A stretch of 64,000 nt of DNA from assembly GCA_964270895.1 (NCBI GenBank), contig OZ185437.1. The stretch is one strand, 5' to 3'. Position 1 is the first letter of the stretch. Every line of letters begins with the position of its first letter. The DNA comes from Podarcis filfolensis. Lineage: Eukaryota. The notes under the pieces are model-generated. The model did no database searches and had not been told where the DNA came from. It worked only from the letters and a program-made list of their open reading frames with translations. Below are positions 1 to 64,000 of this stretch, piece by piece. The translations under genes and the position numbers were made by a program.

Positions 1-342
1 AGGACTTAAGAGCACATCCACGTTTCACAATGAACCCAGATCAGACGAACGTCTCACCATTCTGCCCGTAAAGACACAAGCACTTTATTGAAGATGAATT
101 CTGGCAACCCGTTTAGCTATTTTATTTTCCCTCTTACTTAAAGCAGGGTGAGGAAGTGCTTGGGCTTGATGCAGAGTACTGTTGGCGCAGGCCTAACTTT
201 GAGAACATTCCCTCCACATGAGTCAAACTGAGAAGCCAGGATTTGAGCTTGTTCATCTGTTTGCTGTGTTAGTTAGGTCTGACCTCAGAACTCCTTTGAG
301 CTTCAGTTTCAGCAAGCACTAAAAAGGTTTTTTTTTAAAAGA

Positions 343-700
343 GAGGTAAAGGACCCTTGGACAGTTAAGTCCAGTCAAAGGAGACTATGGGGTTGCAGTG
401 CTAACCTCACTTTTAGGCTGAGGGAGCCAGCGTTTGTCCACAGACAGCTTTCCAGGTCATGTGGCCAGCATGACTAAACCGCTTCACGTCCCACGGAACT
501 CCGTGACAGAAACCAAAGTGCACAGAAACGCCATTTACTTTCCCGCTGCAGCAGTACCTATTTATCTACCTGCACTGGCGTGCTTTCGAACTGCTAGGTT
601 GGCAGGAGATGGGACAGAGCAACGGGAGCTCACCTCATTATGGAGTGAATGGCAGGCCCAAGAGGCACAGCGGTTTAGACCACAGCACCACCCGTGTCAC
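343..700 (-). mobile_element. Sauria SINE
   Basis: Diagnostic blocks gtcatgtggccagcatgact, gtacctatttatctac and gtgctttcgaactgctaggttggcagga, matched to the recalled consensus. Confidence 0.85.
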
Positions 701-3700
701 TGAGTCTTCTTTGATAAAATTGCTTGCTACATGGGAAGAGAGAGACTCTCCAGGTAAACAAAAGCATGGAGGAGCTAGCAGAAAAACACTGCTCTTGAAT
801 GGATCTAGTTTGGAAAGTTGAGCTTATATTTTATGACATTGAAGAATGGGTTGGGGTATTTGAGGTGTTAAGGGATGGGTTGTACCTCTGGTGGGGGACA
901 CATTGTGCTCCTTTTGGGGTAGTTTGTCCACCCTTGTTCCCCACCCTGCACTCATCTCTCACTTGTGGCTCCTAGAAGCTGTCAGTGTGCAACAGTGGCC
1001 ACACCCTTGGAACAGCTTTGACTGACTGGCTAAATCAAGTGAGGGTAGATGAGGGGTCTCAAACCCTCAGTGAGTTAGGGACCTCCCCTGCATGTGAAGG
1101 CAGGCTCTGGGGGACGAGACCAATGGTGGGTCCAATGGTTCAGAAGGCAGTTTCCTTCTGCATGTGCTGTAGAGGGAAGTGCAGGGCAGATGGGGCTCAT
1201 CAACCTGGGAAGGTAGCCCATCCAGGAGAAAGAAAACTTTGATCTTAAGCTTCCACTGCTTTGTGGGACATCTTTGGGAGAAGAAACGGCTAAGGAGTAA
1301 ACCCTGTACAACTTTGGAGTGTAGTCCTGAAGGCGGTTGGATGGTGCCTTGTAAATCTCTTTCTGGCAACTCCTGCAACCAAGCTGGTGTGAAACACATT
1401 GCTCTGCTTTCCTTTGGGCCACACCAGCAAGGCCAAGAGGAGGGTCTTGTCATCTGGGTAGCCCAGGACCTCCATACACACTGTCCAGGCTTGTGCCCCA
1501 GGGAGGTCACTTCAGTGCTGCTAATGCAGCAGTTTGACTCCCCCCCCCCGGAGGCGCACTCCATTGTCTCTCAAGACAGATGCCAACAACAATCTATGAG
1601 TAACATTTCCATTAGCACTGGTTGCTAAGATGCATCCTGATCCTCAAAAGAGATTTTGTTGGAAGATGAGAATAAGGAGGTATGCCACTGGGAACTGAGG
1701 GTTGAAAATATGATGGTTGCCCAGTCCATCCATTTTAGCCAAGAAAGGTAAGTATGGGCATATGCACTGCATATTAAAAAAAATATTGTTGCTGCCCACA
1801 GAATATAACATTCTAGCTATGAAACAAATGTTCCATCAAATTACTGCAAGTAATAAACAATTCAGTCAAGTTGCAGAAACTCAGGCACCTTGGTTGTAGT
1901 GTTGCATCCTTGCAGGCTACAGTTGGGTACAGTCTCTGTCTTTGGCTTATGTCATATGCAGTAGTACAATAACAAGTATCATCCAGTTGTTTCAGTCTAG
2001 AGGTTCTTGTGCCATAAAGTAATCTATTTGTTGGTGTGACACAAGTGAAGTATTCGCAGCAACTGGCAGCTAAGCATTTGGTTTATTAGGGAAATATACT
2101 ACTTTATTTTGCAGTTTAACTGAATACATTTAAAATGATAAAAGCACAATTACATACAGTTTTGCTAACCACCTAACAGAAGGCACTAAATAATAATTGC
2201 ATAGACTTAATTTACAAGATTTAGCTTTCACAATATAACACGAGAGCTTATTTACAGTATATTGACATATGGCATAACATCAATTAATGACCACAATGGG
2301 GTTGGCTTTCTTGTTGCTAGCAGTTTGTAAGCAATGAAATTAAAGCCCTCCACCACCTTGGCCTATGGTGGAATTTGTCTCCAGTCCTCTGAGAATGCAA
2401 AATTCTGTTAATATGAATGGAATGAATTATAAGACCCAAGACAACAACCTGAAAAAGTAGCACCATTCTGACACATTCAAAAAGTGTTGTTGGGAGAAGT
2501 GTCCCCCAGGTGATTGTCTTAAGATACAGTAAACTAAGGATGAGGAGTCTGTGGCCCTCCAGAGGTTGCTGGATTTTAACTCTTGATCACTGGCAACAAT
2601 GGCTGGGGCTTATGGGAGTCCAACAATATCAGGAGGACTACAAACTCTCATCTCTGTAAGTACACAGAAAAAGCATATACACATATACAAAAGCTTATAC
2701 TAACAAATAAATATTGCTCATCAGCGGACAATATCGAAATAAAATAAATTAGAAAAAAAGGTTATCAAATGTGCACTTTCTACTTTGAGCCTAGTTTCAA
2801 GTATATTAAAATTAAAGGTCTTCAAACAGCCCTTAGACAACAGCCCTTTAAATAGGCTGAAAATCATTTGCAATCCTCTCTTGAAAGGTAAGCTATACAC
2901 AGACACACCCCAATTTCCTAAACAGATATCACTTCATATAGGAAAACCACATACAGATAGCCTGCATGATTGTGTGTGGTGAATGAATGCACAGCAGTTT
3001 CACCATTTGTACACATATTGATAAGATGATGATTGCTTCTCGCTGTTTTGCTTGCAATGGCTTCTCACTGAGTATATGCAATGTGTAAACATGGCAAAAC
3101 AAGTATTTGTACAGGAACTATTGCAGTGAATCAGCTTTAAGACTGCAATTAAGCCTGGGCACACTTGCCTCGCAGTAAGTCCCACTACGGTCTTACTTCT
3201 GAGCAAACACGTAAGATTACACTGCACAAGAACAAAGCACACTATACAAAGAGGCACTTTAAAAAACAAGAACTGGTCTGTAAAACTTCAAAAACTGCAT
3301 TTGTTATGCAGGGAAGAGCTCTTTTTGATTGTCATTTCAAAAGTTACGAAGAAATAAACATGTAGTTGTGCATAATTGCAAATTAGGGGAAATAATATGG
3401 TCAAGGCATGTCCATTATAGTAGTGCACTTTTTATTCTAGCTATCCATCGTCCTTTAATGCTGATTCTATCTAGGTATTTCGAACAAGAAATCTTATCAG
3501 TTGGGGCCAGTTCACATCACTCCACATGTGGCAAACCATTCTTTTCCTGTCCAGATTAAAATATCAACCTGCAGTGTCCAACAGGTCAAGCCACCACCCA
3601 AATCTCAAGTTGTTTAGTATGAAAGTACAATTTACACTCAAGCTGAACTACTCACCTAACCCATTCATTATGGGCCTGGCGCAAACTGGGCTGGAAAACA

Positions 3701-3956
3701 TGTCTAATGATAAAGCGCAATAAAAGAGCAGCAAATGAGAAGTCATCACTTAGTGGAAGTTCACACAAAGTTGCTGTCACCAAGCAATGAATATGCAAGT
3801 GATGGCTTGCATGTGTGAAACAGCCAGCACAGATCAAGCACTCGAGACTATAAAACATGCACTTTACTTCTCAATATAAGTTGTTCACTCATTCTTCTGT
3901 GACTAGTCATTGAATGAGATACATACATGATGCATGGCGTAATTCATCCCTCAATA

Positions 3957-4111
3957 NNNNNNNNNNNNNNNNNNNNNNNNNNNNNNNNNNNNNNNNNNNN
4001 NNNNNNNNNNNNNNNNNNNNNNNNNNNNNNNNNNNNNNNNNNNNNNNNNNNNNNNNNNNNNNNNNNNNNNNNNNNNNNNNNNNNNNNNNNNNNNNNNNNN
4101 NNNNNNNNNNN
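3957..4111. other. Assembly gap (155 N) in the presumptive TBXT 3' UTR
   Basis: Run of N, ~380 nt downstream of the stop codon. Confidence 0.99.
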
Positions 4112-4489
4112 TAAAAAAAATATAAAATCCATGACCAGCTCATTCCCATTTTGGTACATTTTGCTTCTGGTGAAATTTGAAAACTGAAAAGGCTTATTTT
4201 GAAAAGGGAGAGCCCTTGTATCTCAGGGTTGGCAACATTTCTTGCCCTCATGACTGCAGAGAGGAAAAAAGGGGTGGCAAACACTCCCAACATGGCCTGT
4301 GCTGCCAAACAAGTTTCATACCTGCTTTCATAAGGTGTCTGTGCCACTATCATTACACTCTAATACTGAGATGAGCATAAAGCAATTACTGCTAGCATAC
4401 TTCGTGCCTTTTCCTTCTGCCCTCCTGAAACATTACTTCTGTGTTCCTGGTTTAGAGCAGCTAGAAAGTCCTTTGTCAAAAGGAAAGGC

Positions 4490-4757
4490 CTACATAGAAG
4501 GGGTTGTTACGGGAGTCCATGTAGAAGAAAGTCTAGCATGCACTGATGCATCGTATTGACTGTCGGCAATGTCTGTAGGGGTCCCACTGTCATACAATGG
4601 AGATCCTGAGGAAGGGGTGGTGACAGAATGAGGGAGGGTGGGATAGTGGGCCGTGGAGCTTCGTAAAAACTGGGATCCTATCCCACTGGGCATCCCACCT
4701 GACTGTGACACAGGCGAAACGGTGCTGTTGCTGACAGACCACAGGTTGGGATACTGG
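4490..4757 (-). CDS. TBXT: Brachyury coding exon 8 (terminal, to TAG)
   Basis: 268 nt: (S)QYPNLWSVSNSTVSPVSQSGGMPSGIGSQFLRSSTAHYPTLPHSVTTPSSGSPLYDSGTPTDIADSQYDASVHARLSSTWTPVTTPSM*. The eight exons sum to 1308 nt, in frame. Confidence 0.97.
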
Positions 4758-5341
4758 CTGCAAGAGAAAGAAAGAAAGAGATTTCAGAATGCAAGTTTGA
4801 CTTGGGGCCCCAGTACTGCCTCATGAACAGAATGTTGAACTTGGACTCTCTCCAGTCACGTGGGCATTGCATAGCCTTGGACAGTTTATTCTTCCAGGCT
4901 CCAAGCCCCAGCTGCAAAAGTGGGTATAGAAGATGCCACACTGGGTTCCAACATCAGATAATTATGAATCCCTTCCTCCAACTTGATGGTGTATAATTCC
5001 TATATTATGCTACCGACACATTTGGCCATTCTGCAAAATGGAGAAATGTTTTTGAATTTGTTTGCTTGCACACAGTCACTCTGGAATCCTGCTGGCAGCC
5101 ATAGAACATAAAATACCTGACAGCTCTTAGAATGATATTTTCCCCATTTTTGGCAATTAGTATGCAGATTAGGCTCACAGCAGAATTTTAGGGTCTTCAA
5201 CTGAATTGGGAAATCCTTCAAAGGGAAATAAAACCCCACCTCATCAGAGGCCCTTAAGACAAGTCCATAGGAAGGAGAAGTAGTTGCATCCCCCACTCCT
5301 TAAAAAAAACTAATTGTAACTCCTTTAGCTCCTTGCAAGTC

Positions 5342-5615
5342 AGGGGCGGGGAACATGTTCGGGCCAGTGGGCTGGATTCCAAATACCCCAACACACACAG
5401 GCCATTTTGGCAGGTGGGTGAGACACCCACCTGTTAATCACCTGACATCGCAATGATGTCAAGTGACTCAAAACAAAAAAACAAATCTTTTGTGGGCGCA
5501 ACTTACATCAAGTATGGGGCAGCTTGGCATGGTTTGGAAAAAATGGCCTAATGGCCCTAACTGGGATGTGTACTGGGCTTTATTAGGCTTTCAGGCCAGA
5601 GATTTCCCACACCCA
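5342..5615. mobile_element. Degenerate hAT-like non-autonomous element in intron 7
   Basis: Starts CAGGGGCGGGGAAC, ends ~atttcccacaccc (weak TIR); internal gggccg-type motifs. Confidence 0.4.
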
Positions 5616-5712
5616 ATATCAGTGTTACTTTCTCAGCAGTTTTCCTAAGGAAAAAGTCACATTCCAAATTAGAGAAATTAGATGGCTTCCTTGCTCAGGG
5701 AATACAGCCTAC

Positions 5713-5845
5713 CTGGAGCTGGTTGGTGGTCCGGTACTGTGACTCATAGGCAGCATGCTTGTTGGGGGTGGAACACCTAAACTGGACCAGTTGTCATGAG
5801 ATTGGAGCATAGAAAGGCAGGCTGAAGAACTATCACCATATGCTG
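5713..5845 (-). CDS. TBXT: Brachyury coding exon 7
   Basis: 133 nt, translated by hand: (T)AYGDSSSACLSMLQSHDNWSSLGVPPPTSMLPMSHSTGPPTSS. Acceptor tttacag|CAG, donor AG|gtaggc. Confidence 0.96.
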
Positions 5846-6429
5846 CTGTAAAGGAAAGCATCTGTATGAGAAGCGCAGCCCCTATTTTCAGTGCAAATAT
5901 AAGCTCTAGAAATATTTATATTTATATCTGGCAGTGGGTGGGAGAGTCAAAGTGATTTGTTTTCCTCCTTTGGTTTTGTTTGTGGACTATAGATGGAATT
6001 TTGCACAGACCAGTGTTTTGATTCAAATACCTGGTTCAGCAGGTAGATGCCAAGGAAAGGACTTGACACTGGGCACAGACAGTCTCTAACTGAGTGCTGC
6101 TTCTTGCCAGCATTGGTGTACGTCTGTGAAATAGGCATATACTAGACACCCACAGAGAATGAACAATAAATGATATTAATAATAGGCTGTCAATGAGAAG
6201 TAAAACAAAAATCACTTGGCTCACACACACACACAAAGCATTAATAAGAAATAAGGCAGAGTGAAAAATAAATCAAATCACTGCCTGCTACTTCTTGACA
6301 ACAGTCATCAAGTGCACTATGACCAGATTTTTGTCCATTCTGTATGTTCATGTTGATATTTGATCAGCCAGTAGATTTCCCACAATAGCAAACCACCAGA
6401 GGCCAGTAATAATAAATAAAAAAACTTAC

Positions 6430-6606
6430 TTGGAGAATTGGTTCTATGAGTATATGGATTCGGATAAGGGGCAGGGCGGTGATTCCTCAGGGATGAGTAC
6501 CTTTCACAACTGTGAGCAGGGGAGAGGGACAGAGGTGCTCCAAACTGTGGATGAGGATTGGCAGGAGGACACAGAGTCCCTGTTCCAGGAATCAGCCATC
6601 CACCTA
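6430..6606 (-). CDS. TBXT: Brachyury coding exon 6
   Basis: 177 nt, phase 1-1: (L)GGWLIPGTGTLCPPANPHPQFGAPLSLSPAHSCERYSSLRNHRPAPYPNPYTHRTNSP. Acceptor cttgcag|TAG, donor CCAA|gtaagt. Confidence 0.96.
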
Positions 6607-6859
6607 CTGCAAGAAGAGGGGACATTTCACTAGACCAACACATAGCAGCAAGACCTGTCCAAGATGCAGTGAGGCCTTTGTGCGCAACTGAGGTCCCAGA
6701 GCGCCAAGAAACTAAATCCTTATATTTACAGAGGAGCTACAAAAAATGGCATCCTTGTTATAAGTTCTCCTCCCTCCCCCAACATCCAGGCTCTATTTCA
6801 AACATCCAGGTTGCATTTCAATTATTGGTTTTAACTAGTTTCCTTTTACAACTCTGTAT

Positions 6860-6940
6860 TTTATAATGTTGTAAGCTGCCCTGAATCCCAACTTGGGAGA
6901 AAGACAATATATTTATTAAATAAATAAATAAATAAATAAA
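6860..6940 (+). mobile_element. LINE (L2-like) 3' tail with (TAAA)n
   Basis: tgtaagctgccctgaatccc...gggaga...(taaa)n. Similar tails at ~16855, 19790, 23058, 28390(-), 44640, 45730 and 55085(-). Confidence 0.6.
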
Positions 6941-7404
6941 ATTCCCTCGCTTGTGATGTCATCAAACTGTGCATTCCACTTCCAGCAAGGGTAACATCAC
7001 ACTAAAATACCCAAAAACTTTACACTACTGCCAGCGTTCATAGATTTCAATGGGATTTCAGAGAGCCTCTTTCAGAATTTGTGAGATGCCTGGCCTAGTG
7101 TTTGCATTTTATTCATTTAGGGCAGTGAAACTGCACTAGCTGTTCTTCTGTATTTCCAGCTCCATGGATTTCAGTTCCATGGATATAAATGCTTCCATGA
7201 GACACACAGAATGCTTTTGTTCCCTACATCAAAGATTATAGATACAGGCCTCTGCTATTAAAAGCAATGAAGAGTTTCAGTGACAACTTCAGTGGGATAT
7301 GGACTGTTTGTAAGCATAGATTTACTTTTGGTCAAGGCATTGTGCAATGTGCAAATTCTATCCTGGCTCAAGAAAGTAGTTGCCAGTGTAGGCTGGAATT
7401 TAAT

Positions 7405-7495
7405 TAAGTTTTACTCAGAGCAGACCCACTGAAATTAATGAATGTGACTAAGTTAAGTCCATTAATTTCAGTGGGTCTACTCAGAGTAAAACTTA
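7405..7495. mobile_element. Palindromic hairpin MITE in TBXT intron 5
   Basis: 36-bp arms (7405-7440 and 7460-7495), 34/36 complementary, with a 19-nt loop. Confidence 0.8.
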
Positions 7496-7936
7496 GTTGT
7501 GAATAAAAACATCCCATATTATATCACTTAATTGTTCACAATCCCATTGTTCCCCATTGTGTGCTTTGGAGAAACTGGGTGCAGATTCTTCTTCTCCCTC
7601 AATGTTCAAGAAGGAGCAGGGGCAAAAAAAAAAAAGGTTGAGCACTATTACACTAATGGATCTCACTATAAGAACTGTTAAAAATATACTATTGGTCTTT
7701 GTGATTAAATATACTGCACACAATTAGAAAAATGCAAAACCAGAAGATATAGGCAAAAGAAACAAAAGTAGCTACAACGTTTTGGAAAAGGGCACACTTA
7801 CAAGTCAGCACTTTGACTTGCACTATATTTATTTAAAATATCCTTAGATACATAGCAAAAAAAGGTACCTGAGCAAAGGAGAACTGATTTTGGAGGCATA
7901 CTATAAAATAATTTTCAGAAGAGAGCTTAGACATAC

Positions 7937-7998
7937 ATTGCGAATACCCTGACTGCTGACCATCTCCCACTTCATCCATCATGTCCTTGTGGTCACTT
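7937..7998 (-). CDS. TBXT: Brachyury coding exon 5
   Basis: 62 nt: (R)SDHKDMMDEVGDGQQSGYSQ. Follows a 95-nt intron; acceptor tttggcag|A, donor CAAT|gtatgt. Confidence 0.97.
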
Positions 7999-8093
7999 CT
8001 GCCAAAGAAATCATATTTTGTAGCCAAAAAAGATTAAATTCTTTGCAGAAATATGATTCATAAATGCAACTGAAAGCAGACAACAGATCTCAC

Positions 8094-8155
8094 CTTTCTT
8101 TTGCATCAAGAAAAGCTTTTGCAAAGGGATTGTACTTAATTTTTAAAGCTGTTAT
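8094..8155 (-). CDS. TBXT: Brachyury coding exon 4 (end of T-box)
   Basis: 62 nt: ITALKIKYNPFAKAFLDAKE(R). Acceptor is a T-run then ag|ATA; donor AG|gtgaga. Confidence 0.98.
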
Positions 8156-10516
8156 CTAAAAAAAAAACCACAAACAAAAAGTCTCAAATTGACATTTTTA
8201 CACATTTTTTTCATAGTCACACAACATTTCTACCAACTCCCCAGGGTAGTTCATAATGGTTTCTAGTGGGAAAATGGCTCAGAATTGAATTAACAAAACA
8301 GCAACTAAACAGCTCACACACTGCAACAGCATGCTTTGAAATCATTCTCTCCACCACAACCTCCCCCCACCCACTTTGCCTGATTTAAATGCCTGGTTTT
8401 ATTATCCTGTTAAGGAAGTACATAAGAGGGGGGGTACACTAAAAACAGTTATAAAAAGTTTCAGGTTTCTGGGTAACACAACAGTGAAAAATACCTTGAT
8501 CATGAATATCACGGTCACATTAAAAACAAAGTAGTTAACATCTTTTGAGTTATTAATCGAGCACACATAATATAACAGCAAAGGACTTGTATCACACCTT
8601 TACCAGTTGTTATTCAAGGAAACACAAAAAGTTAAAATTTCATATGTGGGAAACTGCAAGTGTTGCTTGCAGAATTAACAGAAGACAATTTGGTTTCAGG
8701 CTCCTTAACTGCTCATTATGTTTTTCACATAATGTAGTATTTGAAAACTTATCACTCACTGATATTTAGCCATTGTGAAATCTATGTCCACCCACCCCCC
8801 GCACACACTGTTTTGGAAATTATTTATGCTGAAACGGGTGTTTAGAGGCAAATACACATTTCCATCTTTGGAAATATATATATATATTATTTTATATTCA
8901 CCACTTGAGGGTTTTTTATTAACTTGTTTATAAATTTTCCTAAATAAGCAAATACATTTGGTGGGCTTGCCTTCCAGCTTTTTTGGGAAACAATACTTAA
9001 GAGTTACTGCTGATCATGCAGTTTGATTAGTTGTACTACTTTGGTATCAGTTATGAAAATAACACTTTTCATAAAAAGTTGACCCAGAAACTGTAATAAC
9101 AACAAATTCTGAATCTTCTCCTGAGTTTAATTGGATACTGAAAGCTAGATATATAATAGTTAGATTAAACTTTAGCAACTAGTTCAGACGCAACAGGCTA
9201 GACTGGTGGTTACTTATTACATTCTTAGAAATAGGACACATATAAAGCAAGATTAACATTTATATAAACATACACAAGCAACATTCTTTACCCTATTTTG
9301 GCAACTAAGCAATCACATTATTTACATTCCTTTACACTACTATAAATGAGAAACTGTGGGATTTTACATTAGGGTATAGGTTAAAGGTATACAGCAACAT
9401 AAAATAATATCACATATTAGTCCATGGTGAAGCTACTCTTGATATTTCAACAGTTATTTTCACACATTATGTAATCAAGTCTGGGATTTTCCAATACTCT
9501 TTTCAGCTGACAGGGGGCGGGGGATGCAATCAAACATTTTAAAATATGGATTTTTACATCATCTCTCAATTTACAGCCTGTGAAAAGTTGTTTGGTGTTA
9601 AAGGTACCCAATCTAGGTTCTCTTGAGTCAAACAGGGAGTTTTTCAAAATGAGAATGTTTGATCATGCTGTCACCTTGAAACTATTTTCTACATTAAATA
9701 TCCTCAAAATCTTGCATGTATTGAAAATCTGTGATGTTTTATTATATTTTAGCCTGATACATTGTGTCAGCACAACACCTTAAATTTGATGAAGGTCTTA
9801 AACACATCTTATTTAAAAACAAATTCCACATAGTTCAGGGGTGGGGGATTGGAAAAAAGTCCAACATTTAATTAGAATTTTCTACAAAGAACACTGTAAT
9901 GTGAAGGCATAAGGTCAGAAACTACAGCAGTGTTGCTCTTCTTTGTCTGAATAAAAGGATAATTTTAACTAAACAAGTTCATTTGACATTCAATTGAAAA
10001 TGCAGCAAAGGGGTTACTTTTTACTAGAAGTATGAAATAAACAAGATATATAGAATTATTTGTCCAAACCTCCATGTTATAAAGTCAACCCTTCCTTAGA
10101 GTTGCAAGGGACTCTAAGGATCATTTAGTCGAATTCCCTGCAAGGCAGGAATATGCAGCTGTCCCTACTATGATTAAATATCTCTGGCTGATAGCTGCTC
10201 AAATCTTGTCTTCAAAACCTCTTTCCTTCAAACAAGGAAATACACAATACACAAAACTTACTCGGCTTAGTCTTTTTATACTTACATTTCTCCCAATTTA
10301 CCTACCTTCCAGACACTCCGCTGCTTTTTAATTGTCCAGTTCTCGGTGGAGAAGAACAATTCTTGCATCTCTTTCACGGCATCCTTTTAAATTCTTGTAC
10401 ACAATCAACGTTTCCCACTACCACCTTAGCATCCCCTTCCTTAATGCCACAAATTTGTCCTTTGGTGCATCAAAGAAGGAAAATCCATGCAGGGCTCGTC
10501 CTCATTTTGTTCCTAC

Positions 10517-10651
10517 CTCTTCGTTTTGGTAAGCTGTCACAGCTATAAACTGGGTCTCCGGGAAAGAATGACTGGTGATCATTCGCTGAGGGCCACCAAC
10601 TCTCACTATATGAATCCTAGGCTCATACTTGTGCAAGGAGTTCAACATGAT
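10517..10651 (-). CDS. TBXT: Brachyury coding exon 3 (T-box)
   Basis: 135 nt, translated by hand (not in the ORF track): [45 protein letters not shown]. Acceptor gacag|ATC, donor GAG|gtagga. Confidence 0.98.
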
Positions 10652-11504
10652 CTGTCAATATTAGGAGAACAGTGGTCAGCATAGGTACAGCAGCAGAAAA
10701 TGTTTGATATTACACTACTATATGGTGTGGGTTTTTCTTAAAGGATGACAAAGAGCAACTGACTAGTTTAAATATAAAAAAATGGGGGGGGGCAGCCAAG
10801 GTTTGTATACAGCTAAGTGATACCCAGCATAAACTTACTGAAATAAATAGATGTGACTAATTTAAGTACATTGATTTAAACAACCCTATGCAACCAAACT
10901 GTCTCAATCGCTACCCTTATTTAAAATAATGGCCCAGTTCAAATGATCATATCTCAGCTTAATAAGATATTAACCAATATTTTGCCTGTGCATACAGCCC
11001 ATTCATGGGTTAAGCAATCAAATCAAGAAGCCTCTAATTAATCAGTTTCCTATTTCATCAAAATTAGGGAACTATAGTAACCAGCTTTGGAGAAAGTAAA
11101 CATCTGAATTAAGCATTAAGTTGATTTAATTGCCAGGATACAAAGTGAGAAATGACAGTAAAGACACACATGAAACTATCCTTAATGGAAATCTTAAGTT
11201 TTCCTGATGATTGGAGTCTATTCTAAAGTTTCCAAAATTTGTCAATTGCCGAGCTAGCTCTCTATCCCACAATGTGCTACCACCTACTTTCTAAGTTAAA
11301 CAGCACAAGCCTACTCAGGTGAACTCTGAAGCCCCCCTACATTCAATGAGTCTTACTGCCAGGTAAGCGTGCATGGGGTTACAGTCTCAAGAGAGCTTTT
11401 TGAGGTTATATTTGTTAATCCTTCTTGCACTTGAAAGTCACATGAAGACTGGTTACTGTTATTCCAAAGTGGCAGACCAAAGACTAGAATGATCAGAGGC
11501 TAAC

Positions 11505-11880
11505 TTTGCACTGGCTTATCAACTAATTTCTGGGCTCAATTCAAAGTGCTAATTTTGACCTTTAAAACTTTCAAATCCCATAACTCCAATACTTCAAGGA
11601 TCCCCTGTGTCCACACGAACAGACCTGCACCCTGCAATTGTCATCTGAACCCTTCTCTGTGTGCTTCTTCCACGGGAGGTCTGGAGGGTAGCAACACGAG
11701 AATGCCCGGTTGCCCACGTTCCCATCTTCCACAAATTTCTCCAAAGGTCTGAACTGGGCTTACATAGGTGCCTATGCATGGGGTCCCTTCAGACAAAGTT
11801 GTGGAAGCTGGAAGAGGGGACAGGCAAAAGGCCTGATCCCAATGTCCCCACACTGTGGTCACTGAACACCTGAAACTAGC
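11505..11880 (+). mobile_element. Degraded L2 LINE ORF2 3' fragment in intron 2
   Basis: ttgcactggctt...gggctcaattcaaagtgctaattttgacctttaaa resembles the LHWLP..RAQFKVLVLTFK motif of L2 ORF2. Confidence 0.65.
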
Positions 11881-12474
11881 TAGCAATAAATGAACGAAAG
11901 GGGTAACAATGAGTAACACTGCAGCCTGGGAACAGGGGTCAAACCATGACCCCTGATGTAAGGAGTGTTACACTTACACAGTAGCCCCACAGTTCTAGTC
12001 TATAAAATATAGACACAGAGAGACACACACAGATCCTCTTTCTGGAAATACATGCCAATCTCTTCAGGAGGCTCAGAAAAACTTTCCTTGAGGTAACTGG
12101 CATCTACTACCGCCAAATTCTGGAAACCTGTTCATATAGTGCAAAAGAAAGGGAGACGCTCCTCCAACCTCTCAGTACTGGACCTCTGCACATCACTGTG
12201 CAGTGAACTGGAAATGAGACTAAGGCTGTAGCCTTAAGCACGCTTAGTTGAGGTTAACTCCAAGCAAATCAGCAGCGTTCTGTCCGCAGGGTGGGGAAAA
12301 CGTGCTTAGAAAGGGCGCGCGAAGGTGCTGCATTTCGTTATTTCCCATTTCGGGAATGGGGCCTGTTCTATAGTGGCACCGCTCTCGCTTTTGAGGCGGG
12401 CAACCGCTTGAGGGAAAGGTTAGGAAGGGAAGGCCGCGCCCCCCCCAGCCCCGCCGCCGAGGGGTCTTCCTCAC

Positions 12475-12739
12475 CTGTCCGCCTCCGTTGAGCTTATTGG
12501 TGAGTTTGACCTTGCTGAAGGAAACGGGCGCCTTCATCCAGTGCGCGCCGAAGTTGGGCGAGTCCGGGTGGATGTAGACGCAGCTGGGGGCCTGCGGCTC
12601 GGGCTTGCCGCCGGGCACCCACTCGCCGTTCACGTACTTCCAGCGGTGGTTGTCGGCGGCCACGAAGTCCAGCAGGAAGGAGTACATGGCGTTGGGGTCG
12701 AGCCCGGACACGCTCGCCTTCAGCACGGGGAACATCCGC
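12475..12739 (-). CDS. TBXT: Brachyury coding exon 2 (T-box)
   Basis: 265 nt. Acceptor ctgcag|G, donor CAG|gtgagg. Encodes [88 protein letters not shown]. Confidence 0.98.
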
Positions 12740-13918
12740 CTGCAGCAGGGAAGGAGACGCGAGGAGAGGCTCGGTAAGAGGCGGGCGCGCCCTCCGGCTA
12801 GGCCTCGGGGCCCCGAGAGAGAGCGAGGAGCGGGGAAAGCCCGAGCCAAGGGAGCGCCCGGCTTCGCGGAGAGCAAGGCCTCCCTCGGGCTTCCTTTCAC
12901 ACAGGTTCTTCAGGCCTCAATCCTCGCTCAAGCCAAATCGGTCCGATTTCACCCCAACAGAACTAGGCTGTTGGGCTGTTGTTCCCACGCACGGCTGGAA
13001 AGAATCCCCATTGGGGTTTACTTCCAAGTAAACGTGCATGGGTTGAGGCTGGTCGACTTCCACTGGCTTCCACTAAAACTTAGTGAAATCCACGGGACGG
13101 GATTTGCCATACAGGCTCGCCGTCCATTAGGGACCCCAACCCGCCTTATTTTGAAAGGAAGCGCCGGCATCCGTCCGATTCCTGGCGAATGAACAGTTTT
13201 AGGGACGAGGTGCAAATGTCTTTAGGAAATTACCACGGAGGTGTAAGCAGCCCATTGCCCTCAAACTATATGGAAGCCAATTCCATTGAAACGACTTGCG
13301 AATTGCATTTTGTTCTTCATTGCCTAGGTCCTTTGATTTCACTGAAATTCAATTGCGAGTAATGTGCACGCTTGTAAACAAGAAACGGGAGAAGTTTTTG
13401 TTTATGTTATTTCTCCGATTTGGTTTTTAACGGGCTTACGGTGACATATAATGCTAGTCTTTAGGGTGCCGCAAGACCCTTTGTTGCTGTTGCTGCAAAG
13501 GACTAACAAAGGCTACGCCTCTGGAAATGACTGCAAAGCGTTGGATCCAGACCTTAGTTCCCTGCTTCACATAATCATGACTAACTTTTCACAGTGGTTT
13601 CAGTGGGACCTAGTTCAGGTAGCTTAGTTAGAATCCAACCAAATACTAAACAATAGCTGTTTGTAGGTTGATGGGAAATTCGCAGAATCAATAAACTGGA
13701 GGAGACAACATCACAGAGCAAATAGGCGGGGGTGGAAGGCAGTAGTTTTTAAAGACTGTCATAAAGCACTAGGGCCCAAGTTCTGAAATCAGTATAACAT
13801 CTTACAGACAATAAGATGTAATGTAGTGTTGCTTTTATGTCAAAATGTTTGGAGCAAGAGTATTGAAGACTCTTTTTAAAAGATTGTCTGGAACCAGTTG
13901 CTTAGGGTGGTATTTAAC

Positions 13919-14009
13919 TAGGCTTTGCTCAGGGTAGACCCACTGAAATTAATAGACATAATTGAGACATGTTCATTAATTTCAGTGAGTCTACGCAGAA
14001 TAAAACTTA
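13919..14009. mobile_element. Second copy of the hairpin MITE, in TBXT intron 1
   Basis: Shares gtagacccactgaaattaat ... cattaatttcagtgagtctac...aaaacttag with the intron-5 copy. Confidence 0.75.
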
Positions 14010-14740
14010 GCCGAAAACCATCCTTAGTTTTGCCTAGAATTCTCTGCGGGTTGAGTAAGTTTCCATTCCAAACTTACCATGCAAAACCTCCTGGTTTTGC
14101 ACCTGAGTTGTGGGGACCCTTTTCTGCCTTGCAGCAAATGCTCTGATGCAAATGGACGGAAGTTTGGCTCATCGCAAGGTGTATTTTGCAAAACGAGAGA
14201 GACGGCCGCCCAAAAGTGCGTGCAAAATTCACCTTGAAAGCGCGCCACTGCAATGATAAGTACCTACACCTAAGGAGGCTTTCCAAGAGCAGCCGCTACC
14301 TTAGAAACGAAGCTGAGCTGTCTAGGGCAAGTAATTGAAGAGTGAGGTGAATGAGAACCAAAGGCCCTGTCTGAAAAGCTCACCAGAACGGATTGCAAAC
14401 TGAATTTGTATAGATCAACGGAGTAGTAGCGAGAAGGAACTATTAACGAAGCTTTAGAGGACACGGGAAAGGGCGATGGGAAAGGGAGAGGACATGTAGC
14501 AGAAGGGGAGGTGGCCAAGAGGAAGAGAAAGGCAGCCAGCAATGAGGTGTGCCCCACGGAAAACAACAACAGAAGGACACCGAGACGCGACAGGCATGTC
14601 CTCCATCCGTGATCTGAGCTACAGGAGGATTGGGAATAAATGCTATGAGTTTTTGCTCCTGTGGGGCAAGTCACTGGAAGCAGGGGGTGGATCTTGTCCC
14701 CCTGAGACGGTCCACCTCCACCTGCCTGCCTTTCTCCTAC

Positions 14741-14946
14741 CTTCCGTTCTTGGTGACGATCATCTCGTTGGTGAGCTCCTTGAAGCGCAGCCACAGCTCG
14801 CTCTCCTCCAGGGTGACGCGCAGCTCCCTCTCGGTGGGGTCGCCCTTCTCGCTGCCCGCCTGCAGCTCATTCTCCACGGCGCTTAGCAGGTGATCCACCC
14901 GGTACTGCAGGCTCTTGCCGGAGCTGTCCGTGCTGGGAGAGGTCAT
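14741..14946 (-). CDS. TBXT: Brachyury (T-box transcription factor T) coding exon 1
   Basis: 206 nt. Encodes [69 protein letters not shown], the Brachyury N-terminus with the HLLSAVE motif. ATG context is GGAAGGATG; donor AG|gtagga at 14740. Confidence 0.98.
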
Positions 14947-15720
14947 CCTTCCTTCCCGCCCTGCCCGAGAGCCTCCTTACTGAGCTAGCTCCTCCAGGGT
15001 ATCGGGATCCCACGCTCTCCACCTTGGAGAACCTGTCCAGGGTGACCCCGCTCCAAGTTGCAAATGGGGAGGGGAGTATAGACGAAGTTGCAGGGGGAGG
15101 AGGGATCCGCAGGTTGGGTGCGGAGGGGTTAATTCCACTTGACCTCTGACAGGCGCTCCTCGAAACTGCTCAAGCGGGGAGCAATTACGTGGCCCCCTAT
15201 AAGTAGCTTCCTGGTGACATCACAATGCCGACAGGGGGCTCACCTGATTGGAGGACAGTCTCTTTGATGTGTCCGGCCCGCCCACCTGATTGGCTCCCTG
15301 CGGTCATATCAGAACGCTGCCCGCGCGGGGGGAAGCCTGTGATGTTAATTGCAGCCAGTGGGATTAAACGCGGTATTTTATGTAAATTTGCCCCCAAATG
15401 TTTGCACCTCTATCAAAGCCGCCGGTGACTGGGGATGCTGCAGCCCCAGAGGAAATGGGCCATGTCAGCAAGAGCGCCATAACCGGGGAGCAGCATCCCC
15501 TTGGCCCGGCTTGGCAGCACCACCCACCCATCGGCAGATGCGCCGGGACCCTCCAGCAAAGAACAAGACGGCTTGGGGTCGAATAGTTGCGGCCAGACGT
15601 TGCCCCCACATTCAGACTTCCGTGCTTTCAGAACCCTTTTCAAACTCTCATCCCCAGTGGCTCGGTGTTAAAACCACATTTCTACGCATATCAATACGAT
15701 TCGATTCAAAGAGCAAGTAA
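14947..15720 (-). promoter_or_regulatory. TBXT 5' UTR and proximal promoter
   Basis: CpG-rich. TATA-like tataag at 15198-15203; two copies of CACCTGATTGG (15241-15251, 15283-15293); TCF/LEF sites CTTTGAT 15262-15268, ATCAAAG 15412-15418 and TTCAAAG 15705-15711; GC box ggcccgccc at ~15275; GGATTA at 15361-15366. The transcription start cannot be placed exactly. Confidence 0.75.
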
Positions 15721-16111
15721 ATGGAGCAGGGCGGCGGTGGAAATAACAAATGCCGTCCTCTATGGTCGGCAGAGTTTTCCTATTTCCATGACAATCCTAT
15801 GCATGTTCACTCGAAATATGTGCCATTGTTTCTAACGGAGCTCACTCTGAGATATATGACAAGCAACCTTAGCTAGTCTACAGCTCAGGCCTTTCCTCAT
15901 TAGTAGTAGATGGGTGTTCTTCTGCCTCTTTTTGGAAAACTGAAGCCACCCTCAGTCAGCGACCTGCCTCACAGGTTTTGCTCTTGGGTTTCCTTTCCTC
16001 GTTGTATATAGGACTACGAAGAGGATTGGGCTGGAAGTTGAACGTGTTTGCTGCCACTATCTCTTAGGCGTAGCATGACTGGCTGGGGTGGGCATTGGTT
16101 CCAGTCTGCTG

Positions 16112-16113
<2 letters not shown>

Positions 16114-16140
<27 letters not shown>
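16114..16140. repeat. (GT)13 microsatellite
   Basis: Read directly from the sequence. Confidence 0.95.
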
Positions 16141-16142
<2 letters not shown>

Positions 16143-16175
16143 GTAGATGCTCAGAAGGGCGGTATGCCTGACGTG

Positions 16176-16484
16176 CATAGGAGTCAACTTCTAGGAGCCG
16201 AGGTCCCTATGCCCCATGAGCGTAGCCAAGGGGGCGGGGGCAGCTGCCCCCCTAAATCAAGTAAATCAATAAAAAGCTGCTGCCCCCCTAACATGAAGTC
16301 TGCCCCACTTAATATAAATCCTGGCTACGCCCATGCTTCGGAGTTGGGGGGGCCAAAATTGAGCCCCCTCCCCAGTTGGTGGGGATTGCAATTCAAATAG
16401 TTTGTGTGCGGCCGCATCTTGTGATTGATTTTATTTGGGAGGGGCTTACCTGCCCCCCATATCTGAATCAAGTTGGCACCCCTG
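16176..16484. mobile_element. hAT-like MITE containing a second nested MITE (16215-16335)
   Basis: Outer imperfect TIRs CATAGGAGTCAACT / AGTTGGCACCCCTG with a degenerate 8-bp TSD (ctgacgtg / ctgccatg). Inner TIRs CATGAGCGTAGCCA / TGGCTACGCCCATG. An uninterrupted relative of the outer element is at 20522-20697. Confidence 0.65.
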
Positions 16485-16788
16485 CTGCCATGTAAACTCA
16501 AGGAAGGGAAGAAGTGGACAATTTCCCACCCTTTCCTACCAATGAAAGGTCGAATTATATGTTCTATTTTAACTCAGAAACAAAGTATCTGCGGCTAATT
16601 ATGGTGACTTCCGCGGGCGATGGTTCTTTGAAAGCTCAGACACCGCTGGAGAGAAGAGAGACAGGGACCTGGCCGTATCCTCAAATTAATGGTGGTAAAA
16701 CGCAGGAGGTGGGACTGGGTCTGCTGCATCCCCGGGGGCAGAATTGTGCCTTGGGACTAACACTGGAGTAAACAGGCCTGGCTGCAAC

Positions 16789-16790
<2 letters not shown>

Positions 16791-16842
<52 letters not shown>
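16791..16842. repeat. (GA)26 microsatellite
   Basis: Read directly from the sequence. Confidence 0.95.
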
Positions 16843-16845
<3 letters not shown>

Positions 16846-16920
16846 TGAATTTTATGTTGTGAACCGCCTGAAATTTACGGATGAAAGGCGGTATACAAAT
16901 TTAATTAATGTTAAGATGAA

Positions 16921-17130
16921 AGGGCCGGCGTGGCGTCGTGGTTAGAATGTCGCATTGGGACCTGGGAGACCGGGGTTCGAGTCCCCTCCATGTCATGATG
17001 CTCCCTGGGTGATATTGGGCCAGTCACTGCCTCTCAGCACAACCTACCCCACAGGGTTGTTGTGGGGATTAAAGGATTCATTGAGCAGGAGCAGCACCAG
17101 GTACAGCCCCTTGGAGGAAAATATGAATTA
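16921..17130 (+). mobile_element. tRNA-derived CORE-SINE-like element
   Basis: A-box tggcgtcgtgg, B-box ggttcgagtccc, and core ttgggccagtcac...cacagggttgttgtg. Reverse copies at ~21415-21630 and ~46705-46935; an older MIR-like copy at ~36610-36760. Confidence 0.75.
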
Positions 17131-17626
17131 ACTCCCCCCCCCACTACGCCTGCGCCTGAGGAAGTGCCATAGAAAGATGTGGCCCCCAGCGCAGCGCTTT
17201 GGCGGAGCAGGACTCCCTACTTTAGGTCGGTGCGCGGCTCCCGTTTTGCGAGAGGCTCCTTGTTTTCCATGAGGCTCCCCGACCCATTTCCTGCCCATTG
17301 TGCCCTCCCGCCCCCGCCCCACCTTCCCCGCAGAGATTCCCACAGCAGAGCCATAAAACGTCTCCCTTCCTGGGAAGCCCCGATCGCCAAGGAGCCGTCG
17401 TGGGACTCGCCCGCGCCGCAGTTCCCCTTTGTGCGCGCAGACGGCGGAAAAAAACCCCGACGGCAAAGGCAGCAAGAGCCCGTCGGAAAGGGGCCGTCTT
17501 GGTCGGAAGACGCAGCACATAACGGCGCGGGGTTCCTTTTAGGCAGGCTGGACAGCAGATCGCAACTCTGCCAGGGGCAGCGCCACCGCATTTCTTAGAC
17601 ATCACCGTCCATCATTCACCGGTTAT

Positions 17627-17687
17627 TCTAATGCAATCTACATATGCCCAAAGCTTCAAGCTTTGGGCATATGTAGATTGCATTAGA
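17627..17687. repeat. Perfect 61-bp palindrome (30+1+30)
   Basis: tctaatgcaatctacatatgcccaaagctt-c-aagctttgggcatatgtagattgcattaga. Confidence 0.97.
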
Positions 17688-18835
17688 TGATCGGTGTTCG
17701 CGTTACCCCAGGAACGCTCCTGGTCCTGAGCAGATAGGCAGGCAGATCCCTGCCTTGCCCCGAAGAGCTTCCAATTTTCCCATTAAGTATATACCGAGTC
17801 AAGCTTAGAAGTTTCTGGCCCCTCCATTCAGTTTAACTCATTTGGGCGAAGGAAGAAAAGAATACTATCCAACAGGGTGGGAGAGGTATTTTCCAATAAT
17901 AATAATAATAGTAATAGCCATATGGAGCAGGGGGATTGGATCGCATATGGAAATATGATAAGATAAACCAATTATCCGTGGGCAGATTTTCCCTGTCTAG
18001 CCTTTTCCCCGATGTGGTGGTGAGAGCGCCGGCTAGGAGACAGAGGTTCAAATCCCTATTTGGCAATATATTGCTGCATTGCAGGGGGTTAGACTAGATG
18101 ATCCTCAGGATCCCTTCCAACTCTGGCGTTGTATGATTCTGCGACTCTATCTCCCCTCGAAACCAAGAGCCGCGCAAAGAGCGTTCAGTTCGGCTGAGTC
18201 TCGCAGGTGGCTCAGCCTTCCGAGCGGGCTCCCGCCGTGTTCCGGGTGGACCAGCAGCCGCAGCCCCTTCGGCTTCTGCTGCTCCTGCGGGCAGAGGAGG
18301 GACGAGAGTCCTGGCGGAGAGGCGAGAGGACCGGCTTGTGGCGCGCCAGCTCCCATAAAGCCCCTTTGTCCTTTTCTCCTCGAAAAACTCAGGGGGAAAG
18401 TCACGCAACTTCTAGGAACGTGGAGATCCTGAAACAACTCAGGTGAATCAATCCCATTCCGGCCATTTTCTCAGGTTCAGTAAAGCAATTTCAGTGGAAG
18501 CGGAGCTGCATAGTCCAGCTTAGTTAGCCAAACGATCTACAGAGCAGTTTAGGCTCGGTCCTTGCCGTTAAGACCGTGATTCGATGGATGCTTAATTCTC
18601 AGTACATCGGATTTGGATCACAAGCGCAACCCCAGGCGCTCCTGACACCATTACTTGGACTAGAGAGCCCCACTTGATGTCGGTGGAAAGCACAGGCTCA
18701 TCGTGCCCAGGCTTACTGGGAAACAGTCCGAACTCAGTGGGACTCATAGTTCTGCGGAGACAGGCGGAGGGTTGCTGGTTCTAGGGGCTGAAGGAAATCC
18801 TTCTTTTTAAAAAACTCATTCCTTGAGTAGGATAG

Positions 18836-18838
<3 letters not shown>

Positions 18839-18876
<38 letters not shown>
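18839..18876. repeat. (GT)19 microsatellite
   Basis: Read directly from the sequence. Confidence 0.95.
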
Positions 18877-18878
<2 letters not shown>

Positions 18879-19828
18879 TATATTAGTATAATAAATTAAT
18901 ACACTCACATTATAGGGAGGAGGGGGAGGCATTAATCTGTATATATAGGTATATTAAAATTATCATTATCATCATCATCATCCCACCTTTTTTCCAGACA
19001 GGAACTCAAAGTGGCTTAAAGATAAAATAGAATAATATAAGAAATAAACATTTCACGTATACATATATAGATGTACACACATACTATACACTCAGAGAGA
19101 GCGCGCATTAACAGGCTATTGCTTATTGAGGTTTATTCAAAATACAGGTTAACTCAGAATTAAGTCCCACTGAGCTGAGTAGGATTTACTCGCTTGCAAG
19201 TGGGCTAAGGGCTGTCTTATGCTTTTTCAAATGGTTGCCTCTTCCTACAAACACGCGTCCATCTTGACCCAATACGCAACAGCATACAGTAAACGTCCAC
19301 TTACTGCAATTACGTTTGTTTCCAAACAAGTTTGCTTAGCATCTCAACCTAGCGACGAGAAAACGGACTGGCCGGTAAGCACGTGTAAATGCTATCCTCT
19401 TGCTGGAAAAAAAAATCAATTTGGGGACACTGAGCTGAATTTATTCACAATTTATATAAAAATGTGGTATTAATAACTCTTAACCTATGAGAGATATTTG
19501 TATCGAACCAGCAATACCGATGAAAAAGAAGGAAGGAAAAAACAACCAAGTCGCTTATAACACACACGCATCCCATACATAACTGTGATACGGAACACAC
19601 AAGCACACTTCTAGACACGGGATGTAGTTCCACAAGTTACAGCAAAATAAGTGAGAAAGAAATACAGTACGCTGAGAAAGTTATTAACTTGAATACAACG
19701 TCATTTCGAACTTCTAGACTTTCTGATGAGGAAGGCGCAAGTCAAGCATTCAGTCTAACGTGTGAGCAATCTAATTTGTATTGAGTTTATGCTGTAAACC
19801 GCACTTAGGTCTAGGGCGGTATACTAAT

Positions 19829-19859
<31 letters not shown>

Positions 19860-20734
19860 GCTTTGAAATGTTAAAAAATATATTGCATGGCTTGTTCAAA
19901 GTGGAGATCTGTTTGGGCACGATCCGGACAACACTACTCATTTGTAAATCTGTTGGCGTTCAGAGGGAAATGCTTAAACACCGGTTCAGTTTTCTTCCGT
20001 GGAGCAGCTTGCGTCGCACTTTTTGAGCAGAGAGAGATGCGCTCCGGGGCTTTTGAATTCTGAAGGATGGCGTGGCGGTGGCCGGACTCAGACCTCATTG
20101 GGCTTTCAAATCCCCCTCCATCTTCTCCCCTCCCCCGCCCTCCCCGCTTCTGTTTAATGCCCATCGCAAAGCGAGGCGGTGACGTTTTACTTTGCCACTA
20201 GTAAAGATCCCTTGCGGAATATTTGTTTTGTTAAGCGGAGCCGTCAATAGCTTTTCCCCAAAGAGCCCTTAGCCCCGTTCTGTAGACGGCGTGCACGGTG
20301 TTTGCGCGCGAGCGAATCTTGTTGAGGTTCAGCTGCTACTGCGCAATCCTGCGCCTGCCTATACTATACAGGAGGAAGCCCGTTGGGTTCAATGGAGCCT
20401 ACTTCTAGGACGCGGGCTCCCACACGTCTACTCAGGAGGAAGCCCCGCTAAGTTCAAGGGGGCTTCCTCCTCTCAGGCCAGTGACATATAGGATTGCCAC
20501 GTTCGTGGCTTTACGTGGGGCCATAGGAGCCAACTCTTAGGGGCCGAGGTCACTTCGCACCCCCTAAAATATTTGAGAGGTCTAGGCCCCCCAAAGTTGA
20601 TGGGCATTGCCAAAGGGTGTGCGTGCACCGTGTCCTGTGGTCGATTAAGGGGAGCTTACCTGCTCGCCCCCATATTTTATTCTAGTTGGCACCCCTGCTG
20701 CACCTTTGCAGCTACTTGGTCACAGGAGAGAGAC

Positions 20735-20884
20735 ATTAAAGAATGACAGAATCAGAGCAGGGATCCGAGGGTCATCTAGTCTAACCCCCTGCGATGCAGG
20801 AATATTCAGCTGTCTCGGACGGGGATCGAACCCGCGACCTTGGCATTGTCAGCAGCGCGCTCTGATCAGCTTAGCTGACCAGCC
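20735..20884 (-). mobile_element. tRNA-Ile(AAT)-derived SINE with CR1-like tail
   Basis: Minus strand GGCTGGTCAGCTAAGCTGATCAGAGCGCGCTGCTGACAATGCCAAGGTCGCGGGTTCGATCCCCG resembles tRNA-Ile and is followed by cagggggttagactagatgacc. Other copies at ~18030-18140(+) and ~10085-10215(-). Not a functional tRNA. Confidence 0.75.
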
Positions 20885-21667
20885 TGTTCCTGAAGAAGCC
20901 CTCGCCTCTCAGCCCCGCCCCGGCCTTTGTGATGAGGCGCCCCTGGCCCTTCTCCTCCCCATCTTTTCCCCTGAGTGATCTTAATGGCACTTTGGTTCTC
21001 AGGGAAGAAAGGCAGCTCCCCACCTTCGCAGCCTTTTCAGCAGGAGCTGCCGTGCATGACCGTTTATAGCCAAAAACTTCCTCCAGCCGCACGGCTGTAA
21101 AGTCTCCCGATTTAGATCGCGGCTCTCCTTTCGTTACGCTAGCGAGGGACGCGGTCTGCTCTCTCTCGCTCTTCAGCCCGGCTTGGTGCCGCGCTTCCTC
21201 CGGTACCTCCTTCTTCCCCGCTGACCAGGCTCTTTCGCTCCGAAGAATCAGATGCAGCCAGTCTGAAAGGTGCTTGGCGAGGGTGTCGGCTCTTTAGGAT
21301 GCGCAAAAACCCTTGACCATCCCCTGTCAGGTGAAAGCAAGTCCTCCCTGATGTCAACAGGTGTTTGTCCAGTGCAAGGATTTACAGTACCTGACTTGTC
21401 TGTATGCCTGGGAATTTAATTAAATTTATTCTATCACATTTCTACGCCAACTTTCCTTCTAAAGGAGCCTAAGGTGCGATGTACAGGGTTCGCTTCCTCC
21501 CCATTTCATCCCCACAACAACCCTGTGAGGTAGGTCAGGCTGTGAAATCGTGACTGGCCCAAGGGAACCCATTCTGCTTTGTCTGCCAAGTGGTCCCAAC
21601 ACTCTAACCATTACATTGCACTGGCTTTCATGGAAAGAGAGGGGCGTTTACTGCTCCATTCTGGTTA

Positions 21668-21908
21668 CAGTGGTACCTCAGGTTAAGTACTTAATTCGTT
21701 CCGGAGGTCCGTTCTTAACCTGAAACTATTCTTAACCTGAAACACCACTTTAGATAATGGGGCCTCCTGCTGCCCCGCACCACCAGAGCACGATTTCTGT
21801 TCTCATCCTGAAGCAAAGTTCTTAACCCAAGGTACTATTTCTGGCTTAGTGGAGTCTGTAACCTGAAGTGTATGTAACCTGAAGCATATGTAACCCGAGG
21901 TACAACTG
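21668..21908. mobile_element. Tc1/mariner (Tigger-like) MITE
   Basis: TIRs CAGTGGTACCTC / GAGGTACAACTG, flanked by a TA duplication. Confidence 0.85.
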
Positions 21909-22559
21909 TATAGGCAAAAAGTGTCTGTTGTCTTTTCAAAGTCATGCTGAAACCAGTGGGACTTCTGAAATTAGCTATATAATTATCATTTTCAAATAAA
22001 TAAATCTCATTTTTCATGAAGGAGTTTAGTGCAGGGTTGAGCAGACTTCATGGGTGGCCACAGAGGTGTGTGCATGTAAGGCCGGGCACTTGCCCCCTTC
22101 AGAATCCTAACTATATTTATTTATTTTAATGTGCACGCATGCACGCGTGCACGCACACACACACCCAGCTAGTCAGCAAGAGATTTAGAGTGAGACCTGA
22201 GTGGCTGCCAAATTCAAACACTCTGCACTTTTTTTGGCAGAGAGCCTTCCTGGGCCAATAAGCAGTTTGGGTGAATGCTGCTTGTTCCAATCTAATGATG
22301 CTTCTGCAAATCTTACAAGCTTTGGGAATCCTAAAAATGCCATGATAATATCAGCAAAGGCATTGTGGTGCCTTTTTGTGATCAGGTGAGCTTAGGGGTG
22401 CTGCTGGACCCAGCTCTGCTTTCTGAGGGACAGGTAGCAGGGATGTGGCCCAGAATAGAAGCCAAGAGTAACCCAGCAGAAGAGAAACCAAGAGTGCTGA
22501 CAAGGTATGTTGGAAATGGGAGACAGAAACTTAAAGCTACTGCTTTGATGGGTTGAAGG

Positions 22560-23050
22560 TTAAAAGAAAGGCACAAGGATTTTCTATATAAGGTTGCTAG
22601 AGAAAGCAGAGAAGCGGAGCTGCTTGTATTTGTATAGCTGAGGGTATCTGCAACTATTTCAAAAAGCAGAAGGCTGCTAGGGAGCCCCAGACACATACTG
22701 AAGATGCATTTGTGAAAGCTAACGCTTCCATGAGATTCTCAGTTTTAGCAGATGAAACAGCAGCTATTTCTGGCCTAGAACAGCTGTCTCCAGGTGTAAG
22801 ATTTGTGGAAGAAATTGAAAGGAATGCACCTGTACATGCGGAATTCCTTGCGTTGGGAACAGCCAATGCAATCTTATCTGCTTGTTCCAATTTTGGACTA
22901 AAGGTCAATAAGCTAGTTGAACAAGGATATGATGATTGTACAGCCATGGCAGCAAAAATGATGAGGTTCAAGCATACATCAGGGCAATATATCCTCAGGC
23001 ATCCTTTGTCCTCTGCCTATTCCCTGGGACTGTAAATGATCTAAACAGTG
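22560..23050 (+). mobile_element. Fossil hAT transposase fragment (DUF4371/Tip100-like)
   Basis: ORF text FSVLADET..SGLEQLS.GVRFV...EFL...ANAILSAC..FGL.VNKLV.QGYD, and after a frameshift VQAYIRAIYPQASFV.C. These are the hAT catalytic-core motifs (DET, GYD, HC region). Confidence 0.75.
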
Positions 23051-23109
23051 AAAGTAATGTCGTGAACTGCTCTGGGAACTATTAGTATAGGGCAATATAC
23101 AAATTTAAT

Positions 23110-23110
23110 A

Positions 23111-23150
<40 letters not shown>
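23110..23150. repeat. (TAA)n microsatellite (LINE tail)
   Basis: Read directly from the sequence. Confidence 0.9.
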
Positions 23151-23665
23151 GGATGTGCATAAAATACAGGACACTATGAAAGCCATCATAACTTTTCCCC
23201 CATGAGAGCATCCAAAGACAATATCTAATACCCAACATACCAAGGCTATGTGAAACATGGTGAACTAAAAAGTCAGAAAGGTACACAAGTATTATCTCAG
23301 AACTCAAACTACAGTATTAGCAGGATCAAGCAACACCAAGACAAAAGAACTTTTGTATCAGTTGTGTGCTTCAAGGACATCAACTTTTATTGTCTATTTT
23401 GTGCTCATAAGCAAATATTCTTCAGTACTGGAGATGGTCGTTCAAGCTCTGAAATCTGTGAAAGTTAGATGTAATGGAAATAAAAGCATATGTATGAGAC
23501 TTGCTGGGAGTTATAGAACAGCATAGGAACGTAGTGAGGAGACCTACAGCACAATAGTAGAGAAGTGGAAGAAAGTGGCTGTAGAACTTAAGACAAACCA
23601 CACAACAGAAAAACTGCCAATCATCTCAGTCAGTCCACAGAGTTCTACCAATGGTCCATCTACAT

Positions 23666-23913
23666 CATGGGTAGGCAAACTAAGGCCCAGGGGCCAGACC
23701 CTAACCCTTCTAAATCCGGCCAGCAGACAGTCCGGGAATCAGCGTGTTTTTACATGAGTAGAATGTGTCCTTTTATTTAAAATGCATCTCTGGGTTATTT
23801 GTGGGGCATAGGAATTCGTTCTCCCCCCTCCCCCCCAAAAATACAGTCCGGCCCCCCACAAGGTCTGAGGGACAGTGGACCAGCCCCCTGCTGAAAATGT
23901 TTGCTGACCCCTG
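23666..23913. mobile_element. hAT-Charlie-type MITE
   Basis: TIRs CATGGGTAGGCAAAC / GTTTGCTGACCCCTG. Perfect 8-bp TSD ATCTACAT at 23658-23665 and 23914-23921. Confidence 0.88.
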
Positions 23914-24588
23914 ATCTACATTCTCTGCCTGGATATGCTTATTACCTCTCTGAAATGAGGTTGCAGGGATGAAAACCAACCTGCTTAGTTTGCTAAAAAA
24001 ACAACCAAAAACCTTGCACACAGACCACACCCATTTCCACGCATCCTTGTCTCTCCTATTCTGAAGCCGCTTTGCATGCACACCCTATGATGATGTATGT
24101 TACTGTATCTTTTAAGAGGAATAGACTCCTAAGAGTAAGCCTTTCAGTTAGTTTGTTGAGTTAGAGGTTAAATTCAGCTGATGGGTGTTTGGTGTTTGCT
24201 TGTTATATACAATCTCTCTTCTAAATTGCTACGCTGAATCTGTAACTTTGTGTTGAGGGCAACACATGGTACCAGAAGTGGAATAAATTGTGTGAAAGTA
24301 GTATGTGATATTTGAGGACTCCACATCCTTTATCTCTCCCACATGAGGCAGCTGAGGAATGGAACAAGGAGAAGTTCCCCAGGATGGGAGAGGGGGAGTG
24401 GTGGGAAAACTTTGATTGAAGCAGGGAAGGAGCTAATGAAGAGAGCACAATGACAGACCTGTGCTATATAGTATAGAGACATGCCATCTGAGGACAATGC
24501 TTAATGCATCTACTAGAGTGGACTGCAGTCTACAAATCCAAATGCCATAATATGTCTAGTGTGTCACAAGACTCTTTGTTGTGTTAGC

Positions 24589-24724
24589 CAGACTTCCTCA
24601 ACCATGGCCCTCCAGATGTTTTGCGGCTACAGTTCCCATCATCACTGACCACTGGTCCTGCTTGCTAGGGATCATGGAAGTTGTAGGCCAAAAATATCTG
24701 GAGGGCTGAGGTTGAGGAAGCCTG
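24589..24724. mobile_element. Short palindromic hAT MITE
   Basis: CAGACTTCCTCAACC...GGTTGAGGAAGCCTG with near-TSD tgttag(g)c. Degenerate relatives at ~2550, 28850, 59680 and 63800. Confidence 0.75.
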
Positions 24725-27700
24725 TGTTAGGCTGTAGTAAGCCCCATCTATGCTAGTCCTGTACACACATACCTGGAACTCAGTGGGGCTTACTTCAGAG
24801 CAGAAAACCTATATTCCTGCATAGTCATGTAAACTGGTCTAAGTAGGTTGCCAGAAGTCACTGGGACTAAACAGGCTTGAATCCACAGATGAATTGTACT
24901 GAGCATGAGGATGTCACTGACATTAACTTTGAAAAGCTGCACATAGCAAAGGCTATTATGTAGACACCTCAGACTCTAAACACTTGTCAAGGGGGAACAG
25001 CCCTATTAATTTCAGTGGAATTAGCTGTACTTTCACATCATAGCCTTGACCTGGATGCTCCCCCACCATCGGGCTCTTGTGATCAGCCAGAAGTTCTGTA
25101 AGCTTTTCGGAATCTTTGCTTTTACAATGGGATGGTCCACTTGTGTGTAATAGGAACTGCCTCCATCAGCTCACAGCTAATCTACTTGTGACCAGAGTTT
25201 ATGTAACAGCTGATTCCCACAGCCATATTGTCATGGTGATAATTTGTGTTGAACATTTGAGAGTGATACGATCATAATGTTTGCTTTCTTTTACCCTTGA
25301 CTCAGCTCAAGCCACATTTACTATGTAGTAAACGTAGGTTGAATTTTATTCCTCATGAAACATTCACATAACCACTTCACCATACAACCCAGATAAAGTA
25401 TGACCACATCCTCACATTTCCACTTTGGTCCTATGAATTGGTTCCCTCACCTTACTTAGTGCCTGCTGTAGTATGATTCTTGTGGTACCTTGAAGACTAA
25501 CATACATTATTATAGTGTCTTGCAAGGCAAGTTCAGAACCAATGATCTGAAATCAGATAGTGGCTTGTTTCTCTTCCCTGTAACTTTATGGTTCTGAGTT
25601 TCTTTGTCTAGACAAGGTAACCTTCCCTCTTCCATCAACCATGTCAAGGAACATGGTTGTCCTCTATTGTCCTTTTGGTGCATGTTGAAGACATTTCTCT
25701 TTCAACAAGTCTTCAAAGTGGAGACTTTTAGCCCAGCTGCTTTCTGTATTGGATTGGAAATCAATTTTATATAGGTGGTGTGTGTGTAGTTGAAAAACGT
25801 TTTTACATCCAAATGTTTTACCTGTTTTGATAATATGCAGTTGTTATTGTAAGTTTTTATTGCATTGTAAATTGCTTTGGGGTGTCTGATGGGAAGTTAT
25901 ACATAAATGAAATTGATGACGATGACAAAACAACAACAACAAGAAGAACAACAAAGTAGTAAACAAGCTCAGTCAGAGATCTAAGGCGGAACATAGTGGG
26001 GCTGACTGCTGAATGAAGATGCCTAGGACTGAGCTCCATGGGTGCACTCCACAAACCAGCATGAATTAAAGCCAACAAACTGCTGAATCTACCCAGTGTT
26101 AGATACTGATATTCAACTTCACTGAAGTGAATTGAATGGAACTGTTTTAAATCTAGGTACCTTGTTTATACTCCTGATTTGCGGCTTCAGCTGCTGGGCT
26201 CTATAACATTTCTCTTCTATCCCCTGCCTCCCCTTTGATCAGGCAATTTTTATTTTTTGCAAACTCTCTTCTTGAAAAAATGAATTTTAGCAAACCTCTC
26301 TGGCTTTTTGTTTTTGTGCTTCTCTCTCAAGACTTTGTGCCCCTACAGTTTTGCAAAGCCTGTGAGAGGGAGGAGGGGCTTTGGGGGCGGAGGTTGCTGG
26401 CTCAGGAGGACCTCGGAATCCTCACCTTTTGGCTGTCTCAAGTACTTGTCTGCCTCAAAGCTTAATATGATGCAATTAATGAACAGCCATCCTCCGCCCT
26501 TCCTGCCTGTCTCAAGACAGATGTGCTGACAGGATGGCACCTTCTTTAAAGGAATTCAGTTTTATGGAAGGTGATGGGCACAAAGGCAGAAGGGGCGGCG
26601 AAGTGTTTCGGTGGGACTCCAGGTCCTTAAATGTTGTTATTTTCTACTGCAGAAGACTAGAAGCGTTTATGGAAATCAGAAATGGAAAATGGTCAGTCTA
26701 TACCTTTAGGGGCCAATAATCAAGTTGTTCTTTAATAACATAACATTATTTCATTATATCATTTATGAACTCCTTCCTATAAAGCATCCCGAGGCTTTTA
26801 AGACTGTTATCTGAACAAAATGCCAGCTGAAACCTGTAAGGCTAGCCATTGGCTATTCAATTAATAAACATGATTCTATCCCTTGGTGCCCTTCCATTAT
26901 CCTTCCAGTGGCGATTCTGCCGCATTTTTTCACATCACATGCTGATGATAAATGTGCACAGTATAATCAAGTGCACGCAACCTGTTGCTTTTGCACCAAG
27001 TTATATATTTCATTTTATACCATAAATGCACCAGCACCAAGTGACACCAGTGTGCTTTCACACAGTCAAAGGACTGGGGCAATATTGCATTCGTTTAGTC
27101 ATTTCTAAAGGCCAAACTGGACATGATAGCAACATGGAACTGCTCCAGCCACATGGGAAGAAGGGGGAAACTTTAAGGGCAAAAGGGACACATGGTGAAG
27201 AAATAGACTGTCCCTCCTGCTTCTCTCCTTGCAATCTTTCTCTGCAAGCTATAGGTGTGTGGTGGTGTGGGAATGTTAAGGAAGGTAGGAGAGGATTAAT
27301 ACATTCTACAAGTGGGGCGGCAATTTATGCACTCTGTACACCTAATGCCCATTTTGCTGTTAAAAACTTAAGGCATTCCCACTTTTACATCATAGCAGCA
27401 GGTTCATGTTCACAGATATTGATCATTATCACATCTTCTTGGGCCCTGAGGAGCTGGTGCTTCAAAGACTTGACCAGGCACCCATTTCATTGTATACTCT
27501 GCAGCTTCAAGGAGGCTACTGATAGTCCTGCTTTGTTACTGCAGCAAATGTTTCAAGTGTTTTTATTAAGTGGTAGCAGACCATTTAAGAATCCCTGCCC
27601 TTGAACTCCCTCCTTGCTCTTCTCTTTGGTATTAGTTCTTCCAGTTACAGATTATTTGCGAAAATGCAAGGCGCATATTCCCTTCTGCAAGTCCTTGTTG

Positions 27701-28629
27701 CTGGGTGTGAACTACCTTAATCCTAACTCTGATCTATGTCACACATCACTTCTCACTTCCTTAATATCTGAACTGCAACCATTTACACTCCCCTCTGTTT
27801 TTTATTTTAGGACACAAGAAAAATCTGCTAAAGCTGCTGCAAGCCTCTAATCACTTTCCCCAAAGCATTCCTATTGAATTTGACAGGTTTTGTATTCGTT
27901 ATATATACTTAAGTACTAGTATCCCAGCCCTAAATAGGATCTGACAACTTCAGTTAAACTTATTAGGATTGCAGCCCTCATATATTATACCCAGGGTCTT
28001 CTGTAGCCAGTTGCTGTACTACTAACTTCCCATTCATATCAAAGGTTCTGGATTAGCATGAGATGCCAAAGAGGAAATTGCCAATTGCCGAATTCTCTTA
28101 CAATATGCTCAGAGTCTCTTGCCCAACTAAATAATTGTGCCATAACTATGTGGTACAGTCTGAAGAGTTTACTTGGATAACTAAGAAAACTCATTTATTT
28201 GTTTTTTGCTTATACCAGCCTCAATCCAGAACCATTGGAGTGCTGTCCTGATGGGATGCAGGAGAGCGGGAATAGTCTTTCTGCTGTGAATAATCCTATT
28301 CATGTGTGCTGGTTCTTTGTTTTTAATCAGGATAGAGGCACACTCCAGTGCTGGAGAAGGGGAGTGCACAGCTTTCAATAAAAACAATTATATAACAACA
28401 ACAACAATAACAACAATTTATTTATACCACACCCATCTGGCTGGTTTTCCCCAGCCACTTTTGGAGTGCCCATCACAAGTTTATGTTTGGTGTCTCTTTC
28501 TTGTTCTGACTGTCATATAAGGTTCAGTATTAGGTCACTTATTATTTGCTGTTGTAGGTTCTAATAATGTGATTAATGGAGGTTAAAAAGTAATAATGCA
28601 TGGAGGTTGGAGGAAAGTGTTGGCCCTTT

Positions 28630-28788
28630 CAGTGGCGTAGCGTGGGGGGTGCAGGGGGGGCCAGCCGCACCGGGCGCAACATCAGGGGTTAGGGCAAATC
28701 CATGGGTTAGGGGGCGCAAATCCACGGGTTAGGGGGGCGCAAATTACTTGCCTTGCTCCGGGTGCTGACAACCCACGCTACGCCACTG
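28630..28788. mobile_element. Young hAT MITE with internal GGGTTAGGG repeats
   Basis: Perfect 17-bp TIRs CAGTGGCGTAGCGTGGG / CCCACGCTACGCCACTG and a perfect 8-bp TSD GGCCCTTT (28622-28629, 28789-28796). Confidence 0.92.
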
Positions 28789-31700
28789 GGCCCTTTGTCT
28801 CCATGACTGGAAGTACCACATTGTTTCAAAGATGTGCTTCCTACATTGTTCTGCATCCAGATGTTACCGGCCTACAGCTCTAACCATCCCTGAACATGGA
28901 CCATGCTAGTTGTAGTCCACAAGGCCTAGAAGACACCATGTTCGCTATCCCTGGAGTAGACGATACTAGTGTAGATAGACCAGTGGTTTGACTCAGTGCA
29001 GGGCACCTTCACATGTCTGCCTTTTACACCACCTCTTTACTGCAACAAGCACCAGAAGTATCACAGCATAGCAGATTGCCATGTAAAAAGTGTGGCAGTT
29101 TAATCTGGGAAGGAAATCCTCTAACATTACTTGCTTGCCAGGAAATTTCCATGGTCCCCTGCCTCATCCAGAGGCAGCAAAAGTGAACTTGGCTTCTTGC
29201 TGTGGTGGGGGTGAGATGGGGGGTAGGTTTGCTGGTGAAGGAGCAGTTGGCAACCCGGAGAAGTAGGTGACATGGAAAGAGGAGAGCCAGGGAGCAAAAC
29301 AGAGAAAGTGAGACTGTAATTACAGGAAACAGCCAGGATGCTTTAAAGTACTTAACATACCCAGGGGGCAATATACTACCAAACCTTCACACATTTCTAG
29401 GACCTGGGGGTAGCTTCTTTCTGATGTGCCCTAGGGAAGGGTTTCTCCTTCAAAGACTATTTAGGGGTTAAGTAATATTCATAAAGGCCAGTTTGGGGGA
29501 GATTACCCACACCCCCCACAGGTTTCTGTGTGTCACCTTACTAATGCACAATAAAAATGTCGGCAACCAACTATTCAGTATAGAAGATTTAGGTGAACTT
29601 GCAGAGAATGTTGTAATGTGATATCAAAAGGATATAGGGAGAGAAAAAAGCAGATGAAAAGAAGCCTGTTTGAAGGAAAGAAATGGAAATTAAAGAGTGT
29701 GTAAGAAATGAATAGGATAAAAATGGGTGGGAAATTATATATGAAAGACTCTTGATGAACTTTAAACTTTCTATGGGACACAGGGAATCTATTTTTATTC
29801 ACAGGTTGCTTGTGTTGGATCAATGTATTTTGCTTTCCAAGAATCTACAGCATCTGGATTGCACTATCATGTGGGCATATATATGACAGCTTCGAGATGC
29901 TGTGATGTCTTTTATGGAACATGGAAGCAAAGGGACCATACAGAAGCAGGCAACCAGCACTGTAACTTGGGCTAGACAGTGCAAGCATGTATTTTTTTAA
30001 ACAGCGCAGTGGCGTAGAATGCTCAAATAAGATGAAACTGGTGCACTGCCTGTTATTAAAACTGCAACACCACATACAAACACCCACCCACACCAAACCC
30101 AAGCGAGAAATCAGTTTAATCTACCTACAAACCAATGGCAGGCATTTGAGCAAAACTGCAATACCTCACAGCACATGATGGTTAAGAATTGTTGGGAAGC
30201 TAGGCACTCTGAACACCACGTGTTTCCTTAAGACTATATATTTGATCACTTGTAGCTGTACAAAACCCAAAGGCAGAAATCTTTTGAAGTGGGTATTAAA
30301 GTGCCAAGATCAGGTAAGTTTCGGGGAAGCTACCACACACTGTCAGAAAGTTTATCTTCTCTGCTGTTAGCCATACAGTGAAAAATTTACAGGCATAGCT
30401 CATAAATCTTTCCCTTCACAGCTAAAAAAAAACTTTGGGGTGGGGGAGGAGGTCATGTGCACTGGAAGATGCACAACTGTTGTCATTGCTCAAGTCAGAT
30501 GTATTTACCAGTCCAGTCAGTCTTTGCACATAGAACTGGCTGTGTGTGCCCACTCATCGTCTTTTGCCTCAGGCAGCCAAATGTCTTGGAATGGATTTGC
30601 CCTTGCCCCCTGCATCATGGCCCCAATTCAAATTGCTCTCTAGTGGCTTCCAGTCATGGAACTCCCACATGACCGCTAAGGTTGAAGAGCAAGACCTAGA
30701 GCACAGAGCAGGTAACCTGGTGTGTTAGCCCAGCACTAACTGAAGCCTATTAGGGGATGAAATACTCTTGTAAACATATCATAGGCAAGGCCCTTTGGAA
30801 ATGATGATCTCGCAATTAAAGTTGCCACATTTGGTTTCTGAAGTGTGTGTTCCAGCAAGGTTGGTCTGTCTCTTGTGCCCTCTGGCACTGGTGTGGTGGT
30901 GGAAGAAAGAACCTCAGAGTTTCTGGGAAGAGTCCTTAGTACATGTGGATGTTGGCAAAAAAACGTATTTAAGAGTAGGGAATGGAAGGAACAGTCATTT
31001 GTGCTCTTCATCCTCTTAATTAATGAAAGAATGATAGTATTATCTTGCACAACTTGGAATTTAAAAGTGTTGTTGTTTATTTATTAAAAAAAGTATTTAT
31101 CACAACTGATGCCCCTACAGATTTAAGCAACACAGTGGAAAGGATGCAAAGGGTTGTGGGGGTTTTTAGGAATTAAAACAAGACTTGCATATGGAGTTAT
31201 GAGAGAGAGAGAGAGAATAAATGCATAACAATAAAACACATTTTTTTGGGAAATACATTGCAATGCCCAATATTTCAACAAAGAAAAAAAGAACCCTATG
31301 CATTAATAAAAGTTATATAGTTATCTTTTCAAAAATGTTCTCAACTTTTAAGTAAAGAAAGGGATGGTAGGGGAACACTTACACACACACCAATCTCAAC
31401 ACTAATCACAATAATCTACAGAGCAGATTATTTTCAAAAGATCCCGCTTGTAGTTACTGTTTTTCACTGTTGATGATGGAGTCATTGTCAACATAATTTG
31501 TCCAATATGTGTTTAATGGTGTGGTTTCCTAAAAAGCAACAATGTACAGTTCAGCTGTATATTAATAAATTATGCCATATGGTATGATCAATTTAACAAC
31601 CAAGAAAATAGCATATGCGCATGAACAGTAATATAAGCTTGAGCAACAGCTGTTTCACAATGCCAACAATTGTAGTACTGATCCTCTATATAAATGGCTG

Positions 31701-34700
31701 GAAAAAGCATGTTGTACTTCACAAAAAAATTATTTTTTACCTCTGAGATAAGAGGCCTAATTGACTTGTATTGCAAAAAAAAATTACACACACATACACG
31801 ATTAGATTAATTTGAAATGTATGGCAGGTACTGCAAATTTGGTCTGTACAGAATTATAGTAGCATTGAGAAGAGATGTATGAAAACTGCATTTTTTTATT
31901 TTACAGAATGCCCATTCACATTAAAGACCCATTGTTTCCTTTCCAATAAGGTTTCTGTTAGATGAACCTGATAAACCAGGTTCTGTGAATTACTGACATC
32001 ATAGTAAGTAATGGACTCGATAGAGGAAAGGAAGAAAGAAGTATGAACCTACCACAACTTGAGCATAGAGAGCAACATCTCCCAGAGTTAAAGGCACAGG
32101 AACCATTTCAGGCTGGGCAAAGGTAGAGATGTTCTGAGTTTCAACTCTATCAGGGAAACTGAAAATAACATTATTAGAAATTACAACTTTATTTAGGTTG
32201 TGATATCCATCTACCAGGTAAAAGATTGAATGGACACAAGCCTCAGTCTACAGGTTACATGTACTCACATTTCAAGAACACTTCTATCTTTATGTTGCTT
32301 CAACATCTTTTTGTTTTCTTTCAAAATTCTTAATGTTTTGGGGGAGTCCTTGCAATGCATTTCCTGCAGGTTTCTACTTACTAAAGATGGAACCAAGTTT
32401 TCCTCTATTAAGCTGTTGCTCTGATTCATTCCAGATCGTTGATGGAAATTTGGATACAAATAATTCATCTTGAGACAATGAAAACAAAATTAGTATAATG
32501 CAAGGCTTTTAAAAATGTCATTTTGAAGCAATTAAAACAATTAAAAATGAGTCTAACATGAAATCTAACAATCCTATTTACTAAATTCAAAACTCAAACC
32601 TACTGCTACTTGAACCTTAAAAGAGGAGAACTGTGGATACTTCTAACTTAATACAGTTGACCACACACAACCTCCAAAGTGTCAGGTCGGGGTGTGTGTG
32701 TGTGTGTTATGAAGGATCAGGATGGCTCCCATTATCATTTTGTAGTAGTTGTTAATACACCCATCTCTCAGGCATTTTTTTCTGGTTCTCTTCCAAGATT
32801 CACCTACTGGTAGTGAAAACTCTTACTCTTGTCAGCTGTGCCCTGCTGCTTCAATTGCTGACCAATCTCAAACAGGGCCAGCCCATCCATAAGGCAGACT
32901 GAGGCATCTGCCTCAGGTGGTAGAATCCAAGGGATGCCTCTGGGACGTGCTGCACTGATGCCGGAGAGGCAAGGAGAATCAGCTGCAACAGGATCCAGGT
33001 TCTGGCAAGATTGCTGTGACATTTTTCAGGGCTCTGGCAAAACAGACCCAGAAGCTACAGCTGTGCCCATGTAAGCAAGGCTTTGGCGGGGGAGGCAAGT
33101 GGGGGAAGACAGCATGTGGTGCACGTTCACAGCAACGCCTTCCCATTTCGCCTCAGGCGGCAAAACAATGTGTCTTTCCTGCTAAAATACACGAGCAAGC
33201 ATGGCTCCTGGCATTGTCCACCTTACTTGGTTAGAACTAGGATTTTTCCTATTGAGCACATATTTCCTGCAGTAAATGTAGGTTCCTTATTTTCCTAAAT
33301 ACAGAGTTTCCATGTGGTTATATCCCGGGTAAAGTGTGCTCTTTCAACAGCGATTCGGTGCTGAGTTCAACATCCACTGGTGCGTTTAAGTGCTAAATGC
33401 CATTAACACACTTTGGGGAATTATTTCTTAAAACTCCACAGGTAAGTCAAGCTTACTTTAGTGTTATAACCTTTGGTTAAACAACATAAAGTATCAAGTG
33501 GCATAAACAAAGACAGGGGCCTAATTCAAATCAAAGGCATATCGAATAATGTTTGCCTGTATAGAACGCAACATTTTTCATAGCTGATTGTTGTGATTAC
33601 TAACCAGATCATGCACACTCTGCTGTGTTCTGACATCTGTAAACTGTCCGTTTTGTTCTAGGAGCCTAGATAGCACCAAACAAAAAACAAATCAAGAAAA
33701 GAAACATGGATAATAGATTCTTAAAAATAGAGCAGGTATTGTCCTAGCTGCTTTTAGTTCCCATCCACAATCTACTTGATTTAGTGGCAATGCATTATAG
33801 TTGTTTTAAGTGTGCATGAAAGCAAGGAAGCCAATGGTTGCTCTGGGGCACAGTAGAGTTACACATTTTGCCCGCAAAGTATCTCATTAGAGTTTGATCC
33901 TTTCACAACTGATCCTAAGAATGTTTCTTGGCACCATCTCTCTCTTTTTCTCTCTTTCATGTGGCTAATGCAATGCAAGAAGAGTCATTTTTAATTTGAA
34001 CGGTACCTTCTTGTTCCTGTGAACTGATGTGGGCTTCAATATACGTATCACTGGCCACCAACCACCATTTTTGCAATAAGGAGGCTATCCTCAAGTGTGG
34101 CCAGCTCACCAAGACAGCCAGTCAGCAAAATATATTTGCTAAAAACTTTGAGCATCACAAAAATAAAACAGGCTGAAGTTCATTTTAGTGTAGGTGATCC
34201 CCAGCTCACTGGACCCCACATGCTGTGCAATGAATTTTTGTCTAATCCGTTGAGCTGCTAAAAGGAAACATATAAACATTCATTCTATGTATTATACACA
34301 ATCCCACCTGCTACTATTCAAAAAGGAAACTGTCCAAAGAATCTCTTTGAGAGATCTACTATTATGAGAACGTATCAGGCCTGTCCAGGGCAAGGGAGGA
34401 GGGGCTTTATTTATTTAGCAAAGAAGCAAGCAAATGGGCAAACTCTTTGCTGCCCAGGCAGGACCTTCCTCAGCAGCTGTGAGGCCAGAAAACCTCAGAA
34501 ACGGAAGGAGCAAGGACAGAGAACTATGGTTTTTGCTTTGGCTACCAAGTTCAGCCAAAGATGGTCAACTACTGTAAATTTGTTATTTCATTGCTTACTT
34601 CCACTGAATGAACATTACTTTAGATATTTATTAAGGCTGCAAGCTGTGACCGTAACAGTCTTCACCATCATTTCAGGAAAACAGATTATGAATTCTTAGG

Positions 34701-37700
34701 ATGATTGCTGGTAGACTCGGTTGCTAATGCTTCACCCTAACCCTTCTGGAAAAAAGACTTATAGCCTCTAAAAATTCTGTTATTCATTGCCTATACATTT
34801 TTAAAGCCTCTTTTGAAAGCTTTTAATGCAACAACTGTTTGAACAGACAGCATTGTTTTCCATAATAAACTCAAATCTGGCTAGGTTTATTCCAAAGTAA
34901 GTTTTGATAACTTATGGGATTTAGTTGCATGAAATCACAACTGCTTTTTACCATGATCCTTAAATGGCTTCTTTTAGCTTTGGCAAAACTACAATAGGCT
35001 TTGCCAGCATGGTAGTTTAAGCACAGAGTCATAAAAGCCATTTATAAAGTGGTATACTAGACAAATTGCCTCTATGTTGTGCAAAGTTATTACCAAACTC
35101 ACCTCCTGGATAATGCCATGTTAAGAAGAGAAAAATAATATATATGGTGCAATGAGTGAAGTTGCTGTTCATATTTCCGATTTTGTTTGCATGTTTTCTT
35201 CTGTCAGTAATAATAAAAAAGCATGTTAGAGCTCATACACTAGCCTATCTAAGCTTTCCCTTTAAGCTGCAAAGGGGTGGCACTCTGCTGAACTCACAAA
35301 CATGAGGAAGGAAGGAAAATATCTAATAAATATATCATCTCCTAGCATGTAATCACATCGCAACAATCTGCACATTCATTTTTTGGAGCCTCTGCCTTAC
35401 TTAATGGATGACATAAGGAATGCATGAGAATTGTCTCTGTGAAGCAGTTTCCAGAGTTTGCCAGTTCCAATGGAATTATGGACTATGGTGTGACATAAAC
35501 CAGGAAAGGAAGGAGAGAAGTGTGCAAAGGGAGAAGAAGAGAGCATGTGAGCCCAATGATCCTTCAGGGCTTGTTCACTTGGTGCTACATGTAGAATGGC
35601 GTTAGGTGAATGAGCTTTGAAGGCTCTGTTCCATCTCAATCAGCTCAGGGATAAGCAAAGGAGAGGAATGCTAAAAGTATTTACAAATGCTGGAAAGCAC
35701 CACAAGAATGGGAATATCATCACTGGCCACCGACAGAAAGTGACACTGTGGTTGCAGCCTGCTTCAGTACTACTGAGATGTTATGTCCTGGAGGAATGAC
35801 CTGCATGGAGACCTTGAAATTTTGAGGAGGGTGTGTGTGTGCAGCTTTCAGAAAAAAAGCAGGGGGAAGTCACAGGGTTGTATGCAGAACTGCCTTGGCA
35901 GAGTTCTACTTACACATCAAGACTTCCCCTTCCTCTCCTCCCCCTGTGTGTTCCCAAAATCTGGAGGGTTCTCCAACCTTATGGAGAAGATTTTGAGGGC
36001 ATGTGTGGGGCTGGGGGTGGAGAGAGGAAGGGGAAGTCCCATTGCACAAGTGGAAGTCTTTTGCATAAGCGGAACAGCGGCATTTGACACAACCCAAAGT
36101 GAGCATAGTGGCAGGCATACAACTTACAGCTGCATTCATGGGCAAAGTCCAATTCTATCTACAAATCTATGTGCTCTACAACCATATGTACAGTAAAGCC
36201 ACCAATGCCAGCAGGACTACTCCAGAATAAATTGTTTGTAGATCATTCATGGCTTGGCTCCTTCATCTCATCCTTAAATGTATTGCAAACTTTTCCCAGG
36301 AACAAAACTTTCCTTAGCCAGGAACTCTGTGTAGATAAACATCACCTCCTTGAGGCAATGGGAATGGATAAAATGAAGAGTACTTTCTTTTATCCCCAGT
36401 GTAAATTGTGGGGCTGGGAAGTTTTGAGACGCTTAATTGCATTTCTCTTTCTTGCCCCTCCTCCCCAGCCAATTCCTCTGTTTAACATCTAGCCCGATCA
36501 AGCACTTGGGATAATGTCAAAGTTTGGTCCACAAAGATACTGGCCAAATCTAGATTCCGGAATATGCTTAAAGCATATCACAACTTTGGCCCAATTCCAA
36601 CTGACTAGGAAGCCAAAGGTAAACCACAATTTTTCAACCTTGGTTCTCATCTGCAATATGGTGATTATAAATATTGGTCTACCTCTCACGGCAGTTTTGT
36701 AAGGAATGCTAAGATAATGTATGTGATGTGTTTTCAACATTCTCAAGTGCTATTTAATTATTATACTAAATAATGTTCTTGTTAAAGCAAGAAAAGGGCC
36801 TAAGATAACTTCCTATTCAAAACTTATTTAAGGCTGCAGTTGTAACCCCAGTAACCTGGGAGCGAGAAACATTGGATTCAATGCGACTGAGTAGATGTGG
36901 TTAAGATGGCACTGTAAGATGTCAGTGGCGTACTAACAGAACAGGGTTTGGCTGAAGTAGGTTCCTTTTCAAAACTTCAGACCTCCAGTGAAGACTTTCA
37001 TTCATTCAGTGGCACCCACCAAGTGTGACCGTGTGCAAGATAGTCAATGTATTTTACCATACTACTTAACATTTTTATTGACCTGAATAGCAAAATAATA
37101 AAGACAGGTATGTGATATGTATATTACTTTAAAATGCAATAGTTTTCTACCCTCTACAAAAAAAATTCAGAAATCTTATTCTGTCCTTGTATGATTAAAA
37201 GGACCACTTTGTCAGTCCAGTTGAATTTCAATAGGAAAAATTGGCCAAAACAAAACATCTGCTATACTTTTCAACGACTTAAAGAGGAAGAACTGTTGTC
37301 TCTCACTCTCACTGCATAAAATCCAATGAATCCATTAATGCAGAAATCACTGCAATACTTTGAGCTGATATGCAGGAACAATATTAATCTATTATTGTGA
37401 CCCGCATGCTTATATAACAATACATATGATGCTCGATTCTTATTCCTTGGGAAACATTGCGGTCTGAAATCATCTAAACGATGAAACAGTAATAATATAA
37501 AAGGGTTTCAAAAGAAAGACCTACAGGAAAAGGTAATCAATGTAAGCCGAGATTTATAGTCCTAAACGGGAGGCAGCCCCAAACCTGCTCTCTATCTACA
37601 TAACTGATTAGGAAGCCTGATTACACCTTTAGGAGGAGGCTGAGTATCCTGGAGGAAAATGCAAGAGGGGAACCTTTTGAAAGAAAGGCAATGTTGACCC

Positions 37701-40448
37701 ACCCCTGGCATGGTTAAGGAGCAAACTTCCCCAAAATTAACTAATTCCCCTCACCCCTCTTTACAATGAAGGGTGCATGGACAATTAGGCAAACTAAACA
37801 GTACCAATGCCTGCGTCCTAGTTTTGCTGCTGTTAAATAAAGTCCCACCAAAATCAATTGTAGTGCAAAGGGCTTTGTTTGCTTTTTGGTATCTGACCCA
37901 TGATTTTAGGGGGGGTTGGGAGAGTAAATGACACTATATTGAGTGCCAAACATTTATCATTTAATATAACCTCACAGGCTGGGCTGATAAAAGCAGCAGT
38001 CTTGGAGAGTCAGAACTGTTAAGCTGGATGGGCTCCAGATAAGAGAGTGAAACCCACCACTCCCCTTGACTTTGTAGTTCTCTAATCATCCTATGTAAAG
38101 GAGACTTGTGAATCTTCCTAGCAGGAAGCAGCTGAAGGCACAGTAGCCTAGCCCCATTGTGAGAGCTCTTTTTACCCAGCTCATCACTATTATCATAATA
38201 AAGGCTTCCCTTTCTCCTCCTTTGGGCCTCAGCTTGAGCTTGACTCTTCGGAAATTCTCCTCCATACTGTAACACTCTGGCTTCTCCAGACAGAGAATAA
38301 ATAGGACTTCCCCCACTAACCCGTGTGTCCCCCCCACCTCAAAACAACAACAACAACTATTACTACTATCTTCCTCTGAAGACAGAGGTGGGATGGGGCA
38401 AGCCTGATAAAGATTACAGGAAAGAACTCACCACCTGCTGAGTCCTAGATGGCTCTCCAAGTCTTTTCTGCACTTCAGAAAGCCAAGAAAGCAGCAACTG
38501 TGGGAGGAAAATTGGGGGAGAAACCCACCTGTAAGCAAGGGCGAAACACCCCCACCACAAAAAAGAGGTTACAAAGGCAACCATATGATCCATTTTTCTT
38601 TTCTGTTTTTGCTCTGTGACAAATAAACACAGCTGCCTCTTCGGTTCTGCCAACGGTTGTTTTTTTAAATTATTATTATTAAAAAGCCATTAAAGTCTAT
38701 GAAGATGTAAGAAAGATAAACTGTTAGCCAAGGCAGTACACGAAAGTAATTACTCTTGTGGAATAAAACAGTAAATCACTTGACTTCCGGCAGCATTCAA
38801 GAATATTTGAAGCAGTCTATTCAATAATTATTGGTGAATGCTTTTCTGCAGTAAACCAATAGAGGGCATCCATGGAAATAAGACATCTTAATATTGGCCA
38901 ACCTTGAGTTCATTGATAAGGCAGTTTTTCTTATTGAGGTGTGTGACTCGTAATTTCAGGTTAATGCACTGCAACTGTTATCTACTGCTGTGACATTATT
39001 CAAAGTGATGGGGTGGGAGGGAAAGAAGGTAAATTAATTATAACCCAGGATAGGAGTTGAAAATATTCAGACGTCCACAGACCAAGCTACACATTGCTTT
39101 AATCCTGTGTTTTTTAAAAAATGTGTTCAATACGTTCACTTTTATTCCGAAGGATATACAGCTGCAGAGCCCTGCTCCTGATCCACTTTCCTGTCAAAAA
39201 TCCCCCAGCTGCTATTTTCACCCCATGATGCAACCTGTTTTTAGCTCAAAAGGCTCATTTCCCTCACTAGTCTATGGTAATTTTTAAATGCACATTTTAA
39301 TTTTAATTTTGAAGGGTCTTATGAATCCACACATAACTGTAACATGCGTATTTCAAAACAAAACAAACCCTGCCCTAGTGGCTCATATCTTAATGTACCT
39401 GAGACAGATAATTAAAAAAAGAAATGGTCAAAGTCCTTCTGTTTTCCCTTTTTCTTTTGGTAGACTTCAAAGGTGATCTCTCCCCTTCCTCTCCTTTACA
39501 TTTTAGTGTCTGCTGTTCTGCAGCTGTCAGCTTGCTCCAGAGTTTCATGGCGGCAAATCTGCCTCCTCATGGCCCATAAAGCTACAGCATTGGGGATGGT
39601 GGTATGCAGGTGTGGAAAAGGGAAAAGTGCAGGATGAGCCTGTTAATGATTTTTCCGTCACCCCATGCTGTGCTGCTAGAGAAAAGGGCTGACTGCAGAA
39701 AGCCACCTTTCTTTGTTTGCAAAGGTATCCTCCCCACCGCAAAGGTGTTGGTTTTTCACGTCAAGGGCTGTTTACTGAGATGATTCACCTTATATGGCTT
39801 TTTAAAATGCTTTGAGACTCTAATTAGACATAGAAGTGGAGTCACACAACAGCGAAGACTTTTACTTTCCCGTTAACTTCACCTTGCAAATGTCTAAATC
39901 AAATGATAACTCCAAGTTGTTCAGGTTGGCTGCACTGTCTGCTGGAAGCAGGGATGGAGGCAGGCAAAAATCTATTCTTCTGAAGACCTAGCACAACTCT
40001 CCTACAATCCAAATAAAGTTAGTTGTAACTAAGGCTGAATGAAGTCGTAACGTGTTTACTATGCAGTAAGACCCACTGAAAATAGTGGGAGTTACTTCCA
40101 AGTTAACGTGTGGAATTATACTGAAGGCCTCACTAAAACCAGAGGAACTTAGAAGGCTTTCAATGATTCACAATAACCATTAGCTTTAGCTGAATCGGAC
40201 TGCTCACATTTAATTCCCAGTGGAAAAGTAGTTCTGATTTTACCGCAACTGCTACGTGCTATGAGGCAGTGGCAATTTTTTTAAAAAATAGACCCTCTGT
40301 CATCTTGAGTGTGCACTCCTCTGAACTGCACTGAAGTGAATGAAAAACCAGTGATTTAAAAATGTTTTGGTAAAAGTGTTATCACCAGAACTTATTATTT
40401 CAGAATACAGTCTTTAAAAAAAAAAAACCCAAGAGAAAAAGTAGGGTT

Positions 40449-40458
40449 TGTGTGTGTG

Positions 40459-40492
<34 letters not shown>
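40449..40492. repeat. Compound (GT)n/(CT)n microsatellite
   Basis: Read directly from the sequence. Confidence 0.9.
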
Positions 40493-40496
<4 letters not shown>

Positions 40497-43400
40497 TGCC
40501 CATATATATGCAGGAAATAAAACTAGGCACCCAGTGCTTCAGACAGAGGGAATAAGTAAAAACTGGTGTGCATATAAATTTTCTGTGCCAGCTAGCCTTG
40601 CTTGGAATGGAATTTTGTATTTTATATTCTATTTGATAATCCATTGAATGTTTGAAAAAAAAGTATACAACTAAATTATGAAAACTAAAAAAAGGCTCCA
40701 CCAGGAATGGCAATGCCAAGGCTGTGACCACACAGCAAAGAGAAGGGAAGCAAGAGAGGCTACAGGGCAGATTACGTATATGTTGGCTCCACATCTCCTT
40801 TCTGTGAGATATTGAAAATGGGATTCTCAGAAAAAAGAGGAAAATATTATCATGAGTCATTGCTCTGGCAGTTCTCCTTGACTGCCAGACTTACCCGTAT
40901 TTGCCCATCCGCTAGGAATAAGTAATGATCTTATTCTCTGTTTGAGCAGCTAAATGGTAATGTTGACTTGTGAGAAACAAAATCTCATACCTCTCTGCCA
41001 AATGGTGCAAAAAGTTAAGCCTCGCATGCAGTCTAAGCTACTAAAATAATTCCCTTCTTTTGGTCAGTTATGTAATAAAATGAAATAATTACGCCTTCTT
41101 TATTAAGAAATTATTTTGGCATGGAATGTTATTCAACGAGCCACTTCTGGCGGCTAGTTCAAAACAGGTATCAATAATCATTACAATGGATTAGCAAGAG
41201 CTATTAAAATCTATGGATCATAAAAGGACTAAGAAAGAAATGTGTGGGCCGACTGGCTACTAAACAATATTTGCAAACAAAGCCTGATGAGAACAAGGGA
41301 AAATTCAAACTAGTACAAGCCGAATCATATTTAAGATTTACCATAATTACAGAGCAGACTAGAGGATTTCAACCTGTCCTAAGATGTGTTGGGAGGAGGG
41401 CTTTGAATCCAGTGGACTCCAAGGCCCCACCTTCCCAACAGCTTTATTTCCTCCTCCTACCAGCGGTGGAGGAGGGACAGCTGCTAAGGTTTTAGTAGCT
41501 GCAACAAGGTGTCCCCCTTTGGAGCTCCCTCTGCTGGCAGAAAGGGAGTTCTGCAAAATCCTATGGCCCTTGGGGTGCCCTCCTAAAGACAATAGGATTG
41601 CACCCCAAAGCATTTATTGTTGTTAGTTCATCCTATTTCATTTCACATGGATGCATTCATACTCCAATAGCGGCACGCAAATGGCAATGTAGGAGCAAGG
41701 TATGTAACCTTCTCTCAGATGCCCCCTTCCCTTGTGCTACTATGGGAGCAAGTTGCGCATGTCATCAGTTGCCATGTCAATTGCTGGGAAATGAGGACAA
41801 TGTTGATCTGATAAAATTGTGGAATTTCTTAAGAGACGGGAAGCCCTAAATAAAGAAGAGCGTAAGAAACAGGCTCTAGATGGAATTCTAACAAAAGCAG
41901 TAGTCCTCAGTGAATTACAGTTTTTGACAGAATATTTTTTAAAAAAATGTCTGGCAGACAGAGGGAATTGCTGCTCAGATTATAATCTGGTACTTTCTAT
42001 GTACCAAATATATTTGGTTGTCAGAGTAATGGAGTATTTTGAACACAGTTCCCATGCAAGCTACTGAACTGTTTTGCAGTGCCAGGAGAATAATTGTAGG
42101 AGTACCAGAAGTATAACTCACCTGTTCTAATCTAATCTCTTTAAAAACAGGAAGGCCTGAGGTTTTCTCACCTATCATTGAAAACATCTGCTCAGTTTCT
42201 TGCTGGGTCTTTACCTGTTTCCTCTCATGAAAAGCTGGAGACTGGCAGGTGTCAACAGACGGCAACAAAGAATCTGTACTCTGTCATGAAAGTAAGAGGG
42301 GAATCAAATGCTGAATTTCTGTTGCTCAGCACACACACAATTCACAATTTTATGATGAATTTATTAAATGCATAGTATTTTAAAATTTTACCTGCCTCAA
42401 AACTGAAAACTACAAATAACCAAAACAGAGAACAACACCAATTTATGGTTCTTGTTTAACTTATTTAGCTGAAAAGGCAGACTGGGAAGAATGAAGAATC
42501 TATTCATCAATAAATAGGGATAAATCTTATTTTTCATTAACATAATCCTAAACCTTGTAACACGTTAGACTAGTCAAGGAACACCTGTTTCTATAGCATA
42601 AACATATATGGACTTATGTACATTGTTTAGATATTTACTACTTAATTATATTATTAAAAATGTGGATAATGATGATTAGCAGCAGCTGCTGCTGTACTGA
42701 ATTTGGAATTTGTATTTTTATATAATGTTGTTTTTTTGCTGGAATGTCAACCACTTTGAGATTTTCTAAAATATGAAGCAGCATACTAAAATAAAGTGAA
42801 CAATAATAATATTTACTAGATCTTACTTTTCCAGTGAATGAAAACTGAGTTCTTATACGCCAGTGATTTTACTCTATTTTTCCATCTAAGGATGTTGGGG
42901 GAGAGATTTATACACAGGATTTACACAGACTCTGTGTTCAAGATACATTTTGAAATGGATTTCTATATTTATAACTGTGATTAGGATTCACCTTTCTGTA
43001 GCAAACTACAGAAGGCAATAAAAAATATGAAATGACCAGAAAGAACAGTGGGATTAAAAAACATAAATCAGATAAATTAGCTCTTCTTGTTCATAGTGAA
43101 AAAATATATATATCAAACTCTGCCTGGAAAAGTAATGCATTTTAATAGAAATTTGAATTAGCCCTGGTGCAAATGAAAACAGTCAAACTAAACTGATAGA
43201 TATTGGGGGGGGGTGGTAATTGGTCATTTCAGGACATATGACTAATAGAACCCAACAATTCACAATCTCTATGGAGGCAGTGGGAATTCTAGTGTTGACT
43301 GCTGCTAGCCCAAACAACTAGGAGAAATTAGCCCACGTGAGCAGTAACTGGATCAGAGTGGCGATCGGCTCAAGGTGATAAAATGGCTGTAGCACCTATC

Positions 43401-46400
43401 CTACCCCAGTGCTATTACCAACACTTCCGCTACGTGCCAGTTCCCCCATTTGCAGTTTGTTGCTTTAAACACTCTTTCAATTGATGGAGGGAAATGTTAC
43501 CTCGTATTTCCTTTGCCATGTAGAAACTACACTTTTTCATCACTTTATTAATATTCTGGATATTCAGTGTAAAAATGCACAAAAGTGAAAGGCCCAGGTG
43601 TTAAGTATTGGGAATAAAGCATCCAAACTTTCCAGAGCCTTAGGAAAACGTTAGAAGGAAACAGGAACAAAGGCAATGAAAGGGAGTCGTGCATTTTCTT
43701 TCAGCGTTTCCTACAGAACATGAGGAAGGATGAGATATGTGGTGAGATGTATTAGCCCTCTTCACACAACCCACGATTCACATGAGGGCCACTTTCCCAT
43801 GGTGGCTCCCACATGGCTGCAGCATATATGTGAATATTGTGAACCAAAGGGGCAAGGCCAATTGGATAGGTCTCTTTGCACTTCCGTGAATTCAGGGCAG
43901 CGATCGTAAGCAAGACAGAAAGAATAAACTGAGCAAGACTGTGAGAAAAATTAAGGTTTCAAAACAGAGATTTTATTGCATGTGTGACTATCACAGATTG
44001 GTTTTCTTTTCAGTTAAAGAATGCCATGCAAACTGATATCATTAGTACTGCTATAAACAAATCAGGGCAGCATCAAATTTTGCAAAAAGGCTGACATGTG
44101 CAGCTAGTTTGTTCCTGACTTGCTTATACCATCCCAAACTGTGATGCCACAATTGTAACTCCGGGGAACTAGTTGAATTTTTAAACAAATTTCTCCTGGG
44201 TTGCAAAAAACAGCTTTATTGGAAAATGTTTCATGAATTAAGTTCGCAAGTCTAGGTTTCCTGTTACAACTCCTAAGTCACAAGACTGCTGTATCCTGAT
44301 TCTGTACGCATGCAGAAACCATGGCAAACATCTTTGTTGCAGCAGATTGTTTAGTTTAAGCACAAGACAGCTGAACAAAGAGAGGATGGGATATTAGTCT
44401 TCCTGAGTGTGTGCCACATGTTGGCCATCTATTTTACTGTTGTTCTACAAACAATAAACTTCTCTTTGAGAAGCATCCCATATTCCATCCCTTCCTTCTA
44501 CCTCCCCACCCCACATTCTACAAATAAGAGTTAAAAGAAACCCAGAAGCTACACAAAACCTATACACAACAAACCAAGCTCATCATGTTGTGATGCATGT
44601 AATTTAAATTAAATTAATGCTGTATTGTTTTTAACACTTGATTGAGAGCCACCCAAAGTGGCTGGGGAAAGTCAGCCAGATGGGCGGGGTATAAATAAAT
44701 TATTATTATTATTATTTAAATTGAATTAATTTAAAAAACCCACCAATCCACCAATATCTGATAAATGTGAAAATGAAGATGGTAACTGTTCAGGTAGGAG
44801 ATGGCTGAAGAATGAAGGGTTTTGTTTTTTAATAAAATATTGTTTTGTTTTTGCAACAGATGCGAAAGAAAAAGAAGAAAGTTTTAGAAGTTTTGAAGAA
44901 ATGGCAACACTGAACAAGGACAGACAGGAAAAGAAAGAAGGGTGCATCAATGAGTTCCCAGAGTTGTGTTTATTTGGAAGACTGGGGAATGGTGATATTT
45001 GGAGTAGTGATGGAAAAGTATAAGGAGGGATGTATACTTGTCTAAATTCAAACTGAGATTATGGTAAGCCATTCAAGAGAAAATGTTGAGAAAGCTGGAG
45101 ACACAGAGACAGAGGCCTAGTTTTAGCTAACGCTAACCTTATCTTACACAGAATGAGATGAAAAAACAGATTTAGAATAGACCTCCCAGAACAGAGGGCA
45201 ACAGGAAGAATAGATGCCGAAATACTTGGACTCCTTCAAGGAGAGGGAGAAGTGAAGCAAGAGCTGAAGAAAATGTTAGAGAAAAAGCTAGTTGAAAGTT
45301 GATACTGACCCAGTTATACAAAAAGCACAGCTCAGCACGATGTGAATGAACACCAATGAACCCAAGTGAAACGTTGGGCTCATATACTCTCCTCCACCCT
45401 GCAGGGGAGGACTTCTGATGAGTTTAGTTCTTTTAAAGAATCTCAGCTTGGTGTTACATTTGAACCAGGGATCCTGGCTTAAAAAGCCACTTTAATAATA
45501 CAGCTTAATAACCCGTGGTTAGGGGGAGAATAACACAGGAAGAGATGGACGTGAAGACACAGAAGGGGGCAAGGTGAACTCATTTGTAATGGGAGCCAGG
45601 AGAAGAACAAAAGGAGGACATTTAAGAAAATTCATACCAGATCTTATCAGTCTCCTTCAAGAAAACAACAAGAATTTTAGCAGAGTTGCAAGAATGGATT
45701 TAAATTGTTGTTTTAAACAGTTTTTAATTATGGTTTTTTAGTGTTGTAACCCACGCTGGGACCTTAGGGTGAAGCCTTCACCATGACGGGTGGACAATTA
45801 ACAACAACAACAACAACAATCTACGATGTATGAATTTGGAGGTAAGAAATCAGTGGCATAGTAGATGATCAAGTCTAGTCTTTGGCTCCCCTACACCATT
45901 TCCAGTAGAATCATTGTTCCAAACAACAGGACAATGAAGAACTGGGTACAAAGACTTCACAGCTTTGATCCAGCAAGAAAGGAATATGGCTCTATACATC
46001 ATATACAGCAAAAGGTTTTTATAAAAGGAGGAGTCCAAAACTAACCAAACCTCATTTCAAAATTACAAAAGAATGCCAACGGTCAAGACAAAAGCAAGTC
46101 CACAAAACCAAACCAAATATCTAAACGCACTGCTTGCTCTTTTTTAAAGTTCTTGTTTCTAGAGGTGTGTGGATATGATACTTATGAGAAGACGACCACT
46201 TGTTTTGTTTTAGTTAGGATTTTTGCACTAAGCAGTCAAAGTGTGCCAGCACTGGAGTGAGCGATATTATCGGGTGTTAGCTGCAGCACTCTGATACATC
46301 CTTGAGAACTAGCACATCATTAGTGATGCCTTCACAACTAAATGTTCAGGCCCTAGGTCACAAGGCAGACAAAACCAAGGATGCTCTATGCTTCACCAGT

Positions 46401-46708
46401 TAATTTTTTTTTTTTTATTAAAGTTGTTTAGATGGCTTTTTGGCACTTGATTCAAACTTGGCAGTATAACTACTCTTCCACAGTTTGTGTGTGTTTGTGT
46501 ATCCAGTTAGCTACCTAGATATGTGAGCAACTGACATGGTCTAGGACTTGAAATGTACTTCATTTTACAGGTTAGATGGGATCCAATTGACCATCTAATT
46601 AACAATTACTTCGCACTTCAGCAAATGACAGTGCAATATGGAAGACAACAGATGCTCTGAATATAATAATAGATATAGACACCTATTATTTTCTGTCTTC
46701 TTGAACAG

Positions 46709-46760
<52 letters not shown>
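46709..46760. repeat. (ATT)n microsatellite (SINE tail)
   Basis: Read directly from the sequence. Confidence 0.9.
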
Positions 46761-48194
46761 TTACATCCTGCCTTTCCTCCAGTGAGCTGAAAGCAGTGAG
46801 CATGGTCCCCCTCCTCCCCATTTTATCTTCACAACAATCCTGTTAGACCGAGAAACAGTGATTGATCCAAAGTTACCCAGTGAAGTTCATAGCTAGGTGG
46901 GAATTGAACCCAGGTCCATCACTCTAACTACAACCTACAAATTGATCATACAAGTAGCAGAAACCAAATTCAAAAAACTGGGCAAGAGTGTGTTGACATT
47001 TGAATGAGTGCTATACCTTTTAAAAGCCAGTCCTACAGGCTGGGATGGTGAATCACATAGGAAAGAATAGAAAACAGACTCCAAAATACAAAATAAGCTC
47101 AGACTTGTACCAGCTTTCTTGTGTTATATTGGCCACATTTCTCAAGAATAGTATTTCTGAATGAGAGGAGGAAGAGGAGCTAACTATACTTGGATTAAGA
47201 TGGAAAATGACAAAACAGGCATACACACATACATTAAATCACCCTAAAACGACTTGGGGAGAGAAGATTTCCTCAGCCTCCTTTGTCTATAATGTGCATA
47301 AATGGCTGGGGTCAACAGGGATTTGAGGAGAATCAGTTTGGGTGAGAGAGACATCCATTGGTGCAATAATTATTGAGACCTGATTACAAGTCATTGGTTC
47401 CAGTAAGTGAACATTTTCACTGCTTGTTGCGAAGCAGTACCAAATACTGCAGTAGGTGGAGAAGATTCTGCAGGTGTAGGAGCTCTCTATGTCCAGCTTT
47501 TGCCCAGAATAAGAAAGGCTTTGCTGGGTCAGGCTGCACTTAATAAAATATTACATTTCCAGCAGCAGCCAGTCTGTAGTCAATGGCTAAGACTTGCCAA
47601 AATCAGCTGCTAACATTGCCACTGAGCTTCTAACCCCCTAAGTAGGAAACTGTGGTACACTATAAGGCAGTAGCAGGTGGAGGGAGGGATTCAATTACCA
47701 AAATTAGTAAGAAGCCTGGAAGATTTGCAATGACCTGTTCAGATAAGTCATTTATCAGTGAAAACTCTTGCTTTTCCATTTGCAAATGTGGCTCCCAGGT
47801 GAGAATATTCCGCCCCACTCCTGCCAAGAAGTATTTCTCAACAACTCAAAAACGTGTAGAATGAAGAAGAGAAGTAAAAGAGCAACTTTAGAAATTGAAT
47901 ATTGTATGGCATACATGGGAAAGAATGGTTTGTTTCCTAAATGAAAAAAACCTTACTTTATTTGTAATGCTCGCTCTATTTATTTTCTTCGTCTACAGAT
48001 ATTGGTAAAGAATAAATGCTTTCAAAAATGAGCAATGTCAAGATGCCGAATTCAGCACATATCAGAAAGCCATGATTTCAGAAACAAATCGAATTAAAAG
48101 ATTTATTATTATGATGATTCCAGTTGTTGAAAATATAAAGGTGGAACAGTTCACAAAATCGCTTGGCCTCATTTGGTTTACTCGCCTTGGCTAC

Positions 48195-48358
48195 ATAGGA
48201 AGCTGCCTTACACCGAGTAAGACCATTTGTCTCTCTAGGGTCAGCGTTATTTATAGCAGCTCCCCAGGATTTCAGATGGGGGTTCTCTGTCAGCCCCACC
48301 TGGAGATGTCTGGGATTGAATCTGGAAACTTCTGAGTGCAAAGCAGAAGCTCTACCAA
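48195..48358 (-). mobile_element. Squamate tRNA-derived SINE (Squam-type)
   Basis: Minus strand tggtagagcttctgctttgcactcagaagtttccagattcaatccc...aaggcagcttcctatgt tail. Confidence 0.65.
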
Positions 48359-50902
48359 GCCTTTCTGAAAGCTAGATGTACATAGCTTGCTTTATTTATT
48401 TCTTGCTTTTAGCTCTCTTTCTATCACACTGTAATCTCCAATAAGATTTGAATTCAGTTCCAAGAGGCCCTTAGGCATTCCAACAATATAAAGGGTGCAT
48501 CTCTATTTCACCATTTTATTTTCTTCTCACGTATCTGCGAACACTTTCCCCTGCTTCCCTCAGACACACAGTAATAAGGATTCAGCCAAGATATATTTGT
48601 CTTAGGCCAGGCAAACAGGGGCCCATGTGGCCTACCTTTGACTGGGGTAGGATGAAAGGCTAACAAGGCCCTCCTAACGGTTTGGTGACATCTCCACTAA
48701 TCCTCCCTCCGTTGGGAAACAATTACAGAAGTCACCCAGAAGTACCTGCAGGAAAGAATTTCTAAGGCAAGTCCCAAACAGATTTCAGTTTCAGTAAAGT
48801 AAAACGTTTTCTTCGCCTTCTAAATAATGTCGCGGGGTTTGTTGGGAGTTTCTCAGGAATGAGGAGCACTACTGATCCCGGTCTGGCATGGAATTAATTT
48901 ATGGATATCAGTACATGAAGATGTGATGATTTAGCTTAGACAGATCTTTAAAGGGCAAGACAAATTTATGAAGGATTGAGTCTTGTCAACAGCAGTTAGT
49001 CATAACGTGTTGGACCTCCAAGAAAATGTTGAAGTATGAAGTGCTTCTGTTCCAGACAGACAGCCATGCCTTCCTCCAAAATACTCCATTCCCCCTCCCA
49101 GCCGCCCCACAACAGTGAGCATTCTGTGGCCACTGGGCTGTTTGTGGAGTCCCCCCTCCCTTAGTTTCCCGTCTCAATATTTTTGTACTTCAGCAAGCTT
49201 TCGAGGCCTCCCCAAGCCGGCCAGTATCTCCTTGTTGAGTGGTGCTCTTTTGCTACATCAGCAATAACACCTACAACCTGAACAGCAGAAATAGAGGGAA
49301 TGATGGTTAAAAAGAAACCTTCATATTCCGAGTGTATACACCTCCCGGCACCTGGGGCTGGGGGCAATCATCTGTCTGTCTCCAGTATCACCTTCATGCT
49401 CTGATTGTGGGCTTTCAAAGGTATCCAATGGCCCACTTTTCAGAAGCAAAATGCTGGGCTATGTGAACCAATTCACTACAAGAATTCTTATGTTACCAGC
49501 TTAGCGCCTGTCAAGGGTGGGAAATGGAGAGTGCTTTGCCAATTCACTCCTTTTTCACTCCCCAACTATATATCCATCCCTGAGGCCCCAGGGGGAGAAG
49601 GAAAGGAGGTAAGTGCTGCTTTTCCAAATCTACCCTAATGCCCCTCCAAATTCCAAAACTTAACAGTCCTGAGGAGGAGGAGGGTGAATAATGGAATGTA
49701 TAACCCAGAAGCTGCATTCAGGGTTGGGGTGGATAAAGAGGTAATGCTACCAACTCCAGCAGCTGGAGTGAGATACAGGATCTGCTCCCTCTAATTGCAA
49801 CCTGTTTATTGTGCCCCTTTGATGAGCTACATGACTGTCTCCAAGCTCCTCTAAGGCCATGTTCTATATACAACTTTGGTGTCAGAAATGGTATCAAGCA
49901 TGCCAGTTTGTGGTGACCTTGAAAATTGTGCTCTTCTCAGAAAGTATCTTATGATTATGACTTTTTTTCAGGACATGATCATTATATGCTAATGTTCTAC
50001 CACCTTTATTCTGTTTGGCTTTCTTTAACATGCTGTCAATCTTCAATCTTACACCAGAGCGTGGCTCCTTGGTCACCTTTCAGGGGGCATCGAGAGTCTC
50101 ATGTTCTCTAAGCACCCACCAAGAACAGACTGAGGTGAATCTGCAAGTTCCTACTGAGGCATAACATGTAATATTGACATATTCCTTTTCACTTCAGCAT
50201 GGTAACTGCCATCTAAAATGTAAAAAGTTATCCAGAAAGTTTAGAAACTTTATTAGATACCTCAAAGCTCATAATGATAAATGGCATGTCAGACTGCAAA
50301 ATCATGTCTCCCCTTTTGTTAGAATTCAGAGAATGCAATAAATACTAGAGTAAACAATTCAAGTTGCAAATTAACCCTTTAGCCAGATCCAGGAACCTGA
50401 CAACTTGCCCAAAGCACACTGCTTGGTACAGCGGACTGGAAGCATGATGTGATCATTACACAGAAGTGTGAAGAGCTCAGCCACCCTTGCATCCTTTTTT
50501 CAGGGCACAGCTGGTGAACAGTATACAGTTAAATGGAGAAGGGCAAGGGGAGATGGTTAAAGGGTCTAAGGCAACTTTGGATCATTCATTCTTCTTTTAA
50601 CACTTTCTTCACTGCTCACCCTCTCTCCTAAGAACTCCTAAGTACATGTTATTTAAAGAAAGCTAAGTTCTGGACTGTGGTATCTCTGTCTGCTGACCCA
50701 TGAGCTCAGAAACTCCAAGATGTGACTTGGGCCACAGATTCTGCACATGTTTCACACAAGACATCTTCACATGTACCAAAATAGTGACCCATCTGGTGTT
50801 ACTCAGTTCTGAAACATTTCACAATGTGAGACAAGTCGCTGGGTCTTGTTATCTACAAGTGGCAAACATAATACAATAATATAGAATATAGAAACATGTG
50901 TA

Positions 50903-51117
50903 CAGTGGTACCTTGGGTTACAAACACTTCCGGTTACAGACTCCGCTAACCCAGAAGTAGTACCTTGGGTTCAGAACTTTACCTCAGGATGAGAACAGAA
51001 ATCGTATGGCAGCAGCAGGAGGCCCCATTAGCTAAAGTGGTACCTCAGGTTAAGAACGGTTTCAGGTTAAGAACGGACCTCCGGAATGAATTAAGTTCAT
51101 AACCAGAGGTACCACTA
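50903..51117. mobile_element. Tc1/mariner MITE, same family as 21668, opposite orientation
   Basis: TA-CAGTGGTACCT...GAGGTACCACTA-TA; the internal sequence is the reverse complement of the 21668 copy. Confidence 0.85.
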
Positions 51118-53145
51118 TATAGTATTAGCTGAACTCAGTTTAAATGAGCCAGAGAGCTTTTCAGATGTTGAGCATATTAAAAAACACCTATATTTTATCA
51201 CCAGACTCTTCAAAATCTCCCATTTATGTTGAAGAGATCAGCCAGAATCCAAATGGTTGTGCTGAGAGATTCCAAAGATGAAATATAGTTTCAGAGCTCC
51301 CAGTCACCGCACTCCACTTTTGACTATAGCTCTACCTAACACCTGACAAACCACTCCTAAAAACCAGAGATTCTTGAAGGAGCAGATTCTTGTGCAGGGC
51401 AAAGCTCTGTGATCAGAAAAGGAAACTAAGCAACCCTCTTGAGCGCCATGGTAGAAGCAAATGGCATTAGCACACCACCTGCCCCTTTGCATCCTGACCA
51501 CAGCAAATACTTCCTGTTTCCTCACCTCAGACAGGAAACTCTGTGCCACGGTACCCATTGCAGAACAGTTCCAGTCTCACAGAGGAAAAAGGGAAAGCAA
51601 GGGTTTAATCTGAATCAAGGTTCAAGCAGGACTTAGCCACGGAACCTCTTGTTGATGCCAGGTAATGAACAAGAGAGGGCACCAGACGTTGTGTAGACAG
51701 GTGTTCCCTAAAACACACAGGCATCTAGGGATGGGAAGATGCTTCCAAGCTGGTTGTCCCACCACTACTAGTTTAAGAAGTTAAATACTGAGCAGAGCGC
51801 CCTGCACAAAAGGTGTTTTGTGTACAATTGTGCTCCCTACCCCATGAAAGCAATTGTTGAGTTATCTACCTATAAAAATGTAGAATATTGAATCAAAGGA
51901 GTAAATAATTCTTATGGTCGTTTTAGGGAAATCTTCTAGCCTGGAGGGAGTCACTTGTGAATTATAGGTTGAATCCTTCTTAAAGTAGACTTACTGAAAG
52001 CAACAGGACACAACCTGATATCAACACAGTTCAGGAAGCCAGAGATTTTACAGGACTATAAAATGTAGCTTCATTTAGATATGTAGAAAAGTTAAAGCCT
52101 ATTTAAGCATCACATGAAGCATCTTATCAGAGAAATCTCCCACCCACCCATCAAGCTGAGTTAAGACTGCTGACTATAATTAGAAGCCTCATAAAGTAGA
52201 GTGCTTAGAAATCCAAGGTTATAAACAGAAACACGTATTTGCTTACTTTTTTCAGGCTGCTACTGTTTTTAAAGCCATCAACAGGCTGGACTGGACTGGT
52301 TCTTGCTGAAGTTGACAGAGGCAAAGACTTTGTAGCTAACACTGTCGATTAAAAGCACAAAGTATTTAAGTCAATTGTTTTTTGTCATTTGTTGTTGACT
52401 CTTTGTGATTAATAACTCAATTAAGTATTACATATTACTAGCAAATTTGTATTTCCAGACGCCTATTGCTCTTGCTTCTTCACTCCAAAGTTTTGTTTTT
52501 GTTTTGTTTTAAACACATTTTTATTAAAGATTTCTTGGTTTACAAAAGTATGTGCAATGTCTCTCTTTTCAAGTTGCATTTTCTACAGATCAGTTTCATT
52601 TGTTGAGACATTAGTACTACATTAGGAAGAAAAGGGGAAAGAGGTGGAGGGGGCATGGTGAGTGGGGGTGGGGTCAGGTGGCAATGTTTCTATTCTACTC
52701 AGTGCATGTGTGGGGTTTTGTGTCAGCGTCGGTTGTGTGGGTTCTCTTTACTATTCGCTTGTATTCCTTTGGTGGTGAGAGAGGTTGGGGTTGGCCTAGG
52801 GTGTGGTTATTCATTTGTGGTTGGCTGTGGTGGTCTTGTTTTCAGGTGTGAGTGGGGTGGGTGGGTGTTTTTGGATCAGGTTAGCCATATTGATTTGTAT
52901 GCTGTTGGTGAGTTCTTGTTGTTGTCTTGTTGGGCTGTGTATGTGATAAAGGGGAGCCATACTGGGGTGAAGGCGTCTTCCTCTATTTGTCCCTGTGTCA
53001 GTTTCAGTTTATCGGTTAGTTTTTCTAGTAAGGCTGTTTCTATACTATTTGATACCATTGGTCCATTTGATACCTGACAGGTCTCTCCAGTGTCTGGCTA
53101 TGATGTTTCTGGCTTCTGAGAGTAGGTGGGTTAGGAGCTCTTTAT

Positions 53146-53767
53146 TATTTTTTTTTCAGCTTCACCCAGAATACACTTTTAATGTACATTAAAAAAGTGA
53201 TCATCTTGCAAATTGTTTTGCAAACCAAATATACAATAGCTTGGAAAACAAATAGTTTAGAAAATGAATGCCACCATGTAAAAAGACTACTTAAACCTAT
53301 AACAGTAGAGTTTCTGCATGGCTCATCTTTACAGCTTTCTTACTGCTTCATTAATATCAGTAATCTGTTCCTTCAACTGGCTCCACCATTCTGGATTTAG
53401 AGAGATACCTTTTCTGCCAGGTTTCATTTCACCTTCTTGATACATCCAGTATTCTCTAATATCAATTAGGACTTTACCTTTAAAATCACGAACACTGACA
53501 TATCTCATTTTACCAATCTGAAACATATTCTCATCTCTGTTGCTACTTTGCTTGGAGGAGGCAGCACCTTTGGAGCTTTCACCATTCTTCTGTTTCTTCA
53601 CAGGCTTTTCAGGCACTGCTTGTTTTTTCATTTTCACCTTTTTGTCAACTTCACTGTCCGAATCACTGGCAGATGAGCTTGAAGACACAGGTTCTTTTGA
53701 TTTCGACATTGTTCCACTCAGAGCCCGCTGCTCTCACTGCCTTCCTCTCGGCTTGCCTTTTTTATCC
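53146..53767 (-). pseudogene. SUB1: Processed (intronless) retrocopy of SUB1/PC4 mRNA with 5' UTR, CDS, 3' UTR and A-tail
   Basis: The uninterrupted 126-aa ORF 53329..53709 is clearly PC4 ([44 protein letters not shown]). The 3' UTR resembles SUB1, has ATTAAA ~20 nt before an A9TA tail, and the copy is flanked by a 16-bp direct repeat. Confidence 0.93.
53329..53709 (-). CDS. SUB1: Intact ORF of the SUB1 (PC4) retrocopy; coding status uncertain
   Basis: ATG to TAA, 126 aa, no stops or frameshifts. Several substitutions at normally conserved residues; no promoter evident. Confidence 0.45.
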
Positions 53768-55082
53768 GTTATGAGCTCTTTATGATGTGAGTGGGCTTCA
53801 CTGCAAAGTTGAATCTAGAGGGGGCAGTTTCTAGGGTAGAGCAGGCAGATAGGAGGCCACTTTTCTCCTGCCTGCAATTTTCCTCCTGGAGCTCCCTCTC
53901 AGGTGGGTTTTTAGACTCTGCTGTTTTTGGTTGTACAATCTCAAAAATAACACACACCCCCCAAAAAACCCCTAGCTGGGATAACAAAATTGATGGAGGG
54001 GGGGACTGCCAGAGGAAAACGTCATCATCAGGGAAAGCAGTTGTTCAATACAAGTGTGTACTTGAGGGTACTACTCTGATCTGAATGAATCTGCTTCCCA
54101 CCAAGTTCATTAAATCTACACTGTTACCTATTTGGATGAGATATTTTTAGCTGTTCTAAAACGAAAACATTATAAAGATACTCAGCTTTTTGCCTTTATA
54201 TCTGGAAGCTTTTCTTTGAGCTTTGAACCATGAATGCCTGCCTGGATGAGTTTCCAAAAGTTTTCATTGTCTTGTTGGTTCTTTAAGATTCCAAGTTTAG
54301 TTAATTCATTCTGCAATCCTATAATCTTAGGAGAGAATGAGAAAGAATAAGAATAAGAGAGGCATATGGACAAGCACCAAAACCAAATCTAACATGGTTT
54401 ATTTTATCAAGTATCACATCTCAAATTAACCAGATACTGAATCGTGGGAACTGTGATACTTTTGGATATGCTATTTATGGTGGACAGAAACTGCCGGTTA
54501 GATTGGATTTTGCAAGGTTTGTAACGAAACCAGAAGCATATTGCTGAATTGTGTGTTTCCCTCTAGTCTTCTTTGCAGTTTATGGCATATCCATTAGCTA
54601 AAAAGCAGGGGCACAAGAGTGTCCTGGTCCCATTGTGGCTGCCTACCTGCCTGCAGATTAAGGGCCATCACATTAGCAGGATATATCTGATCCCTGTCAA
54701 TTTAACAGGATTTGCATTTTATGTTGTGTGCTAAATACAGAAGTGGCTTCTAAGTGAAAGCAAATACAAATTGATTTAAAATATTGGTTTTGGGCATACA
54801 GCTTATAGTTTGCCTTGGTATATTAAAACAAACTCCAGTCAAAGAAGTTACAATATGTAATCCTTTTTTAACTGCATCTGTTCAAAGAAACTTTTATTTA
54901 CAAATTTAAAAATCAATATAATCAGTCAGACTAGCTTTACTCGTTTCCCCCTTTAAAACAGACAATTGGATTTATTTTCTTCATCTGCTCTCATGAGTGT
55001 AAATTTCTTTTTCTTTCTGCAGAAGGTGAATATATTTTACATCTCTTCAGCTACCTTTACTGAGTGAGTTGGAAGCAAATGA

Positions 55083-55510
55083 GTTAAACAACAACAACAA
55101 CAACAATAATAATAAAATTATACACCGCCCTTTCTGGTTTAAAAACCGCGCTCACGGCGGCTGACAGCAAATATAAAACATTGATTAAGATGCGACTTTA
55201 AAACTGCATAAAACAGCATAAAATACAACATAAAATGCAGCATCAATATCAATACAATTCAAAAATTCAGGGGTCATTTTGGAAAAAAACAAAACAAAAC
55301 AAAAGCCCCAGTCAGTAGACATCAAATGATCACCAGGGCTAACTGGCCAAGTTGGTCCTACTAGGGCCAGCAAGGAGACCAAGGAAGAATTAAAATGTAG
55401 GGTCCCAGGAAGGGTTTCTTCATCGAAAAGGAAAAGGGAAAAGGGAATAGAGGGTCAGGCTAATTCAAATTGAAGGCCACGCGGCCTTCAACAATGAATG
55501 AAAGGTCTCT
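55083..55510 (-). mobile_element. LINE 3' UTR and tail (L2-like)
   Basis: Minus strand ends tgtcagccgccgtgag...agggcggtgtataa plus (ATT)/(GTT)n. Confidence 0.55.
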
Positions 55511-58500
55511 TGCTACAGACTAACAGGACTACTTTCTTGGAATTGGCAAGGAATCTGTTAAAGTTGCCATATACCTACAATCAAATTAAACAACTCAGTA
55601 ACGGAACATAGCATACAGGGAAACAAACCATTAGAGAAAATTGCACGTAATGATAATATGTAAAAATATATATAAGTATCAGTGCATACACTACTTTAGA
55701 ACTGAAAGTCATTTTTCTCCATGGTTATGACATGTATTCCTATTATGTATCCAAAAGTGAAAATCTGCATTTGAGAAAGTACTTTAAGATATGTAGATTA
55801 AGAGCTAGTTCCTGAAGATAAATTGCATTTTCACAAAGAGATGTGAGTAACTGTTTAAGATCAATTTGTAGTTCAAACAAAACAAAACAAAACAAATCTC
55901 CATAAGGGCAGCAGATCATCAAGAAGATCTGCATAAAAGTCAAAGTCTTACCCACTGTTTACTCCTTAGTTGATGCTGTAACTTAAAGCAGATATCTGCT
56001 AACAGCTGTGTAGCCAATTTTTAAATTTCAAGTTTATAATTTTCCTAGTGCTAACAAACAATTGTGGGGTAGTAGGGAGACTTGAACAGATATTAACAAT
56101 GGGAAACAGTTGCAAGTTGTGGTCCTTCTTCTGGTTAGAGGCCTGGGAAAGTTAAAATCAATGTTAAGCTATATTGTGCTTGCTGTCTGGATACACAGAA
56201 GTCTGTAATGCCCATGAATTTCAGAAAGGATTTAATTGCTTTCAGTGCTCAGTGATACTGGTGTTCATCTTGTGTTGAGCAAGCAGATATATTGTGTTGT
56301 GTTTTAGATTACTTTTTCTGTGGATGAACGCTTTTCGTACATTATGGCTGTAATGTTTTATATAATATGTTTAGGCACTTCACATTTCACTATTGTAAAT
56401 TGCTTTTGGAAACCTCTCGATACGTGAATTGCTTTGGGATGCTTTTGGATGTGTGATTATAATAAACTAACTAAGTAACCAAGGCGACTTCCAGAAACTC
56501 GTTTCTGGCTTCTGGCTGCTTGAAGTCCAGATCTGTAGGGTACTTCACTTTCACATTAGTCGCTTCTACCGTATGTGGCTGGCAGTGACAGATACAGAAC
56601 CAACATCCCGTAAAAAAGAACACTTGGGTATTCCAAAGAAAAAGATAGCAATCTTTCTTGGGATACTTTCTAGTCCTTATAACACAGTCTAAAACCATCC
56701 ACTTACAATAAAAAGAGCAAGCTGAGACCTGTACCTTACCAGGTAACTTTTTGAGTGTGGCATGGACTCCAGGTATTTTGTATCATGAGACAAACTGCAG
56801 ACGGGCACTCTGGGACTGGAGATACACTTTTTCAAAAGAAGATAAAAAAAAATTTGGTCAGTATTTTTTCCCTAGTAGCTGGGAAACAAAGCTCAAAACA
56901 AATGACAAGTAAACATCCAGCCACAGGAAGCCATTAACAACAGTGGGCACCAATTAGGGCTCAGCAGGTATCCCTAACACCCCCTGGTGTTTTTGCCCCA
57001 CCCCAAATGCTTTGACATAAGACTCACAGACTCAGGCTTAGGAAGCAGGCTGTTCCATTTACTCAGCAATTTGTAGCCACATATTCCCATTGATAGGCTT
57101 ATAAAACCTGTTTGTAGTCTTTTTTTCTACTTCCCTTCAAGTTTGTGTCATTAGAAGGCACAATGACTGTCTGCCCAAAGGAAAATACTTTGGAGGCAAG
57201 AAGAAATTAAGCAGAGGCAAGAACCTCCTTTGTCTTCTCCATTTTCTTCCGTGTACAACAGTTATGTAGATTTAAAGCAATATTTGTTAAGAAAATGTTT
57301 GCTTTTTTTAAAAAAACAACAACCCTTCAAGCCTCTTCTTTATTGAAAATACTCTCAAAAAGGCAACACCTTAGCAGAATGGAAGGATCAAAATTCAGCA
57401 GAAGGCATAAGTAGCATACAGCTCAGTCCTAAACATGTTCACTTGGAAATGTTTTCGGTGCACAAAAAAGGAAGTGAGAGGAAACAAGTGAGCCTGAAAC
57501 TTGCCATGACTCAGCCAAGAAGGAGGAAACGACCATTTTCTGTTACATCTGAACCAGGCCACTGAGTTGGACCATTGGCCCATCAAGCCCAGTGTTATCT
57601 GTTCTGAAAGCAAAGCATCTACAACACCTTTCCCATCACCTCTTCCCTGATCCTTTTAATGAGCAATTTCAGGCACCGAGCCTAGAACCATTTGCATGCA
57701 AGCTCTCAGTGAGTTACAGCCCCACGTCCACAAAGTCACTGATTAGCCTTAGAATATCCCTATATTCTCAGCCTCGTCCCCATCCACAACTGCGAAAATA
57801 AGGATAATACCAGACTACCATGCAGAGTTAATTTGTTTATTAAATGTGTATACCGACCGTTCAGAGTGGTTCACAACATAAAAAGGCAAGATAAAAAACA
57901 AACAAACATATAATAAAAACAAACCAATAATCTCACCTACTTAGTATTTATGTAGCATTTCACACACACGTATCTTGTTTTAACATTGACAACAATCATG
58001 GAAGTTTAAAGAGGGGCTGAGATCATATTGCAGACAAGTGGCGGTGACTGAGAAAGTCTGGCCTGCTTAATGCAATCTAGTGGGTACATGGCAGAGCGAA
58101 GAATCAAACTGGAGAGTTCCTGATCCCTTGTTTTGTCTCCTAGCAACTATAGGCTATTTTGGAAGGTACTATTTTAACAAGCTCGTCATCTACTGATCAA
58201 AGGTAGGCTGCTAACGGTTGATTGTTAAATTGTTTTAACTCTTCTCATTATAACATCATTTTTGTATAGGACTTTTGCTGTTGTGCTAATTATTTATAAA
58301 TGGAAAAAAGTGAACCGGCACTTAAATGTGAGTGAATCAAAATTTAGGCATTAATTTGGTAACACTGGAGAAAAATATAAACTTAAGAGCAGTTCCTTTT
58401 GAAGCAGGCCCCTGTGAAAAAGCGAAGAAACTGATTCATGCACTGGACCTGTAAATGGATTATGAAAGCTAAAGCAAGCCTTTATGGGGTGGCAAGGGGG

Positions 58501-60863
58501 GGCAGCCTTTTACTACCACTTGATTGTTCTAACTTTCTCCGCACTTTAAAACTTTATAGTACCAATAAAGTTACTGAAATTCAAATGGTAGGGAGAAGAG
58601 CATTTGCCTGTATTTCCTTGTCATTTCATCATAGCCTAGCTCTGTTTTATTGCCGAACTCTTCCAGCAAGGAGGAACAACAAAATAAAGATTTGGAAAAA
58701 GTATTGAGAGGTAGAATATGCAGTTTTGCAGAGTGTTTTTGAGCCCCCTTGGTTGGCTCATTGAGCCTCAGAACATACAGCTAACATGCCTAATGAGTAG
58801 AGCGGCTGTGTTTATCCCCAAAGAATTACAATTCATCCATTTTGCAACCTCCCGCATCTGTTGCAATGCTGTGCTACCTTTCTTGTTACAATAGAGTGGT
58901 ATCATTTCAAAGTAAGCATAGTAAATTGATTGTTGCCTTGAGGATGCTGTTAACTTTGCTGCCTGTATGCTAGCCCTTCTGTTTTATTTGAAAAATTCTG
59001 CAAGGTCCACACTTTGCTGTAGGCGATTGTATATCTGTCTCTGTGATATACAGCATTCAAAAAGAAATAACAGTCCAGCCAGGAAGAGATATATATAGCT
59101 GTAATGGAGAAAATGGAATATAGCTGTAATGGAGAAAATCACACATAATTTGAGATTTTGACAAGGACTGGAACCTCCAGACACTTTATATGATTTGGCA
59201 TTTGACATACCACAAAAATACCAAGTATTTTCAAGACAACCCTTGTCACCAGCTTGGCAAATCTGGAACGATACATGAGCTGATAAGACTGATAGTCTTT
59301 ACTTGGAGTTTGTTATTTTAACTCATATGCAACTACTCATTCTATGTGCCTATACTATAGTTTTGCTTTACGTCTTTTTTGCTTGTTGTTATAATTGTTC
59401 TCTTGGTTTTATATACATTGTAAAATGAGCTAAAAATGTAAAAGAAAGAAATACTGAATTAGGTTGGGGGTGTGGACAACTGAACATTTGCATTAATATT
59501 TTAAAATATGAGACAGCAGAAGTACATTTGGGCCTAAGCAGGCAGGTGGTGGAGCACTTGAACCACAAACCTATAATTCTGAATGAAATATCAAGTGTCA
59601 GGGAAGGGCTGTATCACCGCTTGTCTATTACTAATAATAAAAAATATGTTTATATGGCGCTCTTCTGCTTATATAGCAGAGGTGAAGAACCTGTGGACTT
59701 CCAAATGTTCTGGGACTCCATCAGTACCAGACAGCATGACCATTGGTCAAGGACGATGGGAGTTGCAGTCCAGAAAAATCTGGTGGGCCGCAAGTTCCCC
59801 ATCACTATTATAGAGCAGTTTACACCAGTGAAAAATACAATACACAACAATCATGCTGTTAAAACAATACAAACTAGCCAACAAAAGTTATTTTCAAAAA
59901 AAACCCCACACAGCAGAATTACACTGTAAAACTCTACTGAAATAAATACATTACAAGGAAACCATCCAAATTTCACTCGGGGGAGATGCCACCACTACAA
60001 GGCCCTGTGTCTCACAAGGGCAGTTTTTATGGATGGCTGTAAGAATTCCCTTCCTTTGGAAATGCTGCTCCATCTTATGTGGAAGCAGCAAGTGTAATCA
60101 GTCCACAGGGGAGAGGCCTACCTAGCTCACCTGTGCCTTCGTAGGTACCTGACATCTAGAGCACTGGATGGAAGATGGTGCAATAAAAGCACTTTTCCCA
60201 GAGTCCCAAGATTATCTTGATGCTGAACTCTGCTGCTTCCTCGCTACCTGCAATGGAGCTATTAGTACATCCCCCCTACCCTGGAAGTACACTGTCTCGT
60301 TTCATCCGGCACTATCGATGTAACAAACTAAAACTGCACAACCCACCAAAGCTGCCCATTCAACCACAATCTGCATTGAAGTCCCAAATGTGTTGTGTGG
60401 GACCTGTATTGCATTTCCCAAATATTTTCTCAAGTACAGATTTTTAGATAGTTCTGGCGGACTGGAAAATGTGAGAGCACTGTAAAAGTCATCCACATAC
60501 AGTTGAGGTTTCTGGAACCCCTAATGATCTGTTGAGTTACTTTCTCTGCCAGAGCAATGGACCGTACCCCTTGTGAACCACCCTGAGATCTACAGGTATA
60601 GGGCGGTATACCACTCCTGAATTGTATTTTCGTTCACAGATTCCCATTTCCTGGCTAACTCTCCCATACTATTCTATCATCCGGTGTTTATTCTCCCTCA
60701 TGCACATCTCATTGGCTGCCTTTGGTAGGGTTGGGAAAAGCATAGGAAGAAGGTGTCTCGGCATGTGTAAAGGTGCCCAGATGTTTGCAAGGCATGGGTG
60801 TAGCTAGGATTTATGGGGGGGCAGCCTTCAAGTTAGGGAGGCAGAACCTCAGTTAGTTAAATA

Positions 60864-61089
60864 CAGTGGTACCTCAGGTTAAGTACTTAATTCGTTCTGG
60901 AGGTCCGTTCTTAACCTGAAACTGTTCTTAACCTGAAGCACCACTTTAGCTAATAAGGCCTCCTGCTGCCGCCGCGCCGCCAGAACACGATTTCTGTTCT
61001 CATCCTGAAGCAAAGTTCTTAACCTGAAGCACTATTTCTGGGTTAGCGGAGTCTGTAACCTGAAGCGTATGTAACCCGAGGTACCACTG
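60864..61089. mobile_element. Tc1/mariner MITE, third copy of the 21668 family
   Basis: TA-CAGTGGTACCTC...GAGGTACCACTG-TA. Confidence 0.88.
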
Positions 61090-61091
61090 TA

Positions 61092-61316
61092 CAGCCATAC
61101 CTTGGTTCTCGAACAGAATCCATTCCGGAAGTCCATTCGACTTTTGAAAACATTCAAAAACCAAGGCTGCAGGAGCTTCCTGCACTCAATCGAAGCCGCG
61201 TCTGACATTTGGCGTCCAAAGAAGGTTTGCAAACCGGAACACTCATTTCAGGGTTTGCGGCATTCAGGAGTCAAAACATTTGAGTCGCAAGGCATTGGGG
61301 ATCCAAGGTACGACTG
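61092..61316. mobile_element. Second-family Tc1/mariner MITE abutting the previous one
   Basis: TA-CAGCCATACCTTGG...CCAAGGTACGACTG-TA; shares the TA at 61090-61091. Confidence 0.8.
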
Positions 61317-64000
61317 TATTTTTACTGATGTACTTGACTGGGGTGGGACAGCTGCCCCCCTGCCCCCGCCCATGGGAGAAGGGAAAATTCAACACAGAGA
61401 TGGATACTGTTTTGAAGCGTTAGCCTCATCTCAAGTTCCACACACAAAAACACAATACATGTTTGTAGAAATATGGTGCTTTTTGTTCCCCCACTGCAGG
61501 GGTCAGTGTTATTGCAAAGTTTACTTTAACACTCTTAACATGAACTTATCTATATAAAAAAATGCACTGAGTGAAATCTGTACAAAATGCAGTTGTATGA
61601 AGTAAGTGTTCTGGTTGTCACCGTTTACTATAAATAGTAATACTAGGCAATTTCAAAACAAAAGGAAATTTGCAAAGCTTGACACAACATACTAATGGGT
61701 TGTATCCAAAGTTAGTCATACTGAGATTAGGGCTTCTGGGCATGTCCAACATAGATCTATTCAGTTTGTCTACATTGAGCAGAAATTTGTTTGCTACAAC
61801 CCATTGTGTCATAAACAGATTCAAATTAAATTAGAACGGTTCTTTTCTGTTGGCTAATCCCTGCCTCCAGCAGGACTTTTTCTCTCACTGCCTTAATTTA
61901 TTGAAGTTTTATTTCTTAAAGAGAAGTCTTGTTCAGAAATGGTATATACTTTATTTCTGATGTTTTCAGAAGAAAGACAAACTTTTTTTAAGGGCAATTA
62001 CTGAAGTTGTAATTAAAATTATTATTCTCCTTTCAGATGAAAGCAAAGTCCAAACTGTCATTCAAAATGACTATTCCATTCATGTCAACATTAAAAATAA
62101 CAATTAAAGGAGTTTCTGGTCTCTTGGTAATCACACAACTATAAAGATAGTTCAACTCAGAATTTGCCTGTTAAATATGGATAAGTGTTTCCTTTAGAAG
62201 AGGAAATTCTCTTAAGGAAGTTGTTTTAAGATAAATAAAAGTTCAGGATGAAGCCAGCAAAAGGTGTGAAGGATTTCTCTTTGATTTCCCAATCTGTGTA
62301 TTTGGGCTGAGACACATACTACATTTTATGCACATATTAATAGGATGCTAATAAGCCTACAGTCTCTGTTTTAACATCGGTTTGTAGAGACAGCCTGATA
62401 TATTAGCCTTCTCAAGACAGAAGGCGTCTTCCTCCCACCTTGCAGTAAAAAACTCAGGCTCTGCTCTTCAGAGTCATATGAGGAGTCAAATGAAAGAAGC
62501 AACTCTTTATTTTTATACAGGTCTGCTTAGTAACTAAACTAGCCTCTTAAAACTGACTTGCCTTTTCAACATAGCAGTTCCAGATTATTTTAGAATATAT
62601 AATGTATTTCTTCCCTGTGTTATTATGATTAATTGGACAAAAACTGTGCATAGTTGGTGTGAATAATAATTCTCATTTTTTAAACATGCAACTATGTTTG
62701 TGATGGCTGTTTAAATACTTGGTGAAAACCTGATGAACAATTCTGCTTGACCTGCTTCAATTCTTAAATATTTCAGAAATGTGCACAGACAGGAACAGTT
62801 TTTTTCTAAAGTTAATTTTATAACCATTTATGATGTCACAAAAATAGAAATGTATCGACTCGGCAGTAGAAAACAGAAATAGAAGAAAGTGTCTTTTTAG
62901 CCTTTTAAAATGCAATATCGTTATTTTCTTTTTTAAAAGTAAAATCAAAGTCCCGCAATGTATATGGAAGGTCCAAATGTGTATTGCTGAAGAAATTAAT
63001 TTTGAATTTATACTTAATAGGCACTCTCAACACCAAGGAAGTCCATCTAAGATTGCAGCCATTAAATGACACTATTTACATCTTATATTATACAAAGGTA
63101 AACCAGAAAAAGCAATTTCTCTCTGTGTGCTTAATTCCTTCCAAACTAGTCAATGTGTTTTCAGTTTACCAGTTTCATTTGTTTTATTTTTGGATTCTCA
63201 GGCTTCACAATGAACAACTTATTTAAAAATAAATAAAATGCTTTAAAAACCTTGAACATACCAGAAAACACCATCATTTAAAAATTGGCATTTATTCTTA
63301 ATGACCTGAATGTCATATTAGATATATGTTTGGGGGGGGGGGTTTGAAGCTCAATCCTGTAAATGGCAGAGGAGTCTTTAGAAATGCAGCAATTTGCCTT
63401 AGAACACGATAAAAAAATGTGCAAGCATCTCAAATAAAACAAGCATATGAATTACTATCTTGTGGGGTGCTGCCATGTCTGCAACATGATGCACAAGCTA
63501 TTTGTACAGTTCTATTTGCACTGCTTGGTGCTAGCAGAAACACACACAACTCCTCCACAAATGCCTCTCTGAGTTGTGCGTCAGAAAGTACAAGTTCTTT
63601 GCTTGTGACTATAGTGTGAAAACAATAAGTACATATTCTATGTTTGGCCTTCTGTAAGTAATCCATACGTATTCAAGTACCAGCTCATTTTGCAACATAA
63701 ACCTTTCCCCCAGACATTCAAGCTGCACAGGGTGCCTACGGGGAAGGTGGCAGTGGGATCACAGCAACAAACTCCATCTCTACCCTACATGAATTTCTTT
63801 AGAGCAGGAATGCGGAACTTGGGAAACTGCAGGTGTTGCTGGACTAAAACTCCAATCTATCCTTGCCAACATAGCCAAGGGTCAGGGATGATGGGAGTTG
63901 GAGTTGAGCAACTTCTGCAGGTCCACATGATCTCCACCCGCAATTTAGAGGTCTGAACAGAGCCTACATGTGTATAACCAATCTGTTTTGGATGTGAATT

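Follow-up and report, generated by a model that had tools for sequence, protein, structure and literature searches.

Processed pseudogenes made by L1 enzymes are recognized as intronless, full-length cDNA copies with a poly(A) tract behind a polyadenylation signal, an A-rich nick site and a target-site duplication (TSD), for which ~7-20 bp are expected. They are common in older L1 copies. In mice, SUB1 is known to have given rise to processed pseudogenes recently (PMC11551321). In L1 template-switch chimeras, such as U6/L1 and the tripartite B2-U6-L1 and WEIRD-SINE-MGL elements, the copy of a cellular RNA shares its orientation with an L1 3' part, and both lie within one outer TSD. The known chimeras are direct fusions within one duplication and the tripartite ones are very rare, while double template switches have been documented for LINE reverse transcriptases (PMC2104539). 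The phylogenetic criterion for such a chimera is that its parts arrive together, with no L1-only stage (bioRxiv 10.1101/2025.02.02.635956).

Here, we analyzed a locus with likenesses to both systems in a 64,000-nucleotide stretch of Podarcis filfolensis DNA (the window). On the minus strand, an L1 3' end (52493-53145 and 53768-53795) is split by a 622-nt SUB1/PC4 cDNA (53146-53767). The features, all on the minus strand, are:

52478-52492, minus strand: outer TSD copy adjoining the L1 tail; AACTTTGGAGTGAAG in element sense, 14/15 identical to 53796-53810 and the same in P. raffonei
52493-53129, minus strand: L1 3' part with the broken ORF2 end, 3' UTR, AATAAA (52520-52525) and A-rich tail (52493-52510)
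53130-53145, minus strand: inner TSD copy adjoining the SUB1 poly(A); L1 ORF2 sequence, ATAAAGAGCTCCTAAC in the window
53146-53767, minus strand: processed SUB1/PC4 cDNA, with a Pfam PC4 match and four Rhineura SUB1 exon blocks
53146-53156, minus strand: SUB1 poly(A) remnant, nine A's plus TA, abutting the inner repeat
53157-53328, minus strand: SUB1 3' UTR, with ATTAAA at 53178-53183
53329-53709, minus strand: SUB1 coding sequence, 126 aa plus stop; open frame, Pfam PC4 9e-22
53710-53767, minus strand: SUB1 5' UTR
53768-53783, minus strand: inner TSD copy adjoining the SUB1 5' end; L1 ORF2 sequence, sharing with 53130-53145 a single site in the L1 references P0160, L003 and L004
53784-53795, minus strand: 5'-most 12 nt of the truncated L1; (P)HSHH versus HLHH in P0160
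53796-53810, minus strand: outer TSD copy at the L1 truncation point, where L1 homology ends; AACTTTGCAGTGAAG in element sense

Both repeat pairs were found at exactly the coordinates given in the earlier note. A repeat search of the window returned the outer pair with 14/15 identical positions, and the inner pair is 15/16 identical. Allowing up to two mismatches, the inner 16-mer occurs at two sites only in the 64 kb, with 0.07 expected from shuffles. Repeats, Pfam match and L1 alignments together bear out the anatomy first proposed, and we confirm that an intronless SUB1/PC4 cDNA lies inside a 5'-truncated L1 3' end on the minus strand, enclosed by two concentric TSDs. The nest is located upstream of a T-box gene ~38 kb away.

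The cDNA stems from a spliced SUB1 mRNA. No lacertid parent SUB1 gene was found among the cluster members listed, and the Rhineura SUB1 gene (L002) was used as a stand-in for the parent and compared exon by exon. Positions 58-608 of the retrocopy form four blocks that match, with 90-96% identity, four separate exons of this gene (3000-3076, 5717-5839, 9246-9370 and 16336-16585), which are spread across 13.6 kb. ATTAAA is situated 21 nt upstream of the poly(A) remnant, and the tail is shorter in P. raffonei than in the window. The duplication that brackets exactly the cDNA measures 16 bp and is of the size expected for L1 retrocopies, and the pre-insertion site, CACATC/ATAAAG, fits the TT/AAAA-like nick consensus only in part, at four of six positions. 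The copy resembles an L1-mediated processed pseudogene nested in an older repeat, the target here being a dead L1 fragment. Nothing essential separates it from that class; the only oddity is its landing 12 nt from the L1 5' end, and the host is a lacertid lizard, not a mammal. The protein closest to the window SUB1 frame is a 'p15-like' protein of P. raffonei (P0005). An exact-sequence look-up of the window SUB1 protein found no record, and literature searches for SUB1 retrocopies in lizards or for retrocopies in Podarcis yielded no specific report.

The two L1 pieces were compared separately, with no joined sequence and no L1 consensus, to an L1 ORF2 protein (P0160) and to two independent L1 DNA copies (L003 and L004). 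P0160, for which an exact-sequence look-up found no record, carries an RVT_1 domain (2e-32), and the L1 family assignment rests on its best match among solved structures, human LINE-1 ORF2p (1.5e-44 vs 1.8e-21 for R2). Window positions 53770-53793 translate as HSHHKELI and align to residues 821-828 (HLHHKELI), 53143-53069 align to residues 825-849 and 53040-52879 to residues 860-913; tblastn placed residues 825-913 on 53143-52879 with 80-87% identity in three different frames. The inner repeat accounts exactly for the overlap between the matches to residues 821-828 and to residues 825-849. In a library search without length limit, a 60-aa frame of the L1 fragment matched P0160 at 5e-22 with 87% identity; a Pfam search of the short L1 pieces alone gave no match. 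On the DNA level, the L1 3' part is 85% identical to L003, and 53784-53795 reads CACTCACATC vs CACTCACACT in L004 and CACTTACACC in L003, the first two C being ambiguous. L1 homology stops at 53795/53796. Because P0160, L003 and L004 run unbroken across the SUB1 insertion site, the two DNA copies with one 16-mer each, the 28 nt at 53768-53795 are L1 sequence and the 16-mer is single in L1. Hence the earlier proposals that these 28 nt derive from L1, now checked with individual L1 copies in place of a consensus, and that removal of SUB1 and one inner copy restores a continuous ORF2 frame are both upheld. The restored peptide had been given in the right frame, but its residue written as '.' is E.

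In its outer parts the element resembles other 5'-truncated L1 copies. It retains the last ~93 ORF2 codons, the 3' UTR and the AATAAA signal with an A-rich tail, AAAACAAAACAAAAACAA, and the 15-mer (14/15) stands directly outside both ends. A 1-nt microhomology (G) is possible at the 5' junction (compare PMC2912911). It departs from them in its tail, which is (AAAAC)-like instead of a plain A run, and in its family, a squamate L1 lineage sharing only 25-30% identity with human ORF2p across the RT region.

The orthologous Podarcis raffonei locus (L001), which was aligned pairwise with the window, carries the same L1 plus SUB1 nest, and both insertions predate the divergence of P. filfolensis and P. 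raffonei. In P. raffonei the inner repeat is perfect (16/16), the copy at 53130-53145 reading ATAAAGAGCTCATAAC like the other copy; the inner mismatch of the window is therefore private to its lineage. The outer G/C mismatch is present in both species, and P. raffonei has one further change in the 53796-53810 copy. As the inner mismatch is absent from P. raffonei while the outer one is shared, the two must have arisen at different times, and the earlier suggestion that one mismatch in each pair points to similar age is not supported. Relative to L003 and L004, both species also have a 1-nt gap near 53066/53067. Near 53041 P. raffonei has an in-frame stop, and the underlying base change is present in the window too, along with an extra 1-nt gap at 53041/53042. 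By the time the two species separated, the L1 ORF2 tail had already been broken twice and the SUB1 frame was still intact. A 357-aa gene model spans the locus in P. raffonei; no convincing exons of it were found among the open frames of the window.

Two separate, successive L1-mediated (TPRT) insertions into one site are in our judgment very probably the best reading of the nest. In the first step, L1 RNA would have been reverse-transcribed at a nick in this region upstream of the T-box gene, and an early stop would have left a 5'-truncated L1 3' end of 665 bp that has an A-rich tail and is flanked by a 15-bp TSD. In the second, enzymes from some active L1 would have nicked this dead L1 copy at TC/ATAAAG, a site 12 nt away from the L1 5' end. 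Reverse transcription would have been primed on the poly(A) tail of a spliced SUB1 (PC4) mRNA and would have run through to the mRNA 5' end, thereby duplicating 16 bp of L1 sequence with one copy on each side of SUB1. We favor this reading because the inner junctions carry a full TPRT signature (an intronless cDNA from 5' UTR to 3' UTR, poly(A) and a 16-bp TSD), because the duplicated 16-mer is single-copy in P0160, L003 and L004, and because the outer junctions are likewise TPRT-like, with the L1 end at 53795/53796, AATAAA, an A-rich tail and the 14/15 15-mer. Prior knowledge favors it as well, processed pseudogenes in older L1 copies being common and tripartite template-switch chimeras very rare (PMC2104539). 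One mismatch and two lesions further hint that L1 may be the older element: the outer mismatch predates the species split, when the inner repeat had none, and the ~280-nt ORF2 tail already had the shared 1-nt gap and the stop-making base change, whereas the 381-nt SUB1 frame had no lesion. By our Poisson estimate, the chance of that lesion pattern at equal age is ~0.07. Several points count against sequential insertion. Under random insertion into a 665-bp fragment, the position of SUB1 12 nt from the L1 5' end (28 nt with the repeat) has a chance of ~4%, and the target sites TC/ATAAAG and TC/AACTTT fit the TT/AAAA consensus only partly. No L1-only or empty site was seen in P. raffonei, the sole orthologue examined. 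Since this orthologue has both elements, we infer rather than observe that they arrived at different times and that each did so at this locus.

The proximity of SUB1 to the L1 truncation point would be accounted for by a single TPRT event, in which the reverse transcriptase left the L1 RNA, copied the full SUB1 mRNA from its poly(A), went back to the same L1 RNA at a point 16 nt behind its exit and ended after another 28 nt. The product would be a tripartite L1-mRNA-L1 chimera with an internal duplication mimicking a TSD. Double switches are within the repertoire of LINE enzymes (PMC2104539), and a cDNA end templated by ATAAAG, being rich in T, could anneal to poly(A). However, in described chimeras the foreign RNA is fused directly and forms the extra 5' end of the L1, with no internal duplication, whereas here the cDNA is flanked by L1 on either side, with 16 bp of L1 sequence present twice. 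This duplication, perfect in the orthologue and of normal TSD size, brackets exactly a full-length polyadenylated cDNA. Microhomology is absent from the return junction (SUB1 5' end GG vs L1 CC), and an outer mismatch older than the inner one, together with an L1 disabled while SUB1 was intact, points weakly to different ages. The internal junctions having a complete TPRT signature of their own, the double template switch considered in the earlier note is not supported, and we regard it as decidedly unlikely. Alternatively, SUB1 could have inserted first into an L1 elsewhere, and a transcript of the interrupted L1 could then have been inserted here by retrotransposition, with its 5' truncation falling 28 nt upstream of SUB1. 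The inner duplication would then be inherited and the outer one alone made at this locus. The anatomy fits such a history equally well, and it would account for the joint presence of both elements in the only two species seen. On the other hand, ATTAAA and poly(A) of SUB1 within the transcript should stop most transcripts before the L1 3' end, and truncation within 28 nt of SUB1 demands a smaller coincidence window than sequential insertion does. As the SUB1 insertion breaks ORF2, enzymes would also have to be supplied in trans. Moreover, a single place in the P. raffonei assembly encodes P0005, and a further lacertid 'p15-like' protein did not turn up, both in protein-level searches as distinct from genome-wide DNA searches. 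We give this history a slim chance.

Under sequential insertion, the nest is an ordinary two-step nested insertion and involves no new mechanism. On that reading the L1 fragment merely served as landing site, so the nest does not link this L1 family to the making of the retrocopy, contrary to the earlier statement that it does so either way; any active L1 could have been the source of the enzymes. The locus has little importance beyond annotation. It is a clean, datable case of a lacertid processed pseudogene produced by L1 enzymes, and could be used as a presence/absence marker for lacertid phylogeny with the states empty, L1-only and L1 plus SUB1. If an L1-only stage never existed, the nest would be a rare candidate for a double template switch returning to the same template.

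The retrocopy frame is open but evolves neutrally as a pseudogene, without purifying selection. It is open in both species, with 126 aa in the window and 122 aa in P. raffonei, where the deletion is in frame; the PC4 domain differs by only one changed codon, and NCBI annotates the P. raffonei copy as protein-coding. These observations would suit a functional retrogene held by selection, a possibility that concerns the consequence and not the origin of the insertion. Against it, the two frames differ by eight nonsynonymous changes and one synonymous change (omega 1.9, not different from 1; Fisher p = 1), and P2S, D90Y and Q108W alter positions at which every other vertebrate in the comparison has the same residue. 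The chance that so short a frame stays open under neutrality is 0.3-0.6 (substitutions only). A selected function of the retrocopy consequently seems improbable to us, and the Podarcis raffonei 'p15-like' protein-coding annotation (XP_053238356.1) represents a neutrally evolving retrocopy inside an L1 fragment.

The unit at 52478-53810 consists of a SUB1/PC4 retrocopy (53146-53767) inside a 5'-truncated L1 fragment (52493-53145 and 53768-53795). The anatomy claimed in the earlier note, namely the repeats, the SUB1 insert and the L1 surround, is all present in the sequence, with the following features.

52478-52492 and 53796-53810, unit on minus strand: outer 15-mer repeat, 14/15 identical
53130-53145 and 53768-53783, unit on minus strand: inner 16-mer repeat, 15/16 identical
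53178-53183, minus strand: polyadenylation signal ATTAAA, 21 nt ahead of the poly(A) remnant
53146-53156, minus strand: short poly(A) remnant, directly adjoining the inner 16-mer

The 622 nt between the inner repeat copies carry an open frame of 126 aa (53329-53709) that matches Pfam PC4 (9e-22) and shares 83-92% of its residues with SUB1/p15 proteins of vertebrates. Four exons of Rhineura floridana SUB1, spread across 13.6 kb of genomic DNA, matched the insert at 90-96% identity, so the segment lacks introns; the Rhineura gene is a stand-in for the intron-containing parent. Judged by its sequence, the insert is an intronless processed SUB1 cDNA. Its 58-nt 5' UTR had no match in the 3 kb examined upstream of the Rhineura coding region.

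The short L1 pieces alone gave no Pfam match, and no second copy of them was found within the window. Each piece was compared individually with the L1 ORF2 protein P0160 (913 aa) and with two independent L1 DNA copies, L003 from an ENA contig and L004 from assembly GCA_947686815.1. P0160 contains an RVT_1 domain; among solved relatives human LINE-1 ORF2p ranks first (1.5e-44), with R2 proteins far behind. A 60-aa frame at 52879-53058 matched P0160 with 87% identity across its last 54 residues (E 5e-22). Window 53770-53793 (HSHHKELI) matched residues 821-828 (HLHHKELI) and window 53143-53069 matched residues 825-849, and therefore the part of the protein covered by both pieces corresponds exactly to the 16-nt repeat. 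L003 and L004 (85% and 77% identical DNA, respectively) both cross the insertion site unbroken with a single copy of the 16-mer, preceded by the motif CACT(C/T)ACAC as in the 12 nt of the window. L1 homology ends at 53795/53796, where L1 and the target may share one nt (G). These comparisons bear out the proposal that the sequence surrounding SUB1 is L1 and, on alignment, continuous once SUB1 is removed. L003 is the 728-bp contig k141_51950 of metagenome assembly ENA ERZ27260045 and has a lizard-type L1 3' end; its start (1-26, …GATGTGTATAAGAGACAG) looks like a transposase-library adapter remnant. The contig probably represents DNA of the host within a metagenome, the adapter having been left untrimmed.

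The orthologous locus of Podarcis raffonei (L001, CM049752.1) aligns colinearly to window 47293-59091, is 98.3% identical to it when only substitutions are counted, and contains the same nest of L1 and SUB1. Its presence in both species indicates that both insertions are older than the split of the two lineages. The protein closest to the SUB1 frame of the window is the P. raffonei product XP_053238356.1 (122 aa), which has the unusual residues P2S, D90Y and D120N in common with it; NCBI annotates this retrocopy (L001 6001-6369) as protein-coding 'activated RNA polymerase II transcriptional coactivator p15-like'. Exact look-ups of the window SUB1 protein and P0160 gave no match. Between 30 and 68% of the 31-mers of the stretch around the unit were present in 22 sequencing runs from eight organisms.

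The inner 16-mer does not recur in the 64-kb window at up to two mismatches (chance expectation 0.07). This repeat is perfect in P. raffonei, which indicates that the mismatch at 53134 is private to the window lineage, whereas the G/C mismatch between the outer copies occurs in both species, P. raffonei having one extra change. Hence the argument that one mismatch in each repeat implies similar age falls.

Both junction pairs bear a complete TPRT signature: the 3' end is A-rich or carries poly(A), 15-16 bp of target are duplicated, and the nick site starts TC/A, in partial agreement with the TT/AAAA consensus. The unit is an ordinary nested retro-insertion, very probably the product of two sequential L1-mediated events, which is also the simplest account. 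A 665-bp 5'-truncated L1 would have arrived first, and L1 enzymes would later have copied SUB1 mRNA into this fragment at a point 12 nt inside its 5' end. The age signals, an older outer mismatch and a disabled L1 beside an intact SUB1, fit this order weakly; by our Poisson estimate, a broken L1 with an intact SUB1 at equal age has a chance of about 0.07.

It is improbable that the composite of L1 and SUB1 formed elsewhere and was then mobilised as a unit, since the SUB1 polyadenylation signal would fall inside the transcript and ORF2 is interrupted. Less probable still is the alternative put forward in the earlier note, a double template switch within a single event. The one point in its favour is that SUB1 lies so near the 5' end of L1. 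Under random insertion such proximity has a chance of roughly 4%, but nested insertions are a priori so much commoner that this does not tip the balance. Moreover, an internal duplication of normal target-site length surrounds exactly a full-length polyadenylated cDNA, and the return junction is without microhomology. In the bipartite and tripartite L1 chimeras on record the parts are fused directly, the 5' end is made of foreign RNA and there is just one duplication (PMC2104539; bioRxiv 10.1101/2025.02.02.635956), whereas here an internal duplication brackets the cDNA. The suggested tie between a specific L1 family and retrocopy formation found no support.

Relative to L003 and L004, the ORF2 tails of the window and P. 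raffonei share a 1-nt gap and a base change, and thus the L1 tail was broken twice before the split. The base change creates an in-frame stop in P. raffonei; in the window an additional 1-nt gap lies at this position. The SUB1 frame, which is longer than the L1 tail, had no disabling changes at the time of the split. Since then it has accumulated eight nonsynonymous changes and one synonymous change, with an in-frame 12-bp deletion in P. raffonei, and omega (1.9) is indistinguishable from 1. No constraint is evident in the P. raffonei retrocopy. The probability that a neutral copy of equal length would stay open is 0.3-0.6, counting substitutions only. Given these values, the open frame is best read as a young pseudogene and not as a selected retrogene.

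Divergence between window and P. raffonei is uneven, with 3.3% (101/3052) in 53133-56213 versus 1.1% (96/8658) across the rest of 47293-59091; a two-rate block model gained 29 log-likelihood units. The left edge of the block and the L1/SUB1 junction are at most about 150 bp apart, so that divergence is 0.5% in the L1 portion and 3.6% in the SUB1 portion. The block is probably a haplotype block reflecting deeper coalescence or introgression, and the proximity of its edge to the junction is probably coincidence.

A 357-aa P. raffonei gene model without Pfam hit covers all of L001 1-12369 (CM049752.1 74152228-74164596) on the SUB1 strand; if it holds, the unit would lie in an intron, in sense orientation. 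No convincing exons of this model were found in the window. An open frame at 12247-12909 (minus strand) encodes a T-box domain (Pfam T-box, 3.9e-30), and the T-box gene at about 4-15 kb is probably TBXT/Brachyury. Near its 3' part, 3957-4111 consists of 155 N, an assembly gap or masked sequence. This gene and the L1/SUB1 unit share a strand, and read in that direction the gene lies some 38 kb further downstream.
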